Part shown: one piece after another, positions 1 to 55,942 of the stretch
Position numbering within the stretch: the first letter of the stretch is position 1
How the letters are laid out: each line of letters begins with the position of its first letter
Origin: Theionarchaea archaeon
GTDB lineage: Archaea; Methanobacteriota_B; Thermococci; Methanofastidiosales; SZ-28-30
Length of the DNA stretch: 55,942 bases
NCBI GenBank assembly: GCA_018992685.1
Contig: JACVGT010000038.1
Span: 1 to 55,942 of the forward strand
Direction of reading: 5' to 3'
Notes under the pieces: model-generated
What the model saw: only the letters and a program-made list of their open reading frames with translations
Database searches by the model: none
Told to the model about the DNA's origin: nothing
Program-made: the position numbers and the translations under genes

Positions 1-1240
1 TACAACATACACGTACAATGAAATGAATGAGCTGCTCTCTCTTTCAGATCCCAGTGGGAATTCTACCTTCACTTATGATATTTACGGAAATTTGGCTACT
101 GAGGATGATGGTCAGAACCTATGGGAATACTCTTACGACTACGAAAACAGACTTGTATCAATTAAGGAAGATGGTCAGGTAATAGAAGAGTACTTCTATG
201 ATGGTGAGGGAAAGAGGATCAAGAAAACTGATGCTGACTCTGAAAGAGTCTATATATATGGCGGCTTAAACGTTCTCCATGAGGTGAACACAACGACTCA
301 AATGGAAGCTACCTACATCTATGGACCCACTGGACAGCTGGCCAAGAAAGTGAATGACATCACAGAATACTACCACACAGATCACCTGGGTTCTACCAGA
401 CTGGTGACATCAGAAAATGGTGTGACAACTGAGGAAATTAAGTACAGACCTTTTGGTGAACAGCTCAATGAAACAGAAGAAAGATATACGTATAATGGAA
501 AGGAATTAGATGAAACTGGTCTCTATTACTACGGTGCCCGCTACTATGATCCTGTTATTGGTCGTTTTATCACAAGAGATCCACTGACAGGAGAAAAGGA
601 ATCTCCTCAAACTCTCAATAGATATGTGTATTGCCTAAATAATCCTTTGAGATATATTGATCCAACAGGGGAAGGCATTCTTGATACAGTCAAGAATACT
701 TTCGGGCGACTTGAGAGTTTAGAGCCAGAAGATCTCGAGGAAGTTCAGGATCTCTTGGATGCTGGGAAGGAACTTGAAGCCCTAATGAAAATCTTTCTGT
801 TATTAGGATTTGACATCACAGATAATGGAAATGGAACTCTAAACCTCAACCTAGGTGAAGGTAAGCAATTCACCGTGAACATTGACAACAATCTAATAGA
901 TCCTGACAATGGTCAGCCTGCTTGGGGACTCACGGATAATGAGAATTTCACGATCTCAATCAACTTGTCTACTAAGAAAGCAGGAGATGCCACATTGACC
1001 GTACTCCATGAGGTTTGCCACGGCCTATTGGGTAACACACGTTCCGACATAATAAGAGTGGAACATGAATTTATATATCCTATGGAGCAAGCATTCATGA
1101 ATGCCATGATAAACTCTTCGAACATTGAATTCTCAAGGAAATTCCAGAATCATATCATTGGACAGACTGCAATCCAGAAGCGACACGTTCCAATCGTTGA
1201 TGTACTGAACCGATGGAAAAGGGGGTGGAGAATATTATGA
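1..1240 (+). CDS. Rhs/YD-repeat protein (5'-partial) with C-terminal HExxH metallopeptidase-like domain
   Basis: YD repeats and Rhs core (YYHTDHLGS, YYYGARYYDP, NPLRYIDPTG), followed by a distinct C-terminal domain containing HEVCH. The frame is open back to the window start. Confidence 0.9.
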   Translation, partial: TTYTYNEMNELLSLSDPSGNSTFTYDIYGNLATEDDGQNLWEYSYDYENRLVSIKEDGQVIEEYFYDGEGKRIKKTDADSERVYIYGGLNVLHEVNTTTQMEATYIYGPTGQLAKKVNDITEYYHTDHLGSTRLVTSENGVTTEEIKYRPFGEQLNETEERYTYNGKELDETGLYYYGARYYDPVIGRFITRDPLTGEKESPQTLNRYVYCLNNPLRYIDPTGEGILDTVKNTFGRLESLEPEDLEEVQDLLDAGKELEALMKIFLLLGFDITDNGNGTLNLNLGEGKQFTVNIDNNLIDPDNGQPAWGLTDNENFTISINLSTKKAGDATLTVLHEVCHGLLGNTRSDIIRVEHEFIYPMEQAFMNAMINSSNIEFSRKFQNHIIGQTAIQKRHVPIVDVLNRWKRGWRIL

Positions 1241-2808
1241 GAAAGAAGTGCCTCCTTATCGTTCTCCTGATTGGATTGATAGGATTCAGTGCTACTCTTA
1301 TGGCAGTGCAGCCAACAGAAGATGAGAGAATTTTTTTTGTCTCAGACAGAGATAGTATACACCAAATATTCACTGTAGACAGTGATGGAGAAAGTCTTTC
1401 AAGACTAACAGATGACTCTTACAAGCATTCGAATCCCTGCTGGTCTCCTGATGGAGAAAAGATTGCTTTTGTATCAGACAGAGATGGAAATAAAGAGATT
1501 TATACTATGAAGAGTGATGGGAGTGATATCCAGAGACTTACCACAGATACTGCTTCTGATGACTCACCGTGCTGGTCTCCTGATGGAGAAAAGATTGCTT
1601 TTGTATCAGACAGAGATGGAAATAAAGAGATTTATACTATGAAGAGTGATGGGAGTGATATCCAGAGACTTACCACAGATACTGCTTCTGATGACTCACC
1701 ATGCTGGTCTCCTGATGGAGAAAAGATTGCTTTTGTGTTAGAGAGGATGTACTTCTCTCATATCTTTACTGTAGATACTGACGGAGGCAATCTAATGCAG
1801 GTGACGACAGGTGATATCACGACCGATAATCCTTCCTGGTCTCCTGATGGAAAACGAATTGTATTCGAGGCATGTGAAAGTGCAGGGTTTCAGATATTCA
1901 TCATGGAAGGCAACGGCACCAACCAGGAAAAGGTGAGCTCCAACGGGAGATGCACTCACTTCACTCCTGCACCATCCCCGGATGGGAGTAAGATTGCCTT
2001 TACTCTGATCTGTGGAGAATCCAGCCTGCAGGCTTATCTCATGAATGCTGATGGGAGCAATTATGTGGATTTTTCCCTTTCGGATGCTGTCAATGGATGG
2101 CCAGCCTGGTCTCCGGATGGGAAGAGAATTGCTTTTACGGGATATAAAGACGAAATATGTGGGATCTACCTGTTGCATATTGATACAGGTGACATAGTGA
2201 ATCTGACAAGAAGTCCAGGGCTGGATATGTCTCCTGCCTGGTCTCCGGATGGGAAGAGAATTGTCTTTTCTTCAGAAAGAAGTCTGAACAGGGACATCTA
2301 TAGCATACAAAGTGATGGAAGTGATGAAAGGAGACTAACTAAGGACTTTCATGATGACTGTGATCCTGCCTGGTCACCCGATGGCAAGAAGATCGCCTTT
2401 TCCTCAGAGCGGGATAGTAACTGGGACATTTATGTCATGAATGCTGATGGAAGCAATGTAGAAAGGCTTACCGATAACTCCTCACATGAGTGGGACCCCT
2501 CCTGGTCTCCAGATGGGAGCAAGATTGCCTTTGTATCGGATAGAGATGGAAATTATGAAATCTATGTCATGAATGCTGATGGTACTGATCAGGTGAATTT
2601 AACCAATAATCCAGCCGATGATAGTGATCCTGAGTGGTGCTGCCGGACCTTCCAACCGATAGAATCGATTCAGCCCGGAAGCACTTCTCACGCTCCGCCT
2701 TCTCCTGAGAGACTATTATCACAGTGGGTTTTGGCTATTTTCATTATTTCACTGGTGGCAATTGTGGCCATTTTCGTAGGCAGAAAAATTATCGTGAAAA
2801 GAGAATGA
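1237..2808 (+). CDS. TolB-like/PD40 beta-propeller surface protein with signal peptide and C-terminal TM anchor
   Basis: Many WSPDG..IAF.S.RDG repeats. N-terminus MRKKCLLIVLLIGLIG, hydrophobic C-terminus. The ATG at 1237 overlaps the Rhs stop (ATGA). Confidence 0.9.
   Translation: MRKKCLLIVLLIGLIGFSATLMAVQPTEDERIFFVSDRDSIHQIFTVDSDGESLSRLTDDSYKHSNPCWSPDGEKIAFVSDRDGNKEIYTMKSDGSDIQRLTTDTASDDSPCWSPDGEKIAFVSDRDGNKEIYTMKSDGSDIQRLTTDTASDDSPCWSPDGEKIAFVLERMYFSHIFTVDTDGGNLMQVTTGDITTDNPSWSPDGKRIVFEACESAGFQIFIMEGNGTNQEKVSSNGRCTHFTPAPSPDGSKIAFTLICGESSLQAYLMNADGSNYVDFSLSDAVNGWPAWSPDGKRIAFTGYKDEICGIYLLHIDTGDIVNLTRSPGLDMSPAWSPDGKRIVFSSERSLNRDIYSIQSDGSDERRLTKDFHDDCDPAWSPDGKKIAFSSERDSNWDIYVMNADGSNVERLTDNSSHEWDPSWSPDGSKIAFVSDRDGNYEIYVMNADGTDQVNLTNNPADDSDPEWCCRTFQPIESIQPGSTSHAPPSPERLLSQWVLAIFIISLVAIVAIFVGRKIIVKRE
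1438..1736 (+). repeat. 132-bp near-identical tandem duplication (about 2.3 copies) within the TolB-like gene
   Basis: Units start at 1438, 1570 and 1702 (tgctggtctcctgatggagaaaagattgc...) and encode identical 44-aa repeats. Confidence 0.9.
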
Positions 2809-2994
2809 GACACTAACTTGAAAAAGAAGGAAACCCCTCATGGACTGCATCGGTGATCGCTCAGTAGGGAAGTTCCAGATGTGAGAAAAGCTTTACGGTG
2901 CACATGAAAAAGCATGTCTTATAGACTATCCCTGTCCAGAATGTCAGGTTCCCATCGCCGAAATACTCAAAGGATGGACATGGGAGTGAAAATC

Positions 2995-3282
2995 ATGAGA
3001 AGAATAAAATCTATTTTGACGGTCCTGGTCATAGGACTCATATCTATGTTTTTGCTGTCTTCTGTGCAGGCTTATCAATTGACAGAGTCAACTCAGCCTG
3101 AAGGAGGTCCTCACATTTCTTTTCCTCTTGAAGGATTTCTACCGTGGTTTTTCTGTGTTCGTTTCAAAGGTCATACTCAGAAAACGAGGATTGAAAGTCT
3201 CGTCTTCATCAACGTACTCGTCTGGATCTTGCCTGTTTCAAAGGTCATACTCAGAAAACGAGGATTGAAAGTCTATTCTTGA
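2995..3282 (+). pseudogene. Truncated secreted-protein gene whose frame runs into the CRISPR array
   Basis: GGAGTGA RBS and signal peptide MRRIKSILTVLVIGLISMFLLSSVQA. The remainder of the frame is translated CRISPR repeat and spacer. Confidence 0.5.
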
Positions 3283-3343
3283 AACTGGTCTTGTATGTCT
3301 CCGGGGGTTTCAAAGGTCATACTCAGAAAATGAGGATTGAAAG
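3161..3343 (+). CRISPR. Mini CRISPR array with 3 repeats and 2 spacers, no intact cas genes in the window
   Basis: 37-bp repeat GTTTCAAAGGTCATACTCAGAAAACGAGGATTGAAAG at 3161-3197, 3235-3271 and 3307-3343 (last copy has one C>T). Spacers are 37 and 35 bp. The ATTGAAAG 3' end is typical of archaeal Cas6-processed repeats. Confidence 0.9.
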
Positions 3344-3357
3344 CCCCCCAAAGCGAT

Positions 3358-3385
3358 ATCCTTATAAGGATTACATGCATTGTAA
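3358..3385. promoter_or_regulatory. Palindromic operator/promoter region of the TA operon
   Basis: Perfect 14-bp palindrome ATCCTTATAAGGAT (3358-3371), then TTACA-n5-TGTAA (3371-3385), just upstream of the antitoxin start. Confidence 0.5.
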
Positions 3386-3397
3386 CACTTATAGGCG

Positions 3398-3586
3398 ATG
3401 TATATGTCAACAACTGTAGCAGTATCAAGAGAGACCAAGGAAATGCTCAGAAAGCTGGGCGAGAAAGGAGAGAGTTATGACTCTATCATACGTAAATTAG
3501 TCGAAAAGGCTTCCTGGAAGGAACTTGATGACCGTTGGAACAAAATACTTACAGAAGATGAGTTTATACCTCTCGATGAACTATGA
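3398..3586 (+). CDS. Putative antitoxin (RHH-like N-terminus, acidic C-terminus)
   Basis: STTVAVSRETKEMLRKLG..GESYDSIIRKL, ends EFIPLDEL, overlaps the toxin start (ATGA). Confidence 0.8.
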   Translation: MYMSTTVAVSRETKEMLRKLGEKGESYDSIIRKLVEKASWKELDDRWNKILTEDEFIPLDEL

Positions 3587-3855
3587 TGTACACGATCCTT
3601 GTTTCCAAAACATTTCTGAGGCAATTTACAAACCTAGAGAGTAGCATACGAGAAAAAATCAGATTAGCATTAAGAAATCTAGAAACAGACCCGTTCAAAT
3701 CTCGTTCTGGTACGGATATCAAAAGACTCTCCCATACTCGCCCTACAAAGTACAGATTGCGGGTAGGGACTTATAGAATCATCTATGTTGTGGAGAATAA
3801 GACAGTGAAAGTACTGGAAGTTTTCAAGAGAGGAAAAGAGTACAGGAATGTCTGA
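3583..3855 (+). CDS. relE: RelE/ParE-family toxin
   Basis: 90-aa basic protein with YRLRVGTYRIIY and a C-terminal F.R.K.Y. Confidence 0.85.
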   Translation: MMYTILVSKTFLRQFTNLESSIREKIRLALRNLETDPFKSRSGTDIKRLSHTRPTKYRLRVGTYRIIYVVENKTVKVLEVFKRGKEYRNV

Positions 3856-3863
3856 TTTCTCCT

Positions 3864-4223
3864 TTAGAGTGAGCACCAAACTGCCAAAACTAACACAATG
3901 AAGGGCACAAACAGCATTATGAACATGTCAAGGTAGAACTCTATGTGGAGGAAAGCGAATACCATGCGTCCTCTAGCATTGAACCAGATGATCTTCCCAA
4001 CATAATAAAGAGTTACAAATAGAGGAAGGATAGTATTCCTGCTTACCAGAGCACCCACGAAAGCTCTGTCTTTAACAGTGGTTTGATGATTGAGATAGGC
4101 AATCTCTGCAGGTCTCTGGCGTTCCTCAATGACTGGATAGTATCACAGAATATTAGCAGTTCCGAATGTAGAAGATTACTGCACACATCCTGTAATTCTT
4201 ACAACTTCAGATAAGATATGCAC
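3864..4223 (-). pseudogene. Possible degraded membrane-protein gene
   Basis: Hydrophobic 3' frame (3864-4058) extends upstream through in-frame TGA and TAA stops. Confidence 0.25.
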
Positions 4224-4303
4224 GTTTTAACTTCAAACTCTTATGCAATTATTACCCAAACGTTTTTAATCAGTTCTGCAAAATAAAAGAGAGGTGAAGA
4301 TGT

Positions 4304-4399
4304 ATGAACTTTCTGAAAGGTTGGCCTTTTGAACCATTGGATATGATTCAAGGCAATGTTACCACATCGGGAGAATCTGGTGGAGGAAGTCCAGGTTAG
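4304..4399 (+). CDS. 31-aa Gly/Ser-tailed peptide MNFLKGWPFEPLDMIQGNVTTSGESGGGSPG
   Basis: TATA-like TTTTTAAT at 4263-4270 and GAGGTGA RBS at 4291-4297. Its stop directly abuts the stop of the convergent regulator. Confidence 0.55.
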   Translation: MNFLKGWPFEPLDMIQGNVTTSGESGGGSPG

Positions 4400-5344
4400 C
4401 TATGGCAAATTAGGTTTCCAGTGATAGATTGGTCTAGCACTCCAAAAATGGTCAATCAATCCAAGGTCAATCATTTTCGAACAGTATTTGAAGAGCCTTT
4501 CTGTCATTTCCTCTCCCTTCTGAATGCTCAAATAGACAACTAATGCGCCATCCACCTTCGTTATTGATGTATGACACGGTAAGCATCCAAAAAACTTACA
4601 AAGGAAATCCTCATAATCTGACCAGAATACAAAGAAATATTGTGAATACAATCTGAATCCCAATGGATAGTAGGGTAGCAATACTGTAGATACATTCAAC
4701 AGATAATTAATTCCTTTGTAAAAGGATTCAAAAGATATGTGTAATTCTTTTAGAATAGGGGTAAATCCAGTCCTTAGATCGTATTTAATATATGGGAAAA
4801 TCATCAATCCGTAATGTGAACTCCCTTGTTCAGGAGGCTCCTTATGATATTCGACAGGTATTCTTGATGAAGAGTGTTCATTATCAAGCATAGCTTCCAT
4901 CTTATCTAGAGCATTTTCATATGTACAATCAGTCAAGTCAGGAAAGATATAGTCACTTCTAGAACCGCAAAGCAATGTCCTATCGGGGAGTACATCTAAT
5001 TCTTTACTTGTTTGGAGTAAAATGTCAAATTTTCCTGACGTATATGAGATATAGATTACATCATGATTTTTCTGAAAATGAGTGTACAATTTATGGGCGG
5101 AATCACTCTGTATCAGATAAATGTACTCCTTTCTTTTCTCGTACATATTAAGACGTATTTGAGGGGCGAAAAATACTTTTTTGTCTAATCCCTCTTTCCA
5201 GTATTTCGCTACAGTATTCCTAGAAGCATGACATTTTTTTGCTGCTTCATTAGTGAATAACCGAGGCTCTTTCAAGAATGTGCGATACATGCAATGGTTT
5301 AATCTCCTTAAGTCCTCTGGTGAATAAATGCACATGTCTTTCAC
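4400..5344 (-). CDS. Putative transcription regulator with tandem wHTH (Lrp/AsnC-like duplicated) architecture
   Basis: N-terminal HTH (EPRLFTNEAAKKCHASRNTVAKY) and a second HTH-like segment (YDLRTGFTPILKELHISFESFYK), each followed by a predicted alpha/beta domain. Confidence 0.65.
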   Translation of the reverse strand: MKDMCIYSPEDLRRLNHCMYRTFLKEPRLFTNEAAKKCHASRNTVAKYWKEGLDKKVFFAPQIRLNMYEKRKEYIYLIQSDSAHKLYTHFQKNHDVIYISYTSGKFDILLQTSKELDVLPDRTLLCGSRSDYIFPDLTDCTYENALDKMEAMLDNEHSSSRIPVEYHKEPPEQGSSHYGLMIFPYIKYDLRTGFTPILKELHISFESFYKGINYLLNVSTVLLPYYPLGFRLYSQYFFVFWSDYEDFLCKFFGCLPCHTSITKVDGALVVYLSIQKGEEMTERLFKYCSKMIDLGLIDHFWSARPIYHWKPNLP

Positions 5345-5443
5345 CGTTAATCTCTTATTCCAAAGTGACTATTTAAAGCTATCGTAGGGGTTCCAAAACA
5401 CTAACCTCTTCGAGAAACCGATACAAAAAAAGGAGGTAGAAAT

Positions 5444-5575
5444 ATGGGTGAATCAATCATTCCGAAAGGTTCGGAAAAGGAGAAAACCAGTGAAGGAGAG
5501 GATAACAACCCAGAAAAAGAAGAAAAGAAAAAGAAAGGAAGGACATATCCACGCATCGGAGAAATCCCTGGATAA
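5444..5575 (+). CDS. 43-aa charged peptide MGESIIPKGSEKEKTSEGEDNNPEKEEKKKKGRTYPRIGEIPG
   Basis: Strong AGGAGGT RBS at 5431-5437, divergent from the regulator, followed by a terminator-like element. Confidence 0.55.
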   Translation: MGESIIPKGSEKEKTSEGEDNNPEKEEKKKKGRTYPRIGEIPG

Positions 5576-5644
5576 TTACCTTCTCACACAGTACCGCAAG
5601 AATCGAATCGAACAGAGGCCGAAAGGACTTTTACCGAGTGGCAC

Positions 5645-5706
5645 AACAGAGAGCCTGTAAACACTTCTAGTCTTTCACCCCCCTCAGGCTCTCTGTTCTT
5701 TTTTTT
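5645..5706 (+). terminator. 13-bp inverted repeat followed by a T-tract
   Basis: AACAGAGAGCCTG (5645-5657) pairs with CAGGCTCTCTGTT (5685-5697), then a run of 8 T. Confidence 0.6.
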
Positions 5707-5726
5707 AGCTTAAATTACTAATGAAT

Positions 5727-6007
5727 TTAGAAATGTTGGTTCTTCTCTACAGGATATGTCAGTACACCTTCTACCTCATTCCCGTACCCCAACATGTACA
5801 GCCATAATTGAACGTGATGAAAGTTCTTCTCTTTCCCAGATTAAACTTCAATGATGGTCGGGACATCTTTCATCAATATAATGTCAATTTTCCCGACCAA
5901 TTTCATCAGTTCTAGGTCTAGACAATAACTTCACTCTTGCACTTATTCACAATCTGAGACACCAGATATTCATGTCTTATGCTGTACTCAATCAATTCCT
6001 TACTCAC
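5727..6007 (-). pseudogene. Cas4-like/RecB-type PD-(D/E)XK nuclease remnant
   Basis: Manual translation gives VSKELIEYSIRHE..KSEVIV, a frameshift, then LVGKIDIILMKDVPTIIEV*SGKEKNFHHVQLWLY. TAA at 5841-5843 replaces the catalytic Lys. Confidence 0.7.
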
Positions 6008-7096
6008 CGGCAGGCGAGCGCAGTCACTCCCTTGATCGAGGCGCTAACCCATACAGACAAGCAGGTCAGGGAAAGGGCAGCACGAATCCTAAGCAGCTTC
6101 AAGGATAGGAGAGCAGTAACTCCTCTCATCAATGCTTTGCAGGACGACTACTTCCATGTCAAAATCCAGGCCGCACGTTCATTGGGGAAGATCGGAGATG
6201 AACGTGCCATAGCACCCTTGATTAGACTTTTCAATGAGAAACGCAAGTACCCGCCCTACGTTCCAGAGGAAGCTTCATTTGCCCTATCTGATATAGGGGA
6301 GGCAGCAATACTTCCTCTTGTTGAAGTACTCAAGGCTAATACTTCCACTTTGACGGCGAAATACCAGTCCACAGAAGCCCTGAAACGGATTGGTGCCCCA
6401 TCAATCCCCTATATCATAGAAGCCATGAAAGATACGAACTGGAAGACTGGATGGGGAGCCATCGCATTGGGGAAGACGGGGGATAAGAGAGCTATTGAAC
6501 CCTTGGTTAGAGCCTTAGGGGATGAAGATAGAGAAATACGATTCAGGGTACCAGAGGTGCTACAGGGTTTCCAAGATCCCAGAACAATACCCCCCTTAAT
6601 CAGGCTCCTGGAGGATGAAGATCACCAGGTACAAGGGCAGGCAGCGTTGGCTCTTCGAAAGATGGGTCCCTCTGCTCTTGATCCCGTGAAGGCTTTTTCC
6701 TCGGTAAGTACGGGAAGGGCGAAAGGTCTTGCAGTCTGGGTGCTGGGTGCTGTAGGAGACAGATCAGTTGTGGGATTGCTGCTGGAAGCTCTTGAAGATC
6801 CTTGCTGGGAAGTGAGGAAGGATGCAATCAGTGCACTGAGAGAGATTGTGACAAGGGAAAGAAAGGAATCAAAGACGAGCCTTTGGAAAAAGTTAAAAAG
6901 TGAACTGAAAGATTTAGAAAATTCAGTTGTGGAATCTCTTGTCCCACTCCTGGAAGATCCAGAAAAAGAGGTCAAATATGATGCATTTAGATGTCTGGGG
7001 ACAATAGGAAATAAAAAGGCTAGGATTCTTTTGAAAAAAGCCCTGGAAGACAGTGATCAAGAAGTGAGGAGAATTGCCACCAATGCACTGAAGTAG
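5972..7096 (+). CDS. HEAT/PBS-lyase repeat protein (start uncertain, possibly 5'-truncated)
   Basis: Repeated AV.PLI.AL.D.D..VR..AA..LG.IGD motifs. Confidence 0.85.
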   Translation: MSYAVLNQFLTHRQASAVTPLIEALTHTDKQVRERAARILSSFKDRRAVTPLINALQDDYFHVKIQAARSLGKIGDERAIAPLIRLFNEKRKYPPYVPEEASFALSDIGEAAILPLVEVLKANTSTLTAKYQSTEALKRIGAPSIPYIIEAMKDTNWKTGWGAIALGKTGDKRAIEPLVRALGDEDREIRFRVPEVLQGFQDPRTIPPLIRLLEDEDHQVQGQAALALRKMGPSALDPVKAFSSVSTGRAKGLAVWVLGAVGDRSVVGLLLEALEDPCWEVRKDAISALREIVTRERKESKTSLWKKLKSELKDLENSVVESLVPLLEDPEKEVKYDAFRCLGTIGNKKARILLKKALEDSDQEVRRIATNALK

Positions 7097-7326
7097 CCTC
7101 ATGCTCTTGATTAATTAAAAGTCTGCTGAATTATCCACCGTAAATCGAATGACACAGAATAGTTCCGAACTAATCATCTACCGAAGTTCGAATGGATTAA
7201 TTAAGAGAATGACTTGTTTACATATCATAACAGCACTATTGAAATTCCGTAGGTTCACAAGTCATACCCAGATATTCTGTATCATTCAATGGGTAACCTT
7301 TAATAAGAATGCACAATTGTCTCTAT

Positions 7327-7764
7327 ATGAAAGTGGATGTTGACTGCATCATGCGGAATGGTGAAGTAGAAATTGGCATCTCATTAGTAGAACGCATATC
7401 CCAGCAGGAATTCGAAGAATATGCAGACACCTTACGGAGAGAAGGATTCGAATACGATTCCTACAATCAAAGCAATTTCTTCACCACGAAAACTCCGAGA
7501 ATGCTTGCTGCAATGCTCAAATTTCTGGATAAAGAATATCAAGTTGAGGGAAAACTCAGAGGTAAGAAAGTATATTCTTGGGAAGAAAGAGACCAATTTG
7601 TGAAAGACTTCGAAGCATCACTTGTTCAACCAGGGCCTGAACCTGATGCAGAACCTTCTCATACCCATACTGAACCTTCTCATACCCATACTGAACCTTC
7701 TCATACCCATACTGAACCTTCTCATACCCATACTGAACCTTCTCATACCCATACTGAACCATAA
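7327..7764 (+). CDS. Hypothetical protein with (EPSHTHT)5 tail
   Basis: Globular-looking N-terminus of about 105 aa plus a repeat-encoded His-rich tail. Start is 7309 or 7327. Confidence 0.65.
   Translation: MKVDVDCIMRNGEVEIGISLVERISQQEFEEYADTLRREGFEYDSYNQSNFFTTKTPRMLAAMLKFLDKEYQVEGKLRGKKVYSWEERDQFVKDFEASLVQPGPEPDAEPSHTHTEPSHTHTEPSHTHTEPSHTHTEPSHTHTEP
7651..7760 (+). repeat. 21-bp perfect tandem repeat, 5 full copies plus a partial (VNTR)
   Basis: GAACCTTCTCATACCCATACT at 7651, 7672, 7693, 7714 and 7735. Confidence 0.95.
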
Positions 7765-7783
7765 TTCTCAGAACTCACCTAAT

Positions 7784-8401
7784 CTAACCCACACCTGTAG
7801 GACATAGATCCAACAGAAAACACTCTTCACATCGTGGATTCCGGGGTCTGCACACCTCTTTTCCAAACGTAACCAGCAACTCATTAACCGCGATCCATTC
7901 CCTTTCCTCAAAAACCTCCATCAAAGCACTCTCAGTCTCTTCAGGAGTCTTCGTAGTAACCAGCCCAAGCCTGTTGGAAATCCTGTGTACATGCACATCA
8001 ACTGGAATGGCAGGAACCTGGAATCCATACACCAGAACACAGTTGGCAGTTTTCCTTCCCACACCCTCCAACTTCAGCAACTTCATAATATCCCGGGGAA
8101 CCTCACCACCATATTCCATGAGAATCTGCTGAGCCGCGTTCTGTATTCTCTGTGCTTTAACATGGTAAAACCCAGAGGGCCGAATCAACTTCTCAATCTC
8201 CTCTATTCGGGCTGAAGCCAGCTTCTCCGGGGTGTCAAACTTCCCGAAGAGCTGCTCGCTCGCTCTCGCTGTGTTCTCATCCCTGGTCCTCTGGGAGAGA
8301 ATGGTAGCTATCAGCACTTTGAAAGGATCTTTCCTTCTTCTCGTGAAGTGATAGTGTGCTTTCAACCTGGTCAAGATTTCATCGGATGAGGAAGCTCTCA
8401 T
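7784..8401 (-). CDS. nth: Endonuclease III
   Basis: LIATILSQ, HhH motif [17 protein letters not shown] and the C-x6-C-x2-C-x5-C Fe-S motif. Confidence 0.92.
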
Positions 8402-8879
8402 AGTTTATGTCCAGATCAATGAACTCCTGAACTACTCTTTTTAAATCTGAGGACGTACTCTTTCCAAAGGCCATAACCTCAACATTCACTCCTTTGGCCT
8501 TCAAATGTTCCACCAGGGCTACAAAGTCACCATCACCTGAAACCAGTACCACGGTGTCCAGTTTGTCTGCCATCTTAATGGTATCAATGGCAATTCCCAT
8601 GTCCCAGTCTCCTCGTTTTGTACCGTCGTAGTACGTTCTCAATTCTTTGATCTTAACCTCATACCCGATATTCCGCAGCGCTTCAAAGAATCCCTCTTCT
8701 TCAGGTATATCGGCCTTTATCACGTAGATAATGGCTCTAATCAACTGTCTCTGATTGAGCCCAACTTCCAGAATCTTTCTGAAGTCCACTTTTGCTCCAT
8801 ACAGATTTTTTGCCGAATAGTAGAGATTTTGGGTATCTACAAATATTCCTACGCGCTGCCATCTGTAAATTTGTATCAT
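8379..8879 (-). CDS. NYN domain protein (LabA/DUF88)
   Basis: [27 protein letters not shown]. Confidence 0.9.
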
Positions 8880-8887
8880 AACATCAC

Positions 8888-9619
8888 CTAAACAATTCGT
8901 GCCGTTGAATAGTCGAATACGATAGTTCCATGGACCTGGTAGTTAATATACTCTTTGGCCGGGAACCGTTTCATCCCCTTGTGGATGATTGCCACCCTCT
9001 GGATCTGCCCCTCACGTTCGTGTACCTCTCGTAATTCTATCCGGGTGTTGACCTGAATCTGGTGATCATACACACTGGTAGATATGGTACTCACCCCGCT
9101 GGACATGAGAGCGTAGGTGAATTGGTTGACGTGATATCTGTCTATGACACCTTCTTCAATTCTGAAAGCTTCCAGATCGTCAATGGAATCTAGAAGGAAG
9201 AGGTCACATCCTGCCTTTTCTTTCAGGAGCATGATCGCGTCCAGAAGGTGAAATTGATTATATTCACTATCCAGGTAAAAGGATTTCACTGTTTTGATCA
9301 GGGACACTTTCCTGTAGTACTTGCGGTATCGTACATCAATGGGGAGTATAATCCCCAGAAGGTATCCCCCATATGGTCTTTTTCCTAGGTTCAACTGGAG
9401 AGTATCCAGGAATTGAGGAAAGGCCAGTTCATGCGATACGTAGCAGACCTTGTGACCCTCCTCGATGTAGCGGGCCGCCGTACTGGCCAGCAGGGTTGTC
9501 TTACCCAGTCCTGAAGCACCGAATACGATCCCTGAAGAACCCACGTCATATACTTTCTTGGAAAGAAGTTCTTCTATGTAATGGATTGGATGCTCTTGCT
9601 TGAATGTCAGCTCTTCCAT
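8888..9619 (-). CDS. Divergent RecA-superfamily (KaiC/RAD55-like) ATPase
   Basis: Walker A GASGLGKT, YVSHE, Walker B LFLLDS, C-terminal IHKG. Confidence 0.65.
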   Translation of the reverse strand: MEELTFKQEHPIHYIEELLSKKVYDVGSSGIVFGASGLGKTTLLASTAARYIEEGHKVCYVSHELAFPQFLDTLQLNLGKRPYGGYLLGIILPIDVRYRKYYRKVSLIKTVKSFYLDSEYNQFHLLDAIMLLKEKAGCDLFLLDSIDDLEAFRIEEGVIDRYHVNQFTYALMSSGVSTISTSVYDHQIQVNTRIELREVHEREGQIQRVAIIHKGMKRFPAKEYINYQVHGTIVFDYSTARIV

Positions 9620-9744
9620 CAGTGGTCACTTCTTCAAAGGTTTATAAAGGTTTCTTTTGAGGTTTGGGAAGGTCAGGAGAGGTGGTCCTTACAAGAGGTG
9701 GGGGAGGAGATGAAAATTTTTATTCATGAAAAGAAACGTGGGGC

Positions 9745-10392
9745 ATGGCCAGGAGTATGATCAGTGCAGTGATCCCTGCGCATAATGAGGGGAGTACTGT
9801 GGGTAACGTGGTACGGGAGACTCTGGAATACGTGGATGACGTGTGGGTGGTGGATGACGGGTCAGAGGATGATACCTACGAGAAAGCATCTCAAAACGGG
9901 GCACAGGTAGTAAGACAACATCACGGAGGGTATATTCAGGCAATAAGACAGGGAGTCACTGCGTGCCGAGGGGATATCATTGTGACACTGGATGCAGATG
10001 GCGAGCACGACCCCTCTGAGATTCCTCTGCTTGTGGGACCTATTACAGCGGGTGAGGCCGACCTGGTGCTGGGGAGCAGGAAGAGAATTCCCTCTTTTTC
10101 GGAGAGGATGATCGGGTGGCTTGTGAGGATGCAGGTTCCAGTAAGGGATCACGGAACAGGGTTCAGGGCAATGGATCGACACCTGGCTCTTGGCCTGGAT
10201 ATCCTGGGGAAGTGTCCGTGTGGTACTCTCGTTCTGGAAGCACATTCCAAGGGCGCACGAATTGTAGAAGTGCCAGTTACCGTGAGAACCAGTGAGAAAA
10301 AGAGGAGGCGGAAGTGGAATCACCTGTACCAGTTCTGGTATGTACTGTATCTCCTTCTTCTGGCGCGAAGAGTCACCAAGAAGAATGGATGA
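9745..10392 (+). CDS. GT2 glycosyltransferase (DPM1-like)
   Basis: VIPAHNE, VVDDGSED, TLDADGEH. Confidence 0.88.
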   Translation: MARSMISAVIPAHNEGSTVGNVVRETLEYVDDVWVVDDGSEDDTYEKASQNGAQVVRQHHGGYIQAIRQGVTACRGDIIVTLDADGEHDPSEIPLLVGPITAGEADLVLGSRKRIPSFSERMIGWLVRMQVPVRDHGTGFRAMDRHLALGLDILGKCPCGTLVLEAHSKGARIVEVPVTVRTSEKKRRRKWNHLYQFWYVLYLLLLARRVTKKNG

Positions 10393-10486
10393 AGGTGAAA
10401 CCTCACCGTACCACCTGGCACAATGAACTTTTTCTACAATTTTAGTCTCGTTACACAGTCCCAGTGGATGGGATACTTCACAGGTC

Positions 10487-11326
10487 TCATCCAGGCATGC
10501 TTTCCTCCCACAACAGGTCAAAATATTGCTTGAATCCTGCAGCCAGGCTATGGTTTTCTGAAAGGACTGCAAATCGCATAAAGACGGGGATAGCTTCTTC
10601 TTCCACCAGGAAGAGTACAGCACCCCTATCGTAATCAAGACTGGGATCAATAATGGTAAACCGAATAGGTAGTTTGTGTGGAGATATCCTCACGTGAGCA
10701 CCCATTCTCAAGAGCATATCCTTCATGCGGTTCTGGATTTTCAGGTCCTTTTCTGACAGGTATTTCCCATTCAAGAGTATTGCTTTCAGGAGGATATGCC
10801 CCAACTTGGGTTCCAAGCTCTCCCTGACCTTGGGAAGGTATTCAAATGCTCTGGAAACCACATTAATTTCCTTTTCTGCCTTTGTATACAGGTTTCGCGT
10901 TTCTATTTCCGAGGCTGTCCCTACCGTAATGATTTCTAAGAATTCTTCCTCTGCTTCTGTTTCTACCCGCTTCTCATACAGGGATTTCAGTACAGAGAGG
11001 CGAGAATCTGCAATATCAGCGATTGCTCTCACATCTTTTTCAAACTGTATTTTCTTTGCAATTCTGAGGTTTTCCAGTCCAATTTCAGGTTCTATGGGCT
11101 CGAACTGAAGGGGCCGAGTTCCTGTCTGCTTGATCAATCGTAGGGAGCACAGCTCTTCCAGGACGGAATAGATCTTGGCCCGGGGGACACTGGACGCCTT
11201 GGCGAGTTCTGCTACTTTGCTCTTTCCCAGAGCATACATGTGGGCCAGCACTGCTGACTGATACTTTCCCAGCCCCAGCTCTCTGAGCGTTTCCTGAACC
11301 CGGGCTATTTCTCCCTTTGAGATCAT
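10487..11326 (-). CDS. TrmB-family transcription regulator
   Basis: LGLGKYQ..ELAKASSVPRAKIYSVLEEL wHTH, coiled coil, and a PLD-like effector domain. Confidence 0.88.
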   Translation of the reverse strand: MISKGEIARVQETLRELGLGKYQSAVLAHMYALGKSKVAELAKASSVPRAKIYSVLEELCSLRLIKQTGTRPLQFEPIEPEIGLENLRIAKKIQFEKDVRAIADIADSRLSVLKSLYEKRVETEAEEEFLEIITVGTASEIETRNLYTKAEKEINVVSRAFEYLPKVRESLEPKLGHILLKAILLNGKYLSEKDLKIQNRMKDMLLRMGAHVRISPHKLPIRFTIIDPSLDYDRGAVLFLVEEEAIPVFMRFAVLSENHSLAAGFKQYFDLLWEESMPG

Positions 11327-11508
11327 TGATTCTCCTGCGTGGGCGAGCTAAAAAAGGTTTGGTCACCCTGTTGCCATTTAAGCAACCTCCGTGAGACGGA
11401 GGGATTTGGTGCCCCATTCTGCCATTTGAAAATATCGCAAGGCCTTGAAGCATAACATTTAAAACGGTAACATATTATATGACGGTATAACATAGTCTAG
11501 GTGGAAGA

Positions 11509-12171
11509 ATGAAGATTCATCATTTCACGGAGGTCACCTCCACCAACGAGGTGGCCAGACAGTATCTGGAAGAGGGAACAGTCATTGTCGCAGATACCCA
11601 GACCAGAGGCAGGGGTCGCCAGGCCAGAGAGTGGCACTCCCCTGAAGGAGGATTGTGGTGTTCTCTGGTGGTGAAACACGAGCCCGCCCCAGTCCTGAAC
11701 CTTGCTGCTGCTCTTGCTATTTCCAAGGTATTTGAGCATTTTGGGCTGCAAACAAAGTTGAAATGGCCCAATGATGTTCATGTTGACCAGCGCAAAATCT
11801 GCGGTATACTCTCTGAGACAGAAGGCGACTACATCATTGTGGGCGTGGGCGTGAACCTGAACAACAGGGAATTCCCTGAAGATATCCCAGGTACTTCCTA
11901 CTTTGCGGAAACAGGGAATACCATTGACAAGATGGAATTCCTGAAAGAATTCGTTGAAACATTTCATACCATTATTCAGGATGAGTTCCTCAGTGAATAC
12001 AGAAAGTATTCCTCCACCATTGGCAGCACCGTCATGGTGAAGAATGGGAGAGAAATCACGGGGACTGCAGTAGACGTAGATGAGAAGGGAAGATTGATAC
12101 TCAGATTGAGAAATGGAAAAGAAATGAAAATATATTCTGGAGAAATACTACGGCTCCACCAGCTCCAGTAG
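11509..12171 (+). CDS. birA: Biotin-[acetyl-CoA carboxylase] ligase
   Basis: [31 protein letters not shown]. Confidence 0.93.
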
Positions 12172-12531
12172 AATCCCCCCTGTGCTCTTGGGGTGAACGA
12201 AGGCGATTTTCCCCTCAGCTCCCTGACGCGGAGTTTCATCGATGAGGGCAATGCCTGCTGCCTTCATGGCCTTCAGAACACTCTCGATGTCTTCCACTTC
12301 AATGGCCAAATGATGGATCCCTTCCCCTCTTTTTTCCAGGAATGAGGACACAGAGCCTTCTTCAGTGGGCTCCAGCAATTCAATCTTACTTTCTCCTATT
12401 GGTATGAAGGCAATCTTCACCTTCTGGTCGGGGATTTCTTTTATATCTTCTGTCTTTAAATTGAAGAATTGGTTCCAGAACTGTGCTCTATCTAGTGTTT
12501 TGACAGCAATTCCAATATGATGTAGGTTCAT
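12148..12531 (-). CDS. mce: Methylmalonyl-CoA epimerase
   Basis: [36 protein letters not shown]. Adjacent to the mutase. Confidence 0.92.
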
Positions 12532-12543
12532 GGTAATTACCTC

Positions 12544-14181
12544 CTAGAATACGACAGGTGCTTTATACTCACCAAAGACCTCCCTTAGAACGCCACAGAT
12601 CTCGCCGATTGAGGCATAGTGTCTGGTGGCCTCGACTATGGGAGGAATCAGATTCTGATCTCCATGTGCAATAGATTCCAGAGCATCCAGCGCGTTCTTC
12701 ACCTCTCCTGAATTTCTACTCTTCCTCGTTTCAGTGAGACGCTCTATCTGTCTTTTCCCCACTTCAGGGTCCACCTTTAAGATGTCAATGGTCACAGGTT
12801 CATCTATGGCGAAATCGTTGAGTCCCACAACGGTCCGTTCCTTGGATTCAACCTCTTTCTGATACCGGTATGAGCTCTCCTGGATTTCTCTTTGTATGTA
12901 TCCTGTTTCAATGGCCTTGAGCACTCCTCCCATGGAATCAATCTTCTTGATGTAGTCTCGGGCCTGTTCTTCGATTTCGAATGTCATGGTTTCAATAAAG
13001 TAGCTCCCTGCCAGAGGATCAATGGTATTGGTGACTCCGGATTCATGGGCGAGAATTTGCTGGGTTCTCAGAGCTATTCGTACTGCCTTCTCCGACGGAA
13101 GGGCCAGGGCTTCATCCATGGAATTCGTGTGGAGTGACTGGGTTCCACCCAGAACAGCAGCCAGAGCTTCCAGTGTGGTCCTCACAATGTTATTTTCTGG
13201 TTGCTGGGCAGTGAGAGAACATCCTGCAGTCTGTGTATGGAACCGCAGCATCATGGACCTCGGATCTGCTGCGTGAAATCGCTCTTTCATGATGGTTGCC
13301 CATAACCGCCTGGCTGCTCTGAACTTGGCGATTTCTTCAAACAGGTCGATGTGAGCATTAAAGAAGAAGGACAACCGGGGCGCAAATGTATCCACATCCA
13401 GTCCTTTGGAGAGAGCAGCTTCCACATAGGCTATGGCATTGGCGAGCGTGAAAGCTACTTCCTGTGCTGCTGTGGAGCCTGCTTCCCTGATATGATAGCC
13501 TGAAATGGAAATCGTATTGAACCGAGGGACATGGTGTGAACAGTATTCAAAAATATCAGTTATTATGCGCATGGATGGACCTGGAGGAAAGATATAGGTC
13601 CCTCTGGCAATATATTCCTTAAGGATGTCATTCTGGATTGTCCCAGATATCTGATCCACGGGAACATTCTGTTTCTCTGCAAGCACAATGTACATGGCCA
13701 ATAGAATAGCAGCAGGCGAGTTGATGGTCATGGAGGTAGAGACTTTGTTTAGGGGGATTTGGTCGAACAGGATTTCAACGTCTCTTAGGGTGTCAATGGC
13801 CACCCCTGTCTTTCCGATTTCCCCTTCTGCAAAAGAGTCATCAGAATCGTATCCAATTTGAGTGGGCAGATCAAAAGCCACACTCAGCCCCGTCTGCCCC
13901 TGCGACAGCAAGTACCGGTACCGCCTGTTGGATTCTTCTGCTGCGGCGAAGCCTGCATACTGGCGCATGGTCCACAGTCTCCCCCTGTACATGGTGGGAT
14001 AAACCCCCCTGGTGAAGGGATATTCTCCTGGAAATCCCAGGTCTTCAGAGTAATCAATCTCAACATCTGCAGGTGTATACATTCTGGAGAGAGAGATACC
14101 GGAGATGGTGGCAAACGACTTCTGACGTTCTTTCAATTCTTGAGCTTCCCATTTCTGTTTCAATTCCTTGATTGATGTCAT
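12544..14181 (-). CDS. Methylmalonyl-CoA mutase, substrate-binding large subunit
   Basis: [37 protein letters not shown]. No B12-binding domain. Start placed at MTSIKE. Confidence 0.93.
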
Positions 14182-14354
14182 CGGTACCACTACGTATTTT
14201 CTGGGAGTGATTATTTTAAAGGTTTCGACAGGCAGGACAGGCAGGTGTTCCAATGGAAGCTGTCAAGACACAGCCATCAAATGAAACAGGCCACAGCCAG
14301 AAGAAATCACAAGAGCTCACATGCCCCTGGCTGGTTCTCTTCTGCATTCAAGGT

Positions 14355-15323
14355 TCATTCCCATGGTTCTTTCTCTGAAATCTTCCACCCATACTGCTCG
14401 GTTAAAATCAGAATTGCAGCCTGGGGAGGAATAATTCCCATTTCTGTTACGATGACGTCAATGTACTCAGGTGGGGTAATGTCAAAGGCAGGATTTCTGA
14501 TATTGATCTGTGAAAACTCCTTCGTATCGTGGATGACTTCTCTGGGAGATCTTTCTTCGATCTCAATGAGTTCCCCCCCCATCGTCCCGGGATGAAACTT
14601 GTAGGTTTCTGCTGCTACCATTGTCCTGACCCTGGCCTCACGGGCCACCAGTGCAATCTCGCTGGTACCGATCTTGTTTACTACTGCTCCATTGGCAGCT
14701 ATTGCATCTGCTCCAATTATCACATGGTTGAATTCTTCCATGAAATATCGGGCAGCACAATCCACTATGATGGTGGTGGAAACCCCCACATCTCTTAGCT
14801 TCTTTGCCATGATCAGTCCCTGCAGACGGGGCCTGGTTTCAGTGCAGTAGACCTCAAAGTGTTTTCCCTGGTTGTGCGCAGTGGTCAACACAGATAGCAC
14901 ATTTGAAGAGTGGCAATGCGTCATGATGAGATCTCCGTCTCGCAGCCGATTTGCCCCTATCTCGCCGATCTTCTTGGTGGCTTCCTCTGAAAATTCAATA
15001 AATTCCTGAGAAGATCGTATTGCCAATTCTTTCAGTTCAGGTAACTCCTTCCCTTCTTTCATTTGGGAGGTTAATCTCTTGTAGAGGAATCGGACTGCAT
15101 TGGGAGCTGAAACAGCTGTAGGCCTGGCGGTGGCAAGAGTTCTAGCCGCTTCTTTCAGGTGTTCCATGAAGGAATCAGTGGATGTGGCTGCCGAGGTTTC
15201 AGCTTCGATCTTGATTCCCTGTGCCACTGCTCTGGCAATTGGACCAGCTCCGCGTATTTCCATTCTCCTGATCCTTTCTGCAATGTTTCTTACTTCTGGG
15301 TTCATCATCCTTAACAAAGACAT
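14355..15323 (-). CDS. Ribose-1,5-bisphosphate isomerase (eIF-2B family)
   Basis: MEIRGAG, ARPTAVS, MTHCHS, ETRPRLQG, NKIGT, NPAFDITP. Confidence 0.88.
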   Translation of the reverse strand: MSLLRMMNPEVRNIAERIRRMEIRGAGPIARAVAQGIKIEAETSAATSTDSFMEHLKEAARTLATARPTAVSAPNAVRFLYKRLTSQMKEGKELPELKELAIRSSQEFIEFSEEATKKIGEIGANRLRDGDLIMTHCHSSNVLSVLTTAHNQGKHFEVYCTETRPRLQGLIMAKKLRDVGVSTTIIVDCAARYFMEEFNHVIIGADAIAANGAVVNKIGTSEIALVAREARVRTMVAAETYKFHPGTMGGELIEIEERSPREVIHDTKEFSQINIRNPAFDITPPEYIDVIVTEMGIIPPQAAILILTEQYGWKISEKEPWE

Positions 15324-15606
15324 CAACCTATAAAGAATGTGCGGTGAAAACGTTTCAAAGAACTACCTAGGTAGCATGGCTTCGGTTATGACATCTCCGC
15401 AGCAGTGTCATCTGTCCTGCAGGAGGTCTCCCGCGAGAATACTCGACTTTTTTTTACCTGTTCATCAATTCTCAAATCTTTCATCAATGACGGAGCAAAA
15501 AGAACCTACCCAGACGACTTGTTGTTATGCGCGAAACACACGGTTATAAACTCTAATCCCTAAATAAGAGGAGAAGGGAACGTGGTCGGTCTATTGGAGG
15601 TGAAAA

Positions 15607-15708
15607 ATGAGAGAACAGTACACAGAGGTTGATGGTATGGCAGCAAGAATTGGAAACGCCCAGAACCAGAATTCTACGCGGGCCACCCTCCTCAAGAGGA
15701 AGATCTAA
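15607..15708 (+). CDS. 33-aa upstream ORF
   Basis: GGAGGTGA RBS and MREQYTEVDGMAARIGNAQNQNSTRATLLKRKI. Ends 2 nt before the V4R gene. Confidence 0.35.
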   Translation: MREQYTEVDGMAARIGNAQNQNSTRATLLKRKI

Positions 15709-15710
15709 TC

Positions 15711-16349
15711 ATGTCAGCGAAGAAGAAGGTTGACAACACATTAATGAGAATCTATCTTGATACCATCAAAAGTATTTTGGGGTCTCAAGGGCTGAATTCC
15801 ATATTGAACTACAGTCACTTGGAGAAATACATCAGCAATTTCCCTCCTGATAACGATGAATTGGAAATTCCAAGGGAGGACGTCAGAAAGCTGCACCAGT
15901 CTCTTATCGATCTCTTTGGCGAGAAGGGTGCACGAGGGATTCTGCTTGGGATTGGGCGTGAAATGACATTTACTTTTCTGGAAAAGCGCCCCGCTGTGGT
16001 AAAATCAATGAAACTCGCAATCAAGCTTCTTCCAGAGAAAAAACAGATGCGAATCTCCCTGGAACGCTTTGTGGAGGAGTCTGATAGGAGAATGCCTTCG
16101 TTGGAAAGCTCCTCACATTTTGAACTGATAGAAGAGAAGGAGTATTTCTTTCTTATAGATAAGGACAGCTACACCAGCGAGGGCATCGTTTCAGAGCATC
16201 CTGTCTGTCACGTCTACATTGGCAGCCTCGAGACATCTCTGGAATGGATTACTGGACATTCTCATAAAGTGGAGGAGATTCAGTGTAGGGCAAAAGGAGA
16301 CGCTGCTGATGTATTCAGGATATGGAAAAAGAAATCCGCCAGCGAGTAG
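15711..16349 (+). CDS. V4R (4-vinyl reductase) domain protein
   Basis: GARGILLGIGR, HPVCHVYIG, VEEIQCRAKG. Confidence 0.8.
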   Translation: MSAKKKVDNTLMRIYLDTIKSILGSQGLNSILNYSHLEKYISNFPPDNDELEIPREDVRKLHQSLIDLFGEKGARGILLGIGREMTFTFLEKRPAVVKSMKLAIKLLPEKKQMRISLERFVEESDRRMPSLESSSHFELIEEKEYFFLIDKDSYTSEGIVSEHPVCHVYIGSLETSLEWITGHSHKVEEIQCRAKGDAADVFRIWKKKSASE

Positions 16350-16541
16350 AGAGCCTATTCGAGCCACGATCTTCGAGTCTAAATCCTTTGGAATACGAGC
16401 AAGTGATGGAGAAGGACATTCAGCCACAGGTATCCTTTTATACAATGACTCCAAGAAGAATGTGTTGTAAATGAAATGACACTGGAAGACCTACTGTACC
16501 AAAGGAAGTCTGTTCTTCCAATCCTATAGAAGGTGAGTTGA

Positions 16542-17888
16542 ATGTTAGATTTTGCCTTAACGCCAGAACAGCTCGACCTTCAAAAGAAGGCTCGCACCTT
16601 TGCACGGGAAGAGGTTCTTCCTGTTGTGGCGTATTTCGACCATGTGGATGAAATGCCTTACTTTCTTCTGAAAAAAGCATTTGAAGCAGGACTGATGAAT
16701 CTGGGCATTCCCAAGGAGTATGGTGGAGAAGGGCGGGGTCTCATTGACCATGCAGTGGTGGTGGAAGAGATTGCTGCTGCATGCGTTGGGGTGGCTACCT
16801 CCATTTTCGACAACTCACTGGGCACTGAGCCTGTAATTCTTTCAGATAACCAGTACCTGAAGGAGACATATCTTCCTGAGATTGTCAGCAATTTCAGACT
16901 CATCAGTTTCGCCACGTCAGAACCTGTCATGGGGTCTGATGTCGCCGGTATCCACTGCAGAGCAGAACAGGATGGTGATGACTGGATTCTCACAGGTACT
17001 AAGTACTGGATTACCAACGGGGGACACGCTGATTACTTCTCCATATTTGCAACTTCAGACCCTGGGAGCCGCCACGCAGGGATCTGTGCCTTCCTGGTGG
17101 AGAGAGACTGGGAAGGTGTTGAAACGGGAAACCCCATTCCTAAACTGGGACTCAAGACGTCGAACACAGCCCGTGTGGAACTTGATCATGTACGCATTCC
17201 CAAAGAGAACGTTATAGCGGAGCCAGGAGCAGGGTTTATCCTGGCAATGCAAACCTTTTCACGAACTCGTCCAATTATTGGAGCTTTTGCCACCGGAGCT
17301 GCACGTTCTGCTCTGGAATTTGCCCTGGATTACGCCAAGAAACGTCGGGCATTTGGTGATGAAATTGGAAATTTTCAGGCAATTCAAATAAAGATAGCTG
17401 AAATGTATCAGAAAGTGGAGACAGCCCGCTTGCTGACCTGGAAAGCAGCCTGGGAAGCAGATCAGGGAAGAGATCCTACCATTGCCGCCTCCATATCCAA
17501 ATTTTATGGATCAGAGGCAGCTTTTGAAGTGGTGGATGACGCCATTCAAATTCTGGGAGGATATGGATATACAACGTTTTACCCCCTGGAAAAGATCTAT
17601 CGGGACATCCGCGTGCTGAAAATCTACGAAGGAACCAGTGAAATACAGAGAATACTGCTATCACGGCTAATAAAGAATCAATACAGACCTGTCATGCCTG
17701 CTCTGGAGGATCTTCCCAGACTCTGGGGTGACAAGGTGGAAAAGGATGTCACGGAGGGATTACGGGGGAAAAAGGCGTTCCGCTGCAGAATCTGTGGATA
17801 TATTCACTATGGCCCAGAACCTCCCGAGAAGTGTCCCTATTGTGGATTCCCAAAAAGTGCATTCAATCAGGTCTGGCCGGCCAAGTGA
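16542..17888 (+). CDS. Acyl-CoA dehydrogenase with C-terminal rubredoxin-like domain
   Basis: SEPVMGSD, GTKYWITNG, GGYGY, IYEGTSEIQR, and C-terminal CRICGY..CPYCG. Confidence 0.92.
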   Translation: MLDFALTPEQLDLQKKARTFAREEVLPVVAYFDHVDEMPYFLLKKAFEAGLMNLGIPKEYGGEGRGLIDHAVVVEEIAAACVGVATSIFDNSLGTEPVILSDNQYLKETYLPEIVSNFRLISFATSEPVMGSDVAGIHCRAEQDGDDWILTGTKYWITNGGHADYFSIFATSDPGSRHAGICAFLVERDWEGVETGNPIPKLGLKTSNTARVELDHVRIPKENVIAEPGAGFILAMQTFSRTRPIIGAFATGAARSALEFALDYAKKRRAFGDEIGNFQAIQIKIAEMYQKVETARLLTWKAAWEADQGRDPTIAASISKFYGSEAAFEVVDDAIQILGGYGYTTFYPLEKIYRDIRVLKIYEGTSEIQRILLSRLIKNQYRPVMPALEDLPRLWGDKVEKDVTEGLRGKKAFRCRICGYIHYGPEPPEKCPYCGFPKSAFNQVWPAK

Positions 17889-17939
17889 GCTCCCACATTT
17901 CATTCAATAGCAGAAGAAAATCCATCTATATCCTTACTT

Positions 17940-19121
17940 CTACCGGAATTTTCTCTGCAACGCTCTTGAAGCTCTCTTCCATGGTTTGCTCTTGGTGATG
18001 ACTGCGCCATACTTTATGAAGAGAAGCATGATGACTGCAGCCGCAACGCCGAATCCTGCCAGCGCACTATAGTGTTCTGACGTCACCTGTTCAGGGATCT
18101 TGAATGCATTCCAGAATATCCAGCCCGCCACAGCAAGCACAACGGCTCCTCCAATCCCCCAGCTTACCTTCCGATAGGTCTCGCTCCACCGTAATTTGGA
18201 GGCATACTGAGCAGACCCACCACTTATGATGGCAACTGCGACCAAGGGAATCAGTACACCAATACCGTAGATGACAGCCAGAGCCATCCCTTCAGCAAGG
18301 TCTCCTTTAAGGATGATGCTCTCAACAACCAAGCCAAGCGCAGGAATTGCACAGGGGAGCTTGACAGGTGCAAAAAGAATTCCAAAGATGAATGCTCCAA
18401 AATAGCCCTTTTTTCCTACAGTACCCTCGAGGATCCGTTCGAAAAATCTCTTTGTAGATATGGGAAGCTTCACAAACTCAAATGCATAGTTGAATTGGTT
18501 TATCCCCAGAATGAGAACAATATAGGCTAGTACCAGCGAAACGTAAAAACGCACAGTGGATGCAGTCCCCCCTGTGAGGGAGTAAGATCCTACGCCCAGC
18601 AGGACTGCCATCACCATGAAGACCGTTATTAGTCCCAATCCAAAAGATAATGCAGTAAAGAGGATGTTTGCGAATCTGCTCTGTCTGCTGGTCACCATGG
18701 CAAACATGAAGGCTGCCACTGCCAGAACGCACGCTGTAGTACCAGACAGGATTCCAAAGAGCAGCGTCAGGAACCGGATGGAATCATCTGATTCTTGTTC
18801 CGGGCCTTCCCCCTCAATGGCTGCTATCAGACTCTCCTTGGTGATTTCTTCAGATTCGAGCTTGATTTCATTGACTGCCACAGCAGGAGTCAGTGTAAAC
18901 CCAAAGCTCTTGAACTCATTCCATCCCTCTCTGGTGGTGACATCGATCCTTCTGATTGTTAAATCGTCGCCGTATTCGGCCTCCAACTCGTCCAGCCATT
19001 CGTCAACCTGTGCACAGAAATCACAGCCAGGAGTATGAAAGAAGACTATCTCGATTTTCTCTGCCGCTACAGGGACCAGCAACAGCCCGGTGAGAATGAT
19101 GAATATGACCAGCTTCTTCAT
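17940..19121 (-). CDS. Thioredoxin-fold plus CcdA/DsbD-like membrane protein
   Basis: Signal peptide, CDFC motif, and a multi-TM domain with two Cys (TTACV, KLPCA). Confidence 0.8.
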   Translation of the reverse strand: MKKLVIFIILTGLLLVPVAAEKIEIVFFHTPGCDFCAQVDEWLDELEAEYGDDLTIRRIDVTTREGWNEFKSFGFTLTPAVAVNEIKLESEEITKESLIAAIEGEGPEQESDDSIRFLTLLFGILSGTTACVLAVAAFMFAMVTSRQSRFANILFTALSFGLGLITVFMVMAVLLGVGSYSLTGGTASTVRFYVSLVLAYIVLILGINQFNYAFEFVKLPISTKRFFERILEGTVGKKGYFGAFIFGILFAPVKLPCAIPALGLVVESIILKGDLAEGMALAVIYGIGVLIPLVAVAIISGGSAQYASKLRWSETYRKVSWGIGGAVVLAVAGWIFWNAFKIPEQVTSEHYSALAGFGVAAAVIMLLFIKYGAVITKSKPWKRASRALQRKFR

Positions 19122-19172
19122 GAGGGGTGATTTGGGAGACTCCTTAAAAAGGTTTACGCATTGGTGCATCCG

Positions 19173-20204
19173 TTACACAATGAGTCTTCTTTTAAATCCA
19201 ATGAGAATACCCCCTGCTGCCAATGCTAAGAACACTGTGGCAAATGCCACCACAATGTCAAGAGATTCGACAATCTCCCAGAATAGGAGCACGGAAGCAC
19301 TCATTACCCCAATTCCTGCACCAGCAAAGTACAACTGGCTCAAAGGCTGGCCATTCAAGAATCTGAACAGATTGATCTGAGCCATGGCCAGAAGGAGTAT
19401 GACAATGTACGATATGGTGATTCCTGACAAGAATAATATGAACAGTGCAGTGTCATAGACGAACCTCCCCTTTAGAGCTGTCAAATAGATAATACCCATA
19501 AAGAGAGGAGCAGAATCCGGAAATTTGGCAAATCCATGGATAAATCCGAGTTTCAATGTGGAAAGAGAATTGAAACTGATAAAATGCGTCCTGGTGTACA
19601 GGTCGATCTTGGTGTAAGAATTGAAGGTGTGCAGTCCTGAATTCAGCAAGTTTATGGCACTGGCAAATCCTAGAAGCGCGGCAGCCAGCCGCAAGTAGGG
19701 CCCGCTATCCAGAATCAGAAAGAGCGGGGTAATTACGGCGAAGATCCCTGCGTAGAACACCAGTGAGCGCAGCATGACATCCAGCTCGTCTCGCGTTGTC
19801 CGGGCTACCTCGCTGATAACGTCAGAGTGCAGGCCCATTAGTGTGGGAGATAGCCCCGATACCATCCCCAGCACGACTGCAAGAACCCAGTAGAACCAGG
19901 GAACACTCCCGTGAAGGGCTTCCATGATATCTGAAAGTTCAATTTCACCTGTCAGTTTCTGTCCTCCTATAACAAGGGCTGGAGTGTAGGTAAATCCATA
20001 CTCTTTGAACTTCTCAAATCCTTCCACTGTTGCTACACTGTACCTAGTGACACGGATAGTTCCTTCATCAGAAAGATGGTCAAGGATGAGAGAAACCTTT
20101 GCACATTGAGGACACCCTTCCTCGTAGAAATAGATAACCTCAGGTTGAGCAGATGCCAGCGGTACAAGGCTTAGAATGATGAATAGCAGGAGCAGTTTCT
20201 TCAT
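19173..20204 (-). CDS. Thioredoxin-fold plus degenerate CcdA-like membrane protein
   Basis: Signal peptide and CPQC motif. The TM domain is paralogous to the neighbour but has no Cys. Confidence 0.75.
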   Translation of the reverse strand: MKKLLLLFIILSLVPLASAQPEVIYFYEEGCPQCAKVSLILDHLSDEGTIRVTRYSVATVEGFEKFKEYGFTYTPALVIGGQKLTGEIELSDIMEALHGSVPWFYWVLAVVLGMVSGLSPTLMGLHSDVISEVARTTRDELDVMLRSLVFYAGIFAVITPLFLILDSGPYLRLAAALLGFASAINLLNSGLHTFNSYTKIDLYTRTHFISFNSLSTLKLGFIHGFAKFPDSAPLFMGIIYLTALKGRFVYDTALFILFLSGITISYIVILLLAMAQINLFRFLNGQPLSQLYFAGAGIGVMSASVLLFWEIVESLDIVVAFATVFLALAAGGILIGFKRRLIV

Positions 20205-20309
20205 ATCACCGGATACTTGAGTTGGCATATAAAAGTTGTCATTGTTCCCTACAGTCTTCACGTGTGCGAGACCCGGGACTATACCGTGTCGAACTCGCGT
20301 TGAATACAG

Positions 20310-20423
20310 GAAAAATAAAAATCGAGGGCCCCGAAATCCAAGGAGCCCATTCTCGGATTCGGCCCCTGGAGGAAAAGGAGAGGATACTGTGTGTCTTCAC
20401 ACTCGGGGCATAATCGCGAGCAC
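20310..20423 (-). ncRNA. Candidate small RNA
   Basis: Own BRE/TATA (about 20459-20444), 5' hairpin, CU-rich linker, long GC hairpin, U-tract. No credible ORF. Confidence 0.4.
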
Positions 20424-20562
20424 TTTTTATTACCATCGTCTCCTATATAAAGCTTTCGGTATGGTCGTAAATCTTACAATTGTCCTACAGATTGAAAGGG
20501 ATTTTCTTGCAGTTTTTTCGCGAATCTCACGATCTGGTAATTCTTGGCCACTCATGAGCTGC

Positions 20563-22542
20563 TCATAAGATCTTCGACCCTGGTTCTGCCGGCTTGTCGG
20601 GGGACAGCAGTGATACCCCACTGGAATCCTGGGCAGCAAGAATCATTCCATTGGATGTGACACCCCTCAGGGTAATTGGCTCAAGGTTGGCAAGAAGCAC
20701 GACCTTCTTTCCCACCAATTCTGAAGGGTCATACCATTGCTTGATTCCTGCCACCACGGTAACAGGCTGTCCAATATTGACAGTCAGCACTACCAGTTTA
20801 TCCGCATTGGGGTGATTTTCTGCTTTGACGATTTCACCCACTCGCAGGTCAAGTTTCTCGAAATGTTCGTAGGGTATGGGTTCTTTCAGTTCCACGTTAT
20901 TCCCTCCATATTTAGCTTTCATTTTCAGAACGAATTCGTCATCTATGGGACTGAACAGCAGTTCAGGAGCGTGAATCGTTGTATCGGAGACAGGAAGGGT
21001 TTCAGCCATGTCCCAGGTACGTGGCTCGAGAAGGTTCAACTGATCCCAGATCTTCTGTGATGTCTCAGGTATGTACGGTTCCAGTAAGATAGCCAGTTTG
21101 GCCACCACATTTGCACAAACGTAAACCGTTTTCTCCCTGGTGTCCTTCCGTTTCCAGGGTTCATGTTCCTGGAAGTACTGGTTTCCCATTCGACAGATTC
21201 CCATGATGGTCTTGAGTGCCGTCTTTAATTCGCATGCTTCCAGAGCCTGTTCTGCTGCTATCACCTGCTGCAGAATGTTCTCGAAAAAGGCTGTGTCATC
21301 TTCATCCAGTTCGTGTTCTGCAATGTGCCCACCCAGGTATCTATGCGCGAAACTCAGGGTACGATACACAAAATTGCCCAGGTTTCCAACCAGTTCAGTA
21401 TTGGTCTTCTCCTGCAGGTCTTCCCAGTAGAAGTCTGAATCCTGTTTTTCCGGCCTGTTAATATACAGGTAGTACCTCCACACATCCGGGGACAGGCCAG
21501 AGGACATAACATCATCGCAGAAGACGCCTATTCCCCTGGACTTGGAGAAAGCTCCTCCTTCATAGGTGATGTATTCGTTCACCGAAATCTGGTGCAGTAG
21601 GGTGTATCCTTCTTTTGTTCCCATCAGGGCAGCAGGGAAAATCACGGTGTGAAAAGGGATATTATCCTTGCCCATGAACTGGTACAAAAGTACATTGTCG
21701 GGATCTTTCCACCACGTTTTCCAGTCCGTGTGCGTTATGTCACAGTACTCCTGGGTGATGGAAATATACCCAATGCATGCGTCAAACCACACGTAGAATA
21801 CCTTGTGCTCCCATTCAGGTAGAGGAACATGGACTCCCCATTCCAGATCTCGAGTAATACACCGGGGTTCCAACCCCTCTTTGATCCAGGCAATGGAGAA
21901 ATTCACTGCATTGGTGGACCAGATAGACTTTCTCTCTTCGATGAAGTCCAGGAGGCGGTCTTCAAACTGGGGGAGATCCAGAAACAGGTGCTGGGTCTTC
22001 TTGATAACAGGTGTTTCTCCGCATATGGCGCATCGTGCATTGATCAGATCCTTGGAGTCGTACACTTTTCCACAGTTTTCACACTGGTCACCCCGTGCGT
22101 TTTCGTACCCACAGTGGGGGCATTCCCCCTCAATGTACCTGTCCGCCAGAAACCGCTCACAGGACGGGCAAAACGTCTGTTCCAGCTCTCTTTCGAAAAT
22201 GTACCCGTTCTCATACAGGGCCAGGAAAATGTGCCTGGTGATCTCGTGCTGGTAGGGTCTGGACGTTCTTCCAAAATGATCAAAGGAAATATTCAACCAT
22301 TCGTAGCTTTCTCTGTGGATTTCATAGTACTTGTCACAGACCTCCTGAGGTGTCATGCCCTCCCGCATAGCCACGGTCTCCGTGGCAGTACCGTGCTCAT
22401 CTGTTCCACAAATATATAGTGTCTCTTCTCCTTTTAGCTTCTTGAACCGGGCAAAAACATCCGCTGACAGCACTGGAATCAGGTTTCCCAGGTGCGGGAT
22501 GTTATTGACGTAGGGTAGGGCTGAAGTTACTAACACTCTCAA
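20563..22542 (-). CDS. metG: Methionine--tRNA ligase with C-terminal tRNA-binding domain
   Basis: TSALPYVN..HLGN, Zn knuckles, FSKS and an OB-fold C-domain. TTG start after GAGGTGA. Confidence 0.95.
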   Translation of the reverse strand: MRVLVTSALPYVNNIPHLGNLIPVLSADVFARFKKLKGEETLYICGTDEHGTATETVAMREGMTPQEVCDKYYEIHRESYEWLNISFDHFGRTSRPYQHEITRHIFLALYENGYIFERELEQTFCPSCERFLADRYIEGECPHCGYENARGDQCENCGKVYDSKDLINARCAICGETPVIKKTQHLFLDLPQFEDRLLDFIEERKSIWSTNAVNFSIAWIKEGLEPRCITRDLEWGVHVPLPEWEHKVFYVWFDACIGYISITQEYCDITHTDWKTWWKDPDNVLLYQFMGKDNIPFHTVIFPAALMGTKEGYTLLHQISVNEYITYEGGAFSKSRGIGVFCDDVMSSGLSPDVWRYYLYINRPEKQDSDFYWEDLQEKTNTELVGNLGNFVYRTLSFAHRYLGGHIAEHELDEDDTAFFENILQQVIAAEQALEACELKTALKTIMGICRMGNQYFQEHEPWKRKDTREKTVYVCANVVAKLAILLEPYIPETSQKIWDQLNLLEPRTWDMAETLPVSDTTIHAPELLFSPIDDEFVLKMKAKYGGNNVELKEPIPYEHFEKLDLRVGEIVKAENHPNADKLVVLTVNIGQPVTVVAGIKQWYDPSELVGKKVVLLANLEPITLRGVTSNGMILAAQDSSGVSLLSPDKPAEPGSKIL

Positions 22543-22689
22543 AAGATCACCTCTGATTTGACTTACGAGAATACTATAAAAAGGTTGCGCAGTTGGCATT
22601 TGACGAATTGAATTGCTCTAGGCGAGTGGCTCGATCTGGCATGGGTTCTGTCACCACTAAACCATTAGCAACCGTTAGGAAGCAGGCAG

Positions 22690-23277
22690 TTACACAAAGT
22701 GCTTTCCTATGATATAAACCTCTGCAGACGACTTGCGGGAGGCTTCAGGTGAGGAAACTTTGGTGTAGGAAAAGTGGGCTTTGACTTTTGCGAAGAAGTC
22801 CTGGGTGCCTTCCCCTTGGAACACTTTCACCAGGAAATTCCCTCGACTACGCAGGAGTTCAACTGCCAGACCAAGGGCTTTTTCAGAAAGTTCAACAGAT
22901 CTGAAGTGATCTACATCCCATATACCAGAGATGTTAGGAGATATATCAGAAATAACCACATCAAAAACTTCTTTTCTCTCTTTAATTGTTGTCAGTATGT
23001 CATTCCTGGTAATATCAGCCTGGAGAGCCTCCACATTGCTTTCTTCAAAAGGGGGAATATTCTGCAGATCAACGCCAAGCACGTACCCTGATTCTCCCAC
23101 GATTTCCCGTGCCACCTGCATCCATCCTCCAGGAGCACATCCCACATCCAGGACAGTATCCCCCTTTCGTATGAGCCCAAATTTCTTGTTCAACTGCATT
23201 AACTTATAGGCTGCCCGAGATCTGTAGCCTTCTTTCTTAGCCCTTCTCCAGTAGCCATCCTTCCTTCTATAAGCCAT
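22690..23277 (-). CDS. rlmE: 23S rRNA Um2552 2'-O-methyltransferase (FtsJ/RrmJ)
   Basis: YRSRAAYKL, DVGCAPGGW, SDISPN, KVFQG, ASRKSSAEVY. Confidence 0.93.
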   Translation of the reverse strand: MAYRRKDGYWRRAKKEGYRSRAAYKLMQLNKKFGLIRKGDTVLDVGCAPGGWMQVAREIVGESGYVLGVDLQNIPPFEESNVEALQADITRNDILTTIKERKEVFDVVISDISPNISGIWDVDHFRSVELSEKALGLAVELLRSRGNFLVKVFQGEGTQDFFAKVKAHFSYTKVSSPEASRKSSAEVYIIGKHFV

Positions 23278-23422
23278 GCAAATTCTAGGGGCTGTCCTAT
23301 TTAAGCATAGGGTCAACAGCCTGAGCATTGACTGGATTCTTCTGGTGTGCCCCGGGCTGCCCGTTGTAACGCCGGTAGTGAACTACCAAAAACCTTATAA
23401 TCCTGGAGAAGACATCCCCCCC

Positions 23423-24217
23423 ATGAACAGAGAGAAATTGGCCCTTTACTGGGACATGATAATGATAACTCTCGCCCTTCTCACGGTCTTTCTCCTCTTC
23501 TACGAGATGACTATCTCTCCCGAAGACGTAGCTCGCGAAGGATTGGAGGAAATCAGAGCCAAAGTTAATCTCATTCACCGATTGGACTTCTGGATATGTA
23601 TGGTGTTCATCGTGGAGTTCTCTGTAAGACTGTGGAAGGAAAAAGACCGAAAAATATTCTTTAAGATGCACTGGCTTGAAATACCTGGGATGATTCCCTT
23701 CACCATCTTCAATATATCACGGACTTTCAGGATCTTGCGATTGTTCCGATTGGTACGGGTATACTCGCTGCTGAAACGATTTTCGAGGCTGTACAAGAAG
23801 CGATTTGTGAAAAATGAGCTCCAGTACGCATTCCTGATTCTCATGACCATTCTCCTGTTATCTGCCTTTGGTGTCTATCTTTTCGAAGGCAGAACGAACC
23901 CAGAGATTGAAAGTGCTGGTGATGCACTCTGGTGGAGTGTGGTGACAGTGACCACTGTTGGGTACGGTGACAAGGTTCCCGTCACTCCGCTTGGAAAGGC
24001 TATTGGGGTCATCTTGATGTTTACCGGCATCGGACTGATTGGTGTCCTTTCAGGGACTATTGCGTCATACTTGATGAAAGGGTTTAGACCAGAAAAGGGA
24101 GAAGATGTGGAGGGTGCGTTGCGTGTTCTGAAGCTCAGGAGAGCGAGAGGAGAAGTGACAGAGGAGCAGTACCAGGAAATCAGAAAGGATCTGGAAGAGA
24201 TGTTAAGGACAAAATAA
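23423..24217 (+). CDS. Voltage-gated-type potassium channel with SHOCT-like tail
   Basis: S4-like FRILRLFRLVR, filter TVGYGD, and LKLRRARGEVTEEQY. Confidence 0.9.
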   Translation: MNREKLALYWDMIMITLALLTVFLLFYEMTISPEDVAREGLEEIRAKVNLIHRLDFWICMVFIVEFSVRLWKEKDRKIFFKMHWLEIPGMIPFTIFNISRTFRILRLFRLVRVYSLLKRFSRLYKKRFVKNELQYAFLILMTILLLSAFGVYLFEGRTNPEIESAGDALWWSVVTVTTVGYGDKVPVTPLGKAIGVILMFTGIGLIGVLSGTIASYLMKGFRPEKGEDVEGALRVLKLRRARGEVTEEQYQEIRKDLEEMLRTK

Positions 24218-24435
24218 GGCACTCAGGCTCCCTCTCGCCTGATTGCCGTCTGTATTTTTTCCTGCAATGTACTCCAGTGGTTCCCTATCCAGAACCTTGG
24301 TAAGAATGCTGCTGTTTCTTGTGGCAGGCTGTCCATATTGTATTTCCGTGATGGGTTTCTGGGAATCGTGCAGTACCGAAAAGTATAAGTATGAGTTTAC
24401 TCACTTTCAAGAAATTACACACTTTACAGAGAAGG

Positions 24436-25056
24436 ATGAGAATGAGAGTGGAAAGGACCTTTCAACATGGGATACCATATACTTTCTCGTTTGATGAGGA
24501 AAAGGTAGTAAATTCTGAGAATGGACACAGGAGGCAGTTCTTAGGCTATGCCAGAAGTCTTCTCAATGGACATTTGCCTGACGGGTTTTCTACTCCACCC
24601 CGTGCTTCGGGAATGCGGTTCCCCATGGTGAAGTCCTACGACATCGACCATCCCCTGAAGGAGTTCGCCAGACACTGTCATAGAATCTCTCTCGAGGGGA
24701 GCAGACATCAGAGAATGCAGACGTTTCTCATGGTATCAGACAGAGCCACTGTAGCCGTGGAGGTACCCGTGTGGATGACACCCAGAGAGTCACAGGTGTT
24801 CGATTCTAACCTCACGGGTCACATTGATCTGATCAGATTGACTGATAAGGTTGAAGTGTGGGATTACAAACCCTATGCATCTCAAGAGATTTTTGCCTGC
24901 TGTCAGGTCTACTGGTACACCCGGATGCTCTCTGCTCGTCTCAGAATCAGCCTCGATGCCTTCAGATGTGGGTTTTTTGATGCAGACAATGTTTATGTCA
25001 TTGAACCCGATTACATTCCCTTTCAAAAAACACTGACAGATTACATCAAATCATGA
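24436..25056 (+). CDS. PD-(D/E)XK nuclease-family protein
   Basis: EVPVW..LTGHIDLIR..VWDYKP..QVYWY. Confidence 0.75.
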   Translation: MRMRVERTFQHGIPYTFSFDEEKVVNSENGHRRQFLGYARSLLNGHLPDGFSTPPRASGMRFPMVKSYDIDHPLKEFARHCHRISLEGSRHQRMQTFLMVSDRATVAVEVPVWMTPRESQVFDSNLTGHIDLIRLTDKVEVWDYKPYASQEIFACCQVYWYTRMLSARLRISLDAFRCGFFDADNVYVIEPDYIPFQKTLTDYIKS

Positions 25057-25274
25057 ACCAGATGGGCTTTCGGAGACGGATATAGGCATCTTCCTTGCTT
25101 TGATTTGACTGAGTCCAATATTCTGAGCGTGCCTCTGTACTCTTCAGGAAGAACGATCAGAAGAGATTCAAGAAGAGAGAATCAAAGATCAAGGGCCAAA
25201 AATCAAAGAGACAGTGTCCACAAGAAAAGTGTACGGTCAACCCAGGCACAAAATGCCTCAATACTTCTCCTCAC

Positions 25275-25649
25275 TTACAGACTCCGGGACACTTCTGCTG
25301 CCGCTGTTTTCATGTCCAGAAACACCATTCCCAACTTGGCATCTTTTTTAACCAAGGCAGTCAACACTGCATTTTCGCCAGAAGCAAGGAGGACTACTGA
25401 ACCATGTTCCCCTCCCACAAATACTTCTGAAAGCTCTCCTCTTTCCAGTTCTCTGGCTGTTTTCTTTCCAAGCAACAGCATGGCAGCAGACAGGGCAGCC
25501 ACCCGATCTTCTTCCATTTCAGGAGGCAACGCTGAAGCAAGCATGAACCCATCCACTGTTATAACAGCTGATGCTTCAATATCTGGCAGGCCAGCTTCCA
25601 GATTCTCCAGAAGAGTTGTCAATACTTCCACCTTGGATAGTTTCACCAT
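25275..25649 (-). CDS. Roadblock/LC7 (MglB-like) protein
   Basis: SAVITVDGFMLAS, RVAALSAAMLLLG..ELERGEL, KLGMVFLDM. Confidence 0.9.
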   Translation of the reverse strand: MVKLSKVEVLTTLLENLEAGLPDIEASAVITVDGFMLASALPPEMEEDRVAALSAAMLLLGKKTARELERGELSEVFVGGEHGSVVLLASGENAVLTALVKKDAKLGMVFLDMKTAAAEVSRSL

Positions 25650-25747
25650 CTCATCAACCTCGCCTTCAGAATGCAGTTAGCCCATATAACGTTTCACCTT
25701 TCAACCTCATAGTGGTCTACTGATTGCAGTCTGTGATTCGTTATTTC

Positions 25748-26272
25748 TCACTCTTTTCTCAAGACGATGAAAGCTTCTCCAGGCAAAAATTCTTTGGAAA
25801 TCAGTTGATACTCATGCGGGACAGGTATCAACTTGAAAAAGCGGGTTTTTCCTTTATAGGCCCTCACTTCTATTGATTCTTCGAGTCTGTCGATTTCGAT
25901 GTTCTCTTCCGGCACATCAACAAGTGTCACCCTGATATACAGATTATCCCCTGCATAATTGACATCTGTTTCAGGTTCTTCTGTCTTGTTGAACTGCCGG
26001 GCTATGTGTTGTCTTTCTGGCTCCGGAGGCTCCAGCGGAAGGCTTTGAGAGAACTCCTCCAAATCGATGGGCGTGACCCTGAAAGCCTGTCGTGTCCCCT
26101 GAATTTCCAGAACCACAACAAAAGAGTCACCTTCTTGCTTTATCACAACCTTCCCCCCAAACATGCGAGCAATATTCATGAAGCTGTCTTCCAATCCCCC
26201 TGCAAAGTCTCCACAGTGGGGACAGAATCCCCAGACATTGTCTATTTCATGTCCGCAATTCCTACATTTCAT
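25748..26272 (-). CDS. Zinc-ribbon plus Hsp20/alpha-crystallin-like protein
   Basis: CRNCG..CPHCG N-terminus and EEPETDV..LEESIEVRA..FFKLI C-terminus. Confidence 0.7.
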   Translation of the reverse strand: MKCRNCGHEIDNVWGFCPHCGDFAGGLEDSFMNIARMFGGKVVIKQEGDSFVVVLEIQGTRQAFRVTPIDLEEFSQSLPLEPPEPERQHIARQFNKTEEPETDVNYAGDNLYIRVTLVDVPEENIEIDRLEESIEVRAYKGKTRFFKLIPVPHEYQLISKEFLPGEAFIVLRKE

Positions 26273-26694
26273 ACGATTCCCTCGAACTTTTTCTTGAGGA
26301 TGAGATATGCCTCTTCAGGTGATGTCGCAGCTCCAACAATGCCTTCGATGGGACACTGGTTATCACCTGTTCTATTCATGATCATGGGCACTACCGTGTC
26401 TGCGTCCCATGATATTTGATTCTCATCCAGCACTGAGACAGCTGGCTCACTAATGACAGGAGTGTACACAGCAGTAATCCCCCTGTATGCACACAGAGAT
26501 GCCACAGCCTTTCCTACAATTCTATCCGCCAGACTTGCGCCGTCCACGTTGTTCCTGACGACAGCGGAGAAGAAGGGGGCTACTCCCTTTTCTTTTGATT
26601 GAGCCAGTACTTTTCTACTTTTCACCATAACAAAAGCCATATTGTTCTCTTCGAATTCCTTCCTGGCATAGTCCAGGTCTCCGCGAGTATTCAT
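26269..26694 (-). CDS. DUF1893/TM1506-like protein
   Basis: LADRIVGKA, VISEPA, IMNRTGDNQCPIE. Confidence 0.8.
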   Translation of the reverse strand: MNTRGDLDYARKEFEENNMAFVMVKSRKVLAQSKEKGVAPFFSAVVRNNVDGASLADRIVGKAVASLCAYRGITAVYTPVISEPAVSVLDENQISWDADTVVPMIMNRTGDNQCPIEGIVGAATSPEEAYLILKKKFEGIV

Positions 26695-26698
26695 CTTT

Positions 26699-27058
26699 CT
26701 AGTCCTCCCATGAGAGTTGAAATCCTCTGGCCCATTCTATATCGTAGTCACTTAAAAAGACTCCCATGAGATCAAGGTTGGTCTTCAGCTCGTGCTCGAT
26801 TTTCAGTTTCAGCTTGCCTCTCCAGGGTTCACCAAAGGTAACAGGGACTGTAACCTGGGCCTTGAGCCAGCCTCCTCTGGATGTTCTGGCAGTGACATAT
26901 ATGATGAAGTGATCGTTCTTTCTGGGAATAGCCTCTTCTCCCCGGGAGTAGAACCATTTGAAGACAGTATATCCATCCTCAGCAGCCAGATCATCTGAAG
27001 TGAAGGGTTTTTTCAGAAGGAATCGGGGTCCTTGATGTGAGGGGGAACGTGGGCTCAA
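26699..27058 (-). CDS. Hypothetical protein
   Basis: 119-aa ORF in the operon, with GAGGTGA RBS and TTG start. Confidence 0.6.
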   Translation of the reverse strand: MSPRSPSHQGPRFLLKKPFTSDDLAAEDGYTVFKWFYSRGEEAIPRKNDHFIIYVTARTSRGGWLKAQVTVPVTFGEPWRGKLKLKIEHELKTNLDLMGVFLSDYDIEWARGFQLSWED

Positions 27059-27067
27059 TCTCTCACC

Positions 27068-27781
27068 TCATTTCTTGAAGAGAACTTCTGCCACATCAGC
27101 TCCGATTCCCACAATGCCTCCTTCAGTAATGCCGTATCTGATCCATCGACGCTCGTGGTCAGAGCCCCTCAGCTTCCGTATCTGCATCATCCTTTCAAAT
27201 TCTTTGGCCATATCTCCCTGCTGGACAGCCATGCGCAGAACTGCGTCTGCGATGAACTCTTCGATAGGGAAAAAGGGAATTCCAGTCATTTCGTTTGCCT
27301 CAGATATCAGGATTGAAGTGGAGGACATGGAGGAAATAACACCAGCCATACGCAAGATTGCAATCCTGCTTTCATACGCATCTCTCACTGCAAAAGAAAT
27401 GATAGTAATCGGATCAACAACAATTCGTTCAGGGAGAATTCGATCCATGAGGAGTCCAATCTCGTGGAGAACTGACCTGACGTCAATATTGTGGCGCATC
27501 ATGATGGGACCCAGATCCATGAAGCTGACCATACCATCTTCCACAAGGGAATTGTCATAAAAATCGAGCTTCTCACAGAATGTCATGGTTTTCGATACAG
27601 GTTCAGAAAGGGTGATGTACGCACCTTTCTCCCCGAATTTCCGGGCTCCATTGAAAAGGAATTGCAGCCCCAGAATCGTCTTACCCACCGCAGGTGGACC
27701 AGACACTACCACTGTGGAACCTCTGTAGAATCCTCCCCCTAGTTTGCTGTCCAGTTCTTCAATTCCAGTTTTTACTCGCAT
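27068..27781 (-). CDS. KaiC/RAD55-like single-domain ATPase
   Basis: KTGIEELD..GGF, GPPAVGKT, RIVVDP, EEFIAD, IRKLRGS. Confidence 0.9.
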   Translation of the reverse strand: MRVKTGIEELDSKLGGGFYRGSTVVVSGPPAVGKTILGLQFLFNGARKFGEKGAYITLSEPVSKTMTFCEKLDFYDNSLVEDGMVSFMDLGPIMMRHNIDVRSVLHEIGLLMDRILPERIVVDPITIISFAVRDAYESRIAILRMAGVISSMSSTSILISEANEMTGIPFFPIEEFIADAVLRMAVQQGDMAKEFERMMQIRKLRGSDHERRWIRYGITEGGIVGIGADVAEVLFKK

Positions 27782-27929
27782 CTTCTCTTTTTTGGCTTTC
27801 CAATATATATAAGCCTTGTGGAGTCACCCAATAGGGGTACTTCAAGGCAGGAACAGCACTCCTAGCCAGTTGATTTCCTCATGAGTGACTGAAGAGTCAG
27901 TTGGAAACCAGGGATGTAAACGATGGTTC

Positions 27930-29027
27930 TTACAGCATGGAGTGTGCCGGGATGGAGAAATCTTCCTGTTCAATAATGTCAGCAATCCTTTCTGAAACGT
28001 GGTTGTCCCAGAAGAGAGGTATCTCAAATCGCCACTGGTTTTCCACAGCATCTCTCAGCCCATTTCTTACCTTCTCCCTGTTCAATCCACACAGTCTGTT
28101 TGCCCCTGCTCTTACTGTTTCAATTCGTTCCGTTGTTTCCCTCAAAGTGAGGCAGGGGACTTTCAACACCAGCGCTTCTTCCTGGACGCCTCCAGAATCA
28201 GTCAGTACACCTGCAGCAGACGACAGCAGACCGATGAAATCCAGATACCCAAGAGCTTTGATCATCACGACATGTTCTGCTATCACGTCTTCAAGACCAC
28301 AACTGGTGATAGCTTCTCGTGTCCTGGGATGAGCAGGGAACACGACCGGCAGCGGAGCTTCTGAAAGCATCTCAAGAATGAGCTTCAGGTTCTCCCGTTC
28401 CACGTTGTGTGGTCTGTGAATGGTGGCCACAAAGTATTCTCTCTTTTTCAATCCCAGATTACCCATGACCTGGGAGTCTTTTGCCTGCTCAATGTTACCT
28501 AGAAGTGCCTCAATCATGATATTTCCCACAAAGTGAATAGATTCTCGCCTCATTCCTTCATTCATCAAGTTTAACACTGCATTCTCAGTGGGTGCAAACA
28601 AGAGCTGTGATATACGGTCCACCAGCACACGGTTAATCTCTTCAGGCATGTGCATATCGAAACTCCTGTATCCTGCCTCCACGTGGGCCACCGGTATTCC
28701 CAGCTTCACCGAAGCAATGGCAGCAGCCAGTGTGGAATTCACGTCACCCACAACGAGTGTGAGATCAGGGCTCTCCTCCAGAAGCTCTTTCTCCAGCTCA
28801 GCCATCATCCTTCCTGTCTGAACACCATGGGTCCCTGAGCCCACTCCCAGATGCTTGTCTGGGCTGGGCAGAGCCAGATCTTTGAAGAACACACTGGACA
28901 TATTGTAGTCGTAGTGCTGGCCAGTGTGAACCAGTACGTGGGTAGCCCCCCTCTTTTCAAACTGCTGGGCCAAAGGCGCCATCTTCACAAAGTTGGGTCG
29001 CGCCCCAACGACGCTCAAGATTTTCAT
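27930..29027 (-). CDS. wecB: UDP-N-acetylglucosamine 2-epimerase
   Basis: VGARPNFVK, HTGQHYD, HVEAG, TDSGGVQEEA. Confidence 0.93.
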   Translation of the reverse strand: MKILSVVGARPNFVKMAPLAQQFEKRGATHVLVHTGQHYDYNMSSVFFKDLALPSPDKHLGVGSGTHGVQTGRMMAELEKELLEESPDLTLVVGDVNSTLAAAIASVKLGIPVAHVEAGYRSFDMHMPEEINRVLVDRISQLLFAPTENAVLNLMNEGMRRESIHFVGNIMIEALLGNIEQAKDSQVMGNLGLKKREYFVATIHRPHNVERENLKLILEMLSEAPLPVVFPAHPRTREAITSCGLEDVIAEHVVMIKALGYLDFIGLLSSAAGVLTDSGGVQEEALVLKVPCLTLRETTERIETVRAGANRLCGLNREKVRNGLRDAVENQWRFEIPLFWDNHVSERIADIIEQEDFSIPAHSML

Positions 29028-30307
29028 GTGTTCACCTTCCCAATTCCATAATAATGGAATCCCTCTGGGTTATCAAAAACGTTCTTTCCGTCCACCATGA
29101 TGGGTGTTCTCATAACCCTCTTCAAGTGATCGAGGTCTATCTCCTTGAACACGGTATGATCCACGGTAAACACCACACAATCAGCATCCCTTGCTGCATC
29201 CTCCAGGGATAACCCTTTCATCACGCCATACCTGGTACGGATTTCCTTAACAAAAGGATCATGAAATACCACCTCAATCCTGTACTCCTCCAGTAACTCA
29301 ATCAACCTGAGGGCGGGGGATTCCCGTACATCAGAAATATTCTTTTTGTATGCTACCCCAAATACAGCTACCTTCGCCTCTTCCACCCTTCTTCTCCCTT
29401 TCAGGGCATTTAAAATCATGTAGAACGCGTGCATGGACATGTAATCGTTGATTTCTCCACTCAGTTCAATGAATTTAGCGAAATGTCCCACCTTCTTGGC
29501 TTTCCAGGACAGATAGTACGGATCAACTGGTATGCAATGGCCACCCACCCCAATTCCCGGATAGTGAGGCATGAAAGAACTGGGCTTCTTTGAAGAAGCA
29601 GCTTCAATGACTTCCCACACGTTGATCCCCAAAGATTCAAAGATGATGGATATTTCATTGATTAAGGCAATGTTGGCTGCCCTGAACACATTTTCCAGAA
29701 TCTTTGAAGCTTCTGCTGTCTTCAGATTTCTCACTGGGACAATCTCCTTAATGACTGTTGAGTAGAGGTTCACTGTCCTCTTCAGATCGTTCTCAGTCAG
29801 GGCACCTATGACTTTTGGCGTATTCTCCAGTCTGTAGTCTGGGTTTCCAGGATCAATGCGCTCAGGACTGAAGGCGACTCCAAAGTCCACACCTGCTTTC
29901 AGTCCCGATTTTTCCAGTATAGGGATCATGACTTCTTCTGAAGTCCCAGGATACGTCGTACTCTCCAGAACGACGATTTGTTCTTTTCTGAGGTGGGCAC
30001 AGACTGTTTCACACGCGGATTCGACATAGGATAGATCAGGGCATTTCTTCTCATCAATAGGCGTTGGAACACAGATTACAATGAATTCTGATTTTCCGAT
30101 GCATGCTGGATCGTCAGTGGGAAAGAAGGTTTTTCCCAACACTTCTTTCAACTCCTCATCTGATATGTCTTCCACGTAAGAGGTCCCTTCAGTGAGCAGG
30201 GAAATTCGTTCTTTGCTGACATCAAAGCCGTATACCGTATGGTGCTCAGCAAATGCGATGCAAAAAGGAAGTCCCACGTATCCCAGTCCTATGACGCACA
30301 CATTCAT
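29024..30307 (-). CDS. Nucleotide-sugar dehydrogenase (WecC/WbpA family)
   Basis: GLGYVG, ESTTYPG, SPERIDPG, GGHCIPVDP. Confidence 0.92.
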   Translation of the reverse strand: MNVCVIGLGYVGLPFCIAFAEHHTVYGFDVSKERISLLTEGTSYVEDISDEELKEVLGKTFFPTDDPACIGKSEFIVICVPTPIDEKKCPDLSYVESACETVCAHLRKEQIVVLESTTYPGTSEEVMIPILEKSGLKAGVDFGVAFSPERIDPGNPDYRLENTPKVIGALTENDLKRTVNLYSTVIKEIVPVRNLKTAEASKILENVFRAANIALINEISIIFESLGINVWEVIEAASSKKPSSFMPHYPGIGVGGHCIPVDPYYLSWKAKKVGHFAKFIELSGEINDYMSMHAFYMILNALKGRRRVEEAKVAVFGVAYKKNISDVRESPALRLIELLEEYRIEVVFHDPFVKEIRTRYGVMKGLSLEDAARDADCVVFTVDHTVFKEIDLDHLKRVMRTPIMVDGKNVFDNPEGFHYYGIGKVNT

Positions 30308-30631
30308 GACACTATTCTGCAGGATTATCCTTTTTAATGTTGCTGTTAAACGATTATCTAACCGTTCAGAAAACAGGCCACTTGGTTAAAAAAAGAGAAA
30401 TAATCCATGGCAATACTTCAAAATCTTTTCTTTTGATTCGCGCCGTTGTAATATTCCCCGAAGGTTTCTTTCCTTGAACAATATCGGATTCAAAGGTTCT
30501 TGAGAGGGATGAAGAAAGAACGTGGATGAACCATACACTTGTTGGAGATATTGGGTAGGATCAGTGAGAATCCGTTTCTCAATCGTTATAGTGGTAAGTG
30601 AATAGAAAAGCCTTAAAAAGGTGAACGTTGT

Positions 30632-30949
30632 ATGAAATCCGGTGGTATTGTGCAAGAAATAAAGAAAGTAGATATTCTGTCATTTGCCAAGATAGAAGGT
30701 GCCATGGGTGCAGTGATCGGATTCATCGCTGGACTGATAATGGCAGTTGTAGGATTGGCTGCTTTTGGGTTTGCAGATATGGCAGGAGCAGTCATGCCCA
30801 GGGGAGCCAGCGCCTTCTTTGGTGTAGCAGCCATCATAGTTTTGCCAATTGTATATGCCATTCTGGGCTTCATAGGCGGGCTCATCATGGCATTCATCTA
30901 CAACGTGGTGGCAGGATGGATTGGTGGAATCAAGGTTGAATTGGTTTGA
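30632..30949 (+). CDS. Small membrane protein (DUF3566-like)
   Basis: IKKVDILSFAK..IYNVVAGWIGGIKVEL, followed by a T-rich tract. Confidence 0.75.
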   Translation: MKSGGIVQEIKKVDILSFAKIEGAMGAVIGFIAGLIMAVVGLAAFGFADMAGAVMPRGASAFFGVAAIIVLPIVYAILGFIGGLIMAFIYNVVAGWIGGIKVELV

Positions 30950-30974
30950 TTCTTTCTTTTTTCTTTTTTCTTTC
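30950..30974 (+). terminator. Oligo-T archaeal terminator
   Basis: TTCTTTCTTTTTTCTTTTTTCTTT immediately after the stop codon. Confidence 0.55.
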
Positions 30975-31254
30975 CTTCAATGAATGACGTTTTCTCCACA
31001 ATAGGAGTTCACTACTAGAATGACGTCATAAGCTTGAGGATATCTTGGAGTCCATGGGAAAGCCCTCCTCAAATTGCATTGATTCTGATAAATGAATAAG
31101 AGAATGGGTCTACACCCCATGAATAATGAATCACAGGTTCAGAATTCATTATAGTCAGAGGCAAGATTTACCCAACAAAAGAAGAGCCTGAAAGAATAAG
31201 AAAGACAACTCAAAATGAAAAATGAGTATCACGACTCTATTGCTGCATGTGTGT

Positions 31255-31737
31255 CTAGATCCCCTTCAGATTCTTGATATTCTTGGCAAACTGTTCCACA
31301 CCTGCTGAATAACTGTCATTTTTCACTTCTTTTCCACTGAAACTCAACAGACACACAGGTTTCTTTCCACAGAGAGCCTCCATTTCGTTGAATTCATCCT
31401 GGACATTCTCTCCTCCGTGCACGGAGAAGAAAGCCACCTTGTTGAGATCGTCCCTGTACTGATGAACAAAAGTTCTCACCGGAACTGATGCTGTACCTGC
31501 CCACACGGGGGTCCCAATGACCACAAGGTCGTATCCTGAAACATCTCTCTTGAGAGGTTCGATCTTCGTAAACACTTTCTTCTTGTTCTGATAGCCAGAG
31601 CGCAGCCATCCTATGGGTCCAGATCGTCTGACTGTATCGATGATTTCCTCTCTATCACAGGTAAGCATGTCCGCAATGGTTTCTCCCACTCTTCTTGTGT
31701 GTCCTGATCTTGAATAGTAGACAACGAGTATTTTCAT
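31255..31737 (-). CDS. Flavodoxin-like protein
   Basis: ILVVYYSRSGHT, YDLVVIGTPVW. Confidence 0.88.
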   Translation of the reverse strand: MKILVVYYSRSGHTRRVGETIADMLTCDREEIIDTVRRSGPIGWLRSGYQNKKKVFTKIEPLKRDVSGYDLVVIGTPVWAGTASVPVRTFVHQYRDDLNKVAFFSVHGGENVQDEFNEMEALCGKKPVCLLSFSGKEVKNDSYSAGVEQFAKNIKNLKGI

Positions 31738-32190
31738 AGTATCACATTCTAGGCTTTTCTCAATCATATATATACTATCCCTTTCTAGGACAACCCTGAT
31801 TTGATGAAATCTGAACAGAAACCGTCAAACTATTTCATGCGCCCGGAAGGTTTGAAGAAGTTCTTCCCCAAGTTCTTCCTCAACGATGGAAGAAGATCGG
31901 GGATATCAAACTTAATAATATTCTTTTCTGCCGGAGATTCCAAACAACTCTCTTTTTCGATTTACGGTGGATAATTAAACCCTGACATTGAAGACAGAAA
32001 AACCTACTTGGGTTCTGTGAAGTAATTGTCTATTCTTACGGGAATCTCCAGTTCATTCGCACGTCAGTCCACCAAGGAAACGAAACCTTTATATTGCCAC
32101 AGAGATTACACAGTGGTAATGACTGACACAAGTGGTTGCTTTTTACACTAGAAAACCCTGTTTCTGTAGTGCCAACTTTAAGGTGATATC

Positions 32191-34998
32191 ATGAATTCTT
32201 CAATGGAGACTAAATGGCAGAAGCGGTGGGAGGATGCGGGTGTTTTTGAAGCAGTGCCGTCTGAGAAACAAGCTTTTTTTGTCAATGTTCCCTACCCGTA
32301 TATGAATGGGTTTTTCCACCTGGGAAGGTCCTTTACCTTCTTGAGGGCAGATGTTGTTGCTCGTTTCAAGAGGATGGAAGGCTATAACGCTCTATTTCCC
32401 TTTGCATTTCACTGTACAGGAACCCCCATCGTGGCTGCGGCCCAGAGAGTAGCAGAAGAAGAAGAGAAGCAAATACAGATCCTCAAAGAGATGGGTATTC
32501 CAGAGGAGATCATCCCTGAGTTTTCAGATCCTGTATACTGGACTGAATACTTTCCCGAAGAGGGTAAGAAAGACCTCAAGCGCCTGGGAATGGGTGTTGA
32601 TTGGAGGAGAACCTTCAAAACCACCTCTTTGAACCCACATTACGACGCGTTTGTCCAGTGGCAGTTCCGCAGGTTGAAGGACATGGACCTGGTAGGCCTG
32701 GGGGAGCACCCCGTCATCTGGTGCACCAAGTGTAAGTCCCCCGTGGGTGACCATGCCCGACTGGAAGGAGAAGGGGAAACCCCCCAGGAGTTTACCCTGC
32801 TGAAATTCAGATTCAATGACTCCTACCTCATGGCAGCCTCTCTACGACCAGAAACTGTCTTTGGCCAGACCAATATGTGGGTGGACCCCGATTTAGAATA
32901 TGTCAAAGCAAAGGTCAATGGTGAGACCTGGATTGTATCCCGACCCTGTGCAGAAAAATTGTCACATCAGAACAAGGCAGTTGAAATCCTGGACACCATA
33001 AAGGGTGAGGAATTACTTGGGAAGACCTGTATTGCCCCAGGAATAGACAGGGAGATCTTGATATTACCTTCTGGCTTCTGCGATCCCAACAAGGGGACAG
33101 GTCTCGTGACTTCTGTCCCATCAGATGCTCCCGATGACTGGATGGGCCTCTATGATCTCCAGGAAGACCCAGAATTGTGCACGAAATATGGGTTGGACAT
33201 AGAACACGTGAGAAGGGTGCAGCCCATAGCGATTATCACCTCAAAGGGATGGGGAGACTTCCCCGCAGTAGAGATCTGCAAGAAAATGCACATTGAAAGC
33301 CAGTACGACAGGGAGAACCTGGAAAAGGCAAAGAAAGAGATCTACAAGTCTGGCTTTTACACGGGAAGAATGAATAAGAACTGCGGGAAGTATGCCGGCA
33401 TGAAGGTGGAAGAAGCCAAAGACTTGATCAGACAGGAACTCATAGATGGGGGGAAGGCAGACATCATGTACGAACCTTCTGGTCATGTGGTATGCAGGTG
33501 CCTGACGCCTAGTATTGTGAAGATTGTTAAGAACCAGTGGTTCATCAAGTATGGGGATTCTCTCTGGAAGGAGAAAGCTCACCGGGCCGTGGAAAAGATG
33601 GAATACTACCCGGAGACCGTGAGAAAACAGTTTCACTATGTGGTGGACTGGCTCAATGACTGGGCCTGCACCCGAGAGTTTGGACTTGGAACCAGGCTCC
33701 CCTGGGATCAGAAATGGGTCATTGAATCTCTCAGTGATTCTACCATATACATGGCTTTCTACACGTTCTATCAGTTGATCAAGGACGTCGACCCGGACAC
33801 GATAACTGATGAGGTCTTTGACTACCTCCTGCTGGGAAAGGGTGATCCAAACTCCATTGCCGAAAGGACAGGAATCTCCATTGATATCCTGAGAAAATCG
33901 AAGGAGGAATTCGACTACTGGTACCCCTTCGATGTCAGAACCAGTGGTAAGGATCTGGTGCAGAATCACATGACTTTCTGCATCTTCAACCACGTAGCCC
34001 TCTTTCCTGAAGAGAAATGGCCCCTTGGGTTTGCAGTCAATGGGTGGGTGATGCTGGATATGCAGAAAATGAGTACGTCCAGAGGAATCTCCCTGTTCCT
34101 GCGAGAAGCCATGGACAAGTACGGAGCAGATACCACGAGGATCACCTTGATGTATGGTGGAGAGGGAATAGATGACTCCAACTGGGATACGCAGTTTGCT
34201 GATACAATTGGATCAAAGCTGGAAGCATGGCAGGATTTTGCAGTGGAAACCTACAGAACAGGGAGAAAAGATATAAAATACATTGACCGCTGGTTTGAAT
34301 CAGTGGTCAACGCCACTCTGGTGGATGTGACTGAAGCCTACCGTCAGATGAATTTCAGGACAGCTCTCCAGAAGGGATTCTTTGACATGCAGCGTTACCT
34401 GAGATGGTATCTGAGACGATGTGACGAACCCAATAACCAGGTGATTTCAGACTTTATCGAAATACAAACCAAGGTACTGGCCCCCATTGTTCCCCATGTA
34501 TGTGAAGAGATCTGGGAGAATCTGCACAAGGAAGGGTTCATCTCGCTGGCTGAATGGTGCTTCCCGAATCACGAGAAGATTGATCATGCAGTCATACAGG
34601 TTGAAGAGTTTGTAGAGCAGGTCATTGATGATCTCCAGGAGATCGTGAGGGTAGCCAAGATCGAGAATGCTCAGAAGGCATACCTCTACACCGCAGAAGA
34701 TTGGAAATGGGAAGTTGTTAATCTGGTGAGAAACGAGCGCGACGTAAAATCTGCTATGCAGAAAGCCATGCAGTCAGAGCTTGTGAGACAACACGGGAAA
34801 GAAGCTGCCAAGTTCATTCCCAAAGTCGTGCAGGAAAGGATCTTTCCGCAACAGATCAATGAGGAAGACGTTTTGCAGGAAGCAGAAGACTTTATTTCTT
34901 GCGAAGTTGGCCTGAAGATGGAGATCAACCCCGAGTATGATCCTCAAAACAAGAAAAAAGCAGCAATGCCGGGAAAGCCAGGAATCTATATTGAGTGA
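32191..34998 (+). CDS. leuS: Leucine--tRNA ligase, archaeal type
   Basis: PYPYMNGFFHLGR, CP1 editing region (LRPET, GTGLVTSVPSDAPDD), SGKDLVQNH, KMSTS, C-terminal AMPGKPGIYIE. Confidence 0.93.
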   Translation: MNSSMETKWQKRWEDAGVFEAVPSEKQAFFVNVPYPYMNGFFHLGRSFTFLRADVVARFKRMEGYNALFPFAFHCTGTPIVAAAQRVAEEEEKQIQILKEMGIPEEIIPEFSDPVYWTEYFPEEGKKDLKRLGMGVDWRRTFKTTSLNPHYDAFVQWQFRRLKDMDLVGLGEHPVIWCTKCKSPVGDHARLEGEGETPQEFTLLKFRFNDSYLMAASLRPETVFGQTNMWVDPDLEYVKAKVNGETWIVSRPCAEKLSHQNKAVEILDTIKGEELLGKTCIAPGIDREILILPSGFCDPNKGTGLVTSVPSDAPDDWMGLYDLQEDPELCTKYGLDIEHVRRVQPIAIITSKGWGDFPAVEICKKMHIESQYDRENLEKAKKEIYKSGFYTGRMNKNCGKYAGMKVEEAKDLIRQELIDGGKADIMYEPSGHVVCRCLTPSIVKIVKNQWFIKYGDSLWKEKAHRAVEKMEYYPETVRKQFHYVVDWLNDWACTREFGLGTRLPWDQKWVIESLSDSTIYMAFYTFYQLIKDVDPDTITDEVFDYLLLGKGDPNSIAERTGISIDILRKSKEEFDYWYPFDVRTSGKDLVQNHMTFCIFNHVALFPEEKWPLGFAVNGWVMLDMQKMSTSRGISLFLREAMDKYGADTTRITLMYGGEGIDDSNWDTQFADTIGSKLEAWQDFAVETYRTGRKDIKYIDRWFESVVNATLVDVTEAYRQMNFRTALQKGFFDMQRYLRWYLRRCDEPNNQVISDFIEIQTKVLAPIVPHVCEEIWENLHKEGFISLAEWCFPNHEKIDHAVIQVEEFVEQVIDDLQEIVRVAKIENAQKAYLYTAEDWKWEVVNLVRNERDVKSAMQKAMQSELVRQHGKEAAKFIPKVVQERIFPQQINEEDVLQEAEDFISCEVGLKMEINPEYDPQNKKKAAMPGKPGIYIE

Positions 34999-35151
34999 CT
35001 TTTTTCTTTCTCATTCTTTTTCACGAGTTCGTTCTGCTGCAGCACCGGAGCTCCCACAGCCTTAACCCTCCTCATTCTTGCACATTTCACGAAGCGTTTT
35101 CACACTTTTCTGCATTCACTTCCTTTTCGTCCTTAAAGATACTATTACAAT

Positions 35152-35189
35152 CGAAAGATTTATATAGTAGTGTTAATCAATATTGATTA
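35152..35189 (+). promoter_or_regulatory. BRE/TATA promoter with a 16-bp palindrome
   Basis: CGAAAG-A-TTTATATA followed by the perfect palindrome TAATCAATATTGATTA (35174-35189), which overlaps the ATG. Confidence 0.6.
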
Positions 35190-35341
35190 TGAAAAACATC
35201 GACGACATCATTAAGCTGATAAAAGAGGAAGCTACTGATGGATTTTCCGACAGGGCAGATCAGGAATTCTGCAAACTCCTGGACTATGGCTATGAGTTCA
35301 GAAAGGAATTCATGATAAAGCGAATGCAGCAGACCTCGTAG
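35189..35341 (+). CDS. 50-aa leaderless small protein
   Basis: MKNIDDIIKLIKEEATDGFSDRADQEFCKLLDYGYEFRKEFMIKRMQQTS, starting about 22 nt after the TATA box. Confidence 0.6.
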   Translation: MKNIDDIIKLIKEEATDGFSDRADQEFCKLLDYGYEFRKEFMIKRMQQTS

Positions 35342-35356
35342 ACCAGTTCAGGAATT

Positions 35357-35743
35357 TCACAGGATTACGATCCTCCCTTTCCTTTTCGATTCTTTCAGTG
35401 CTTTTTTCGCCAGTGGAAAATCTTTCAGTGCTTTTACAGGGACATCTGCTGTTATGTGTGCAATTCCCACACTGAGAGTCGTTTCACTGATGGTCCTGAT
35501 TTCTTTTCTCATAGTCTCGAGATCCGTGATCATTCTTTCCATGTCTGGATGTGAGCAGTACATCTGGGCTTCTTCTGTTCCCCGTTCAAAATCCAATCCG
35601 TAGAGGATGGTTGCCTGGTGAGTTTTTGCAAAATCTGCCACAGCATGGCTCAAATACCGAGTCACAGGATTCGGGGAATATTCTGTCCATCCCATTTTCC
35701 GGGTGAGCTCACCAAACCTGTCAAGGTCAAGAGCAATGACCAC
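35357..35743 (-). CDS. Stand-alone GGDEF/nucleotidyl-cyclase-like domain protein
   Basis: LDLDRF, ERGTEE, LSVGIA and AKKALKESKRKGR occur in the same order as GGDEF-domain motifs. Confidence 0.65.
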   Translation of the reverse strand: MVIALDLDRFGELTRKMGWTEYSPNPVTRYLSHAVADFAKTHQATILYGLDFERGTEEAQMYCSHPDMERMITDLETMRKEIRTISETTLSVGIAHITADVPVKALKDFPLAKKALKESKRKGRIVIL

Positions 35744-35745
35744 TG

Positions 35746-36351
35746 CTATAGTCTCCCCTCCAGAAAAGGAATCTCGTCAAGAGGTGTCCACATCAGGCCA
35801 CGTTCACGTATTTGAGTGAATCCCATGTTCTGAGGGAGATGAGCGTCAGATCCCAGTGTCAAAGGCAGGTGAAGCCGCTGTGCGTCTTCATACAGCCACT
35901 GGGGAAGATAGACAAGGGCCTTTTCAGAGAGTTCCAGGGAAATATTTTCATCTTTGAATCGTTCCAGCTGGCAGGGTGAACATGAAGCCCCATATGCACA
36001 GGGGTGTGCAATAATGTCAATATGCTTCTGACGAGCCATCTCAAAAGCCTCCTCCAGGGTGTACCGCTGTCTGACATGAGCAAGAGAGTAATCAAAGTAC
36101 TTAGGAATCACAGTATTTGAGGGCACATGGATCTCTGCTCCATAGAATACAGGTATGTCTGCATGATCTTTCAGATATTCCACCTTCTCCCTGATTCTCT
36201 GTGTATTTTTTATGTCATAAGGATAGTGATCCACAAACCCCAGAGCTTCTAGTCCCAACAGTTCAGCCTGCAACATATAGCTGTCGATATACACAGAGTA
36301 ATCCTTTTTCCTGTGATCATGGCCAATGATATGGACGTGGAGATCATACAT
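35746..36351 (-). CDS. PHP-family phosphoesterase
   Basis: DLHVH, GFVDH, GAE, AHP, LGSDAH. Confidence 0.88.
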   Translation of the reverse strand: MYDLHVHIIGHDHRKKDYSVYIDSYMLQAELLGLEALGFVDHYPYDIKNTQRIREKVEYLKDHADIPVFYGAEIHVPSNTVIPKYFDYSLAHVRQRYTLEEAFEMARQKHIDIIAHPCAYGASCSPCQLERFKDENISLELSEKALVYLPQWLYEDAQRLHLPLTLGSDAHLPQNMGFTQIRERGLMWTPLDEIPFLEGRL

Positions 36352-36483
36352 GAGTCAGCGAGTGATCCCGCTTTTAAATTGCTTTCCCCTTTCTGTTACA
36401 GCTAATCATTACATTTTATCGTTGTGTGATTGTATTACTGAGTTCATTACTAGTAAAAACTGATGCTTTATTACCTGAGTCAC

Positions 36484-36520
36484 CGAAAGCTTTTTATAGT
36501 ATTGATCAGCAATATGATTA
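36484..36520 (+). promoter_or_regulatory. BRE/TATA promoter resembling 35152-35189
   Basis: CGAAAGCTTTTTATAGTATTGATCAGCAATATGATTA. Confidence 0.5.
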
Positions 36521-36541
36521 AGTGCGCGGAATTCAGATAAG

Positions 36542-37084
36542 GTGATCAACATCCTGATCGACGAGAAGGCTCAAGAAATCTTCTGGTTCTTGTGGAGGAA
36601 TACCAAGGAACCCTACACTATCAGGGAAATCGCCCGGGAGACTGAGGTTTCTTATGGGTCAACCTGGGCGATTCTTAGGGAATTCGAAACCCTGCAGCTG
36701 GTATATGGAATCGAAAAGCGGAGAGCGCATTTGTATGTCCTGAATTTTGATCACCCTTTGTGTTTCCACGTATGGTCCCTGTTGAATGCTCTCAAGCGGC
36801 AGAACCTCACCAGTCTAAAGGCACGGAAAAAGGTGGATGTGGCAGGAGATGAGTTCATTGTTCAGCTCAAGAGCAACGGCAGAGTGGAAACAATATGCTG
36901 TTCAGATACCAGGATAGAAGGGCTGGCAACAGTGAGCCACAAGGATTTCGTCAGGCTGTGCAATGAGAATAGAACATTCTACACAACTATATGGAATGAT
37001 GGTATCGTACTAGCAGGGGAAAGAGCATTCTATGATATGATGTGGAACTTGGCGGAAAAGAGAGTGATAGGGGTGGGGGGGTGA
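36542..37084 (+). CDS. wHTH DNA-binding protein
   Basis: YTIREIARETEVSYGSTWAILREFETLQLV..YVLNFDHP. Confidence 0.75.
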   Translation: MINILIDEKAQEIFWFLWRNTKEPYTIREIARETEVSYGSTWAILREFETLQLVYGIEKRRAHLYVLNFDHPLCFHVWSLLNALKRQNLTSLKARKKVDVAGDEFIVQLKSNGRVETICCSDTRIEGLATVSHKDFVRLCNENRTFYTTIWNDGIVLAGERAFYDMMWNLAEKRVIGVGG

Positions 37085-37085
37085 G

Positions 37086-39083
37086 ATGAAAAGGTTTTTG
37101 CTGATTGTACTTATCTTTTTGATTCCAATGGCCGAATGTCAAGGCATCCTCCCTCCTAAAGGATTTTTTGTGTCAGATTTACAGCCTGAGGCCATTATTG
37201 TGGTGGGGGATGCTGCATGTGCAGAAGATGTTATTTCAGCCACCATGTTGGCCACCAGGATGGCGGACATGACAGCACAAGCCAGAACGCGAATTACAGA
37301 AGTGGTCACCTCTGAGACTGAACATATCGCCCTTGACATGATCCCCTTTGAGTGGGCAGACTATCATGTGCTGTTTGATCTCACCGAGGATACGTTGTGG
37401 CACTATGATTACCGTCTGGAAGATCTCAGAGATACTATTCCTGGGGGGTTCATTCCTACCTGGGGAAGAACATGGGCTTCCCGGACCACTCCCATCAATT
37501 TGCTTGGTGATTACTACAGCATGCTGGAAATCAGGCAGTATGATGGCTATTCATGGTGGTACCTGTTCCATGGAATTCCTCGCAACTTTGAGCATCAGTG
37601 TATCAAGCGGGGTGAATCGCGAAGGTATGGAAAGTATCTCGTCACTGTCCTTGATGTGGATGTGGATGAGCTGGAAGTTACCATAGCCCTCACCAGTGAT
37701 ACCATGGATGCGAGAATTATCCTTCCCGTATACTGCAAGGATTGTAAGCACGTCGTGGGAGAACTATTCTGTAATGCCACTGATCCCATGCCTCCTCTGG
37801 AAGCTGCAGACACGCTCCAGAACGAGTATCCTGGGTTTTTTGTCAACCTCAAGTACTTCGTGGGCGGGCCTCTCTCAATTCCTGAAGGAGTGGCCCGTGC
37901 CCAGTGGTACTGGAATGCTACCATCCCTGCCACTCCCGATACATATATTGATGGTGAATTCAATGTACCCACACCGCAAGCTGATTACTACCTGGAGTTT
38001 CTGCGCGCCTTTTCTGCCTCAACGAGAAAAGGTGTCCCTCTACGGGTGTATACTGCAGGGTTCTTATCGGATGAGAAGGGGGAGGTCAATGTATTCCTAT
38101 CAAGTGACTACTCGTTTGACAGTCTCGCTGTTACTCTGGTTCTCTTCGAAAGACGAGTTGAGTGTAGCGGCACCACATACTTCAATGTGGTACGGATGAT
38201 ATCACATCCCGTGTACCTTTCCATGAGGGAAGGGTCAACATTTGAATACTCGTACACATTTTCAATTCCTCCAACAATCAGTAACCCAGCCCCCGAAACC
38301 GTGGGAGCAGTTGTTTTTGTACAGGATACAGTGACCCGGAAAATATATCAGGCAGATGTTCTGGATTTGAAAGAGAAAAGGAACGTCTTCGAAATAGATA
38401 TTGATGCAGACTTTGATGGAGAAGCCAAGGAAGTGGAATTCGCCATTGAATGCACAAAAATACCCTTCGTGGGTGTTCAGGGGAATGCATGGGCCAGATT
38501 CAATATCTACTGGCTACAGGACTATGGTGTGGTGTTCCCCATGTGCTGTGGCACTCCCTTTTTTGAGAATGAAACTGCATCATGGGATCTTGAGATTGAA
38601 AAACGTGGAACCCTGGGATACATTCAGGTCAATGTGTGCGATCCCTTTGACATTCACTGTTTAGAACCAGGAGATGTACTTTACGGGCCACGACATTTGA
38701 CCCGGATTGAAGTGATAGAAGTAACTGATACATATGTTGAATTCTTCTTCCAGTTCATGAGAGTCTCGGAAATGGACGTGGGAAAGGAACGTGTCGTCGA
38801 ACCTTCCTCCTTGATCTATCTGGCTCACGATGTTACAGGTGAGGAAGTCGAATGCAAGAACCTTGTGCTGGTGGGAGGTCCCGGGGTTAACTCATACACC
38901 CGGAAACTGGTAGATTCAGGTGTATCTCAGGTTCTATGGAATGTTTCCAGCGGGGAGTGGGAATTGATCAAGGATGCTTTTGGATACGGGAAAGACGTGC
39001 TCATCGTGGCAGGAAAGGATAGAGAAGCTACAAAATTTGCAGCCCACAAACTGTACTATGCGCTGGAAATGTATGAACGATGA
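37086..39083 (+). CDS. S-layer-family protein (Methanococcus/Thermococcus S_layer_N/C-like) with inserted domains
   Basis: Signal peptide, IIVVGDAACAEDVISA, NLVLVGGPGVNS, VLIVAGKDREAT. Confidence 0.75.
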   Translation: MKRFLLIVLIFLIPMAECQGILPPKGFFVSDLQPEAIIVVGDAACAEDVISATMLATRMADMTAQARTRITEVVTSETEHIALDMIPFEWADYHVLFDLTEDTLWHYDYRLEDLRDTIPGGFIPTWGRTWASRTTPINLLGDYYSMLEIRQYDGYSWWYLFHGIPRNFEHQCIKRGESRRYGKYLVTVLDVDVDELEVTIALTSDTMDARIILPVYCKDCKHVVGELFCNATDPMPPLEAADTLQNEYPGFFVNLKYFVGGPLSIPEGVARAQWYWNATIPATPDTYIDGEFNVPTPQADYYLEFLRAFSASTRKGVPLRVYTAGFLSDEKGEVNVFLSSDYSFDSLAVTLVLFERRVECSGTTYFNVVRMISHPVYLSMREGSTFEYSYTFSIPPTISNPAPETVGAVVFVQDTVTRKIYQADVLDLKEKRNVFEIDIDADFDGEAKEVEFAIECTKIPFVGVQGNAWARFNIYWLQDYGVVFPMCCGTPFFENETASWDLEIEKRGTLGYIQVNVCDPFDIHCLEPGDVLYGPRHLTRIEVIEVTDTYVEFFFQFMRVSEMDVGKERVVEPSSLIYLAHDVTGEEVECKNLVLVGGPGVNSYTRKLVDSGVSQVLWNVSSGEWELIKDAFGYGKDVLIVAGKDREATKFAAHKLYYALEMYER

Positions 39084-39265
39084 TAAGATACCGTACAGCT
39101 ATCAGGAGAACCTCTCCCACCAAATCTGTTTCTGGATTCCGCACAATTGCACAAATACAAAAACGCTAAATTGGGAATATTTTTACATTTAAGAATATAT
39201 TTTAGCATTTTGAGTCAAAAAGGTTTATATATTGTCCTTTTCATTGAGAGTTGAGGTGATCACAG

Positions 39266-39337
39266 ATGTTTATGGAATACACCATAGCACGAACACGGAT
39301 CGAAGACATCCAAAGAAATTACCAGAAAAAGCACTAA
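39266..39337 (+). CDS. 23-aa microprotein MFMEYTIARTRIEDIQRNYQKKH
   Basis: TATA at 39224-39231, GAGGTG RBS, hairpin and pyrimidine tract after the stop. Homologous to 47322-47393. Confidence 0.65.
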   Translation: MFMEYTIARTRIEDIQRNYQKKH

Positions 39338-39445
39338 GAAGGTCCCCGGATCTTCATTTCTCTTCTTGATTTTTGTTGCCTGGCAGACGGTTTCCCAGGA
39401 ATGATTCTTGCATAAGGGTATAAATGCCAGTTCCTTACTCTGGGT

Positions 39446-40489
39446 ATGAACCTTGACACACTACCCAGGATAGCGCTGGGGCGGTTACCCACACCTCTGG
39501 AGAAGATGGGTACTTTATCGCAGGTTCTTCACATACCTGAGCTTTACATTAAACGAGATGATCTTACAGGTATTGGATACGGTGGCAACAAGATCAGAAA
39601 ACTGGAATACCTGCTGGCAGATGCTCTTTCCAAGGGCGCAGATACAATCATTACCACAGGTGGTGTCCAGTCCAATTTCACCCGTGCTACAACTGCATGT
39701 TGCGTAAAAGCTGGATTGAAACCAGTCCTGGTGTTAATTGGTGACGAACCTGCTGAGTACAGAGGGAACGTGCTCCTGGAAACATTGATGGGAGCAGAAA
39801 TACATTATGTCTCGGCTGATTCTATGGATGAAGGAGCCAGAAAGGCAGACGAACTCATGGAAACGATTGCTGAAAACTTGAAAGCTCAAGGTCACACTGG
39901 TTACATCATGCCTGTGGGTGGATCCATTCCTGTGGGTATAGCGGGATTTGCAAGAGGATTTCTCGAACTCGCCCAGCAGGCAGAGGAGTTGGACATATCC
40001 CCACAGCACATCATTGTGGCCACAGGGTCAGGAGGCACCCAGGCGGGGTTGCTGGTGGGCAAGATATTGAAAGAAGCTACTATCAGAATAGTAGGTATTC
40101 GAGTGGGAAAGATGTTTGAGCCCTTCTGTGAGATGATTCTGGAAAAAGCGAGGGATACAGCACAGTTTCTGGGAATGACCAAATCAATCAGCAAAGAGGA
40201 CGTCATATGTTACAGCGACTTTGTGGGGGAAGGGTATGACATTCCCACGAAAGAGGCAAATGAGGCAATCAGATTGGCGGCCCGAACAGAAGCTGTTTTC
40301 CTGGATCCTGTGTACACGGGTAAGGCGATGGCAGGGCTAATAGGGCTGGTAGAACGTGGCGAAATTCCACGAGATGATACCATTGTTTTCTGGCATACGG
40401 GAGGAGATCCAGCATTATTCGCAGGTGAGGAACTTCTGGGAAAAGAATTTGTGGAATCTCTCAAGACGTCTCCTCAAACTGAGTGGTGA
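39446..40489 (+). CDS. D-cysteine desulfhydrase/ACC deaminase family PLP enzyme
   Basis: KRDDLTG..GGNKIRKLEY, QSN, GSGGTQAG, LDPVYTGKA. Confidence 0.9.
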   Translation: MNLDTLPRIALGRLPTPLEKMGTLSQVLHIPELYIKRDDLTGIGYGGNKIRKLEYLLADALSKGADTIITTGGVQSNFTRATTACCVKAGLKPVLVLIGDEPAEYRGNVLLETLMGAEIHYVSADSMDEGARKADELMETIAENLKAQGHTGYIMPVGGSIPVGIAGFARGFLELAQQAEELDISPQHIIVATGSGGTQAGLLVGKILKEATIRIVGIRVGKMFEPFCEMILEKARDTAQFLGMTKSISKEDVICYSDFVGEGYDIPTKEANEAIRLAARTEAVFLDPVYTGKAMAGLIGLVERGEIPRDDTIVFWHTGGDPALFAGEELLGKEFVESLKTSPQTEW

Positions 40490-40493
40490 TGTG

Positions 40494-40964
40494 ATGGACA
40501 TTATTCCTGCTCAGCATCAGCACATCCCGGAAATCGTGGAGATCTGGAAGGAGTTGATGGACTTTCATGAACAGATTAACCCGATCTTCGGAAGGGGCAA
40601 GAAAGGACACGTCCATTACCAGATGCATCTTGACAAGATGATGGATTCAGACAGAGCGCAGGTTCTTGTGGCAGTGGATCAGGGGACGGTGGTGGGCTAT
40701 TCTCTGGCCTTGGTGTTGGAGATTCCGCCCATTCTTACCTATTCGAAACGGGGGTTCATATCGGACGTGGCTGTATCGTCAGGATACAGGAGGAAAGGCA
40801 TCGGAACAGAAATAGTGGCCAGGATACTTGACTGGTTTGATTCTCAGGATATTAGTCAGATTCAGGTGCAGGTAGCCTGCAAGAATGAGATAGGTTACAA
40901 CTTCTGGAAAAAACAGGGATTCGAGGAGGATTTGTTCGTTCTGCGGAAACGAGAACCTAAATAA
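40494..40964 (+). CDS. GNAT-family acetyltransferase
   Basis: VAVSSGYRRKGIGT, N..GYNFWKKQGF. Confidence 0.88.
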   Translation: MDIIPAQHQHIPEIVEIWKELMDFHEQINPIFGRGKKGHVHYQMHLDKMMDSDRAQVLVAVDQGTVVGYSLALVLEIPPILTYSKRGFISDVAVSSGYRRKGIGTEIVARILDWFDSQDISQIQVQVACKNEIGYNFWKKQGFEEDLFVLRKREPK

Positions 40965-41056
40965 TTTGTTGACCTCGCGTGAGGCGGGCGTGCTGGCCAG
41001 GTCCTCTCGGGCGCAACATTCAAAAGTCTCCAGACGTCAAATGAAGAGGTGTCGCT

Positions 41057-42586
41057 ATGAATAGTAGGATCGTTGTCCTCCACAACATTCATGTCGTCTT
41101 CAACTTTCTGGGGTCCACATTCCTTGTACTGAGCGGCATCCTGCTCGTTCCTTTGCTGGTGGCAATCCTCACTGGCGAAATAGATGATGGTCTGATAGTG
41201 AGTGCCTTTGCGTGCCCTGCCGGGATATCCTTGGTCACAGGCGTCGTCTTGAGGAGCGTATTCAAGGGAGATCGGATTTCACCAGTTCAGGCTCTGTTTA
41301 TTTGTGCCCTTGGATGGCTGGGCTTTTCTGCTGTTGGCGCCATCCCTTATGTTATAGCGCTGGACCATTCGTATATTGACAGTGTATTTGAAGCAATGAG
41401 TGGATTCACCACCACAGGAATGACGTTGTTCACAGGACTGGATACCCTGCCAAGGACGATTCTGTTCTGGAGGAGTTTCACTCAGTTTCTGGGGGGTCTT
41501 GGTATTCTAACCTTCTTTCTGGCAATTACCTACCAGGGAGAGAGCTCTCATCAATTATTTGGAGCAGAATCTCACAAAATAGAAGTGCGTCGTCCTGTGC
41601 CTGGACTGGCCAATACCGTAACTATCCTGTGGAGTATCTACACGGGATTCACCATATGCATTGCGCTGGCTCTAATGGCAGCCGGAATGAGTCCTTTTGA
41701 TAGTGTGTGCCACAGTTTTACTACACTGTCTACGGGAGGGTTTTCTCCTCATGATGCAAGCATTGGGTACTACACCATGATTCATCATCCCCATTCAGTG
41801 GTAATCGAGTACATCTTGATTTTTGGAATGGTTCTTGGTGGAATCAACTTTCTGGTTCATTACCGCATCCTCAAGAAAGATGGTAGAGCATTGTGGGACA
41901 ATACTGAAATGAAATACTGGTGGGGATTTATCCTTCTATTCTGTCTCATAATCCTCGGAGAAAGGATACATGCTGTCTCTCTGGCAGAATTTCAAGGATT
42001 AGGGTCAATTGAAGAACATGTCAGGAAGATACTATTCCAGGTGACAGCTATCATCACAACCACTGGATTCTCCACAGTGGACATTGGGTCATCCTTCTTT
42101 GGAGAGGTGGCCAGGCAGCTTTTCCTGGTCCTGATGATGGTAGGAGGATGTGTAGGATCAACAGCGGGGGGATTCAAGGTGTTGCGGGTGGCAATCCTGA
42201 AGAACCTGATAGGACGGGAAGTGTTCCGATTGAGAACACCAAGACGTGCAATTTCCTCAGTGGTGATTGACGGTAAGCCAGTGAGCATTGACGAAATTCA
42301 GCGAGTCGGGGCGTTGTTTTTTGCGTGGATCGTCCTGATTGTGGTGGGAGGAGTTGTAACTACATTTCTCTCAGGGATTTCTGGATACGAATCTCTTTCA
42401 GGTATGTTCAGTGCTGTAGGAAACGTTGGACCTTCTTTTATTTCAGTACAGGTAATGGCATCATTCAACCCGCTGATTAAGATGGTGTACATAGGTGGAA
42501 TGCTGGCAGGTCGCCTGGAGATTCTACCTGTTCTTCTTCTGTTAAGTCCTCGAGCGTGGGGTTCAAAAGGAATGATGAGGAGGTAG
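41057..42586 (+). CDS. trkH: Trk potassium uptake membrane subunit
   Basis: FEAMSGFTTTG, STGGF, TTTGF, GSTAGG, GNVGP, GRLE. Confidence 0.93.
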   Translation: MNSRIVVLHNIHVVFNFLGSTFLVLSGILLVPLLVAILTGEIDDGLIVSAFACPAGISLVTGVVLRSVFKGDRISPVQALFICALGWLGFSAVGAIPYVIALDHSYIDSVFEAMSGFTTTGMTLFTGLDTLPRTILFWRSFTQFLGGLGILTFFLAITYQGESSHQLFGAESHKIEVRRPVPGLANTVTILWSIYTGFTICIALALMAAGMSPFDSVCHSFTTLSTGGFSPHDASIGYYTMIHHPHSVVIEYILIFGMVLGGINFLVHYRILKKDGRALWDNTEMKYWWGFILLFCLIILGERIHAVSLAEFQGLGSIEEHVRKILFQVTAIITTTGFSTVDIGSSFFGEVARQLFLVLMMVGGCVGSTAGGFKVLRVAILKNLIGREVFRLRTPRRAISSVVIDGKPVSIDEIQRVGALFFAWIVLIVVGGVVTTFLSGISGYESLSGMFSAVGNVGPSFISVQVMASFNPLIKMVYIGGMLAGRLEILPVLLLLSPRAWGSKGMMRR

Positions 42587-42590
42587 TTTT

Positions 42591-43265
42591 ATGTTTGTGA
42601 TTGTTGCAGGCGCAGGTATAATTGGGAAGGAAATAATCAAGATCTTGGTAGAGAATAAGCATGATGTCGTGGTTATCGATAGAGACAGGGAGGTCTGTGA
42701 AATGTTGTATGCTGAAACTGGGGCAATGACCATTCATGGAAATGCCACAGACATCCGGGTTCTGGAGGAAGCAGGTGCAGTTCAATCTGATGCCATCGTG
42801 TGTCTCTTACACAGTCATGCTGACAACATTGCGTGTTCACTGCTGGCCAAGAGCCTGGGCATTCCGAGAATCATTGCACGATTGAGAGATCCTCGATATG
42901 AGCAGGCGTATCTGGAAGCAGGGGTCACTACCATTGCTAGTGTTGCTGATTTGTTGATAAACAGGATTATCATGGGAGTGGAGCAGCCCAAGGTAAAGCG
43001 GATCATGTCCCTGAGCGGTGGAGCAGAAATTTATGCTGTTAATATACCGAAAAAGGTACGCATTGCTGGAATGAAGATTAAAGAGGTAACAGGTCAATCT
43101 AAGTTCCCTAAAGAAGTCGTTTTCATGGGTATCTATGATGAACATGACGGAACATTTCTGATCCCCAGAGGAGATCACGTCATGCAACCCGGGTACACGG
43201 TGTTTCTGGTTTCGAAGCCAGAAGACATGAGAAGAGCCACCGACATTCTGACTGAGGAGAAGTAG
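42591..43265 (+). CDS. trkA: Trk potassium uptake RCK subunit
   Basis: GAGIIG, GNAT..LEEAG, TrkA-C IPRGD. Confidence 0.92.
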   Translation: MFVIVAGAGIIGKEIIKILVENKHDVVVIDRDREVCEMLYAETGAMTIHGNATDIRVLEEAGAVQSDAIVCLLHSHADNIACSLLAKSLGIPRIIARLRDPRYEQAYLEAGVTTIASVADLLINRIIMGVEQPKVKRIMSLSGGAEIYAVNIPKKVRIAGMKIKEVTGQSKFPKEVVFMGIYDEHDGTFLIPRGDHVMQPGYTVFLVSKPEDMRRATDILTEEK

Positions 43266-43372
43266 GATGGGTCATGAATGTGATGTGTCGGACAATGAAG
43301 AACTTCACCTTTTCGGAGAGAATTTTTCCCAGACCCTTTTTGATTATTGAGAAACCAGTATCTATAAAGCAA

Positions 43373-43490
43373 GGAGGGCCTGTTTTGGAGCTTTCCTTCT
43401 TTTGGAAGGTCTTTCCTTCGATCCCTTTCGGGTTCGAATTCCGCTCGCATCGACACGAAGTCTCTGCGTGCACTCCTCACAGACCCATCC
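43373..43490 (-). ncRNA. Candidate structured non-coding RNA (multi-stem junction, GAAA tetraloop)
   Basis: BRE/TATA at about 43523-43508. Paired 5' and 3' ends enclose three hairpins. Confidence 0.55.
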
Positions 43491-43817
43491 TTTATATCTC
43501 GCCTCAATATATAAATCTTTCGGTTCAATCCTGTTAGAGTTAATTAATAGTAAAAAGAAATTTCCACTGGAACTTTCCTGGCTATTGCTGTATGTAAGTA
43601 GAACTAATTTGAATAATCTTTCATTATTCCTATCTTCGATCGCATTATCACAGAAATGTCTTTTTAAACAGCAAAAAGATGAGCTCCTCCCATTTTTTTT
43701 CTAATCTTTGGAGGTGCAGAAAGATGGTTTTAACCCATGAGTTGGGATGGCTCAACTCGTGGGTTTGTGTCAGCAAGCGACAAGGAAGAGGTAAGAAAGA
43801 AAAAAGAATACAGGCTC

Positions 43818-45077
43818 TCAGAACTCCTTCCACTTGGTAATCTTCACCGCGATGACCATCATTACCGCTGCAAAGCACCCCAACACCACAAACCCCATGC
43901 CTGCATTTCCAGGATTTTTATACACCATAATCTGCAAAAGTCCATCGTGGAAGTAGTGGAGAGGAAGCACCCTGGCCACTTCCTGCAGATAGTCCGGCAT
44001 CTGTTCAATAGGCCAGAACGCACCAGACAAGAACATCATGGGAAAGGCAATTGCATTACCTGCACCTGAAGCAGCTTCCACATCCTTAATTACACCTCCC
44101 AGAACCATGCCGACACTGCAGAATGCCACAGCACCCACAAAAACCAACGACAACGCGTATGCATCCGGCACGAGCCTCACATCAAAAACGACCCAGCCCA
44201 AGGCAATCATCACTCCGGTGAGAATAAATGCCAGCACTGTTTGCTCAAGCACATTCCCCAGAATCCAACTGGTCTTGGGCAAAGGAGTTGCTGCCAGCCG
44301 TTTCACCTGGCCGTTCCTCCGGTATTCAGATATGGTAGAGGTGGCCCCAATGACCCCATTGGTCATGATAAATGCTGCAATAAATCCGGGTAGAAAGTAG
44401 TCTACTACCTTCAGCGTTCTCTGCTCCAGAGGCATGCCCTCAAGAGCAAGGACTTCCTCACTTCCGAGCAGTCCATTGCTGAAAGCATTTGCCACTCCAT
44501 GAATGATTCCCAGTAAAGCAGGAGCTGCCATATCTTGTTCATCCATCCACAGCACCAGCTGAGGACTTTCTCCTCCTTGACCCCCCAGCACGCTCTGTAG
44601 TGCCAATTCCCCTCTCTGTATCCCTTCAACATCCTCAGGACTCATGTACGCTGCAAATTCCTTTCCAACAAACTCAAGCGTGTTCACTGTTACTTTAACC
44701 TGCACAGACACTTTTTTCCTGGCCGCCTGTTCATGAAACCCTTCGGGAATCACCAGGATTCTGTACCTGAACGAAAAAGAAGGATTCATCTTTACATATT
44801 CCTTGATGTCCACGTCGTGCTCCAAGCTCCTCATGTCAAAAGCACCAGTAGCCCTTACAGCCTCCACGAATCCTTGGGACAGTTCGGTGGGGTTGCCCTT
44901 GCTATCCACGTCCATGTTTTGGACGAAGAGAACATACTGACTGGTTCCCCCTCCCCCGAACACGGTGCTGAAAATGAACAAGAGCATGATGGGGAACAAA
45001 AATGAGAAGAAAATGCCTGCTTTACTCCTCATCCAGCTTTTCAACAAAGCGGAAAACACTGCTACAACTCCTGTCAT
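43818..45077 (-). CDS. ABC-2 type exporter permease
   Basis: FFSFLFP, DYFLPG, KRLAATP, FLSGAFWP. Confidence 0.9.
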   Translation of the reverse strand: MTGVVAVFSALLKSWMRSKAGIFFSFLFPIMLLFIFSTVFGGGGTSQYVLFVQNMDVDSKGNPTELSQGFVEAVRATGAFDMRSLEHDVDIKEYVKMNPSFSFRYRILVIPEGFHEQAARKKVSVQVKVTVNTLEFVGKEFAAYMSPEDVEGIQRGELALQSVLGGQGGESPQLVLWMDEQDMAAPALLGIIHGVANAFSNGLLGSEEVLALEGMPLEQRTLKVVDYFLPGFIAAFIMTNGVIGATSTISEYRRNGQVKRLAATPLPKTSWILGNVLEQTVLAFILTGVMIALGWVVFDVRLVPDAYALSLVFVGAVAFCSVGMVLGGVIKDVEAASGAGNAIAFPMMFLSGAFWPIEQMPDYLQEVARVLPLHYFHDGLLQIMVYKNPGNAGMGFVVLGCFAAVMMVIAVKITKWKEF

Positions 45078-45997
45078 ATCAATTCACCTCGCTCGTCAAC
45101 CCGTCCACCCGCCAGCCGGGAAAACACATTGTCCATGCTGGGCTCGACAATGTCCAGATGGTATTTCTCATCCTGCCCGTACAAGGCGGCCAGAGTCCTT
45201 CCCACCTGAATCCTGTCATGGAAAACACCTTCAATGCTGCTGTCTTCTCTGACTACTTTCTGTGCAGTCTCCATCAGAACCCTCTCAATCTCATCATTGT
45301 AGGGGGATACTCTGATCCTGATTCCTCCACCATAGGCAGAGATCAGCTCGTCAACACTTCCCTGGGCAATAATCTCTCCACCATAGATGACTGCTGCTCG
45401 ATCACTCAGCTGCTCCACTTCCTCCATGTAGTGTGAGGTCAAGACCACGGTCTTCCCCATGCTCCTCAATCTCCTGATGACGTCCCATGTCTCCTTTCTG
45501 GCCTGGGGATCAAGCCCAGTAGTGGGTTCATCCAGGAACAAGAGGACGGGGTTACTGATAAGTGCCATACAGATTCCTGCTCGTCTCTTCATTCCTCCAG
45601 ACAGTGATTCAAACCGTCTGTCTCTAGCTTCCCACATTCCCAGTTCTTCAAGGACGCTGCGCAAATCAGGGTCTACCTGATAAATGCGGGCAATCAATTC
45701 CACATTCTCTCTTACCGTCAGTCTCTCAAAAGCACTGAAATCCTGGGGCATGGCCCCGATCCGTTTCTTGATTTCCTTCTCATCATGGGTAACATCATAT
45801 CCTAAAACAGAGGCCTTTCCGCTGGTGGGTGTCCTCAGACATTCCAGAATTTCCACAGTGGTGGTCTTACCTGCACCATTTGGCCCCACCAGGGAGAAAA
45901 TCTCTCCTTCCTTGACGGTGAATGAGATACTATTCACTGCGACTACGGGTTTGTAGGTTTTTACCAGATTTTCAACTCGTATAACTTCTTCAGGCAT
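45074..45997 (-). CDS. ABC transporter ATP-binding protein
   Basis: GPNGAGKTT, LSGG, LDEPTTGLD. Confidence 0.93.
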   Translation of the reverse strand: MPEEVIRVENLVKTYKPVVAVNSISFTVKEGEIFSLVGPNGAGKTTTVEILECLRTPTSGKASVLGYDVTHDEKEIKKRIGAMPQDFSAFERLTVRENVELIARIYQVDPDLRSVLEELGMWEARDRRFESLSGGMKRRAGICMALISNPVLLFLDEPTTGLDPQARKETWDVIRRLRSMGKTVVLTSHYMEEVEQLSDRAAVIYGGEIIAQGSVDELISAYGGGIRIRVSPYNDEIERVLMETAQKVVREDSSIEGVFHDRIQVGRTLAALYGQDEKYHLDIVEPSMDNVFSRLAGGRVDERGELI

Positions 45998-46183
45998 AAT
46001 GTATCATCTCCTTGGCCAATTGAACTCCTACGCTCCTCTTCATTTCAGATTACCAGTCCATTTGTTCGGGTGGATTACACTTTATAAACTCTCTGCCCGA
46101 GGCTGAGGCCGAGCCCGAGCTCATGTTGCACCCTTTTTCCTGCTCCCTTCAATTAGAGTTTCATGACCGAGAGCGGAATGATT

Positions 46184-47077
46184 TCATATGCGTCGTGCAG
46201 AAAGTAGTCCATCCTCCTCACACACATCGGCCAGATTCTCCTTTTGCAGGATTTTCAAGTAGTCGAAACACTCAGCCAATGCTAATAGGATCTCTGATGC
46301 ACGTATTTCACCGAACACTGCCTTTGTTATCTCAGCCAGGGATTGTGGCGCTTCTTGGAGTGAACGTATGACAGTTAGGCGTCTCTGTTCGTGTTCTCTG
46401 AGAATGGTTTGTATTCTTCTGGCATGGTCTTCAATGATTACCCCATGCCCAGGAAAGACCTTTTTGACATCCAGCTGAGAGAGAGTATGCAGTGATCGTT
46501 GATATGCTTCAAGTCCACATCTCTTGTCAAAGACTGCATGAATACTGGGATTGGTTGAAATGGTGGGAAGCAACGTGTCTCCTGCATACATGATATCCCC
46601 CAGGACAAAGCAGCAGCTCCCCCCTGTATGGCCCGGAGTGTGGATCACCTCCATCGCACCCTGTTCAGTCATGATGATGTCTTTCAACGGCTCGGCAGGA
46701 CAGCTTTCCCCATATGTGCTCAATCCACGGTAATATTCCTCAAAATGGGATATCAACTTTCTGGATAGTCCGCTCTTCCTCAGAAAATCTGAGTATCTCC
46801 ATGATTTCTTTTCCAGTTCAGTTCTATAGGCTGAAACTGATAGAAGATCATTTTCATGAACAAATACTGTGCAGTCGGTCTTCTCCTTAAGATAATATGC
46901 CAGCCCATGGTGATCAACATGTCCATGGGTGATTACAACGTTTGCTATCGAACTCAGATTGATCTGGTTCAGAATCTTCAATGCTTCAGGAGTTTTTGGC
47001 CCTGTGTCTATCAGTGTGTCTCCTACCAGATATAGGTTAACATTTCCCACGGCAAATGGAGTAGGGACTTCTATCAT
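46184..47077 (-). CDS. MBL-fold metallo-hydrolase
   Basis: THGHVDHHG, HTPGH, GD, PGHG. Confidence 0.9.
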   Translation of the reverse strand: MIEVPTPFAVGNVNLYLVGDTLIDTGPKTPEALKILNQINLSSIANVVITHGHVDHHGLAYYLKEKTDCTVFVHENDLLSVSAYRTELEKKSWRYSDFLRKSGLSRKLISHFEEYYRGLSTYGESCPAEPLKDIIMTEQGAMEVIHTPGHTGGSCCFVLGDIMYAGDTLLPTISTNPSIHAVFDKRCGLEAYQRSLHTLSQLDVKKVFPGHGVIIEDHARRIQTILREHEQRRLTVIRSLQEAPQSLAEITKAVFGEIRASEILLALAECFDYLKILQKENLADVCEEDGLLSARRI

Positions 47078-47321
47078 CGGCAGACGTTATCCATTTCACT
47101 CTTAAAGATAGCGTTCTCACCGTGGTCGAGGAAATGTGGCAACTCATGTATCCCCTGAATCTGAAGAGTCAATTCCGAATTATCCACCGAATTTCGAATG
47201 CCTTTGCTCAGACTATCGTGGATAATTCAAGGCAAAGCGGGAATGTCGCAGGATCTCTTCGATTCTATGATACACTTCGTGAGCCCACAAAAATAGAAAA
47301 CGAGAAGAGGACCAGAGTCCT

Positions 47322-47393
47322 CTACACCCTCTTCTCTTTCATTCTCAATTCATCTTCTATTCGCGTTTTCGCAAGCAGATACAGCTCGTGCAT
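47322..47393 (-). CDS. 23-aa microprotein MHELYLLAKTRIEDELRMKEKRV
   Basis: TATA at 47436-47429, GAGGTG RBS, 7-bp hairpin and pyrimidine tract at the stop. Homologous to 39266-39337. Confidence 0.65.
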   Translation of the reverse strand: MHELYLLAKTRIEDELRMKEKRV

Positions 47394-47625
47394 GTATAAC
47401 CACCTCATCCTTAAGTACATAAAGGTAGTATATAAACATTACGGTCATGTACTTAAAATATGTCAGAACATACTTTTTATACACTACAAGACGACAAACT
47501 TCAAAATGATATGGTCCAAGACTACATAGAAATGTACTTCAGAAGCTCGGGCGTCTAGGCTTCCACGGGTTACAGGCTTTCCACAACCTGCTGACGTGAA
47601 AGAAAAGGGGAACAAAAAAGGAAAA

Positions 47626-48840
47626 TTAGAGAGGGAATATTTTCTTGTAGTCGATTTCTGTCTTTTTTCCCTGTTCATCAATACGTTCGATTACGAAGGG
47701 TAATTCACCCTTGCCCGTTGACTGCAGGGCTTTTGCTGCCAGGCTCAGCACTTCCAGGGGATTGACACAGGCTTCCGGAGGTGAGACTCCTTTCTTGGGA
47801 ATCTTCCCCTGTGCCATGAGAGTTGCCCCAATGGCAGCAGGTATTCCTGTCCCTTCTCCCATTCCCTGGCCACGGGAACCCAGGGCAAAGATGTACTTTT
47901 CCTTCTTACCTTCACGTTCTCCTCCGACAACTATCTTCAAGCTCCCCATTGGTTCTGTGAAGCCTGCATTCTTCAGCAACTGTTCTCTCTGGGACAGAAT
48001 GAAAGCAACTGCAAAGTCCAATGGCACAACACGCCCACCATTCACTGTAATGGGTTCTTCACCGGTAATACCCAGTCTGACAACCCCTTTAATAAGCTCT
48101 GCATACCCCGGAGGCAGAACAAGCCCCAGGTTGGTCACACGCTGAACCCCTGTAATGTGCTGCGGTAGGGTAATGGTCTCTGGATGCGGATATGCATATA
48201 CGCGATATGTGCCAACACCCGGGAATTCACACTCTTCCTCCAGGGCCTGGCCACTCTCTTCAAACAGTCTCACATACTGAAGGGCGCCATTGAGAAACAC
48301 GGGGATCTCCATTTTCATGGAATGTATCCTGTGCTTCACCACCGCAGCTCCTTCTGTTTCCTCACCTCCATGAGCATGGTAGATATCAACTGATTTAATG
48401 TCAAAGAAATTCTCGCAGAACTTGACTAATACGTTGGCCAGTCCAGGTGAGCTCCCCATACCGATGAGTGCAGAGACATCGTTTTGGATTGCCTTCTGAT
48501 GGAGCTCCAGTTGCTCTATCGTTGCATCCAGATCATCACACACGTCCACATAATTGACTCCTTCTTCTATGGCTGCTGTGAGAATGGGTGGTCCATACTT
48601 GTAGAAAGGACCGACACAGTTGAGGACCACATCTGAACCTTTCATGACATCTCGCAGTTGTTCAGGGTCTTCAGCATTACACTTGACACAGAGCGTCTCA
48701 CACGAACACGTATCAGCTACATTTTCTGCATAGTGTATGTTGATGTCGCCAACGGTAATGGTATCAAATACTCCTAGAGCATCGAGTGTTTTTATGGCAG
48801 TGGTTCCTACTGTACCACAGCCTAGAACAGCAACCTGCAT
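47626..48840 (-). CDS. Saccharopine dehydrogenase-family oxidoreductase
   Basis: LGCGTVG, NCVGPFY, YVDVCDD, GMGSSPG, HPETITLP. Confidence 0.88.
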   Translation of the reverse strand: MQVAVLGCGTVGTTAIKTLDALGVFDTITVGDINIHYAENVADTCSCETLCVKCNAEDPEQLRDVMKGSDVVLNCVGPFYKYGPPILTAAIEEGVNYVDVCDDLDATIEQLELHQKAIQNDVSALIGMGSSPGLANVLVKFCENFFDIKSVDIYHAHGGEETEGAAVVKHRIHSMKMEIPVFLNGALQYVRLFEESGQALEEECEFPGVGTYRVYAYPHPETITLPQHITGVQRVTNLGLVLPPGYAELIKGVVRLGITGEEPITVNGGRVVPLDFAVAFILSQREQLLKNAGFTEPMGSLKIVVGGEREGKKEKYIFALGSRGQGMGEGTGIPAAIGATLMAQGKIPKKGVSPPEACVNPLEVLSLAAKALQSTGKGELPFVIERIDEQGKKTEIDYKKIFPL

Positions 48841-49300
48841 AACATCACCGATCCCATTTGACATGTTACGATATAAGCTTTTTGCGCCGTAGCGAAATTT
48901 TTTCTAGCTGGTTCCAGAAGCTTCTTCCCAATATGTTGCCTGATTGCAGATACATCTGAATCCTGATTTCCTTGTTGAATTCTCCACGGTGTTACACGTA
49001 TGGTTCAATGCAGACCATTCGATCCAGTTCAGAAAGAGTCTCGGCCTCAGGAATAGGTGTAGTGCTGAACAAATCTACTTCGTGGGAGGGAAAAAATTCA
49101 TGGTGGCAACTTGATTCATCAGATAACCCAATTTTCTCGATTTACCCTTTATTTTTTTGTCATACACAGGCGTCTCAGGCAAAATAAGGGCAGTATTTTT
49201 ACATTTCACAAAGATGGTTCAGAGATAATTCTCCATCTGTACTCGAAAGGGCGGCCCTAATCTTCAAAGAGAATGCAACCATAAGAAGAGTCCTCTCAAT

Positions 49301-50395
49301 TTACCTAGATGTCCCTAGTTGATTGTGGTGATTGTGGACAGTTCCGGTCCTTGTTGCGGAGTGGTTCCGTGAGATTCGTAAAGAGATCAGAAGCCCTCCC
49401 AGGACCAACACTGAGAGAAGAAGGGAACCCAGGCACATGCCATCCTGGTCAATATATGTGCCATAGATGTCATTGTTGTTGGCTCTGAAATCTTGAAAGA
49501 CCACAGTTTTCTCGAAGATAGCGGGGAATCCTTGCTCACTGGGGTGGGCTGTGACTACAAATTCCTTCCGAGTAGAGAGGTTAAATCCATAGATATCAGT
49601 ATTCCCGTTCCTCAAGTCCATCCATATTACAATATCTCCATAAACTGAAGGGATGCCCTGATCATATGAATTAGTTGTTACAGAGAACTCCTCTCCAGTA
49701 TACAGGTTGAATCCGTAAATATCAGCATTTCCATTTCTCTTATCTGTCCATACCACAAAATCCCCTGAGATTTTTGCCAGTCTCTGATCAGCAGGATCAT
49801 CAGTTATCTGGAATTCTTCCTTGGTCGTTAAATCGAACCCGTAGACGTCGAAGTTTCCATTTCTATTGTCTTCCCAGATGACAGTGTCTTTGTTGATACA
49901 GGGGTAGCGTTGTTCACTGGCATCAGAACAAATGGGGAATTGTTCATTGGTCTTGAGGTCTACGGCGTAAATGTCATAGTTTCCATTCCTGTTATCTTCA
50001 AACACTACGATATCTCCATAGATCTGGGGAACCCATTGCTCGCTGGTCTCAATTACCAGGGGAAACTCTTCCGTGGTCTCGAGGTTATACCCATAAAGGT
50101 CAAAGTTCCCATTCCTATCATCCATGAACACAATGATGTTATCATAGATTGCAGGAAATCCCTGCTCGCTTTCATTGGTTGATATGGGGAACTCTTTTCT
50201 GGTGGAGAGGTTAAATGCATAGATATCATGATTTCCATTTCTGTCATCCTCCCATACCACGATGTCCTGGTAAAGTGCGGGAACCCACTGGTCGCCCGGG
50301 CCCACCACAACGGTGAACTCCTTCGTCGCATCCACGCACAAGATGAACAGTAGAAAGATGATGAGGGTACCGGCAAGTGTATTGGCTGATTTCAT
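49301..50395 (-). CDS. Beta-propeller repeat cell-surface protein (Methanosarcina-type repeat)
   Basis: Repeats of Q..PAIY.DIVVW.D.RNGN.DIY..NL.T..EF, a signal peptide, and a C-terminal CLGS plus TM segment. Confidence 0.85.
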   Translation of the reverse strand: MKSANTLAGTLIIFLLFILCVDATKEFTVVVGPGDQWVPALYQDIVVWEDDRNGNHDIYAFNLSTRKEFPISTNESEQGFPAIYDNIIVFMDDRNGNFDLYGYNLETTEEFPLVIETSEQWVPQIYGDIVVFEDNRNGNYDIYAVDLKTNEQFPICSDASEQRYPCINKDTVIWEDNRNGNFDVYGFDLTTKEEFQITDDPADQRLAKISGDFVVWTDKRNGNADIYGFNLYTGEEFSVTTNSYDQGIPSVYGDIVIWMDLRNGNTDIYGFNLSTRKEFVVTAHPSEQGFPAIFEKTVVFQDFRANNNDIYGTYIDQDGMCLGSLLLSVLVLGGLLISLRISRNHSATRTGTVHNHHNQLGTSR

Positions 50396-50524
50396 GTGTT
50401 CCTCCTGTATACGTTACAGACCGTGTAGAACATATAAGGGTTCTGTATGGCCACAATTCACTGATGTCAGGGTGGGCCGTGGTGAGGGGAACGAAGGCAA
50501 CCGAGAGTTCAGGTTTAGAACCCT

Positions 50525-51208
50525 CTAATCTACTGTGTTCAGGAACCTCTCTACTGCAGAATTGAATACCTCTGGCTGTTCCAGCATAGCCATGTGCCCA
50601 CAGTTCTCAATAATTTCGAGACGTGCACTCTTGATGCTGTCTGCCAGATATTGTGAGTACTTCAAGGGCGTCAATACATCCTGCTGGCCAGCTATTACAA
50701 GAGTGGGGACAGATATTCTGTGGATTTCCTCCATGACATTGAATGTGTCACATGCCAGAAAGTCGTTGTACGTTACACGTGGGGGTGTGGCGAGCATTTC
50801 TCTTCGGGAGTGGGTCATGATCTGCTCTGTTTTGTTGTGAATGGCATTAGTCAGAATGAGATCAACAGTTTCCTCATAGTGGTCAATGATATTCTCAAGG
50901 ATCGCTGGCACCACGCGCAGTTTTGCTCCTGCTCCAGTCAGGACACAGGCAGCTGCAGGATATTTCAGGACGTAACTCAGAGCGATTGCACTACCCATTG
51001 AGTGACCAATAAGAACGGCATCGTCACTTGGTTTAGCAGATCTCCACACGTCCTCAACATAGTCAGAGATCGTGTCTCTCCCATCTCCGGAGGTTCCACC
51101 ATGTCCAGGCAGGTCTATGAGCTGTATTTTGTGACGAGAAAAGTGTCTCTTCTGGAAAGTCCATACCTTGCTGCTGCTTCCAGCGCCGTGGATAAAAACA
51201 AGGTTCAT
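50525..51208 (-). CDS. Alpha/beta hydrolase
   Basis: FIHGAG, DLPGHG, GHSMG, catalytic Asp and His (CGH). Confidence 0.9.
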   Translation of the reverse strand: MNLVFIHGAGSSSKVWTFQKRHFSRHKIQLIDLPGHGGTSGDGRDTISDYVEDVWRSAKPSDDAVLIGHSMGSAIALSYVLKYPAAACVLTGAGAKLRVVPAILENIIDHYEETVDLILTNAIHNKTEQIMTHSRREMLATPPRVTYNDFLACDTFNVMEEIHRISVPTLVIAGQQDVLTPLKYSQYLADSIKSARLEIIENCGHMAMLEQPEVFNSAVERFLNTVD

Positions 51209-51423
51209 GGAGGTTCTTGTAAGAAGGCCTTTTAGAGGTTTGTTTCTGGCATGTGGATGATACCCGGGTATTGAGGATTCAGGTTCTTTTGAGGGTATAG
51301 TCAAGAATGGTGATCATCCGATTTCACGATGACGCATGCAGGTGAACCCTTCTGTCCATACGTTCACTGATCATTGAGATCACCATGAGAGACCGTGAGC
51401 ACTTGCGCCCAGTGAGCACATGC

Positions 51424-52092
51424 TCAGTATCCTGCTGCAACCTGTGAGATAATCCTGTTTTCAGCCTTCCTCAAATGTTCAACAGTGGTAGCCTTGCTTA
51501 TGCCCAGCTTCTCAGAGAGTTCTTCTGCTGTAATATCCCGAGGAACATTATAGTACCCATTTTTGTGGGCAGTCAGCATGACTTCTTTCTGCCTTTCAGT
51601 AAGACAGGACAGCACATTGTACTTGGAAAAGGTTGCCTTGTGGAAGGAGAGACTCTTAATGATCTTCATTGCCTTGAATACCTGCAGCATCTTTCTCAGG
51701 GTTTGACTGTCTGAAATAATGGAGAAAACAATTTTTTTCTCTGAAGCAATAAAAGGAAAATCAAAAATAATATTTTCAGCCAGTAATGACCTCCAGGGCT
51801 GCATATCCTTCATTTTTTGAAATGATTTTTTGAATTCTACCTTTGCCAGGCATGTGTACAGAGTATCTTTCTGTTCCAGAATATCTAAAAAGTAAAACTC
51901 AGCAGGGATTCTTACATCGTCGAGTGTTTTCCCCTCTTTGACCTTGATATCCAAAACTACTACTTTGATCCCCTTTTCAACATCCAGCTTCAGTAATGCT
52001 CTTCCTTCCACATACTCAATACAATCGAAAAAATCACCCGGTAGCAGCTTGAACGCAAATCCGGGATTCAATTCAATGATCATCTTTTGCAT
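51424..52092 (-). CDS. HTH_10 (Bat-like) transcription regulator
   Basis: LTERQKEV..A...GYY..PR...EEL...LGISKATTVEHLRKAE. Confidence 0.88.
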   Translation of the reverse strand: MQKMIIELNPGFAFKLLPGDFFDCIEYVEGRALLKLDVEKGIKVVVLDIKVKEGKTLDDVRIPAEFYFLDILEQKDTLYTCLAKVEFKKSFQKMKDMQPWRSLLAENIIFDFPFIASEKKIVFSIISDSQTLRKMLQVFKAMKIIKSLSFHKATFSKYNVLSCLTERQKEVMLTAHKNGYYNVPRDITAEELSEKLGISKATTVEHLRKAENRIISQVAAGY

Positions 52093-52522
52093 ACCCCCCC
52101 TTTGGGATGATGATTTTTATAGTTAGTGATTCCCCTGGTGATGCTCATGTTCGGGGTCATACCATCCTTCTGAACGTAGTGAATGATCGGGAACGTCCTG
52201 CAGTTTTCGCACTTTACTGGCTCACGGTAACCAGGTATGAAGGAATACAATTGCACATTTCATTCAGCAGCAGATCAAAGAGATAACATACACCTGTTGT
52301 TGTTATCAACAAACCAAACAGCTGCAACTGAATTCTGATGTGCCGTGTGAGAAATATCAGTCGGGCTGAGTGATTCACCCTTTCAAGGGTGCAGAAGGCG
52401 TGCAGAAATCATCTTCATTCGGAGCAGATCATTCATTTGGAGCTACTTTATAACCTACCTCACATGGTCGGCACAACCCTTTAAATATGACGTGTTCTAT
52501 AATATAACAGGACAGTGATCCC

Positions 52523-53374
52523 ATGATAATTGAAGCTGAAACCCTCACCTACAGTTATGATGAGCATCTGGCAGTGGATCACATTTCTTTCTCCGTAGAC
52601 AAGGGAGAAATCCTTGGGTTTTTGGGACCCAACGGTGCGGGGAAAACCACCACCACCAAAATGCTCACCGGCCAGCTCATCCCACAGGAGGGATGGGCGA
52701 AAATTTTGGGAATTGATATTTCCAGTGACCCTAAGAAAGTCCACGAACGGATTGGGGTATGTTTTGAAGAGAAGAACTTGTACCCCCGACTAACAGTCAG
52801 AGAAAACCTGAAGTTCTTTGCCGACCTCTTCGGCATTAACCCTGATCTGGATGAACTGCTGAAACGGGTAGACCTCACAAAGTGGGCTGATGACCGAGCA
52901 GAAACGCTGTCGAAAGGGCTACAGCAGCGGGTCATGTTTGCCCGGTCATTGATCAATGATCCAGACATACTTTTCCTGGATGAACCCACCAGTGGCCTTG
53001 ATCCCATTTCTGCCGATGCTATCAGGCAGATTATTGTGACCGAGAAGAGAAAAGGAAAGACCATCTTTCTAACTACTCACAACATGATGGAAGCAGATAA
53101 ACTGTCAGATAGAGTGGCGTTCATTAATGAAGGGAAGATTGTGGCATTAGATACACCTGAAAACTTGAAGCTAAAACTGGGAAAACGAGCTCTCAAGGTG
53201 CGAATGCGGACGCAGACAGGATTTGAAGAGGAGACACTACCTCTTGATGATCCCAAGACCCCTGAAAGGACCAAGGACCTTCTGAAGACGAAGGAAGTGG
53301 CTACGATCCACACCCAGGAAGCTACCTTGGAAGAAGTGTTCATACAACTGACAGGGAGGAAGTTGGAACAATGA
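52523..53374 (+). CDS. ABC transporter ATP-binding protein
   Basis: GPNGAGKTT, LSKG, LDEPTSGLD. Confidence 0.93.
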   Translation: MIIEAETLTYSYDEHLAVDHISFSVDKGEILGFLGPNGAGKTTTTKMLTGQLIPQEGWAKILGIDISSDPKKVHERIGVCFEEKNLYPRLTVRENLKFFADLFGINPDLDELLKRVDLTKWADDRAETLSKGLQQRVMFARSLINDPDILFLDEPTSGLDPISADAIRQIIVTEKRKGKTIFLTTHNMMEADKLSDRVAFINEGKIVALDTPENLKLKLGKRALKVRMRTQTGFEEETLPLDDPKTPERTKDLLKTKEVATIHTQEATLEEVFIQLTGRKLEQ

Positions 53375-54420
53375 ACCCTCAATGCGTTAAGGCTATTGCC
53401 AAGAAGGATACAATTGCGGCTATGAGAAACAGTCTGGTACTCATGGGACTCATTTCTGGTATTCTGTTTGCTGGAGTATACTACGTTCTACCAGCCAGTG
53501 TTGAAGAAACCTTTGACCTAGCAGTGTATGGTGAGTCACAGTTTTTTTCTCAATTCGGGGAGGAAGAGGGGATTGCGTTTCATCCTTTCGGATCTCCAGG
53601 AGATGTTGAAAAAGCAGTGGATGAAGGTGACTATGTAGCAGGGTTGGTGCTCCCTGAGAATTTTGATTCGTTACTCATGTCAGGCAAGAAGCCGGAAATT
53701 ACACTTTACTTTGATTCAGAGCAGCCAGAAAATGTGAGAACATCTATCACGTACTTTATGGAACTGGCAGTTGAATCTGCAGCCCTACAAACACCACTGC
53801 CCCAGATGGAAGGAGAGATTCTGGGAGAGGACATGGCAGGAGAACAGATTCCCTTAAGAGAGCAATCCATACCCCTCTATCTGGTTATGGCTCTCGTGAT
53901 GGAGATGTGGACCATATCTACTCTGATAGTCGAGGAGAGTGCTGCAGGGACATTGAGAGCAGTCTTGGTCACCCCTGCTTCTCCTTCTGACGTGATACTG
54001 TCGAAAGGAATTGTGGGCATTGGATATTCTCTCCTTGTTGCCGTTGCCATAATAATCCTGACACAGACCTTTAGAGGGGATCTGCCTGTTCTGTTTCTGG
54101 GAGTCCTCTTGGGAGCTATTCTGTCGGTGACGTTGGGATTGTTTCTGGGAAGCCTCACTGAGAACATCATTGGTTCTTATATCTATGTGGGTGTCCCCCT
54201 GCTGGTGCTGATACTCCCTGGATTGGTGATTCTGTTGCCTGGCGTTTCACTTTCTGTGATGAAGGTCATACCAACCTATTACCTGGTGGATGCAGTAAAC
54301 CAGATTCTCAACCACGGCGCTGGGCTTTCTGATGTATGGAAAGAATTCGCCGTAGTGGGTGTATTTGATGTGATATTCTTCTTCCTCGGAGTGACTGCCC
54401 TCAGGAGGCGATACTCATGA
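53371..54420 (+). CDS. ABC-2 type permease
   Basis: Multi-TM protein with EE..GTLRAVLVTP. ATGA overlap with the ATPase. Confidence 0.88.
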   Translation: MNPQCVKAIAKKDTIAAMRNSLVLMGLISGILFAGVYYVLPASVEETFDLAVYGESQFFSQFGEEEGIAFHPFGSPGDVEKAVDEGDYVAGLVLPENFDSLLMSGKKPEITLYFDSEQPENVRTSITYFMELAVESAALQTPLPQMEGEILGEDMAGEQIPLREQSIPLYLVMALVMEMWTISTLIVEESAAGTLRAVLVTPASPSDVILSKGIVGIGYSLLVAVAIIILTQTFRGDLPVLFLGVLLGAILSVTLGLFLGSLTENIIGSYIYVGVPLLVLILPGLVILLPGVSLSVMKVIPTYYLVDAVNQILNHGAGLSDVWKEFAVVGVFDVIFFFLGVTALRRRYS

Positions 54421-55445
54421 ACGTTGGTCGGCTGTTCCAGATGACTAAAAAGGATATTAGGCTCGTCACAAGGGAGGGGTTCTTTTTGTTCATGATTATC
54501 ATGCCCATTTTCATGTCTCTGGCACTCAATGCAGCTCTGGGCAGTGTGGGAACATCTGCCCCTACTGTTGGAGTGTTCGGAGAAAGCGAGTTGATACCTC
54601 TGCTTGAGCAGGAACCTTCAATTCACCTGGTTACAGCTGATTCTGAACAGGGACTGAGGAATAACGTCCTTGAAGGAGAGTACGATGCAGGTATCGCGTT
54701 TGAGAGTGGGAGCCCTCCTCGTGTTCTGGTTTCTGGCAAGAGCCTCCTGAATGATCGGCTGACTGTTGGAGCCACGCTGGTGAAGGTCTACCGGGAGCAG
54801 ATGGGAGCTGAAAATGTGGTCTCCTTTGACACCAAGGTTGTGGGTGGGGAAGAGTATCCCCTGAGAATACGTATGGTACCTTTTCTCCTGATTATTTCTG
54901 CCATGGTGGGCGGGCTGATCCTTTCCTCCTCCTTGGTTGAAGAACGAGAATTGAAAACCCTGAATGCTGTTCTAGTGACTCCCATTACGCCCCTGGAGGT
55001 CGTCATGGCTAAGACATTATTCGGGCTGTTTCTGGGATTGGTGCTGGGCACGATTATTCTTGTTCTGAATGGTTCTCTCACTGGTGGACTGTACCTGGTG
55101 CTTCTATTCCTGATTCTGGGAACACTGTTTGCCGTGGGGCTGGGGTTGATTGGAGGAGTGATGATGAAAAATATCACTGATCTGATAACCCGGATGAAAA
55201 TCGTGGGAGTATTCCTGTGGTTTCCTGCCCTGGTCTTACTGTTTCCCAGTATCCCCCAGTGGCTGGGTAAGTTCTTTCCCACGTACTATTTCGTTCATCC
55301 TATCCTGGCCATAACCCAGGATGGAGCCACGCTTTCAGACATATGGTGGGAAGGAGTTATCCTCCTTGCAATCGACGTGGTAGTTCTTCTCTTTGCTTCC
55401 AGAGTATTGAGGGAGCGAATGACTGGTAAAACATTCAGAGTGTAG
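54417..55445 (+). CDS. ABC-2 type permease
   Basis: Multi-TM protein with EERELKTLNAVLVTP. Confidence 0.88.
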   Translation: MNVGRLFQMTKKDIRLVTREGFFLFMIIMPIFMSLALNAALGSVGTSAPTVGVFGESELIPLLEQEPSIHLVTADSEQGLRNNVLEGEYDAGIAFESGSPPRVLVSGKSLLNDRLTVGATLVKVYREQMGAENVVSFDTKVVGGEEYPLRIRMVPFLLIISAMVGGLILSSSLVEERELKTLNAVLVTPITPLEVVMAKTLFGLFLGLVLGTIILVLNGSLTGGLYLVLLFLILGTLFAVGLGLIGGVMMKNITDLITRMKIVGVFLWFPALVLLFPSIPQWLGKFFPTYYFVHPILAITQDGATLSDIWWEGVILLAIDVVVLLFASRVLRERMTGKTFRV

Positions 55446-55523
55446 GTGACGACCCAGTATTGATGCCTACTCTCTTTCATCTTTTTGCAAATGGTTAAAT
55501 AGGCGACTCGATATGGTACGGTT

Positions 55524-55942
55524 ATGAAATACATTGTGGCCCATGACGTTGGGACCAGTGGAAGCAAGGGGACGCTCATAGATTTTAACCTGAATATACG
55601 GGATGCTCGATCTTTTGATTACGAGATCGTGTTCTCCAGAAAGAGCTTTGCAGAACAGGACCCCGAAGACTGGTGGAAGGCCATAGTGAATACAACTCGA
55701 ACCCTCCTGGAAGAGAATCAGACTTCTCCGGAGGACATCGCAGCCATAGTCTTTTCTGCCCAGATGGCTGGGGTTGTCCCTGTTGACGCACAGGGAAATC
55801 CTCTCATGAACTGCATGACCTGGCTGGATTCCAGAGCGGCCGGGCAGGCGAAGAAAATCATCGGGAAAGGGATTTTGAAAGTTTCAGGGTATTCTTTGAT
55901 ACCATTGTTCCAATTTTTGAGAATTACAGGAGGCTCACCGGG
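55524..55942 (+). CDS. FGGY-family carbohydrate kinase (xylulokinase-like), 3'-partial
   Basis: Manual translation gives MKYIVAHDVGTSGSKG..AEQDPEDWW..SAQMAG..WLDSRA. Runs off the window end. Confidence 0.88.
   Translation, partial: MKYIVAHDVGTSGSKGTLIDFNLNIRDARSFDYEIVFSRKSFAEQDPEDWWKAIVNTTRTLLEENQTSPEDIAAIVFSAQMAGVVPVDAQGNPLMNCMTWLDSRAAGQAKKIIGKGILKVSGYSLIPLFQFLRITGGSP

Follow-up and report, generated by a model that had tools for sequence, protein, structure and literature searches.

Does a regulator-like gene of an uncultured sediment archaeon work together with the two small peptide genes that flank it, and if so, how? The question is raised by a locus in the window, i.e. the whole 55,942-nucleotide stretch of Theionarchaea DNA that was analysed, in which the earlier note had described a 31-aa ORF (sORF1), an oppositely encoded 314-aa ORF and a divergent 43-aa ORF (sORF2). 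All three were found where they had been placed, in the arrangement claimed for them (Table 1), and this arrangement is beyond chance. sORF1 encodes MNFLKGWPFEPLDMIQGNVTTSGESGGGSPG (31 aa), and its TAG stop (4397-4399) abuts the stop of the minus-strand large ORF (CTA at 4400-4402) with no gap. A true start of the large gene at the ATG at 5335, giving a 311-aa product, is more likely, because most homologues begin with MCIY or MSIY and GGTGAAAG lies just upstream. Within the divergent intergenic region, most of the 17 listed orthologous regions keep CTTTCACC and after it ATG-TGC-AT in reverse complement, although six have TGCTCAT in place of the ATG-TGC part and one lacks this part, and TTATAAA/TTTAAAG followed by (C)TATCGTA is conserved among orthologues as well; the TATA-like box found there may serve sORF2, the large gene or both, its direction of use being judged from sequence. 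The surroundings are low in GC (0.376 in 4001-6000 versus 0.42-0.50 elsewhere in the window), and a DUF7557/ParE pair lies near the module at 3398-3855.

Table 1. Positions of the genes and putative control elements of the locus in the window
Feature	Position	Strand	Remarks
Dyad TGCAC-N20-TGCA	4219-4247	.	Immediately precedes the sORF1 promoter; possible operator or upstream activating site
BRE/TATA-like promoter of sORF1 (CCCAAAC + TTTTTAAT)	4255-4270	+	Putative; TTTTTAAT at 4263-4270
Shine-Dalgarno GAGGTGA of sORF1	4291-4297	+	Conserved among promoters
sORF1	4304-4399	+	31-aa peptide; conserved N-terminal LKGWPFEP motif; Gly-rich tail ending SPG
Large ORF	4400-5344	-	314 aa from GTG; tandem Lrp/AsnC-fold protein (model)
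RBS GGTGAAAG of the large gene	5338-5345	-	Conserved in orthologous intergenic regions
TATA-like box (TATTTAAAG)	5370-5378	.	Lies between the divergent genes (99 nt apart)
Conserved 5' leader of sORF2 (GAGAAACC..ACAA)	5412-5443	+	RBS AGGAGGT at 5431-5437
sORF2	5444-5575	+	43-aa Glu/Lys-rich peptide; C-terminal end GEIPG
Conserved 3' UTR of sORF2	5576-5706	+	Motif CTTTCACCCCCC within the hairpin loop, then a T-run

Both small ORFs behave as conserved genes. A convergent sORF1 adjoins the large gene in 37 of 40 metagenome loci, and in the other three the contig ends at or before the stop of the large gene, so that the DNA is missing; GAGGTGAA lies 5-8 nt upstream of its ATG in all 26 unique promoters listed. 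The minor-allele fractions at codon positions 1, 2 and 3 are 0.11, 0.05 and 0.30 in the N block and 0.12, 0.13 and 0.45 in the C block of sORF1, i.e. third positions vary 3-6 times as much as the other two, and the invariant L, P, F, P and G are each encoded by 2-4 synonymous codons, a codon pattern that argues for selection at the peptide level. The reading frame is preserved across orthologues at 48-87% protein identity, and indels stay in frame (27 nt and 3 nt). The N-terminus, which the earlier note had called leader-like, does carry the conserved motif LKGWPFEP, but it is no Sec signal peptide, and a hydrophobic N-terminus was found in none of the 23 aligned members of the window-type sORF1 subfamily (alignment A2); most orthologues also keep a Cys ahead of the Gly run, where the window's sORF1 has Ser. 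The divergent Glu/Lys-rich sORF2, with an MGEDI-like start, occurs in 25 of 35 loci and ends in PG in 24 and in LG in one, the final Pro being written with three codons and the final Gly with four in a set picked by a regular expression demanding [PL]G. It is highly charged and has no export signal (alignment A3). Its leader, GAGAAACC(A/G)CTACAA plus GGAGGT/GGAAGTGA, is kept in orthologues, and at 5412 begins DNA 94% identical to one other copy (C6); this sORF2 module stands beside a paralogue of only 25% identity, which argues against sORF2 being neighbour-specific. Neither window sORF is contained in a collection of 15 billion proteins, gene callers missing two conserved genes per locus, and some orthologues had been called as genes by JGI pipelines.

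The association extends to distant relatives of the large protein. The family occurs only in a Theionarchaea/Methanofastidiosia-like lineage, where one genus yields 17-24 matches per genome, and there are 22 in the window's own genome; a scan of genome contigs with alignment A1 (38 sequences) found no relative. Small ORFs of 20-90 aa ending in PG make up 228 of 41,088 in this genome (0.55%), only eight of which also have at least five Gly in the last 14 residues, and seven of these eight adjoin a paralogue of the large protein. Within 450 nt of 20 own-genome family loci, 10 distinct PG-ended small ORFs were counted versus 1.5 expected from genome density, the paralogues not being independent of each other. 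Among 35 paralogues of 20-30% identity from five genomes, 15 keep a convergent Gly-rich PG-ended peptide, its stop lying anywhere from +2 nt from the gene's stop to 44 nt inside it. Homologues had been expected to adjoin conserved small ORFs, and the counts for sORF1, sORF2 and the paralogues agree with this. The paralogue-linked peptides differ in sequence from sORF1 and share its Gly-rich ...x-Pro-Gly end; 10 of the 15 start with 1-2 basic residues, 12-17 hydrophobic residues and a small-x-small site, N-termini that by eye read as Sec signal peptides.

The guess that the large protein is a duplicated Lrp/AsnC unit, made from its sequence, was confirmed at the fold level by a model and structural matches. 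The AlphaFold2 model (pLDDT 93.1, pTM 0.89) comprises a basic HTH (residues 9-54, pI 9.8) and an alpha/beta domain (62-129), followed by a second HTH (176-217) and a second alpha/beta domain (219-309). Each half matches Lrp/AsnC regulators (Z 7-8), and the beta-alpha-beta-beta-alpha-beta fold aligns with many Lrp/AsnC structures (Z 6.4-8.2), while NirDL, an enzyme, is the best and the sole match over the full length (4ch7; Foldseek E 5e-7; VIA Z 11.9, 250 residues aligned, rmsd 4.9). Searches of Pfam, NCBIfam, PADLOC, PHROGs and a PDB sequence profile with the 314-aa protein and both peptides returned nothing usable (PADLOC, 0 families; PHROGs, one noise match at E 0.06); the window's large protein had no Pfam match at E<=1 except noise, and no Pfam HTH. 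Among 32 diverse family members, HTH_24 was matched in 21, an HTH_AsnC-type domain in four and PF01037 (AsnC_trans_reg) in none, and the family profile reaches the canonical 156-aa Lrp/AsnC proteins of Thermococcales with E about 1e-6 per genome.

Co-folding of the large protein with sORF1 supported binding of the tail. The sORF1 tail was placed between the two alpha/beta domains with an ipSAE of 0.75 (runs 0.75, 0.72 and 0.78) versus 0.03 for the best of three controls; of the 157 solved complexes in the tool's calibration 116 scored at this mark or above, as did 2 of 215 mismatched pairs, figures that are rough here because own alignments were used. Between runs, at least 49% of contacts are shared, and the pLDDT of the peptide was 40-42 in the three runs (given by the tool as at least 39), i.e. 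confidence in its own fold is low. The predicted interface joins peptide residues 25-31 to protein residues 56-134 and 188-310, and the sORF1 tail is thus predicted to sit in the cleft of the large protein. As only the last seven peptide residues are placed, the LKGWPFEP motif and the conserved Cys are left without explanation by the model. The predicted contacts include Arg64 and Tyr98, conserved in 31 and 27 of 34 aligned paralogues, respectively. The idea that pocket residues differ by peptide presence was rejected: contact-residue conservation was 0.45 in paralogues with and 0.42 in those without a detectable peptide, and Arg64 and Tyr98, being equally conserved in 20 peptide-less paralogues, do not track peptide presence. 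One suggestive pairing was seen once (n=1), namely a peptide ending ...GRPG with Asp at aligned position 224 in G030.

Upstream of sORF1, ACCCAAAC(C/G)TTTTTAA hardly varies among orthologous loci whose proteins are 50-87% identical, suggesting a promoter function for 4255-4270. The dyad in front of it belongs to a recurrent pattern: 12 of 26 unique promoters, the window's included, carry TGCA-N16-24-TGCA between -87 and -56 relative to the sORF1 ATG, versus a mean of 0.06 and a maximum of 2 of 26 at the same place in 1000 shuffles, these promoters being homologous and the counts therefore not independent. In the other 14 the dyad is absent or degenerate, and in some loci the half-sites co-vary (TGCAT/ATGCA; GAATGTGA/TCACATTC). 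Centre to centre the half-sites lie 23 bp apart, far for two HTHs of one chain. This position-specific test replaced a generic inverted-repeat test, which was uninformative (18 of 26 versus, in shuffles, 12.6 on average and 19 at most).

The reading that we prefer, and to which we give about an even chance, is a three-gene module built around a peptide-responsive Lrp/AsnC-fold transcription factor with two cognate peptides; the regulator/cognate-peptide module proposed in the earlier note is supported in this form by the adjacent small ORFs, the fold and the co-folding. The anatomy of the locus, the conservation of its three genes and the coding-type selection are observed. On this basis, we propose that the large protein (311/314 aa) would be a fused pseudo-dimer with two HTH plus alpha/beta units per chain, whose inter-domain cleft would hold the free C-terminal ...Gly-x-Pro-Gly tail of the small peptides, the terminal Pro-Gly being held by the family-wide Arg64 and Tyr98 and the x position facing more variable residues. 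The convergent sORF1 with its Gly-rich tail and the divergent Glu/Lys-rich sORF2 would each have their own promoter and RBS, and both would end in Pro-Gly because both are ligands of one pocket, e.g. an agonist and a competitor. The large protein could sit on the dyad upstream of the sORF1 BRE/TATA element, so that peptide occupancy would feed back on peptide output. For the distant paralogues, by analogy with bacterial RRNPP systems, the ligand is probably secreted, trimmed and re-imported; secretion, and hence a true Rgg/SHP-like signalling cycle, is suggested by the peptide N-termini of these paralogues only, and the window's sORF1, having no signal, would be exported by another route or act inside the cell. 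The genome has six SBP_bac_5 (OppA-type) genes, as import would require, and these are not specific. The furthest-reaching version, which we put forward as a tentative possibility, is a first archaeal peptide-based cell-to-cell communication, with receptors of a class not known to respond to peptides. Peptides that had been secreted, processed and taken up again would be recognised at their free Gly-x-Pro-Gly carboxy-terminus by the fused Lrp/AsnC pseudo-dimers, the system having radiated into ~8-10 receptor-peptide pairs per genome of one Theionarchaea genus, the second PG-ended neighbour peptide acting as a competitor.

The layout resembles the RRNPP pairs of Bacillota (Rgg/SHP, PlcR/PapR, Rap/Phr, PrgX with cCF10/iCF10, and Alo of Paenibacillus) in that a small peptide gene with its own promoter stands beside a cytoplasmic regulator, in that the precursor is predicted by the model to be bound by its C-terminal end, and in that paralogous pairs are numerous per genome. 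A convergent orientation to rgg is known for some shp genes, and at PrgX two peptides compete for binding, one being the product of a neighbouring gene. To our knowledge, side-by-side peptide-receptor pairs are known only from bacteria, with TPR receptors. The present family differs in its Lrp/AsnC fold, in which no TPR-type or helical repeat domain was found, and in its archaeal host; its tail is nearly constant (Gly-x-Pro-Gly), whereas each RRNPP pair has a distinct hydrophobic peptide, the window peptides have no export signals, the two flanking peptides share one end, and the system is described here from sequence and models. For Paenibacillus, with its expanded Alo systems, PMC7425212 reports more than 25 pairs. 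With the Lrp/AsnC (feast/famine) regulators the large protein shares the order of each half, an HTH followed by the beta-alpha-beta-beta-alpha-beta domain, and its family shows the weak profile match to Thermococcales members and the HTH_24 matches given above, but two units are fused per chain and the window's member lies under all Pfam thresholds. Classical Lrp/AsnC members bind a free amino acid between dimers, unlike the ligand proposed here, a peptide C-terminus in the intra-pair cleft. A full-text literature search found no such archaeal pair, nor this protein family or these peptides, and the module may represent a peptide-sensing switch of a type so far unreported for archaea. If so, the most widespread archaeal regulator fold would gain small peptides as ligands, an uncultured sediment lineage would gain a concrete candidate for peptide signalling, and a free ...Gly-x-Pro-Gly end held by Arg64 and Tyr98 would provide a short recognition rule.

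The same binding could occur without any signalling between cells, the peptides acting, inside the cell that makes them, as small-protein modulators of the large protein (co-repressors, anti-activators or stabilisers), and the signal-like N-termini in paralogues being membrane anchors or the mark of a diverged function. Consistent with this are the window-type sORF1 members, none of which has a hydrophobic N-terminus, the charged sORF2, and flanks in which exporter, protease and transporter genes are not conserved. The Sec-like starts of 10 of the 15 paralogue-linked peptides argue the other way, since with a Sec signal the tail ends up outside, away from its cytoplasmic partner unless re-imported, and we consider this explanation unlikely, if still a serious one.

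The structural match to NirDL suggests another use of the cleft, in that the large protein may be an enzyme or a recognition/chaperone protein for PG-ended peptides (RiPP-like maturation), employing its inter-domain cavity as AhbA/B and NirDL do for sirohaem. In the models, two Lrp-like units likewise lie next to each other and leave a cavity between their C-terminal domains, the sORF1 tail lies at the place equivalent to the NirDL cavity, and the cleft is lined with conserved Arg, Tyr, His and Ser; the conserved leader-like sORF1 N-terminus and the Cys before the Gly run would also suit a precursor. PMC4145669 describes AhbA/B as paired Lrp-like units with a conserved, cavity-facing HXYXR motif. 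In the large-protein family, however, this motif (H.Y.R) was found in 0 of 38 (alignment A1) and 0 of 32 (alignment A4) sequences, and no NirDL-like HTH (NirdL-like_HTH) or AsnC_trans_reg2 was matched by the window protein or by any of 32 members, while HTH_24 is kept in 21 of them. Nor did sequence-family searches relate the large protein to AhbA/B or NirDL or find a known maturase family among the window's three ORFs; its neighbours are peptide genes, with no haem or d1 biosynthesis gene among the 34 window ORFs scanned and no such cluster in the flanks of related loci. Apart from the family itself and an antisense ORF within it, clustering the flanks of 40 loci returned only a small winged-helix gene (HTH_45/HxlR-like), which follows sORF2 in 13 loci, is missing from the window and has its sole own-genome homologue on another contig; no radical-SAM, YcaO, protease, transporter or exporter gene was conserved there. 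The RiPP-like alternative raised in the earlier note is weakened by the lack of a known maturase class in these flanks, and the convergent/divergent layout with separate promoters would be unusual for a precursor-maturase operon; we regard the enzyme or chaperone reading as rather improbable.

A selfish, addiction-type multicopy cassette, in which the peptides would be toxins (in paralogues, membrane peptides of a type I-like kind) and the antidote would be either the large protein or the convergent transcripts where they overlap, would account for the copy number and for the place in a variable low-GC region by the ParE-type pair, and it fits the abutting or overlapping 3' ends of the convergent genes and the decayed copies of the module that are present. 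Against it, neither PADLOC nor PHROGs gave a match, the window peptides have no membrane segment, their conserved feature being a Gly-rich PG tail and no hydrophobic helix, the paralogues are old (20-30% identity) rather than recent copies of a mobile element, and neither terminal repeats nor an integrase were seen in the 1.5-kb repeated unit; this reading is very improbable. That the small ORFs are no expressed genes, their conservation being due to promoter, terminator or RNA elements of the large gene, would agree with their absence from the protein collection, with the finding of no RNA run among the 22 runs listed for the locus and with a 3' region of sORF2 conserved at least as much as its coding part, but is scarcely credible in view of the codon-position pattern and synonymous codon use, the in-frame indels, an RBS conserved at the right distance in every copy, the frame kept across orthologues, the functionally similar peptides of other sequence in distant paralogues and the JGI gene calls.

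The terminator that the earlier note had seen downstream of sORF2 corresponds to a 13-bp hairpin (5645-5657/5685-5697) followed by a T-run, the folded 3' stretch as a whole having a z of -1.8; a generic terminator scan of 4100-5900 returned none, missing this hairpin because its 27-nt loop is too long, and Rfam gave only sub-threshold chance matches over the same interval at E<=10. A candidate antisense sORF behind a GG(G/A)GGTGAA-like motif downstream of sORF2 was rejected, as the ORF is inconsistent across loci, and an anti-Shine-Dalgarno role of TTCACC[CT]CC (sORF2 strand) is a speculative idea. The 3' UTR is 88-94% identical among three own-genome copies and G046, and TTCACC[CT]CC-like motifs together with long hairpins recur 3' of sORF2 in orthologues.

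The best-supported reading of the module, held with belief and doubt in about equal measure, is a peptide-responsive regulator of Lrp fold with two cognate Pro-Gly-ended peptides, encoded by the convergent sORF1 and the divergent sORF2, that probably feeds back on the sORF1 promoter. The positions that the earlier note had given for the three ORFs were borne out in the window, with the TAG stop of sORF1 abutting the stop of the large ORF (CTA, 4400–4402). For the large ORF, the ATG at 5335 is the most likely start (311 aa), because homologues begin with MCIY or MSIY there and GGTGAAAG precedes it. A 13-bp hairpin and then a T-run lie 3′ of sORF2.

Features of the module, with window coordinates unless a contig, locus or protein residue is named
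Feature	Position	Strand	Detail
Candidate regulatory dyad	4219–4247		TGCA-N16-24-TGCA
sORF1 upstream signals	4263–4270; 4291–4297	+	TTTTTAAT; GAGGTGA
sORF1	4304–4399	+	encodes MNFLKGWPFEPLDMIQGNVTTSGESGGGSPG
Large ORF	4400–5344	−	314 aa
Unit 1, HTH + alpha/beta	residues 9–54 + 62–129		AlphaFold2 model
Unit 2, HTH + alpha/beta	residues 176–217 + 219–309		AlphaFold2 model
sORF2	5444–5575	+	AGGAGGT at 5431–5437; ends GEIPG
sORF2 module copies	5412–5704; C6:24958–25249; C14:65816–66170; L026		C, own-genome contigs; L, metagenome locus

No match to the large protein was found in Pfam, NCBIfam, PADLOC, PHROGs or PDB sequences. AlphaFold2, run on an alignment of 38 homologues (pLDDT 93.1, pTM 0.89), predicts two successive units, in each of which an alpha/beta domain follows a three-helix HTH. 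Foldseek returned the fused sirohaem decarboxylase NirDL as best match (4ch7, E 5e-7) and after it many Lrp/AsnC regulators, each over one half of the protein; VIA-align gave Z 11.9 for NirDL (250 residues aligned, rmsd 4.9) and 6.4–8.2 for Lrp/AsnC chains. Thus, the duplicated Lrp/AsnC unit suspected in the earlier note holds at fold level. Sequence evidence agrees weakly with this assignment: among 32 diverse family members Pfam HTH_24 matches 21 and HTH_AsnC-type 4, and the family profile finds 156-aa Thermococcales proteins at E ~1e-6, three of which were scanned with Pfam and all proved canonical Lrp/AsnC. Neighbours in the ESM Atlas are unnamed archaeal proteins, ~320–415 aa long, that carry the same HTH families. 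The family can at most count as a very divergent, fused Lrp/AsnC branch.

Homologues are named ‘hypothetical protein’ and come from Candidatus Methanofastidiosia and Theionarchaea MAGs; querying 1.84 billion representative proteins yielded 817 matches at E ≤1e-3 and 125 at E ≤1e-30. The window's own genome has 22 matches. Only 5 of 61 genomes sampled from the class carry the family: three belong to the window's genus, with 19–24 matches each, while a genome of a sister genus and one from a different taxonomic family have a single match each. The 30 sampled genomes of the Thermococcales-like family all lack it, and a search of all 133 phylum genomes agrees with the class sample. Members also occur as tandem gene pairs (own genome, C17:62179–64490 and C7:127153–128971; related genome G046, C55:10342–12118; metagenome loci L073 and L079). 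Decayed copies in the own genome (C5:40241–40336 with C5:40342–40407; C5:179440–179904; C19:6572–7516) include an intact sORF1 beside a mere 22-aa regulator remnant, a half-length copy and one with an in-frame TAG.

In the closest paralogue (78% protein identity), DNA similarity spans window 4208–5704, that is, the whole unit with both sORFs; its sORF1 ends in GDSSGGSPG, the tail having five synonymous changes, and it carries an in-frame 27-nt insertion. The earlier note had proposed scanning the flanks of regulator homologues, and adjacent conserved small ORFs were indeed found in metagenome loci encoding orthologues (50–74% identity over the best matched segment), sORF1 in 37 of 40 and sORF2 in 25 of 35. 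A convergent sORF1 of 29–32 aa, of the form M-N-x-L-K-G-W-P-F-E-P ... C-G-x-G-x-S-G-G-G-S-P-G, occurs in 36 loci, with the 37th (L063) added by pattern search, and in the three loci without it the contig does not extend past the gene's stop. The two stops lie ≤4 nt apart in most loci, and in the remainder sORF1 overlaps the gene by 24–121 nt. Over 28 unique nucleotide versions, the minor-allele fractions at codon positions 1/2/3 were 0.11/0.05/0.30 for the N-terminal block; for the last eight codons they were 0.12/0.13/0.45. The invariant Leu, Pro, Phe, Pro and Gly each use 2–4 codons. JGI called some sORF1 orthologues ‘hypothetical protein’; the window's own sORF1 and sORF2 were not found in the protein collection. 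Some large-protein orthologues (P0007, P0025, P0033, P0036, P0046; loci L052, L056, L059, L066, L067) bear a 9–10-residue C-terminal extension (...STGASPA-like) that corresponds to the Gly-rich sORF1 tail read in antisense; the two genes therefore overlap by 24 nt there. The sORF1 N-terminal motif also gave a weak tblastn match at 19333–19374 (+; NWLKGWPFKNLNRL, E 0.14), antisense inside a thioredoxin-domain ORF (19173–20261), which is probably due to chance.

Co-folding, also proposed in the earlier note, was run with sORF1 using alignments of both partners and gave an ipSAE of 0.75 (runs 0.75, 0.72 and 0.78) versus a top score of 0.03 among three controls. In the set used to calibrate the tool, 116 of 157 solved complexes and 2 of 215 mismatched pairs scored that high, counts that are only rough here because our own alignments were used. 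The three runs share at least 49% of contacts, with a pLDDT of 40–42 for the peptide itself, and only sORF1 residues 25–31 (SGGGSPG) are placed, in the predicted cleft between the two alpha/beta domains. In the model the terminal Pro-Gly lies against Arg64, Tyr98 and Gln111, and the residue at position −3 faces residues 59, 62, 222, 224, 258, 260 and 271. The model thus offers a simple reason for the Pro-Gly end shared by both flanking peptides and the paralogue peptides: an invariant pocket is predicted to grip that part. Arg64 is kept in 31 and Tyr98 in 27 of 34 aligned paralogues; both are equally conserved in paralogues without a peptide, which counts against the peptide-responsive reading. 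The AhbA/B substrate binds at the equivalent cleft, as described in PMC4145669.

Orthologous loci share, 5′ of sORF1, a dyad TGCA(C/T)-N-(A/G)TGCA, then ACCCAAAC-x-TTTTTAA, then GAGGTGAA and the ATG. Of 26 unique promoters, 12, among them that of the window, have TGCA-N16-24-TGCA between −87 and −56; the 26 are homologous and so non-independent, and in 1000 shuffles the count never exceeded 2 of 26. The exact pattern is missing in the other 14, some of which show a near-miss of the dyad or, at a similar position, another palindrome. Archaeal Lrp-family activators act at sites directly upstream of BRE/TATA. The sORF2 side has a conserved TATA-like box and a conserved leader (GAGAAACC..ACAA).

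Orthologues of sORF2 start 79–113 nt upstream of the gene, are preceded by GGAGGT or GGA(A/T)GTGA, and have an MGEDI-like start, a Glu/Lys-rich body and a Gly-[A/I/T/V]-Pro-Gly end (Leu-Gly at one locus). Their last Pro uses three codons and their last Gly four, in a set selected by a pattern demanding that ending, so the 35-locus count is the unbiased one. The module with its 3′ UTR shows 88–94% DNA identity in three own-genome loci and a sister genome. Beside the 94% identical C6 copy, the partner protein is just 25% identical to the window's; this counts against the regulator with cognate peptides, since sORF2 is thus not tied to one partner, and the sORF2 module alone looks to have been recently exchanged or gene-converted. 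The 3′ UTR holds long hairpins and TTCACC[CT]CC (window 5676–5687), which recurs downstream of sORF2 orthologues, usually near or inside the hairpins; it resembles the 3′ end of 16S rRNA and may thus be anti-Shine-Dalgarno-like, and no conserved antisense ORF accounting for it was found in the orthologous 3′ UTRs. In 13 of 40 loci (e.g. L073:1822–2124(−), L078:1893–2177(−)) the gene 3′ of sORF2, in the same orientation, encodes a winged-helix protein of 83–130 aa (Pfam HTH_45 / HxlR-like); the window lacks it, and the single own-genome homologue is at C15:125246–125512.

Among 35 distant paralogues from five genomes (20–30% identity), 15 adjoin a convergent small ORF, Gly-rich near its end, whose stop lies from 2 nt beyond to 44 nt inside the gene's stop. 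Twelve of these peptides end in Pro-Gly; ten have a Sec signal-peptide-like start (e.g. MNKILVFLLIAGLVLAGTVSA... ending ...GGGGSGSAPIPG), and the remaining five start like the window's sORF1. The whole genome has only eight small ORFs with a Pro-Gly end and at least five Gly in the last 14 residues, seven of which adjoin a paralogue. The eighth is an orphan (C3:170671–170862 (−), 63 aa, signal-peptide-like start, ...GGPGGGAGPIPG end) with no family member adjoining, between ORFs that read in translation as cation-efflux-like and thioredoxin-reductase-like.

For paralogues whose peptides have signal-peptide-like starts, by analogy with the bacterial RRNPP peptide-receptor systems (Rgg/SHP, Rap/Phr, PlcR/PapR), a secrete-process-reimport cycle would be the simplest route bringing the tail back to the cytoplasmic pocket; the own genome encodes six OppA-type binding proteins. 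The window's own peptides show no indication of export, and a rival is that they are intracellular modulators. Another is an enzyme or RiPP-like maturation. Two points count against the peptide-responsive reading: the closest fold match over the full length is an enzyme, and the conserved N-terminal motif and Cys of sORF1 find no explanation in that reading. Sirohaem decarboxylase identity was rejected, as HXYXR, conserved and cavity-facing in AhbA/B according to PMC4145669, is absent from all 38 and all 32 family sequences. A third rival is an addiction cassette; a ParE-type toxin-antitoxin pair (3398–3855) flanks the module on one side and a HEAT-repeat gene on the other. Non-coding elements are the weakest, as both small ORFs are, by their codon usage and recurrence, conserved genes.

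The peptide-responsive regulator resembles known systems of a regulator with neighbouring cognate peptides in kind but differs by receptor fold, domain of life and predicted recognition rule; RRNPP membership was rejected because the receptor fold differs. These three features would be new for regulator/peptide pairs, binding being predicted: the open full-text literature on Theionarchaea, archaeal peptide quorum sensing and RRNPP, archaeal peptide pheromones with Lrp, and the peptide motifs gave no account of the family, the peptides or any archaeal peptide-receptor pair.

G+C content is 37.6% in 4001–6000 versus 42–50% in the remaining window, and ordinary chromosomal genes follow from ~7.8 kb on. 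The type II toxin-antitoxin-like pair directly upstream of the module comprises two overlapping plus-strand ORFs, of 62 aa with DUF7557 / VapB-like antitoxin matches and of 90 aa with a ParE toxin match. Short ORFs at 2914–3480 repeat peptide segments across frames and positions (KGHTQKTRIES / KGHTQKMRIES; VSKVILRKRGLKV), which points to a degenerate DNA repeat. At 1213–2808 a PD40 beta-propeller protein of 531 aa is encoded, whose N-terminus is signal-like and which contains an exactly repeated 43-residue segment, and a 151-aa ORF without a Pfam match (7309–7764) ends in at least five tandem EPSHTHT copies.

What the first reader, a model, noticed from the sequence alone, without database searches (positions are those of the whole stretch)
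35357..36351. Minimal GGDEF-like domain paired with a PHP phosphoesterase: candidate archaeal second-messenger make/break module
Seen: the 128-aa protein has DLDRF (compare DIDxF), RGTEE (compare R.GG[D/E]EF), LSVGIA and AKKALKESKRKGR, with no sensor domain. It starts 2 nt after an intact PHP gene. Established: GGDEF, class III cyclase, Cas10 palm and GTP cyclohydrolase III domains share this fold, and canonical c-di-GMP signalling is considered rare in archaea. Inference: a synthase and hydrolase for an unidentified nucleotide signal. A GCH-III-like metabolic role is the main alternative.
Basis: partly seen in the sequence, partly recalled or inferred. Interest (0 to 1): 0.7.

Follow-up and report, generated by a model that had tools for sequence, protein, structure and literature searches.

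The report
Unnamed archaeal nucleotide cyclase family
This small archaeal gene belongs to an unnamed, tightly conserved family shaped like enzymes that make cyclic nucleotide signals, and in several distant lineages it sits beside a phosphate-cutting enzyme, so it may be part of an overlooked archaeal signalling switch.

Summary
Observation confirmed. The 128-aa gene (35357-35743, minus strand, 2 nt after an intact PHP gene) comes from a Theionarchaea genome. It belongs to an archaea-only, single-copy family that passes no Pfam or NCBIfam cut-off: 30/301 Thermoproteota, 30/400 Asgard and 4/133 own-phylum genomes searched. D6, D8, N25, G49 and G55-T-E-E58 are invariant in 130 proteins. The model (pLDDT 95) is a cyclase palm fold, nearest the c-di-AMP-making mCpol (Z 12.9), then class III cyclase and GGDEF (Z 11.7-12.0). 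The guanine-reading Asn and Asp of diguanylate cyclases are missing. GCH III, Thg1, Cas10 and Panoptes readings are not supported. A co-oriented PHP gene is adjacent for 30 of 142 proteins (Theionarchaea, two Asgard lineages, one Thermoproteota genome), in both gene orders and from two PHP subfamilies. It is never adjacent in the largest group (Desulfurococcales), and these PHPs persist without the palm gene. Best reading: a sensorless, homodimeric, probably ATP-using dinucleotide cyclase outside defence (about 0.5), with PHP as an optional turnover partner (full make/break module about 0.3). No activity is shown. Cultured hosts make it directly testable.

The parts
35357..35743 (-). 128-aa stand-alone palm-domain protein of an unnamed archaeal family (DxDxF ... 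YxPNxxTxxL[ST] ... GLDxxRGTEE ... K120); predicted nucleotidyl cyclase
35714..35728 (-). D6-L-D8-R-F10: first metal-binding motif (D6, D8 invariant in 130 of 130)
35648..35680 (-). Y22-S-P-N25-P-V-T28-R-Y-L-S32: predicted base-reading loop and helix (N25 130/130; T28 128 Thr + 2 Ser; position 32 Ser or Thr 130/130)
   Evidence: role inferred from mCpol S30/N34 (PMC12657218, PMC12657230, passages)
35570..35599 (-). G49-L-D-F-E-R-G55-T-E57-E58: beta-hairpin equivalent to GG[D/E]EF / GGDD, with a roughly 6-residue family-specific insertion
35746..36351 (-). 201-aa PHP phosphoesterase of the HisJ/YcdX/PolX-PHP branch, intact metal site; directly upstream and co-oriented
35753..35761 (-). GGAGGGGAG inside the last PHP codons, a possible ribosome-binding site that would couple translation of the two genes (inferred)

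Best explanation
The 128-aa protein is the catalytic core of a nucleotidyl cyclase of the GGDEF/Cas10/mCpol palm group, forming its own archaeal family. SHOWN: palm fold, invariant acidic pair D6/E57 plus D8, E58 and K120, no sensor domain, single copy, a housekeeping-like rather than defence-like setting. INFERRED: two protomers pair as in mCpol and GGDEF. D6 and E57 hold Mg2+ and the triphosphate of one NTP. The partner's N25 / T28 / S-T32 helix reads the base, probably adenine with some tolerance for guanine, and two NTPs are joined into a cyclic (or linear) dinucleotide such as a c-di-AMP or cGAMP isomer. Without a sensor domain, output would be constitutive or set by expression or a partner. 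In Theionarchaea, two Asgard lineages and one Thermoproteota genome, an adjacent PHP metallo-phosphoesterase probably clears the product or a by-product; other hosts must use another hydrolase. Odds: active NTP-using enzyme about 0.8; product a signalling dinucleotide about 0.5; PHP is the matching degrader about 0.3.
For: Fold: mCpol chains rank 1-3 (Z 12.6-12.9, rmsd 2.4-2.5, 106-107 aligned), then class III cyclase Ma1120 (Z 12.0) and GGDEF DgcB (Z 11.7) (similar). ESM Atlas: after three Pfam-less archaeal clusters the next family is mCpol, 0.93. Invariance over 130 proteins from three phyla. D6 to E57 is 51 residues, the same spacing as catalytic D6/D57 of KpOptS, and T28/S32 are i,i+4 like the ATP-selecting S30/N34 (PMC12657218, PMC12657230, passages; spacing compared, not aligned). 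K120 aligns with the Lys of the GGDEF 'AKxxGRN' helix. PHP adjacent for 30 of 142 proteins, in both orders, from two subfamilies separated by a 99/95 branch; linked PHPs of the two Asgard lineages group together (SH-aLRT 87). Two PHP families among 86 adjacent neighbour families: Poisson P 0.005-0.019 under assumed PHP densities (post hoc). PHP enzymes can cleave pGpG and other dinucleotides (PMC11528712) and, weakly, cAMP (PMC5460133). A four-CBS-domain gene lies directly downstream and co-oriented in L011, L012, L016 and L128; that CBS domains bind adenosyl ligands is recalled.
Against: No activity was measured. The structural lead of mCpol over a class III cyclase is under 1 Z unit (a tie), and Foldseek and sequence profiles rank GGDEF first. 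Pfam mCpol does not match the window's genome. The register of the base-reading helix is unresolved: hhalign and HMMER put N25, not T28, on the xxGD Asp, and Asn there would favour guanine. No receptor gene is conserved beside the family. 110 of 142 proteins have no PHP in the fetched locus. The 30 is inflated because I searched relatives of PHP-linked genomes on purpose; before that it was 5 of 111. The PHPs persist without the palm gene (G894, G794; 5 of 7 genomes of family f4) or unlinked from it (G003, G893). The window's PHP is closest to phosphomonoesterases (HisPPase Z 17.3; RNase AM only Z 9.6). The host already has a DAC.
Confidence: 0.5

Rival explanations
1. A housekeeping nucleotidyltransferase acting on RNA ends or a small metabolite. 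The PHP acts as a pyrophosphatase or short-RNA trimmer that pulls or tidies the reaction, as proposed for polymerase-associated PHP domains (recalled).
For: Neighbours are mostly information-processing genes: TBP, a TGT-family gene overlapping the start in Asgard and in L085, TrpRS, LeuRS, RsmB, TRAM, EMG1. The family is single copy. The window PHP is as close to the PolX PHP domain (Z 16.8) as to YcdX. The L085 PHP hits RNase AM-type structures. One member is fused to a Toprim-like domain (P0154; domain recognised from motifs). Y-family polymerase palms score Z 10-11.
Against: There are no fingers, thumb or RNA-binding domains. The Thg1 comparison is weak (hhalign 2.7% against 98.5% for a two-sequence GGDEF control), and two hosts carry their own Thg1. 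The gene is absent from most archaea searched.
Confidence: 0.2
2. A mononucleotide cyclase making 3',5'-cAMP or cGMP, a candidate for the unidentified archaeal cAMP source, with the PHP as phosphodiesterase.
For: Class III cyclase Ma1120 is structurally tied with mCpol (Z 12.0 vs 12.9). Enzymes making archaeal cAMP are uncharacterised (PMC10249747, passage).
Against: The C-terminal helix aligns with GGDEF 'ALYxAKxxGRN' and I see no class III NxAxR-type signature (recalled motif). No class III Pfam match among 100 members at E 0.05. The patchy distribution cannot explain cAMP in Haloferax or Sulfolobus; no Sulfolobaceae record among 80 titled loci.
Confidence: 0.12
3. A single-domain GTP cyclohydrolase III-like metabolic enzyme.
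For: Same fold (2qv6 Z 10.4-10.6). Single-domain GCH_III clusters score 0.91-0.92 in the ESM Atlas. The host has no PF05165 match that it would duplicate.
Against: 4 of 5 palm-carrying genomes tested, including G000 (91% complete), have no lumazine synthase match. Ignicoccus has a PF05165 gene and this gene. hhalign against either half of that GCH III gives 1.2% or less. No riboflavin or pterin genes among the annotated neighbours.
Confidence: 0.07
4. A divergent but true diguanylate cyclase making c-di-GMP.
For: The best sequence relatives are GGDEF domains. Some databases label members 'GGDEF domain-containing protein'. Archaeal diguanylate cyclases exist (PMC13725321).
Against: The GG[D/E]EF motif is GTEEA. 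The NDxxG Asn position is V/T/M, the xxGD Asp is N or T in either register, and there is no DxLT turn or RxxD site. All members are below the PF00990 cut-off (best E 3e-5).
Confidence: 0.06
5. For the pairing only: the PHP and palm genes are neighbours by inheritance of gene order, with no shared substrate.
For: Within each lineage the loci are kin. The PHP stays in place after palm loss (L225). An apparent second hydrolase link, a calcineurin-like phosphoesterase near 36 loci, proved to follow TBP instead: it is near TBP in 10 of 20 genomes without the palm gene.
Against: Two unrelated PHP subfamilies, opposite gene orders, touching or overlapping reading frames and three phyla.
Confidence: 0.4

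Closest known systems
mCpol / OptS of Panoptes (PF18182; PDB 9MNR, 9PD0, 9NWN)
   Same: Stand-alone palm of about 120-150 aa with no sensor; best structural match (Z 12.9); same spacing of the two catalytic acids; hydroxyl residues at i,i+4 on the base-reading helix.
   Different: No PF18182 match; GTEE with a 6-residue hairpin insertion instead of a di-Gly di-Asp motif; extra YxPN loop; no 2TM-beta effector or defence genes among annotated neighbours; single-copy in archaeal housekeeping regions.
GGDEF diguanylate cyclases (PF00990), including Hypr cGAMP synthases
   Same: DxDxF, hairpin acids and the C-terminal AL..AK..G.N helix align (hhalign 99.3%); the nearest sequence relatives.
   Different: No GG[D/E]EF, no guanine-binding Asn/Asp pair, no I-site, no sensor; below the Pfam cut-off. 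A hydroxyl residue replacing the xxGD Asp marks cGAMP synthases (PMC13725321, section 2.4) and may apply here if T28 holds that place.
Cas10/Cmr2 palm 2 (PF22335)
   Same: Best Pfam hit of the window protein (E 6.6e-4, below cut-off); fold Z 10-11.
   Different: No HD domain, second palm or cas genes; G000 has no PF22335 match over cut-off.
GTP cyclohydrolase III (PF05165; PDB 2QV6)
   Same: Archaeal palm fold, Z 10.4-10.6.
   Different: One domain instead of two; no profile match; occurs in hosts without a lumazine synthase match and alongside a real GCH III.
PHP phosphoesterases: HisJ/YcdX/PolX-PHP branch (window gene); YciV/RNase AM branch (L085 gene; Asgard genes by tree)
   Same: PHP barrel with nine conserved metal ligands.
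   Different: Below NCBIfam equivalog cut-offs; substrate unknown; repeatedly adjacent to the palm gene.

Membership tests
GGDEF diguanylate cyclase | GG[D/E]EF hairpin motif | tested here: not met
   G55-T-E-E58 in 130 of 130, preceded by a roughly 6-residue insertion
GGDEF diguanylate cyclase | Metal-binding DxDxF | tested here: met
   D6, D8 130/130; F10 123/130
GGDEF diguanylate cyclase | Guanine-binding Asn (NDxxG) and Asp (xxGD) | tested here: not met
   Position 14 is V55/T39/M13 of 130; the Asp position is N25 or T28 depending on register; roles of these residues recalled, xxGD motif from PMC13725321
GGDEF diguanylate cyclase | PF00990 over cut-off | tested here: not met
   14.9 bits vs 23.8; best member E 3e-5, 20 of 100 members at E 0.05 or better
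mCpol / Panoptes | Minimal stand-alone palm fold | tested here: met
   Z 12.9, rmsd 2.5, 107 aligned; no longer fusion found among proteins of 346-2000 aa (weak evidence); one 292-aa fusion
mCpol / Panoptes | PF18182 profile match | tested here: not met
   Not listed for the protein or 100 members; 0 matches in G000 and in 5 Asgard genomes, 3 of them palm carriers
mCpol / Panoptes | Catalytic D6/D57 and base-reading S30/N34 | tested here: inconclusive
   D6/E57 and T28/[ST]32 have the same spacings, but no residue-level alignment to OptS could be made
mCpol / Panoptes | Adjacent 2TM-beta effector and defence-island setting | tested here: not met
   None among 64 neighbour proteins scanned with Pfam, chosen from 127 neighbour clusters; no PADLOC match for palm or PHP; no viral or plasmid copies found
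mCpol / GGDEF | Homodimer with shared active sites; dinucleotide product | not testable with these tools
Cas10 | Multi-domain subunit in a type III locus with GGDD | tested here: not met
   128 aa, no cas neighbours among those annotated; no PF22335 match over cut-off in G000
GTP cyclohydrolase III | PF05165 match, two palm domains | tested here: not met
GTP cyclohydrolase III | Host has the downstream riboflavin pathway | tested here: not met
   PF00885 found in 1 of 5 palm-carrying genomes, not in G000 (91% complete); only this one enzyme was sought
Thg1 / Thg1-like | PF04446 match, RxDG and SDE motifs, fingers domain | tested here: not met
   hhalign 2.7%; no Pfam match; separate Thg1 genes in 2 of 5 hosts
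Class III nucleotide cyclase | Fold and class III signature residues | tested here: inconclusive
   Fold Z 10.8-12.0; no PF00211 match; residues not aligned
PHP phosphoesterase (partner gene) | PHP barrel with nine metal ligands | tested here: met

The most novel reading that the evidence does not exclude
An old archaeal second-messenger system outside defence: a sensorless mCpol-like cyclase, inherited in Desulfurococcales, Culexarchaea and relatives, several Asgard lineages and Theionarchaea, that makes a cyclic dinucleotide of unusual linkage or base mix, is switched off by PHP phosphodiesterases recruited at least twice, and may be read by CBS-domain proteins. It would be the first dinucleotide cyclase of Desulfurococcales-type crenarchaea, where DAC domains are reported absent, and a housekeeping relative of the Cas10/mCpol immune cyclases.
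Probability: 0.3. Interest if true: 0.85.

Novelty: new variant of a known kind. Interest (0 to 1): 0.63.

Why it matters
Nucleotide signalling in archaea is thinly known. A 2023 review states that DAC domains are absent from crenarchaea and that cAMP-making and c-di-AMP-degrading enzymes are uncharacterised (PMC10249747, passages). A 2026 survey of archaeal GGDEF proteins started from BLAST with a canonical query and asks whether other clades have them (PMC13725321). This family is too divergent for such searches yet keeps a complete-looking active site. It occurs in 59 of 161 genomes of the order containing Ignicoccus, including cultured hyperthermophiles (Ignicoccus pacificus, Stetteria hydrogenophila), and in 30 of 400 Asgard genomes. 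A 15-kDa protein and one LC-MS assay would settle whether these archaea make an unrecognised signal. It would also add a new branch to the palm group from which Cas10 and mCpol arose.

Tried and rejected
Calcineurin-like phosphoesterase as the Desulfurococcales degrader: within two genes for 36 of 111 proteins, but near TBP in 10 of 20 genomes without the palm gene, so it follows TBP. Thg1: rejected. GCH III: weakened. Panoptes or other defence: no effector, no PADLOC hit, no viral copy (35 pattern matches, 0 confirmed), no plasmid copy. A one-sequence hhalign to a Cas10 palm was uninformative (0.07%), so it did not fix the register. Weak hits dropped from counts: 2 Thermococcales hits at E 8e-4 lie in unrelated ORFs, and L139 is a canonical GGDEF; 2 more weak Asgard hits were dropped unseen. 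A homodimer prediction with ATP and Mg was not available, so dimer formation is untested. No RNA holder was listed for the stretch, which is no evidence on expression. No mCpol sequence could be obtained for alignment. Two look-ups in earlier findings returned nothing. Literature: 9 searches listed no paper describing this family; term look-ups in PMC13725321 for GTEE, Desulfurococc, Theionarch, Ignicoccus, Pyrodicti, Thermoprote, Crenarch, Asgard and mCpol gave 0. Its supplements were not read, the original mCpol and Hypr-GGDEF papers were not held, and arCOG could not be searched, so an earlier database label may exist.

Full report
OBSERVATION. The pair lies between leuS (convergent) and a divergent HTH plus S-layer-like pair. 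Named close homologs are from Theionarchaea. GC content is ordinary for the window. Neither protein reaches a Pfam or NCBIfam cut-off: the small protein scores E 6.6e-4 to Cas10 palm 2 and 0.023 to GGDEF; the PHP scores about E 1e-6 to HisJ-like models.

A FAMILY, NOT A DECAYED GENE. One query found 38 homologs and a profile found 261. A search of 1.84 billion representatives found 39 clusters at E 1e-10 or better; canonical GGDEF proteins appear only among the last hits, at E 2e-6 to 8e-4. All named records are archaeal: Desulfurococcaceae, Acidilobaceae, Pyrodictiaceae, Ignicoccus, Ca. Culexmicrobium, Ca. Asgardarchaeum and Theionarchaea. Genome surveys with alignment A3: 30 of 301 in the phylum of Ignicoccus, 59 of 161 in its order, 14 of 62 in the class of G207, 33 of 400 Asgard, of which 30 strong and 3 weak hits dropped, and 6 of 133 in the window's phylum, of which the 4 genomes of its own family are real and 2 are spurious. 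It is single copy; the few double matches are fragments at contig ends. None was confirmed in viral contigs or plasmids. Over 130 distinct proteins, D6, D8, N25, G49, G55, T56, E57 and E58 are invariant, T28 is Thr in 128 and Ser in 2, position 32 is always Ser or Thr, and K120 is kept in 129. Such invariance at 30-45% overall identity points to an active site.

FOLD. The AlphaFold model (pLDDT 95) is a palm domain. VIA-align ranks the three mCpol structures first (Z 12.6-12.9, rmsd 2.4-2.5), then class III cyclase Ma1120 (12.0), DgcB GGDEF (11.7), Cas10 palms (10.7-11.3) and GCH III (10.6) (similar). Differences under 1 are ties. Foldseek ranks GGDEF first and mCpol fifth. In the ESM Atlas three Pfam-less archaeal clusters come first and mCpol next. 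By sequence the nearest family is GGDEF (hhalign 99.3%), with Thg1 and GCH III near background. The family therefore sits between GGDEF and mCpol and passes the membership test of neither.

ACTIVE SITE READING (inferred). In KpOptS, D6 and D57 hold the metals, the site is built by two protomers, and S30/N34 read adenine; S30N shifts output towards cGAMP (PMC12657218 and PMC12657230, passages). Here D6 and E57 have the same spacing, and T28/[ST]32 are an i,i+4 pair on the same helix. The GGDEF guanine-binding Asn position is variable, and the xxGD Asp is replaced by N25 (hhalign and HMMER register) or T28 (my reading of the helix pattern). I could not fix the register without coordinates. Either way a canonical diguanylate cyclase is unlikely; ATP, or ATP plus GTP, is the likelier substrate.

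PHP LINK. The first 80 loci suggested a link limited to Theionarchaea. Wider sampling changed that. PHP>palm occurs in 3 of 3 genomes of the window's genus and 12 of 12 metagenome loci (2 cut by contig ends). Palm>PHP occurs in 11 of 11 carriers in the Asgard order of G449, in 6 of 10 further Asgard loci with one more a gene apart, and in one Thermoproteota genome as TGT>palm>PHP with overlapping frames (L085). In total 30 of 142 distinct proteins have an adjacent co-oriented PHP, 2 have one nearby and 110 have none in the locus; kin sampling inflates the 30. The Theionarchaea PHP belongs to the HisJ/YcdX/PolX-PHP branch (Z 17.3, 16.8, 16.8) and is split from the Asgard and L085 PHPs by a 99/95 branch in a 31-row tree. 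The linked PHPs of both Asgard lineages group together (SH-aLRT 87, unstarred, 52 rows). So there were at least two recruitments of different PHPs. Two PHP families among 86 neighbour families has a rough Poisson P of 0.005-0.019; the PHP density was assumed and the test was chosen after the fact. Against an obligate module: a broad PHP HMM finds no PHP in any Desulfurococcales-type locus, where the usual neighbour is TBP; G003 and G893 have both genes apart; and the PHPs persist without the palm gene.

RIVALS. GCH III: G000 has neither PF05165 nor lumazine synthase, and Ignicoccus has both a GCH III and this gene. Defence: no effector, PADLOC hit or mobile copy; neighbours are TBP, TGT, FtsZ, reverse gyrase, aminoacyl-tRNA synthetases and methyltransferases. 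That neighbourhood keeps an RNA- or metabolism-related transferase role open (0.2). A cNMP cyclase remains possible (0.12).

KNOWN WORK. PMC13725321 (abstract, Results 2.1-2.4 and 2.12, Discussion, term look-ups; supplements not read) describes archaeal GGDEF proteins with canonical or near-canonical motifs and does not mention these lineages or GTEE. PMC8646023 and PMC10249747 (passages) report no c-di-NMP in Sulfolobus acidocaldarius, no DAC in crenarchaea and no characterised archaeal cAMP synthase. PMC2904730 and PMC3150331 (passages) define the palm group, and the passages seen do not mention this family. PMC11528712 and PMC5460133 (passages) show PHP enzymes cleaving dinucleotides and, weakly, cAMP. 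Automatic pipelines call most members hypothetical and a few 'GGDEF domain-containing'. PleD residue roles, class III signatures, CBS ligand binding and the PHP-pyrophosphatase idea are recalled, not from calls.

VERDICT. A real, apparently undescribed archaeal branch of the GGDEF/Cas10/mCpol cyclases, with an intact-looking active site and a recurrent but optional PHP partner. It works most like mCpol but is not a member of mCpol, GGDEF or GCH III. Signal synthase about 0.5, full make/break module about 0.3. Interest 0.63; 0.85 if the signal is confirmed.

Noticed in passing
window 35189-35341 (+): A 50-aa ORF below the usual size cut-off, convergent with the palm gene and preceded by a TATA-like box. 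It is conserved at 58-82% identity beside the palm gene in G001, G002 and 12 of 12 Theionarchaea metagenome loci, is single copy in G000 and has no PADLOC match. Function unknown.
   Followed up: partly
P0154: A 292-aa protein with a Toprim-like N-terminal domain (recognised from motifs) fused to a divergent family member with GTEQ in place of GTEE.
   Followed up: no
L011, L012, L016, L128 (Ca. Culexmicrobium and relatives): The palm gene lies between a divergent reverse gyrase gene (L011, L012, L016) and a co-oriented four-CBS-domain gene, a candidate receptor.
   Followed up: no
L008/L115, L085, L116-L118, L120, L121, L123: A TGT-family tRNA-guanine transglycosylase gene touches or overlaps the start of the palm gene in Asgard genomes and one Thermoproteota genome; FtsZ follows convergently in several.
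   Followed up: no
L119 / L181 (G470): The palm gene is flanked by a convergent HD_4 hydrolase and a divergent nucleotidyltransferase plus PHP pair, a cluster rich in nucleotide make/break enzymes.
   Followed up: partly
L051, L063, L069, L070: A dual-specificity phosphatase gene lies directly downstream and co-oriented in 4 Desulfurococcaceae-type loci.
   Followed up: no
L139 (G522, Asgard): A canonical membrane-anchored GGDEF protein with RWGGDEF in an Asgard bin; origin of the contig not checked.
   Followed up: no
window 41057-43265 (+): Genes resembling TrkH and TrkA potassium transporters (recognised from the translations) lie 5 kb from the pair, and G000 has a DAC gene elsewhere; no conserved link was seen.
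   Followed up: no

Follow-up and report, generated by a model that had tools for sequence, protein, structure and literature searches.

Two short open reading frames (ORFs) of equal length lie on opposite strands of the analysed window, the whole 55,942-nt stretch of DNA from a Theionarchaea archaeon. To our knowledge, the archaeal group to which this organism belongs has no cultured member. The features of the two loci, called copy 1 and copy 2, are the following.

39133-39172, plus strand: upstream element of class A at copy 1, a repeat/palindrome block of the GC(N)AAAA type lying about 53 nt 5' of the TATA box
39224-39231, plus strand: TATA box of copy 1, TTTATATA, read off the sequence, 34 nt 5' of the ATG
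39253-39261, plus strand: Shine-Dalgarno site of copy 1, GAGGTGATC, ending 4 nt from the ATG, with its GAGGTG core 7 nt from the ATG
39266-39337, plus strand: copy 1 microprotein ORF, 23 codons followed by TAA, translation MFMEYTIARTRIEDIQRNYQKKH
39338-39377, plus strand: putative terminator of copy 1, a 7-bp hairpin (39338-39355) followed by a T/pyrimidine-rich tract
47282-47323, minus strand: hairpin and T-rich tract of copy 2, the 7-bp hairpin (47306-47323) overlapping the stop codon
47322-47393, minus strand: copy 2 microprotein ORF, 23 codons followed by TAG, translation MHELYLLAKTRIEDELRMKEKRV
47401-47406, minus strand: Shine-Dalgarno site of copy 2, GAGGTG, 7 nt 5' of the ATG
47429-47436, minus strand: TATA box of copy 2, TTTATATA, 35 nt 5' of the ATG
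47439-47454, minus strand: class-B promoter 16-mer of copy 2, AAGTACATGACCGTAA, immediately 5' of the TATA box

The TATA box of copy 1 has an A-rich BRE-like stretch on its 5' side and is kept in 8/8 members of the genus. The class-A block of this copy is kept in the orthologs of the congener G001 and in the C3-type paralog described below. G001 carries two copies with 87% identity to copy 1, and the T/pyrimidine tract of copy 1 is kept in the G001 copies. At copy 2, TTAAGTACAT (47447-47456, overlapping the 16-mer) pairs with ATGTACTTAA (47411-47420), and by these positions the two form an inverted repeat on both sides of the TATA box. An in-frame ATG at 47420, upstream of the 23-codon start, would lengthen the product of copy 2 to 32 aa. 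In the G001 ortholog (G001:C46, translation MHELYLLARTRIEDELKAKEKRI), a stop lies directly 5' of the 23-codon start, leaving an open frame of 23 aa; the 23-aa form is therefore taken as the conserved one.

The initial annotation had presented the ORFs as related 23-codon genes, and most of its description holds. The ungapped identity is 10/23 (43%), shared residues are encoded by differing codons as it had reported, and a TATA box 34-35 nt and GAGGTG 7 nt before the ATG are present at both ORFs. The hexamer, which we take to be complementary to the archaeal 16S rRNA 3' end, is invariant in 8/8 aligned genus members and belongs to the strong Shine-Dalgarno site of the family genes, GAGGTGAT. 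The signal proposed at the stop codon, a hairpin plus pyrimidine tract, stood in part. Each of the two copies has both elements, and the T-rich tract is a feature of the family; the hairpin is not, and it folds no better than shuffled sequences (-7.6 kcal/mol, z -0.04 for copy 1; -13.7 kcal/mol, z -1.64 for copy 2, weak in its G001 ortholog). It is weak or absent in 4/8 of the folded genus members, namely two C3-type genes, the G001 ortholog of copy 2 and the G002 member.

Judged from sequence, the pairwise similarity of the two copies is by itself marginal. In a blastp search of the same genome's small stop-to-stop frames (n=92,891), the top two non-self matches of copy 1 were the third paralog at E 0.11 and copy 2 at E 1.5, and the top non-self match of copy 2 was copy 1 at E 1.2. 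Such values, only 0.1-1.5, would fit a chance match of spurious ORFs in AT-rich intergenic DNA. However, the copies are reciprocal best hits and share a rare signal architecture: a TATA box, a spacer of 17-26 nt, GAGGTG, a spacer of 5-9 nt and a start codon occur in this order at five places in the 3.03-Mb genome, two of which are these ORFs. The orthologs show synonymous bias, and the family comprises 25 ORFs in 9 genomes with conserved promoter blocks. The reciprocal hits, the signal architecture, the synonymous bias and the spread of the family refute the chance reading, whose remaining probability is negligible.

Coding selection was assessed on three ortholog pairs. Pooled in the proposed frame, they give a pN/pS of 0.17 (Fisher p 2e-8) with 0 stops, from 18.7 synonymous changes on 39.5 sites and 13.3 non-synonymous changes on 170.5 sites. 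The other five frames give pN/pS values of 0.27-2.4, and four of the five contain stops. Codon position 3 holds 21/32 differences (binomial p 1.9e-4). Taken singly, pN/pS is 0.30 for copy 1 against its syntenic G001 ortholog and 0.16 for copy 2 against its own. In the paralogs, Y5, A8, R11 and E13 are kept via different codons. The pooled ratio indicates constraint on the amino-acid sequence, and the strong synonymous bias in the congener orthologs bears out the selection on the peptide that had been proposed from the two copies. On this evidence, the peptide sequence is very probably under purifying selection, and we regard the ORFs with high confidence as real translated genes. Conservation between orthologs is confined to a stretch that starts at about -130 and ends about 45 nt beyond the stop, and the sequence signals are those of an independent small gene of at most 30 codons with its own promoter and terminator. 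The sequence comparisons also suggest that the peptide evolves fast. Its C-terminal tail is the least conserved part, and in the C3 ortholog pair every amino-acid change falls within the last 6 codons.

A 135-aa antisense ORF (47122-47529, plus strand) was considered as the cause of copy 2 conservation and rejected. Its stop-to-stop frame spans 154 aa here versus 74 aa in G001. Of the three antisense frames, which have pN/pS values of 0.27-2.4, two contain stops.

The ORFs could also be cis-acting leader peptides, or their transcripts small regulatory RNAs, in which case the peptide would have no function in trans. Each of the three genes in this genome does lie upstream of, and co-oriented with, a larger gene (for a PALP enzyme, a metallo-beta-lactamase-fold protein and a YchF-type GTPase), and the promoter and flanks are conserved at least as well as the ORF. 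The downstream genes are, however, unrelated to one another, and TATA-like boxes lie between, for example at 39418-39425 before the PALP gene, with a conserved one before YchF; this is not the arrangement of a leader peptide or uORF attenuator. Each ORF is followed by a T-rich tail, and the G002 member is convergent with its neighbours. The amino-acid constraint expressed in the pN/pS of 0.17 also argues against an RNA function, as does the lack of consensus RNA structure: RNAalifold predicted 0 consensus pairs for the alignment of 8 members, and a scan of the window against Rfam gave 0 matches at the gathering score. A leader or RNA role is thus quite improbable, and the genes are better read as independently transcribed units that encode functional peptides.

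The initial annotation had further proposed an unannotated paralogous family, for which a pattern or HMM search of this genome and its relatives should yield more homologs. Homologs were found, the monocistronic layout of the genes is supported as well, and the family turned out to be larger than claimed. A third paralog, with the product MNLEYALAKLRIEESHKNAFQKKA, lies on another contig of the same genome (G000:C3:226452-226526); the TATA box, Shine-Dalgarno site and T-tract recur there. Altogether, 25 intact family ORFs of 20-29 codons were found in 9/34 genomes searched of the same order, with 1-7 paralogs per genome. All members fall in two of the four taxonomic families (f1 and f2) of one GTDB order: four come from the congener G001 and one from G002, while in f2 members occur in 6/6 genomes, as single genes or tandem pairs. 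The family was not found in G003, f3 (0/17 genomes) or f4 (0/7 genomes), yet the Toastrack gene discussed below is present in f4. A match at G003:C97 was rejected as a member since it contains stops and sits inside another frame. A synteny search in G002-G007 did not find the C3-type copy upstream of YchF. With genus-only profiles, the link between f1 and f2 is weak (G007 match, E 0.013-0.018 per genome); it also draws on gene architecture and shared promoter blocks.

Scans of seven members against Pfam and NCBIfam, as well as a PDB sequence profile search, gave no match up to E 10. Among 1.84 billion representative predicted proteins, a profile search recovered no family member. Its sole match, a 326-aa protein (E 1.3e-6) matched six times over 7 profile positions, is taken to be a repeat. 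The JGI metagenome contigs gave 44 pattern matches, 0 of them confirmed; species-representative genome contigs gave 12, of which two were confirmed, both in one Theionarchaea MAG that corresponds to G001. Contigs of 4 DNA runs from 4 studies held only G001-type variants and 0 new orthologs. Class-level profile and pattern searches of 133 genomes revealed nothing credible beyond f1 and f2. The 197-aa Thermococcales matches (E 0.01-0.04) lie inside a larger protein and are taken as chance, and the pattern matches in genus g13 (n=6, 2 inspected) are frames without a start at the right place. None of the larger proteins of the genome itself matches the family profile (best non-member E 1.5-3). The family is previously undescribed. 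The best explanation is that it consists of independently transcribed microprotein genes restricted to a Theionarchaea-type lineage, to which, jointly with the rest of that explanation, we assign a probability of roughly 0.55. Each unit, whether a single gene or an f2 tandem pair, would have its own TATA box, Shine-Dalgarno site and T-rich terminator.

The tandem pairs of f2 place two paralogous small ORFs (18-29 and 21-26 codons) under one promoter at 6 loci in 5 genomes, and the upstream stop overlaps or immediately precedes the downstream Shine-Dalgarno site. Such pairs, together with several paralogs per genome in both taxonomic families, would suit a two-peptide system in which the peptides homo- or hetero-oligomerise and the tandem pair is the ancestral form. 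Against this, each of the 8 members in the window's genus stands alone at its own locus, two different promoter classes occur among them, and the homology of the upstream ORFs to the family is drawn from a by-eye alignment and from profile A7, itself built with these ORFs. Oligomerisation as the mode of action is considered improbable.

An N-terminal core, (M)E-Y/L-x-I/L-A-K/R, is common to the peptides and leads into a charged tail. Conservation falls on the aromatic/aliphatic residues of this core (Y5, A8) and on an acidic pair further along (E13, D/E14). No transmembrane helix of the kind expected in a type I toxin or membrane microprotein was found in 17 peptides, where mean Eisenberg hydrophobicity is -0.05 to -0.44 in 17/17 and charged residues make up 7-12 of 20-28. 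Zinc-finger mu-proteins of haloarchaea have two CxxC-type cysteine pairs; the present peptides have none, 16/17 being free of cysteine and one having a single Cys. The helical nature attributed to the peptides from the outset is weakly supported. AlphaFold2 models the 32-aa upstream-ATG form as one helix (residues 2-31, pLDDT 89.5); this is the only form modelled, it includes 9 probably untranslated extra residues, and short peptides tend toward helix models. The helical hydrophobic moment exceeds that of the peptides' own shuffles (p<0.05) in 0/17 cases, and a classical amphipathic binding helix is therefore not indicated. As far as the model goes, a single helix is still the probable fold.

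The peptides carry a net charge of 0 to +5, and their 4-8 Lys/Arg are concentrated in the C-terminal half. This distribution, like the failure to detect an amphipathic face in any of the 17 peptides, would agree with action on nucleic acid or the ribosome via basic C-terminal tails instead of on protein. It is the N-terminal core and the acidic pair that are conserved, however, and the tails vary most, as the C3 pair illustrates. Action through the tails is considered unlikely. The alternative of protein-binding modulators is preferred, though tentatively and by analogy with known archaeal microproteins: the peptides would bind and modulate a larger cellular protein, as does the 23-aa archaeal sP26.

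Two promoter classes, A and B, are conserved in both f1 and f2. The class-B 16-mer (up to 1 mismatch) has 6 occurrences in the 34 genomes, one per genome, and all six lie before microprotein genes, in f1 as well as f2; the reversed control gave 1 match. In class A, about 100 nt of upstream sequence is common to microprotein genes and to the gene of a SHOCT-like/Toastrack (DUF4097) protein. An nhmmer search of the own genome with the gene-module model matches the upstream region of this Toastrack gene (G000:C15:19019-20221) with E 4.4e-7. A similar block lies 54 nt 5' of its TATA box and is kept in the G001 ortholog. The product has an N-terminal SHOCT-like helix pair (SHOCT E 7e-4, under Pfam's cutoff) and a Toastrack beta-helix (PF13349, E 4e-14). 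With the class-A 21-mer ATTTGTRCAAAAAAGCTTATA (up to 2 mismatches), five f2 genomes give 7 matches, 4 at microprotein genes and 3 at SHOCT/Toastrack genes, and the reversed control gives 0; the longer upstream region is also common to the Toastrack promoter of G004. A 22-nt class-A pattern (up to 3 substitutions) has 4 matches in the genome versus 1-3 in mononucleotide shuffles and is not rarer in the genome; its weight comes from its position and the longer nhmmer match.

The promoter region in common with the SHOCT-like/Toastrack gene, as read from sequence, is the only functional lead. Owing to the roughly 100 nt of common upstream sequence, the class-A genes and the Toastrack gene are probably under shared regulation, and a palindromic TTCGCGAA-like block about 55 nt 5' of the TATA box would suit an activator site by its position. 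The shared promoter could also stem from promoter-cassette duplication in which no functional link is involved. We infer that the peptides are small binders in the cytoplasm that may belong to a Toastrack-linked stress regulon, and their action may sit within a membrane-proximal stress response of this kind. Toastrack itself is an unlikely partner. Equally speculative is an undescribed archaeal membrane-stress module, in which one transcription factor, on binding the TTCGCGAA-like block, would activate the SHOCT-like/Toastrack scaffold together with a set of peptides of 20-29 aa. The peptides would dock on the scaffold or compete at it, thereby tuning signalling, and the differently regulated class-B set, often in tandem pairs, would feed the same target. 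When copy 2 in its 32-aa version (alignment A3) was co-folded with the Toastrack protein (A9), the score was 0.00, or 'no answer', which speaks neither for nor against this pairing.

MicroProteins (miPs) are truncated paralogs of a larger protein, which they titrate by way of an interaction domain that both possess. The present peptides resemble them in being short, single-helical and represented by several paralogs, and in that they may interfere with a larger protein, but the family has no match among the larger proteins of the genome. The idea that the microprotein is a truncated paralog derived from the Toastrack N-terminus was rejected: hhalign of A7 against A8, the Toastrack N-terminal helices, gave a probability of 0.5% over 1 aligned column, and the Pfam SHOCT family (PF09851) matches none of the seven members up to E 10.

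The SHOCT-like plus Toastrack architecture of Psp/Lia envelope stress systems is, in the available portion of the source, proposed as a membrane-proximal protein-docking platform, and the gene sharing the class-A promoter region has this same combination (10.1101/2020.09.24.301986). The microproteins differ in that they are not Toastrack, SHOCT, PspA or PspC proteins and are linked via promoter sequence only, with no operon membership.

The closest known counterpart is sP26 of Methanosarcina mazei, a genus-conserved 23-aa peptide that has its own promoter and binds glutamine synthetase, as the available part of its report describes (10.1101/2020.05.06.080432). The likeness is one of size, gene layout and conservation. 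Both are intergenic archaeal 23-aa peptides with no known domain, both have their own short transcript (here, promoter and terminator signals known from sequence alone), and in both the peptide and promoter are conserved among close relatives only (10.1101/2020.05.06.080432). Unlike the present genes, with a strong Shine-Dalgarno site, 1-7 paralogs and two promoter classes, sP26 has a leaderless mRNA and is, within that part of the source, apparently single-copy; its partner glutamine synthetase and its place in nitrogen regulation are demonstrated, whereas the binder role here is a proposal (10.1101/2020.05.06.080432). MtrR and the small proteome of M. mazei established by Ribo-seq and peptidomics are likewise archaeal, sORF-encoded and formerly unannotated, and some of these small proteins modulate a large enzyme complex, according to the accessible portions of the reports (PMC13370731, PMC11456600). 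They belong to another lineage, and their translation is shown experimentally (PMC13370731, PMC11456600).

Standard gene callers do not see genes of this length. As the present case shows, comparing MAGs is enough to establish a multi-copy microprotein family of an uncultured archaeal lineage, to reveal purifying selection on it and to delimit its promoter classes. A regulon in which microproteins are coupled to a scaffold of the Toastrack type is a testable lead; if the link is true, it would offer a handle on small-protein regulation and on archaeal envelope and membrane stress signalling.

Two observations in f2 point to the fast evolution of the peptide. The same-genus orthologs of G010 and G016 are identical at only about 9/22 residues by eye, although their promoters are almost identical. 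Two paralogs of G016 differ, also by eye, solely by non-synonymous changes.

The two short ORFs described in the initial annotation were found with the expression signals it had listed, namely a TATA box, a GAGGTG site, a hairpin and a pyrimidine tract:

39266-39337, + strand: microprotein copy 1, translation MFMEYTIARTRIEDIQRNYQKKH
47322-47393, - strand: microprotein copy 2, translation MHELYLLAKTRIEDELRMKEKRV

An ungapped comparison of the two products gives 10 identities in 23 residues. Both genes carry TTTATATA 34 or 35 nt upstream of the ATG and GAGGTG 7 nt upstream of it, and a 7-bp hairpin followed by a T/pyrimidine tract lies at the stop. Copy 2 has a further in-frame ATG at 47420, giving a 32-aa form; the short form is considered to be the conserved one because the ortholog in G001, another genome of the genus, has a stop immediately before the 23-codon start. 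The neighbouring genes are ordinary: copy 1 lies between an S-layer-like protein gene and a PLP-dependent enzyme gene, and copy 2 between genes of a metallo-beta-lactamase-fold protein and a saccharopine-dehydrogenase-like protein. No tRNA or Rfam match was detected in the window. For the PLP-dependent enzyme gene (39446-40489), no SD site is present, and the TATA-like GTATAAAT precedes the ATG by only 20 nt (window 39418-39448); the mRNA of this gene is probably leaderless, unlike those of the adjoining SD-led microprotein genes. A 135-aa ORF with a GTG start (47122-47529, + strand), antisense to copy 2 and its promoter, was rejected as spurious, the matching frame of G001 being half as long.

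As a background for chance resemblance, 92,891 stop-to-stop frames no longer than 120 aa were taken from the window's own genome, G000, that of a Theionarchaea-type archaeon (3.03 Mb in 45 contigs, 46.7% G+C). Among them, copy 1 matched an ORF of contig C3 best after itself (E 0.11), followed by copy 2 (E 1.5), and the best non-self match of copy 2 was copy 1 (E 1.2). The pairwise similarity is by itself marginal. The doubt is removed by the context, since a TATA box followed at 17-26 nt by GAGGTG and then at 5-9 nt by a start codon is present at only five G000 sites, two of which are copies 1 and 2; coincidence as the source of the similarity is thus hardly conceivable. The C3 ORF is a third paralog:

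G000:C3:226452-226526: microprotein of C3 type, translation MNLEYALAKLRIEESHKNAFQKKA

It is equipped with GTTATATA, TGAGGTGATTACAC-ATG and a T-rich tail, arranged as in copies 1 and 2.

G001 contains four members: two of copy-1 type, one of C3 type and one of copy-2 type. One of its copy-1-type genes is syntenic, and the other is a duplicate of a unit of about 250 nt, from upstream block to terminator, at an unrelated second locus (G001:C138:38634-38801 and G001:C140:6065-6232); the similarity ends sharply, and no terminal repeats were seen. Orthologs are conserved over a stretch that begins about 130 nt ahead of the ATG and ends roughly 45 nt after the stop; the intergenic DNA beyond is diverged. 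In three ortholog pairs counted by the Nei-Gojobori method, pN/pS in the proposed frame was 0.30, 0.13 and 0.16. Pooled, there were 18.7 synonymous changes per 39.5 sites versus 13.3 non-synonymous changes per 170.5 sites (ratio 0.17, Fisher p 2e-8), and third codon positions held 21 of the 32 differences (binomial p 1.9e-4). The other five frames gave pooled ratios of 0.27-2.4, with stops in four. In the C3 pair, codons 1-17 show only synonymous changes, all amino acid changes falling within the last six codons. RNAalifold found no consensus pairs in an eight-member alignment. Constraint acts on the peptide, as the initial annotation had proposed, and not on an RNA fold. The genes form a multi-copy family whose peptides are under purifying selection and whose strong expression signals are conserved across members. 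Judged from these comparisons, the ORFs are very probably translated (about 0.9), while there is only a slim chance that they are leader peptides or that their transcripts serve as sRNAs.

Peptide profiles built from the genus only gave nothing convincing elsewhere in the order (34 genomes) or the class (133 genomes). A search of small ORFs for the shared motif had been suggested, and its widened, back-translated form, Y..A[RK].R[IM]E[DE], revealed a diverged member in G002, the third genus genome (G002:C142, MITYQEAKARMEELQKIKKR), with signals as in the other members. At L042:724-1391, this gene is convergent to two overlapping ORFs, which by eye resemble a HEPN/minimal nucleotidyltransferase pair. 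In G000, the G002 microprotein is matched best (56% over 16 aa, E 0.51) by MISYEIGKQKMQELQK, residues 6-21 of a 61-aa ORF (G000:C12:45974-46159, - strand; L099:975-1160). This ORF has a TATA box and AGGAGGTG site of its own and no Pfam match; the resemblance may be fortuitous, or the ORF may be a distant relative of greater length.

Members in all six genomes of f2, a second family of the order, came to light with a covariance model of the complete gene unit (sequence only) and then with widened peptide profiles; they include MFGPEMEYTIAKLRDIERRSKKR (G007), MFDPEMEYAIAKFEMERKIRKY (G016) and MIGPEIEYAKGKLLEMERKVKKY (G019). By our count, the family comprises 25 intact ORFs in nine genomes, well beyond the pair from which it had been proposed.

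Intact microprotein ORFs per genome
G000: 3
G001: 4
G002: 1
G010: 1
G016: 7
G019: 3
G013: 2 (a further copy has ATT for ATG)
G007: 2
G004: 2

The ATT copy (G013:C105:1512-1571, L087), reading …IFPEIEYARGKILEMERKVKKY, also lacks an SD site and is probably decaying. No member was found in G003, in the order's families f3 (17 genomes) and f4 (7 genomes) or in the class outside the order (99 genomes). At six f2 loci, the gene is the downstream partner of a tandem pair. The ORF ahead of it, likewise small (18-29 codons), starts with MFG.E… or similar, ends in …KRK[IV]KYYK and has a stop that overlaps or immediately precedes the downstream SD site. This upstream ORF is read as a paralog on the basis of alignment by eye and of a profile containing these ORFs. 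For the peptides to constitute a self-associating two-peptide system is regarded as improbable. Statistically, the relationship of f2 to the window's family (f1) is the weak spot, the G007 gene reaching only E 0.013-0.018 per genome with genus-only profiles; it is settled by the promoter classes common to both families.

These two classes predate the split of the families. In class B, represented by copy 2, the 16-mer AAGTACATGACCGTAA lies immediately upstream of the TATA box, and part of it belongs to an inverted repeat (TTAAGTACAT … ATGTACTTAA) bracketing that box. With at most one mismatch, the 16-mer has six matches in the order's 34 genomes, one per genome, and each precedes a family gene: copy 2, the orthologous gene of G001 or one of four f2 tandem pairs; the reversed control has one match. 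One of these pairs, in G004, had been missed by every peptide profile. A class-B promoter like that of copy 2 (GGTACAT..CC.TAAGGTTTATATACTAC…) also stands ahead of an MFS-transporter-like gene (G000:C31:890-1040, L098), where the SD site is degraded and the microprotein ORF is missing; it was either left behind by a lost member or recruited.

In class A, to which copy 1, the C3 type and their relatives belong, the TATA box is preceded at about 53 nt by a GC(N)AAAA-type repeat block or a TTCGC…GCGAA palindrome. The nhmmer gene-unit model also matches (E 4.4e-7) the region upstream of a larger gene, where a class-A block lies 54 nt upstream of the TATA box, in a layout resembling that of copy 1 and the C3-type gene:

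G000:C15:18878-20221 (L097:1379-2722): Toastrack gene (coding part 19019-20221) with its upstream region, 400-aa protein

A Toastrack/DUF4097 domain is recognised in the protein at E 4e-14; its N-terminal part is SHOCT-like and helical (E 7e-4, under the Pfam cutoff). The class-A element is also present at the G001 ortholog. In five f2 genomes, the 21-mer ATTTGTRCAAAAAAGCTTATA (at most two mismatches) has seven matches, four before microprotein genes and three before orthologous SHOCT/Toastrack genes, versus none for the reversed control. The Toastrack promoter of G004 contains a longer upstream stretch common to f2 microprotein promoters, and orthologs of G001, G016, G013, G007 and G004 retain the shared features. 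A short 22-nt class-A pattern (up to three substitutions) is not rarer in the genome (four matches) than in shuffles (1-3); what carries the argument is the long match together with its fixed position and its recurrence in a second family. By its position, the shared block would fit an upstream activator site, and these promoters suggest that the class-A genes and the SHOCT/Toastrack gene may well form one regulon. Truncated copies of the Toastrack N-terminus were ruled out as the origin of the microproteins (hhalign probability 0.5%).

The family peptides have 20-29 residues. Seventeen aligned ones (20-28 residues) contain 7-12 charged residues, with net charges of 0 to +5 and mean hydrophobicity below zero, and 16 of them have no cysteine, which excludes a membrane peptide or a zinc finger. 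The N-terminal core M1, Y5, A8, R11 and E13 is conserved in the genus, and the basic tail is variable; a nucleic acid or ribosome ligand seems rather unlikely. The helical character initially ascribed to the peptides is weakly supported: AlphaFold2 predicts one helix for the 32-aa form of copy 2 (pLDDT 89.5), but in none of the 17 peptides did the helical hydrophobic moment exceed that of its own shuffles at p<0.05.

No relative was found in Pfam, NCBIfam or PDB, and 1.84 billion predicted proteins, searched by profile, yielded no family member, as expected for genes below the size limits of gene callers. Among the titles and abstracts listed for Theionarchaea, for small proteins of Theionarchaea or Methanofastidiosa, for archaeal small proteins and for Toastrack/DUF4097, none describes such a family. 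To our knowledge, the lineage has no cultured member. The family is classed as new within a known kind, the archaeal sORF-encoded microproteins; its unusual traits are multi-copy paralogy, two conserved promoter classes and promoter sharing with the Toastrack gene. The 23-aa sP26 of M. mazei, to which it is likened by description and not by sequence, is reported to bind glutamine synthetase (10.1101/2020.05.06.080432). By this analogy, the peptides might possibly act by binding a larger protein. For bacterial Toastrack, a role in Psp/Lia-type stress systems has been proposed, as a platform for docking inside the cell and close to the membrane (10.1101/2020.09.24.301986); as a partner of the peptides, the Toastrack protein itself is unlikely. 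The comparative evidence is solid, and the regulon hypothesis can be tested. A small protein accompanies the Toastrack gene also where the microprotein family was not found: at four f4 loci (L113-L116; G006:C11, G015:C23, G009:C9 and G018:C25), an unrelated ORF of 53-63 codons ending in …CDRN.FN[VI]L[LY] lies directly upstream of the SHOCT/Toastrack gene.
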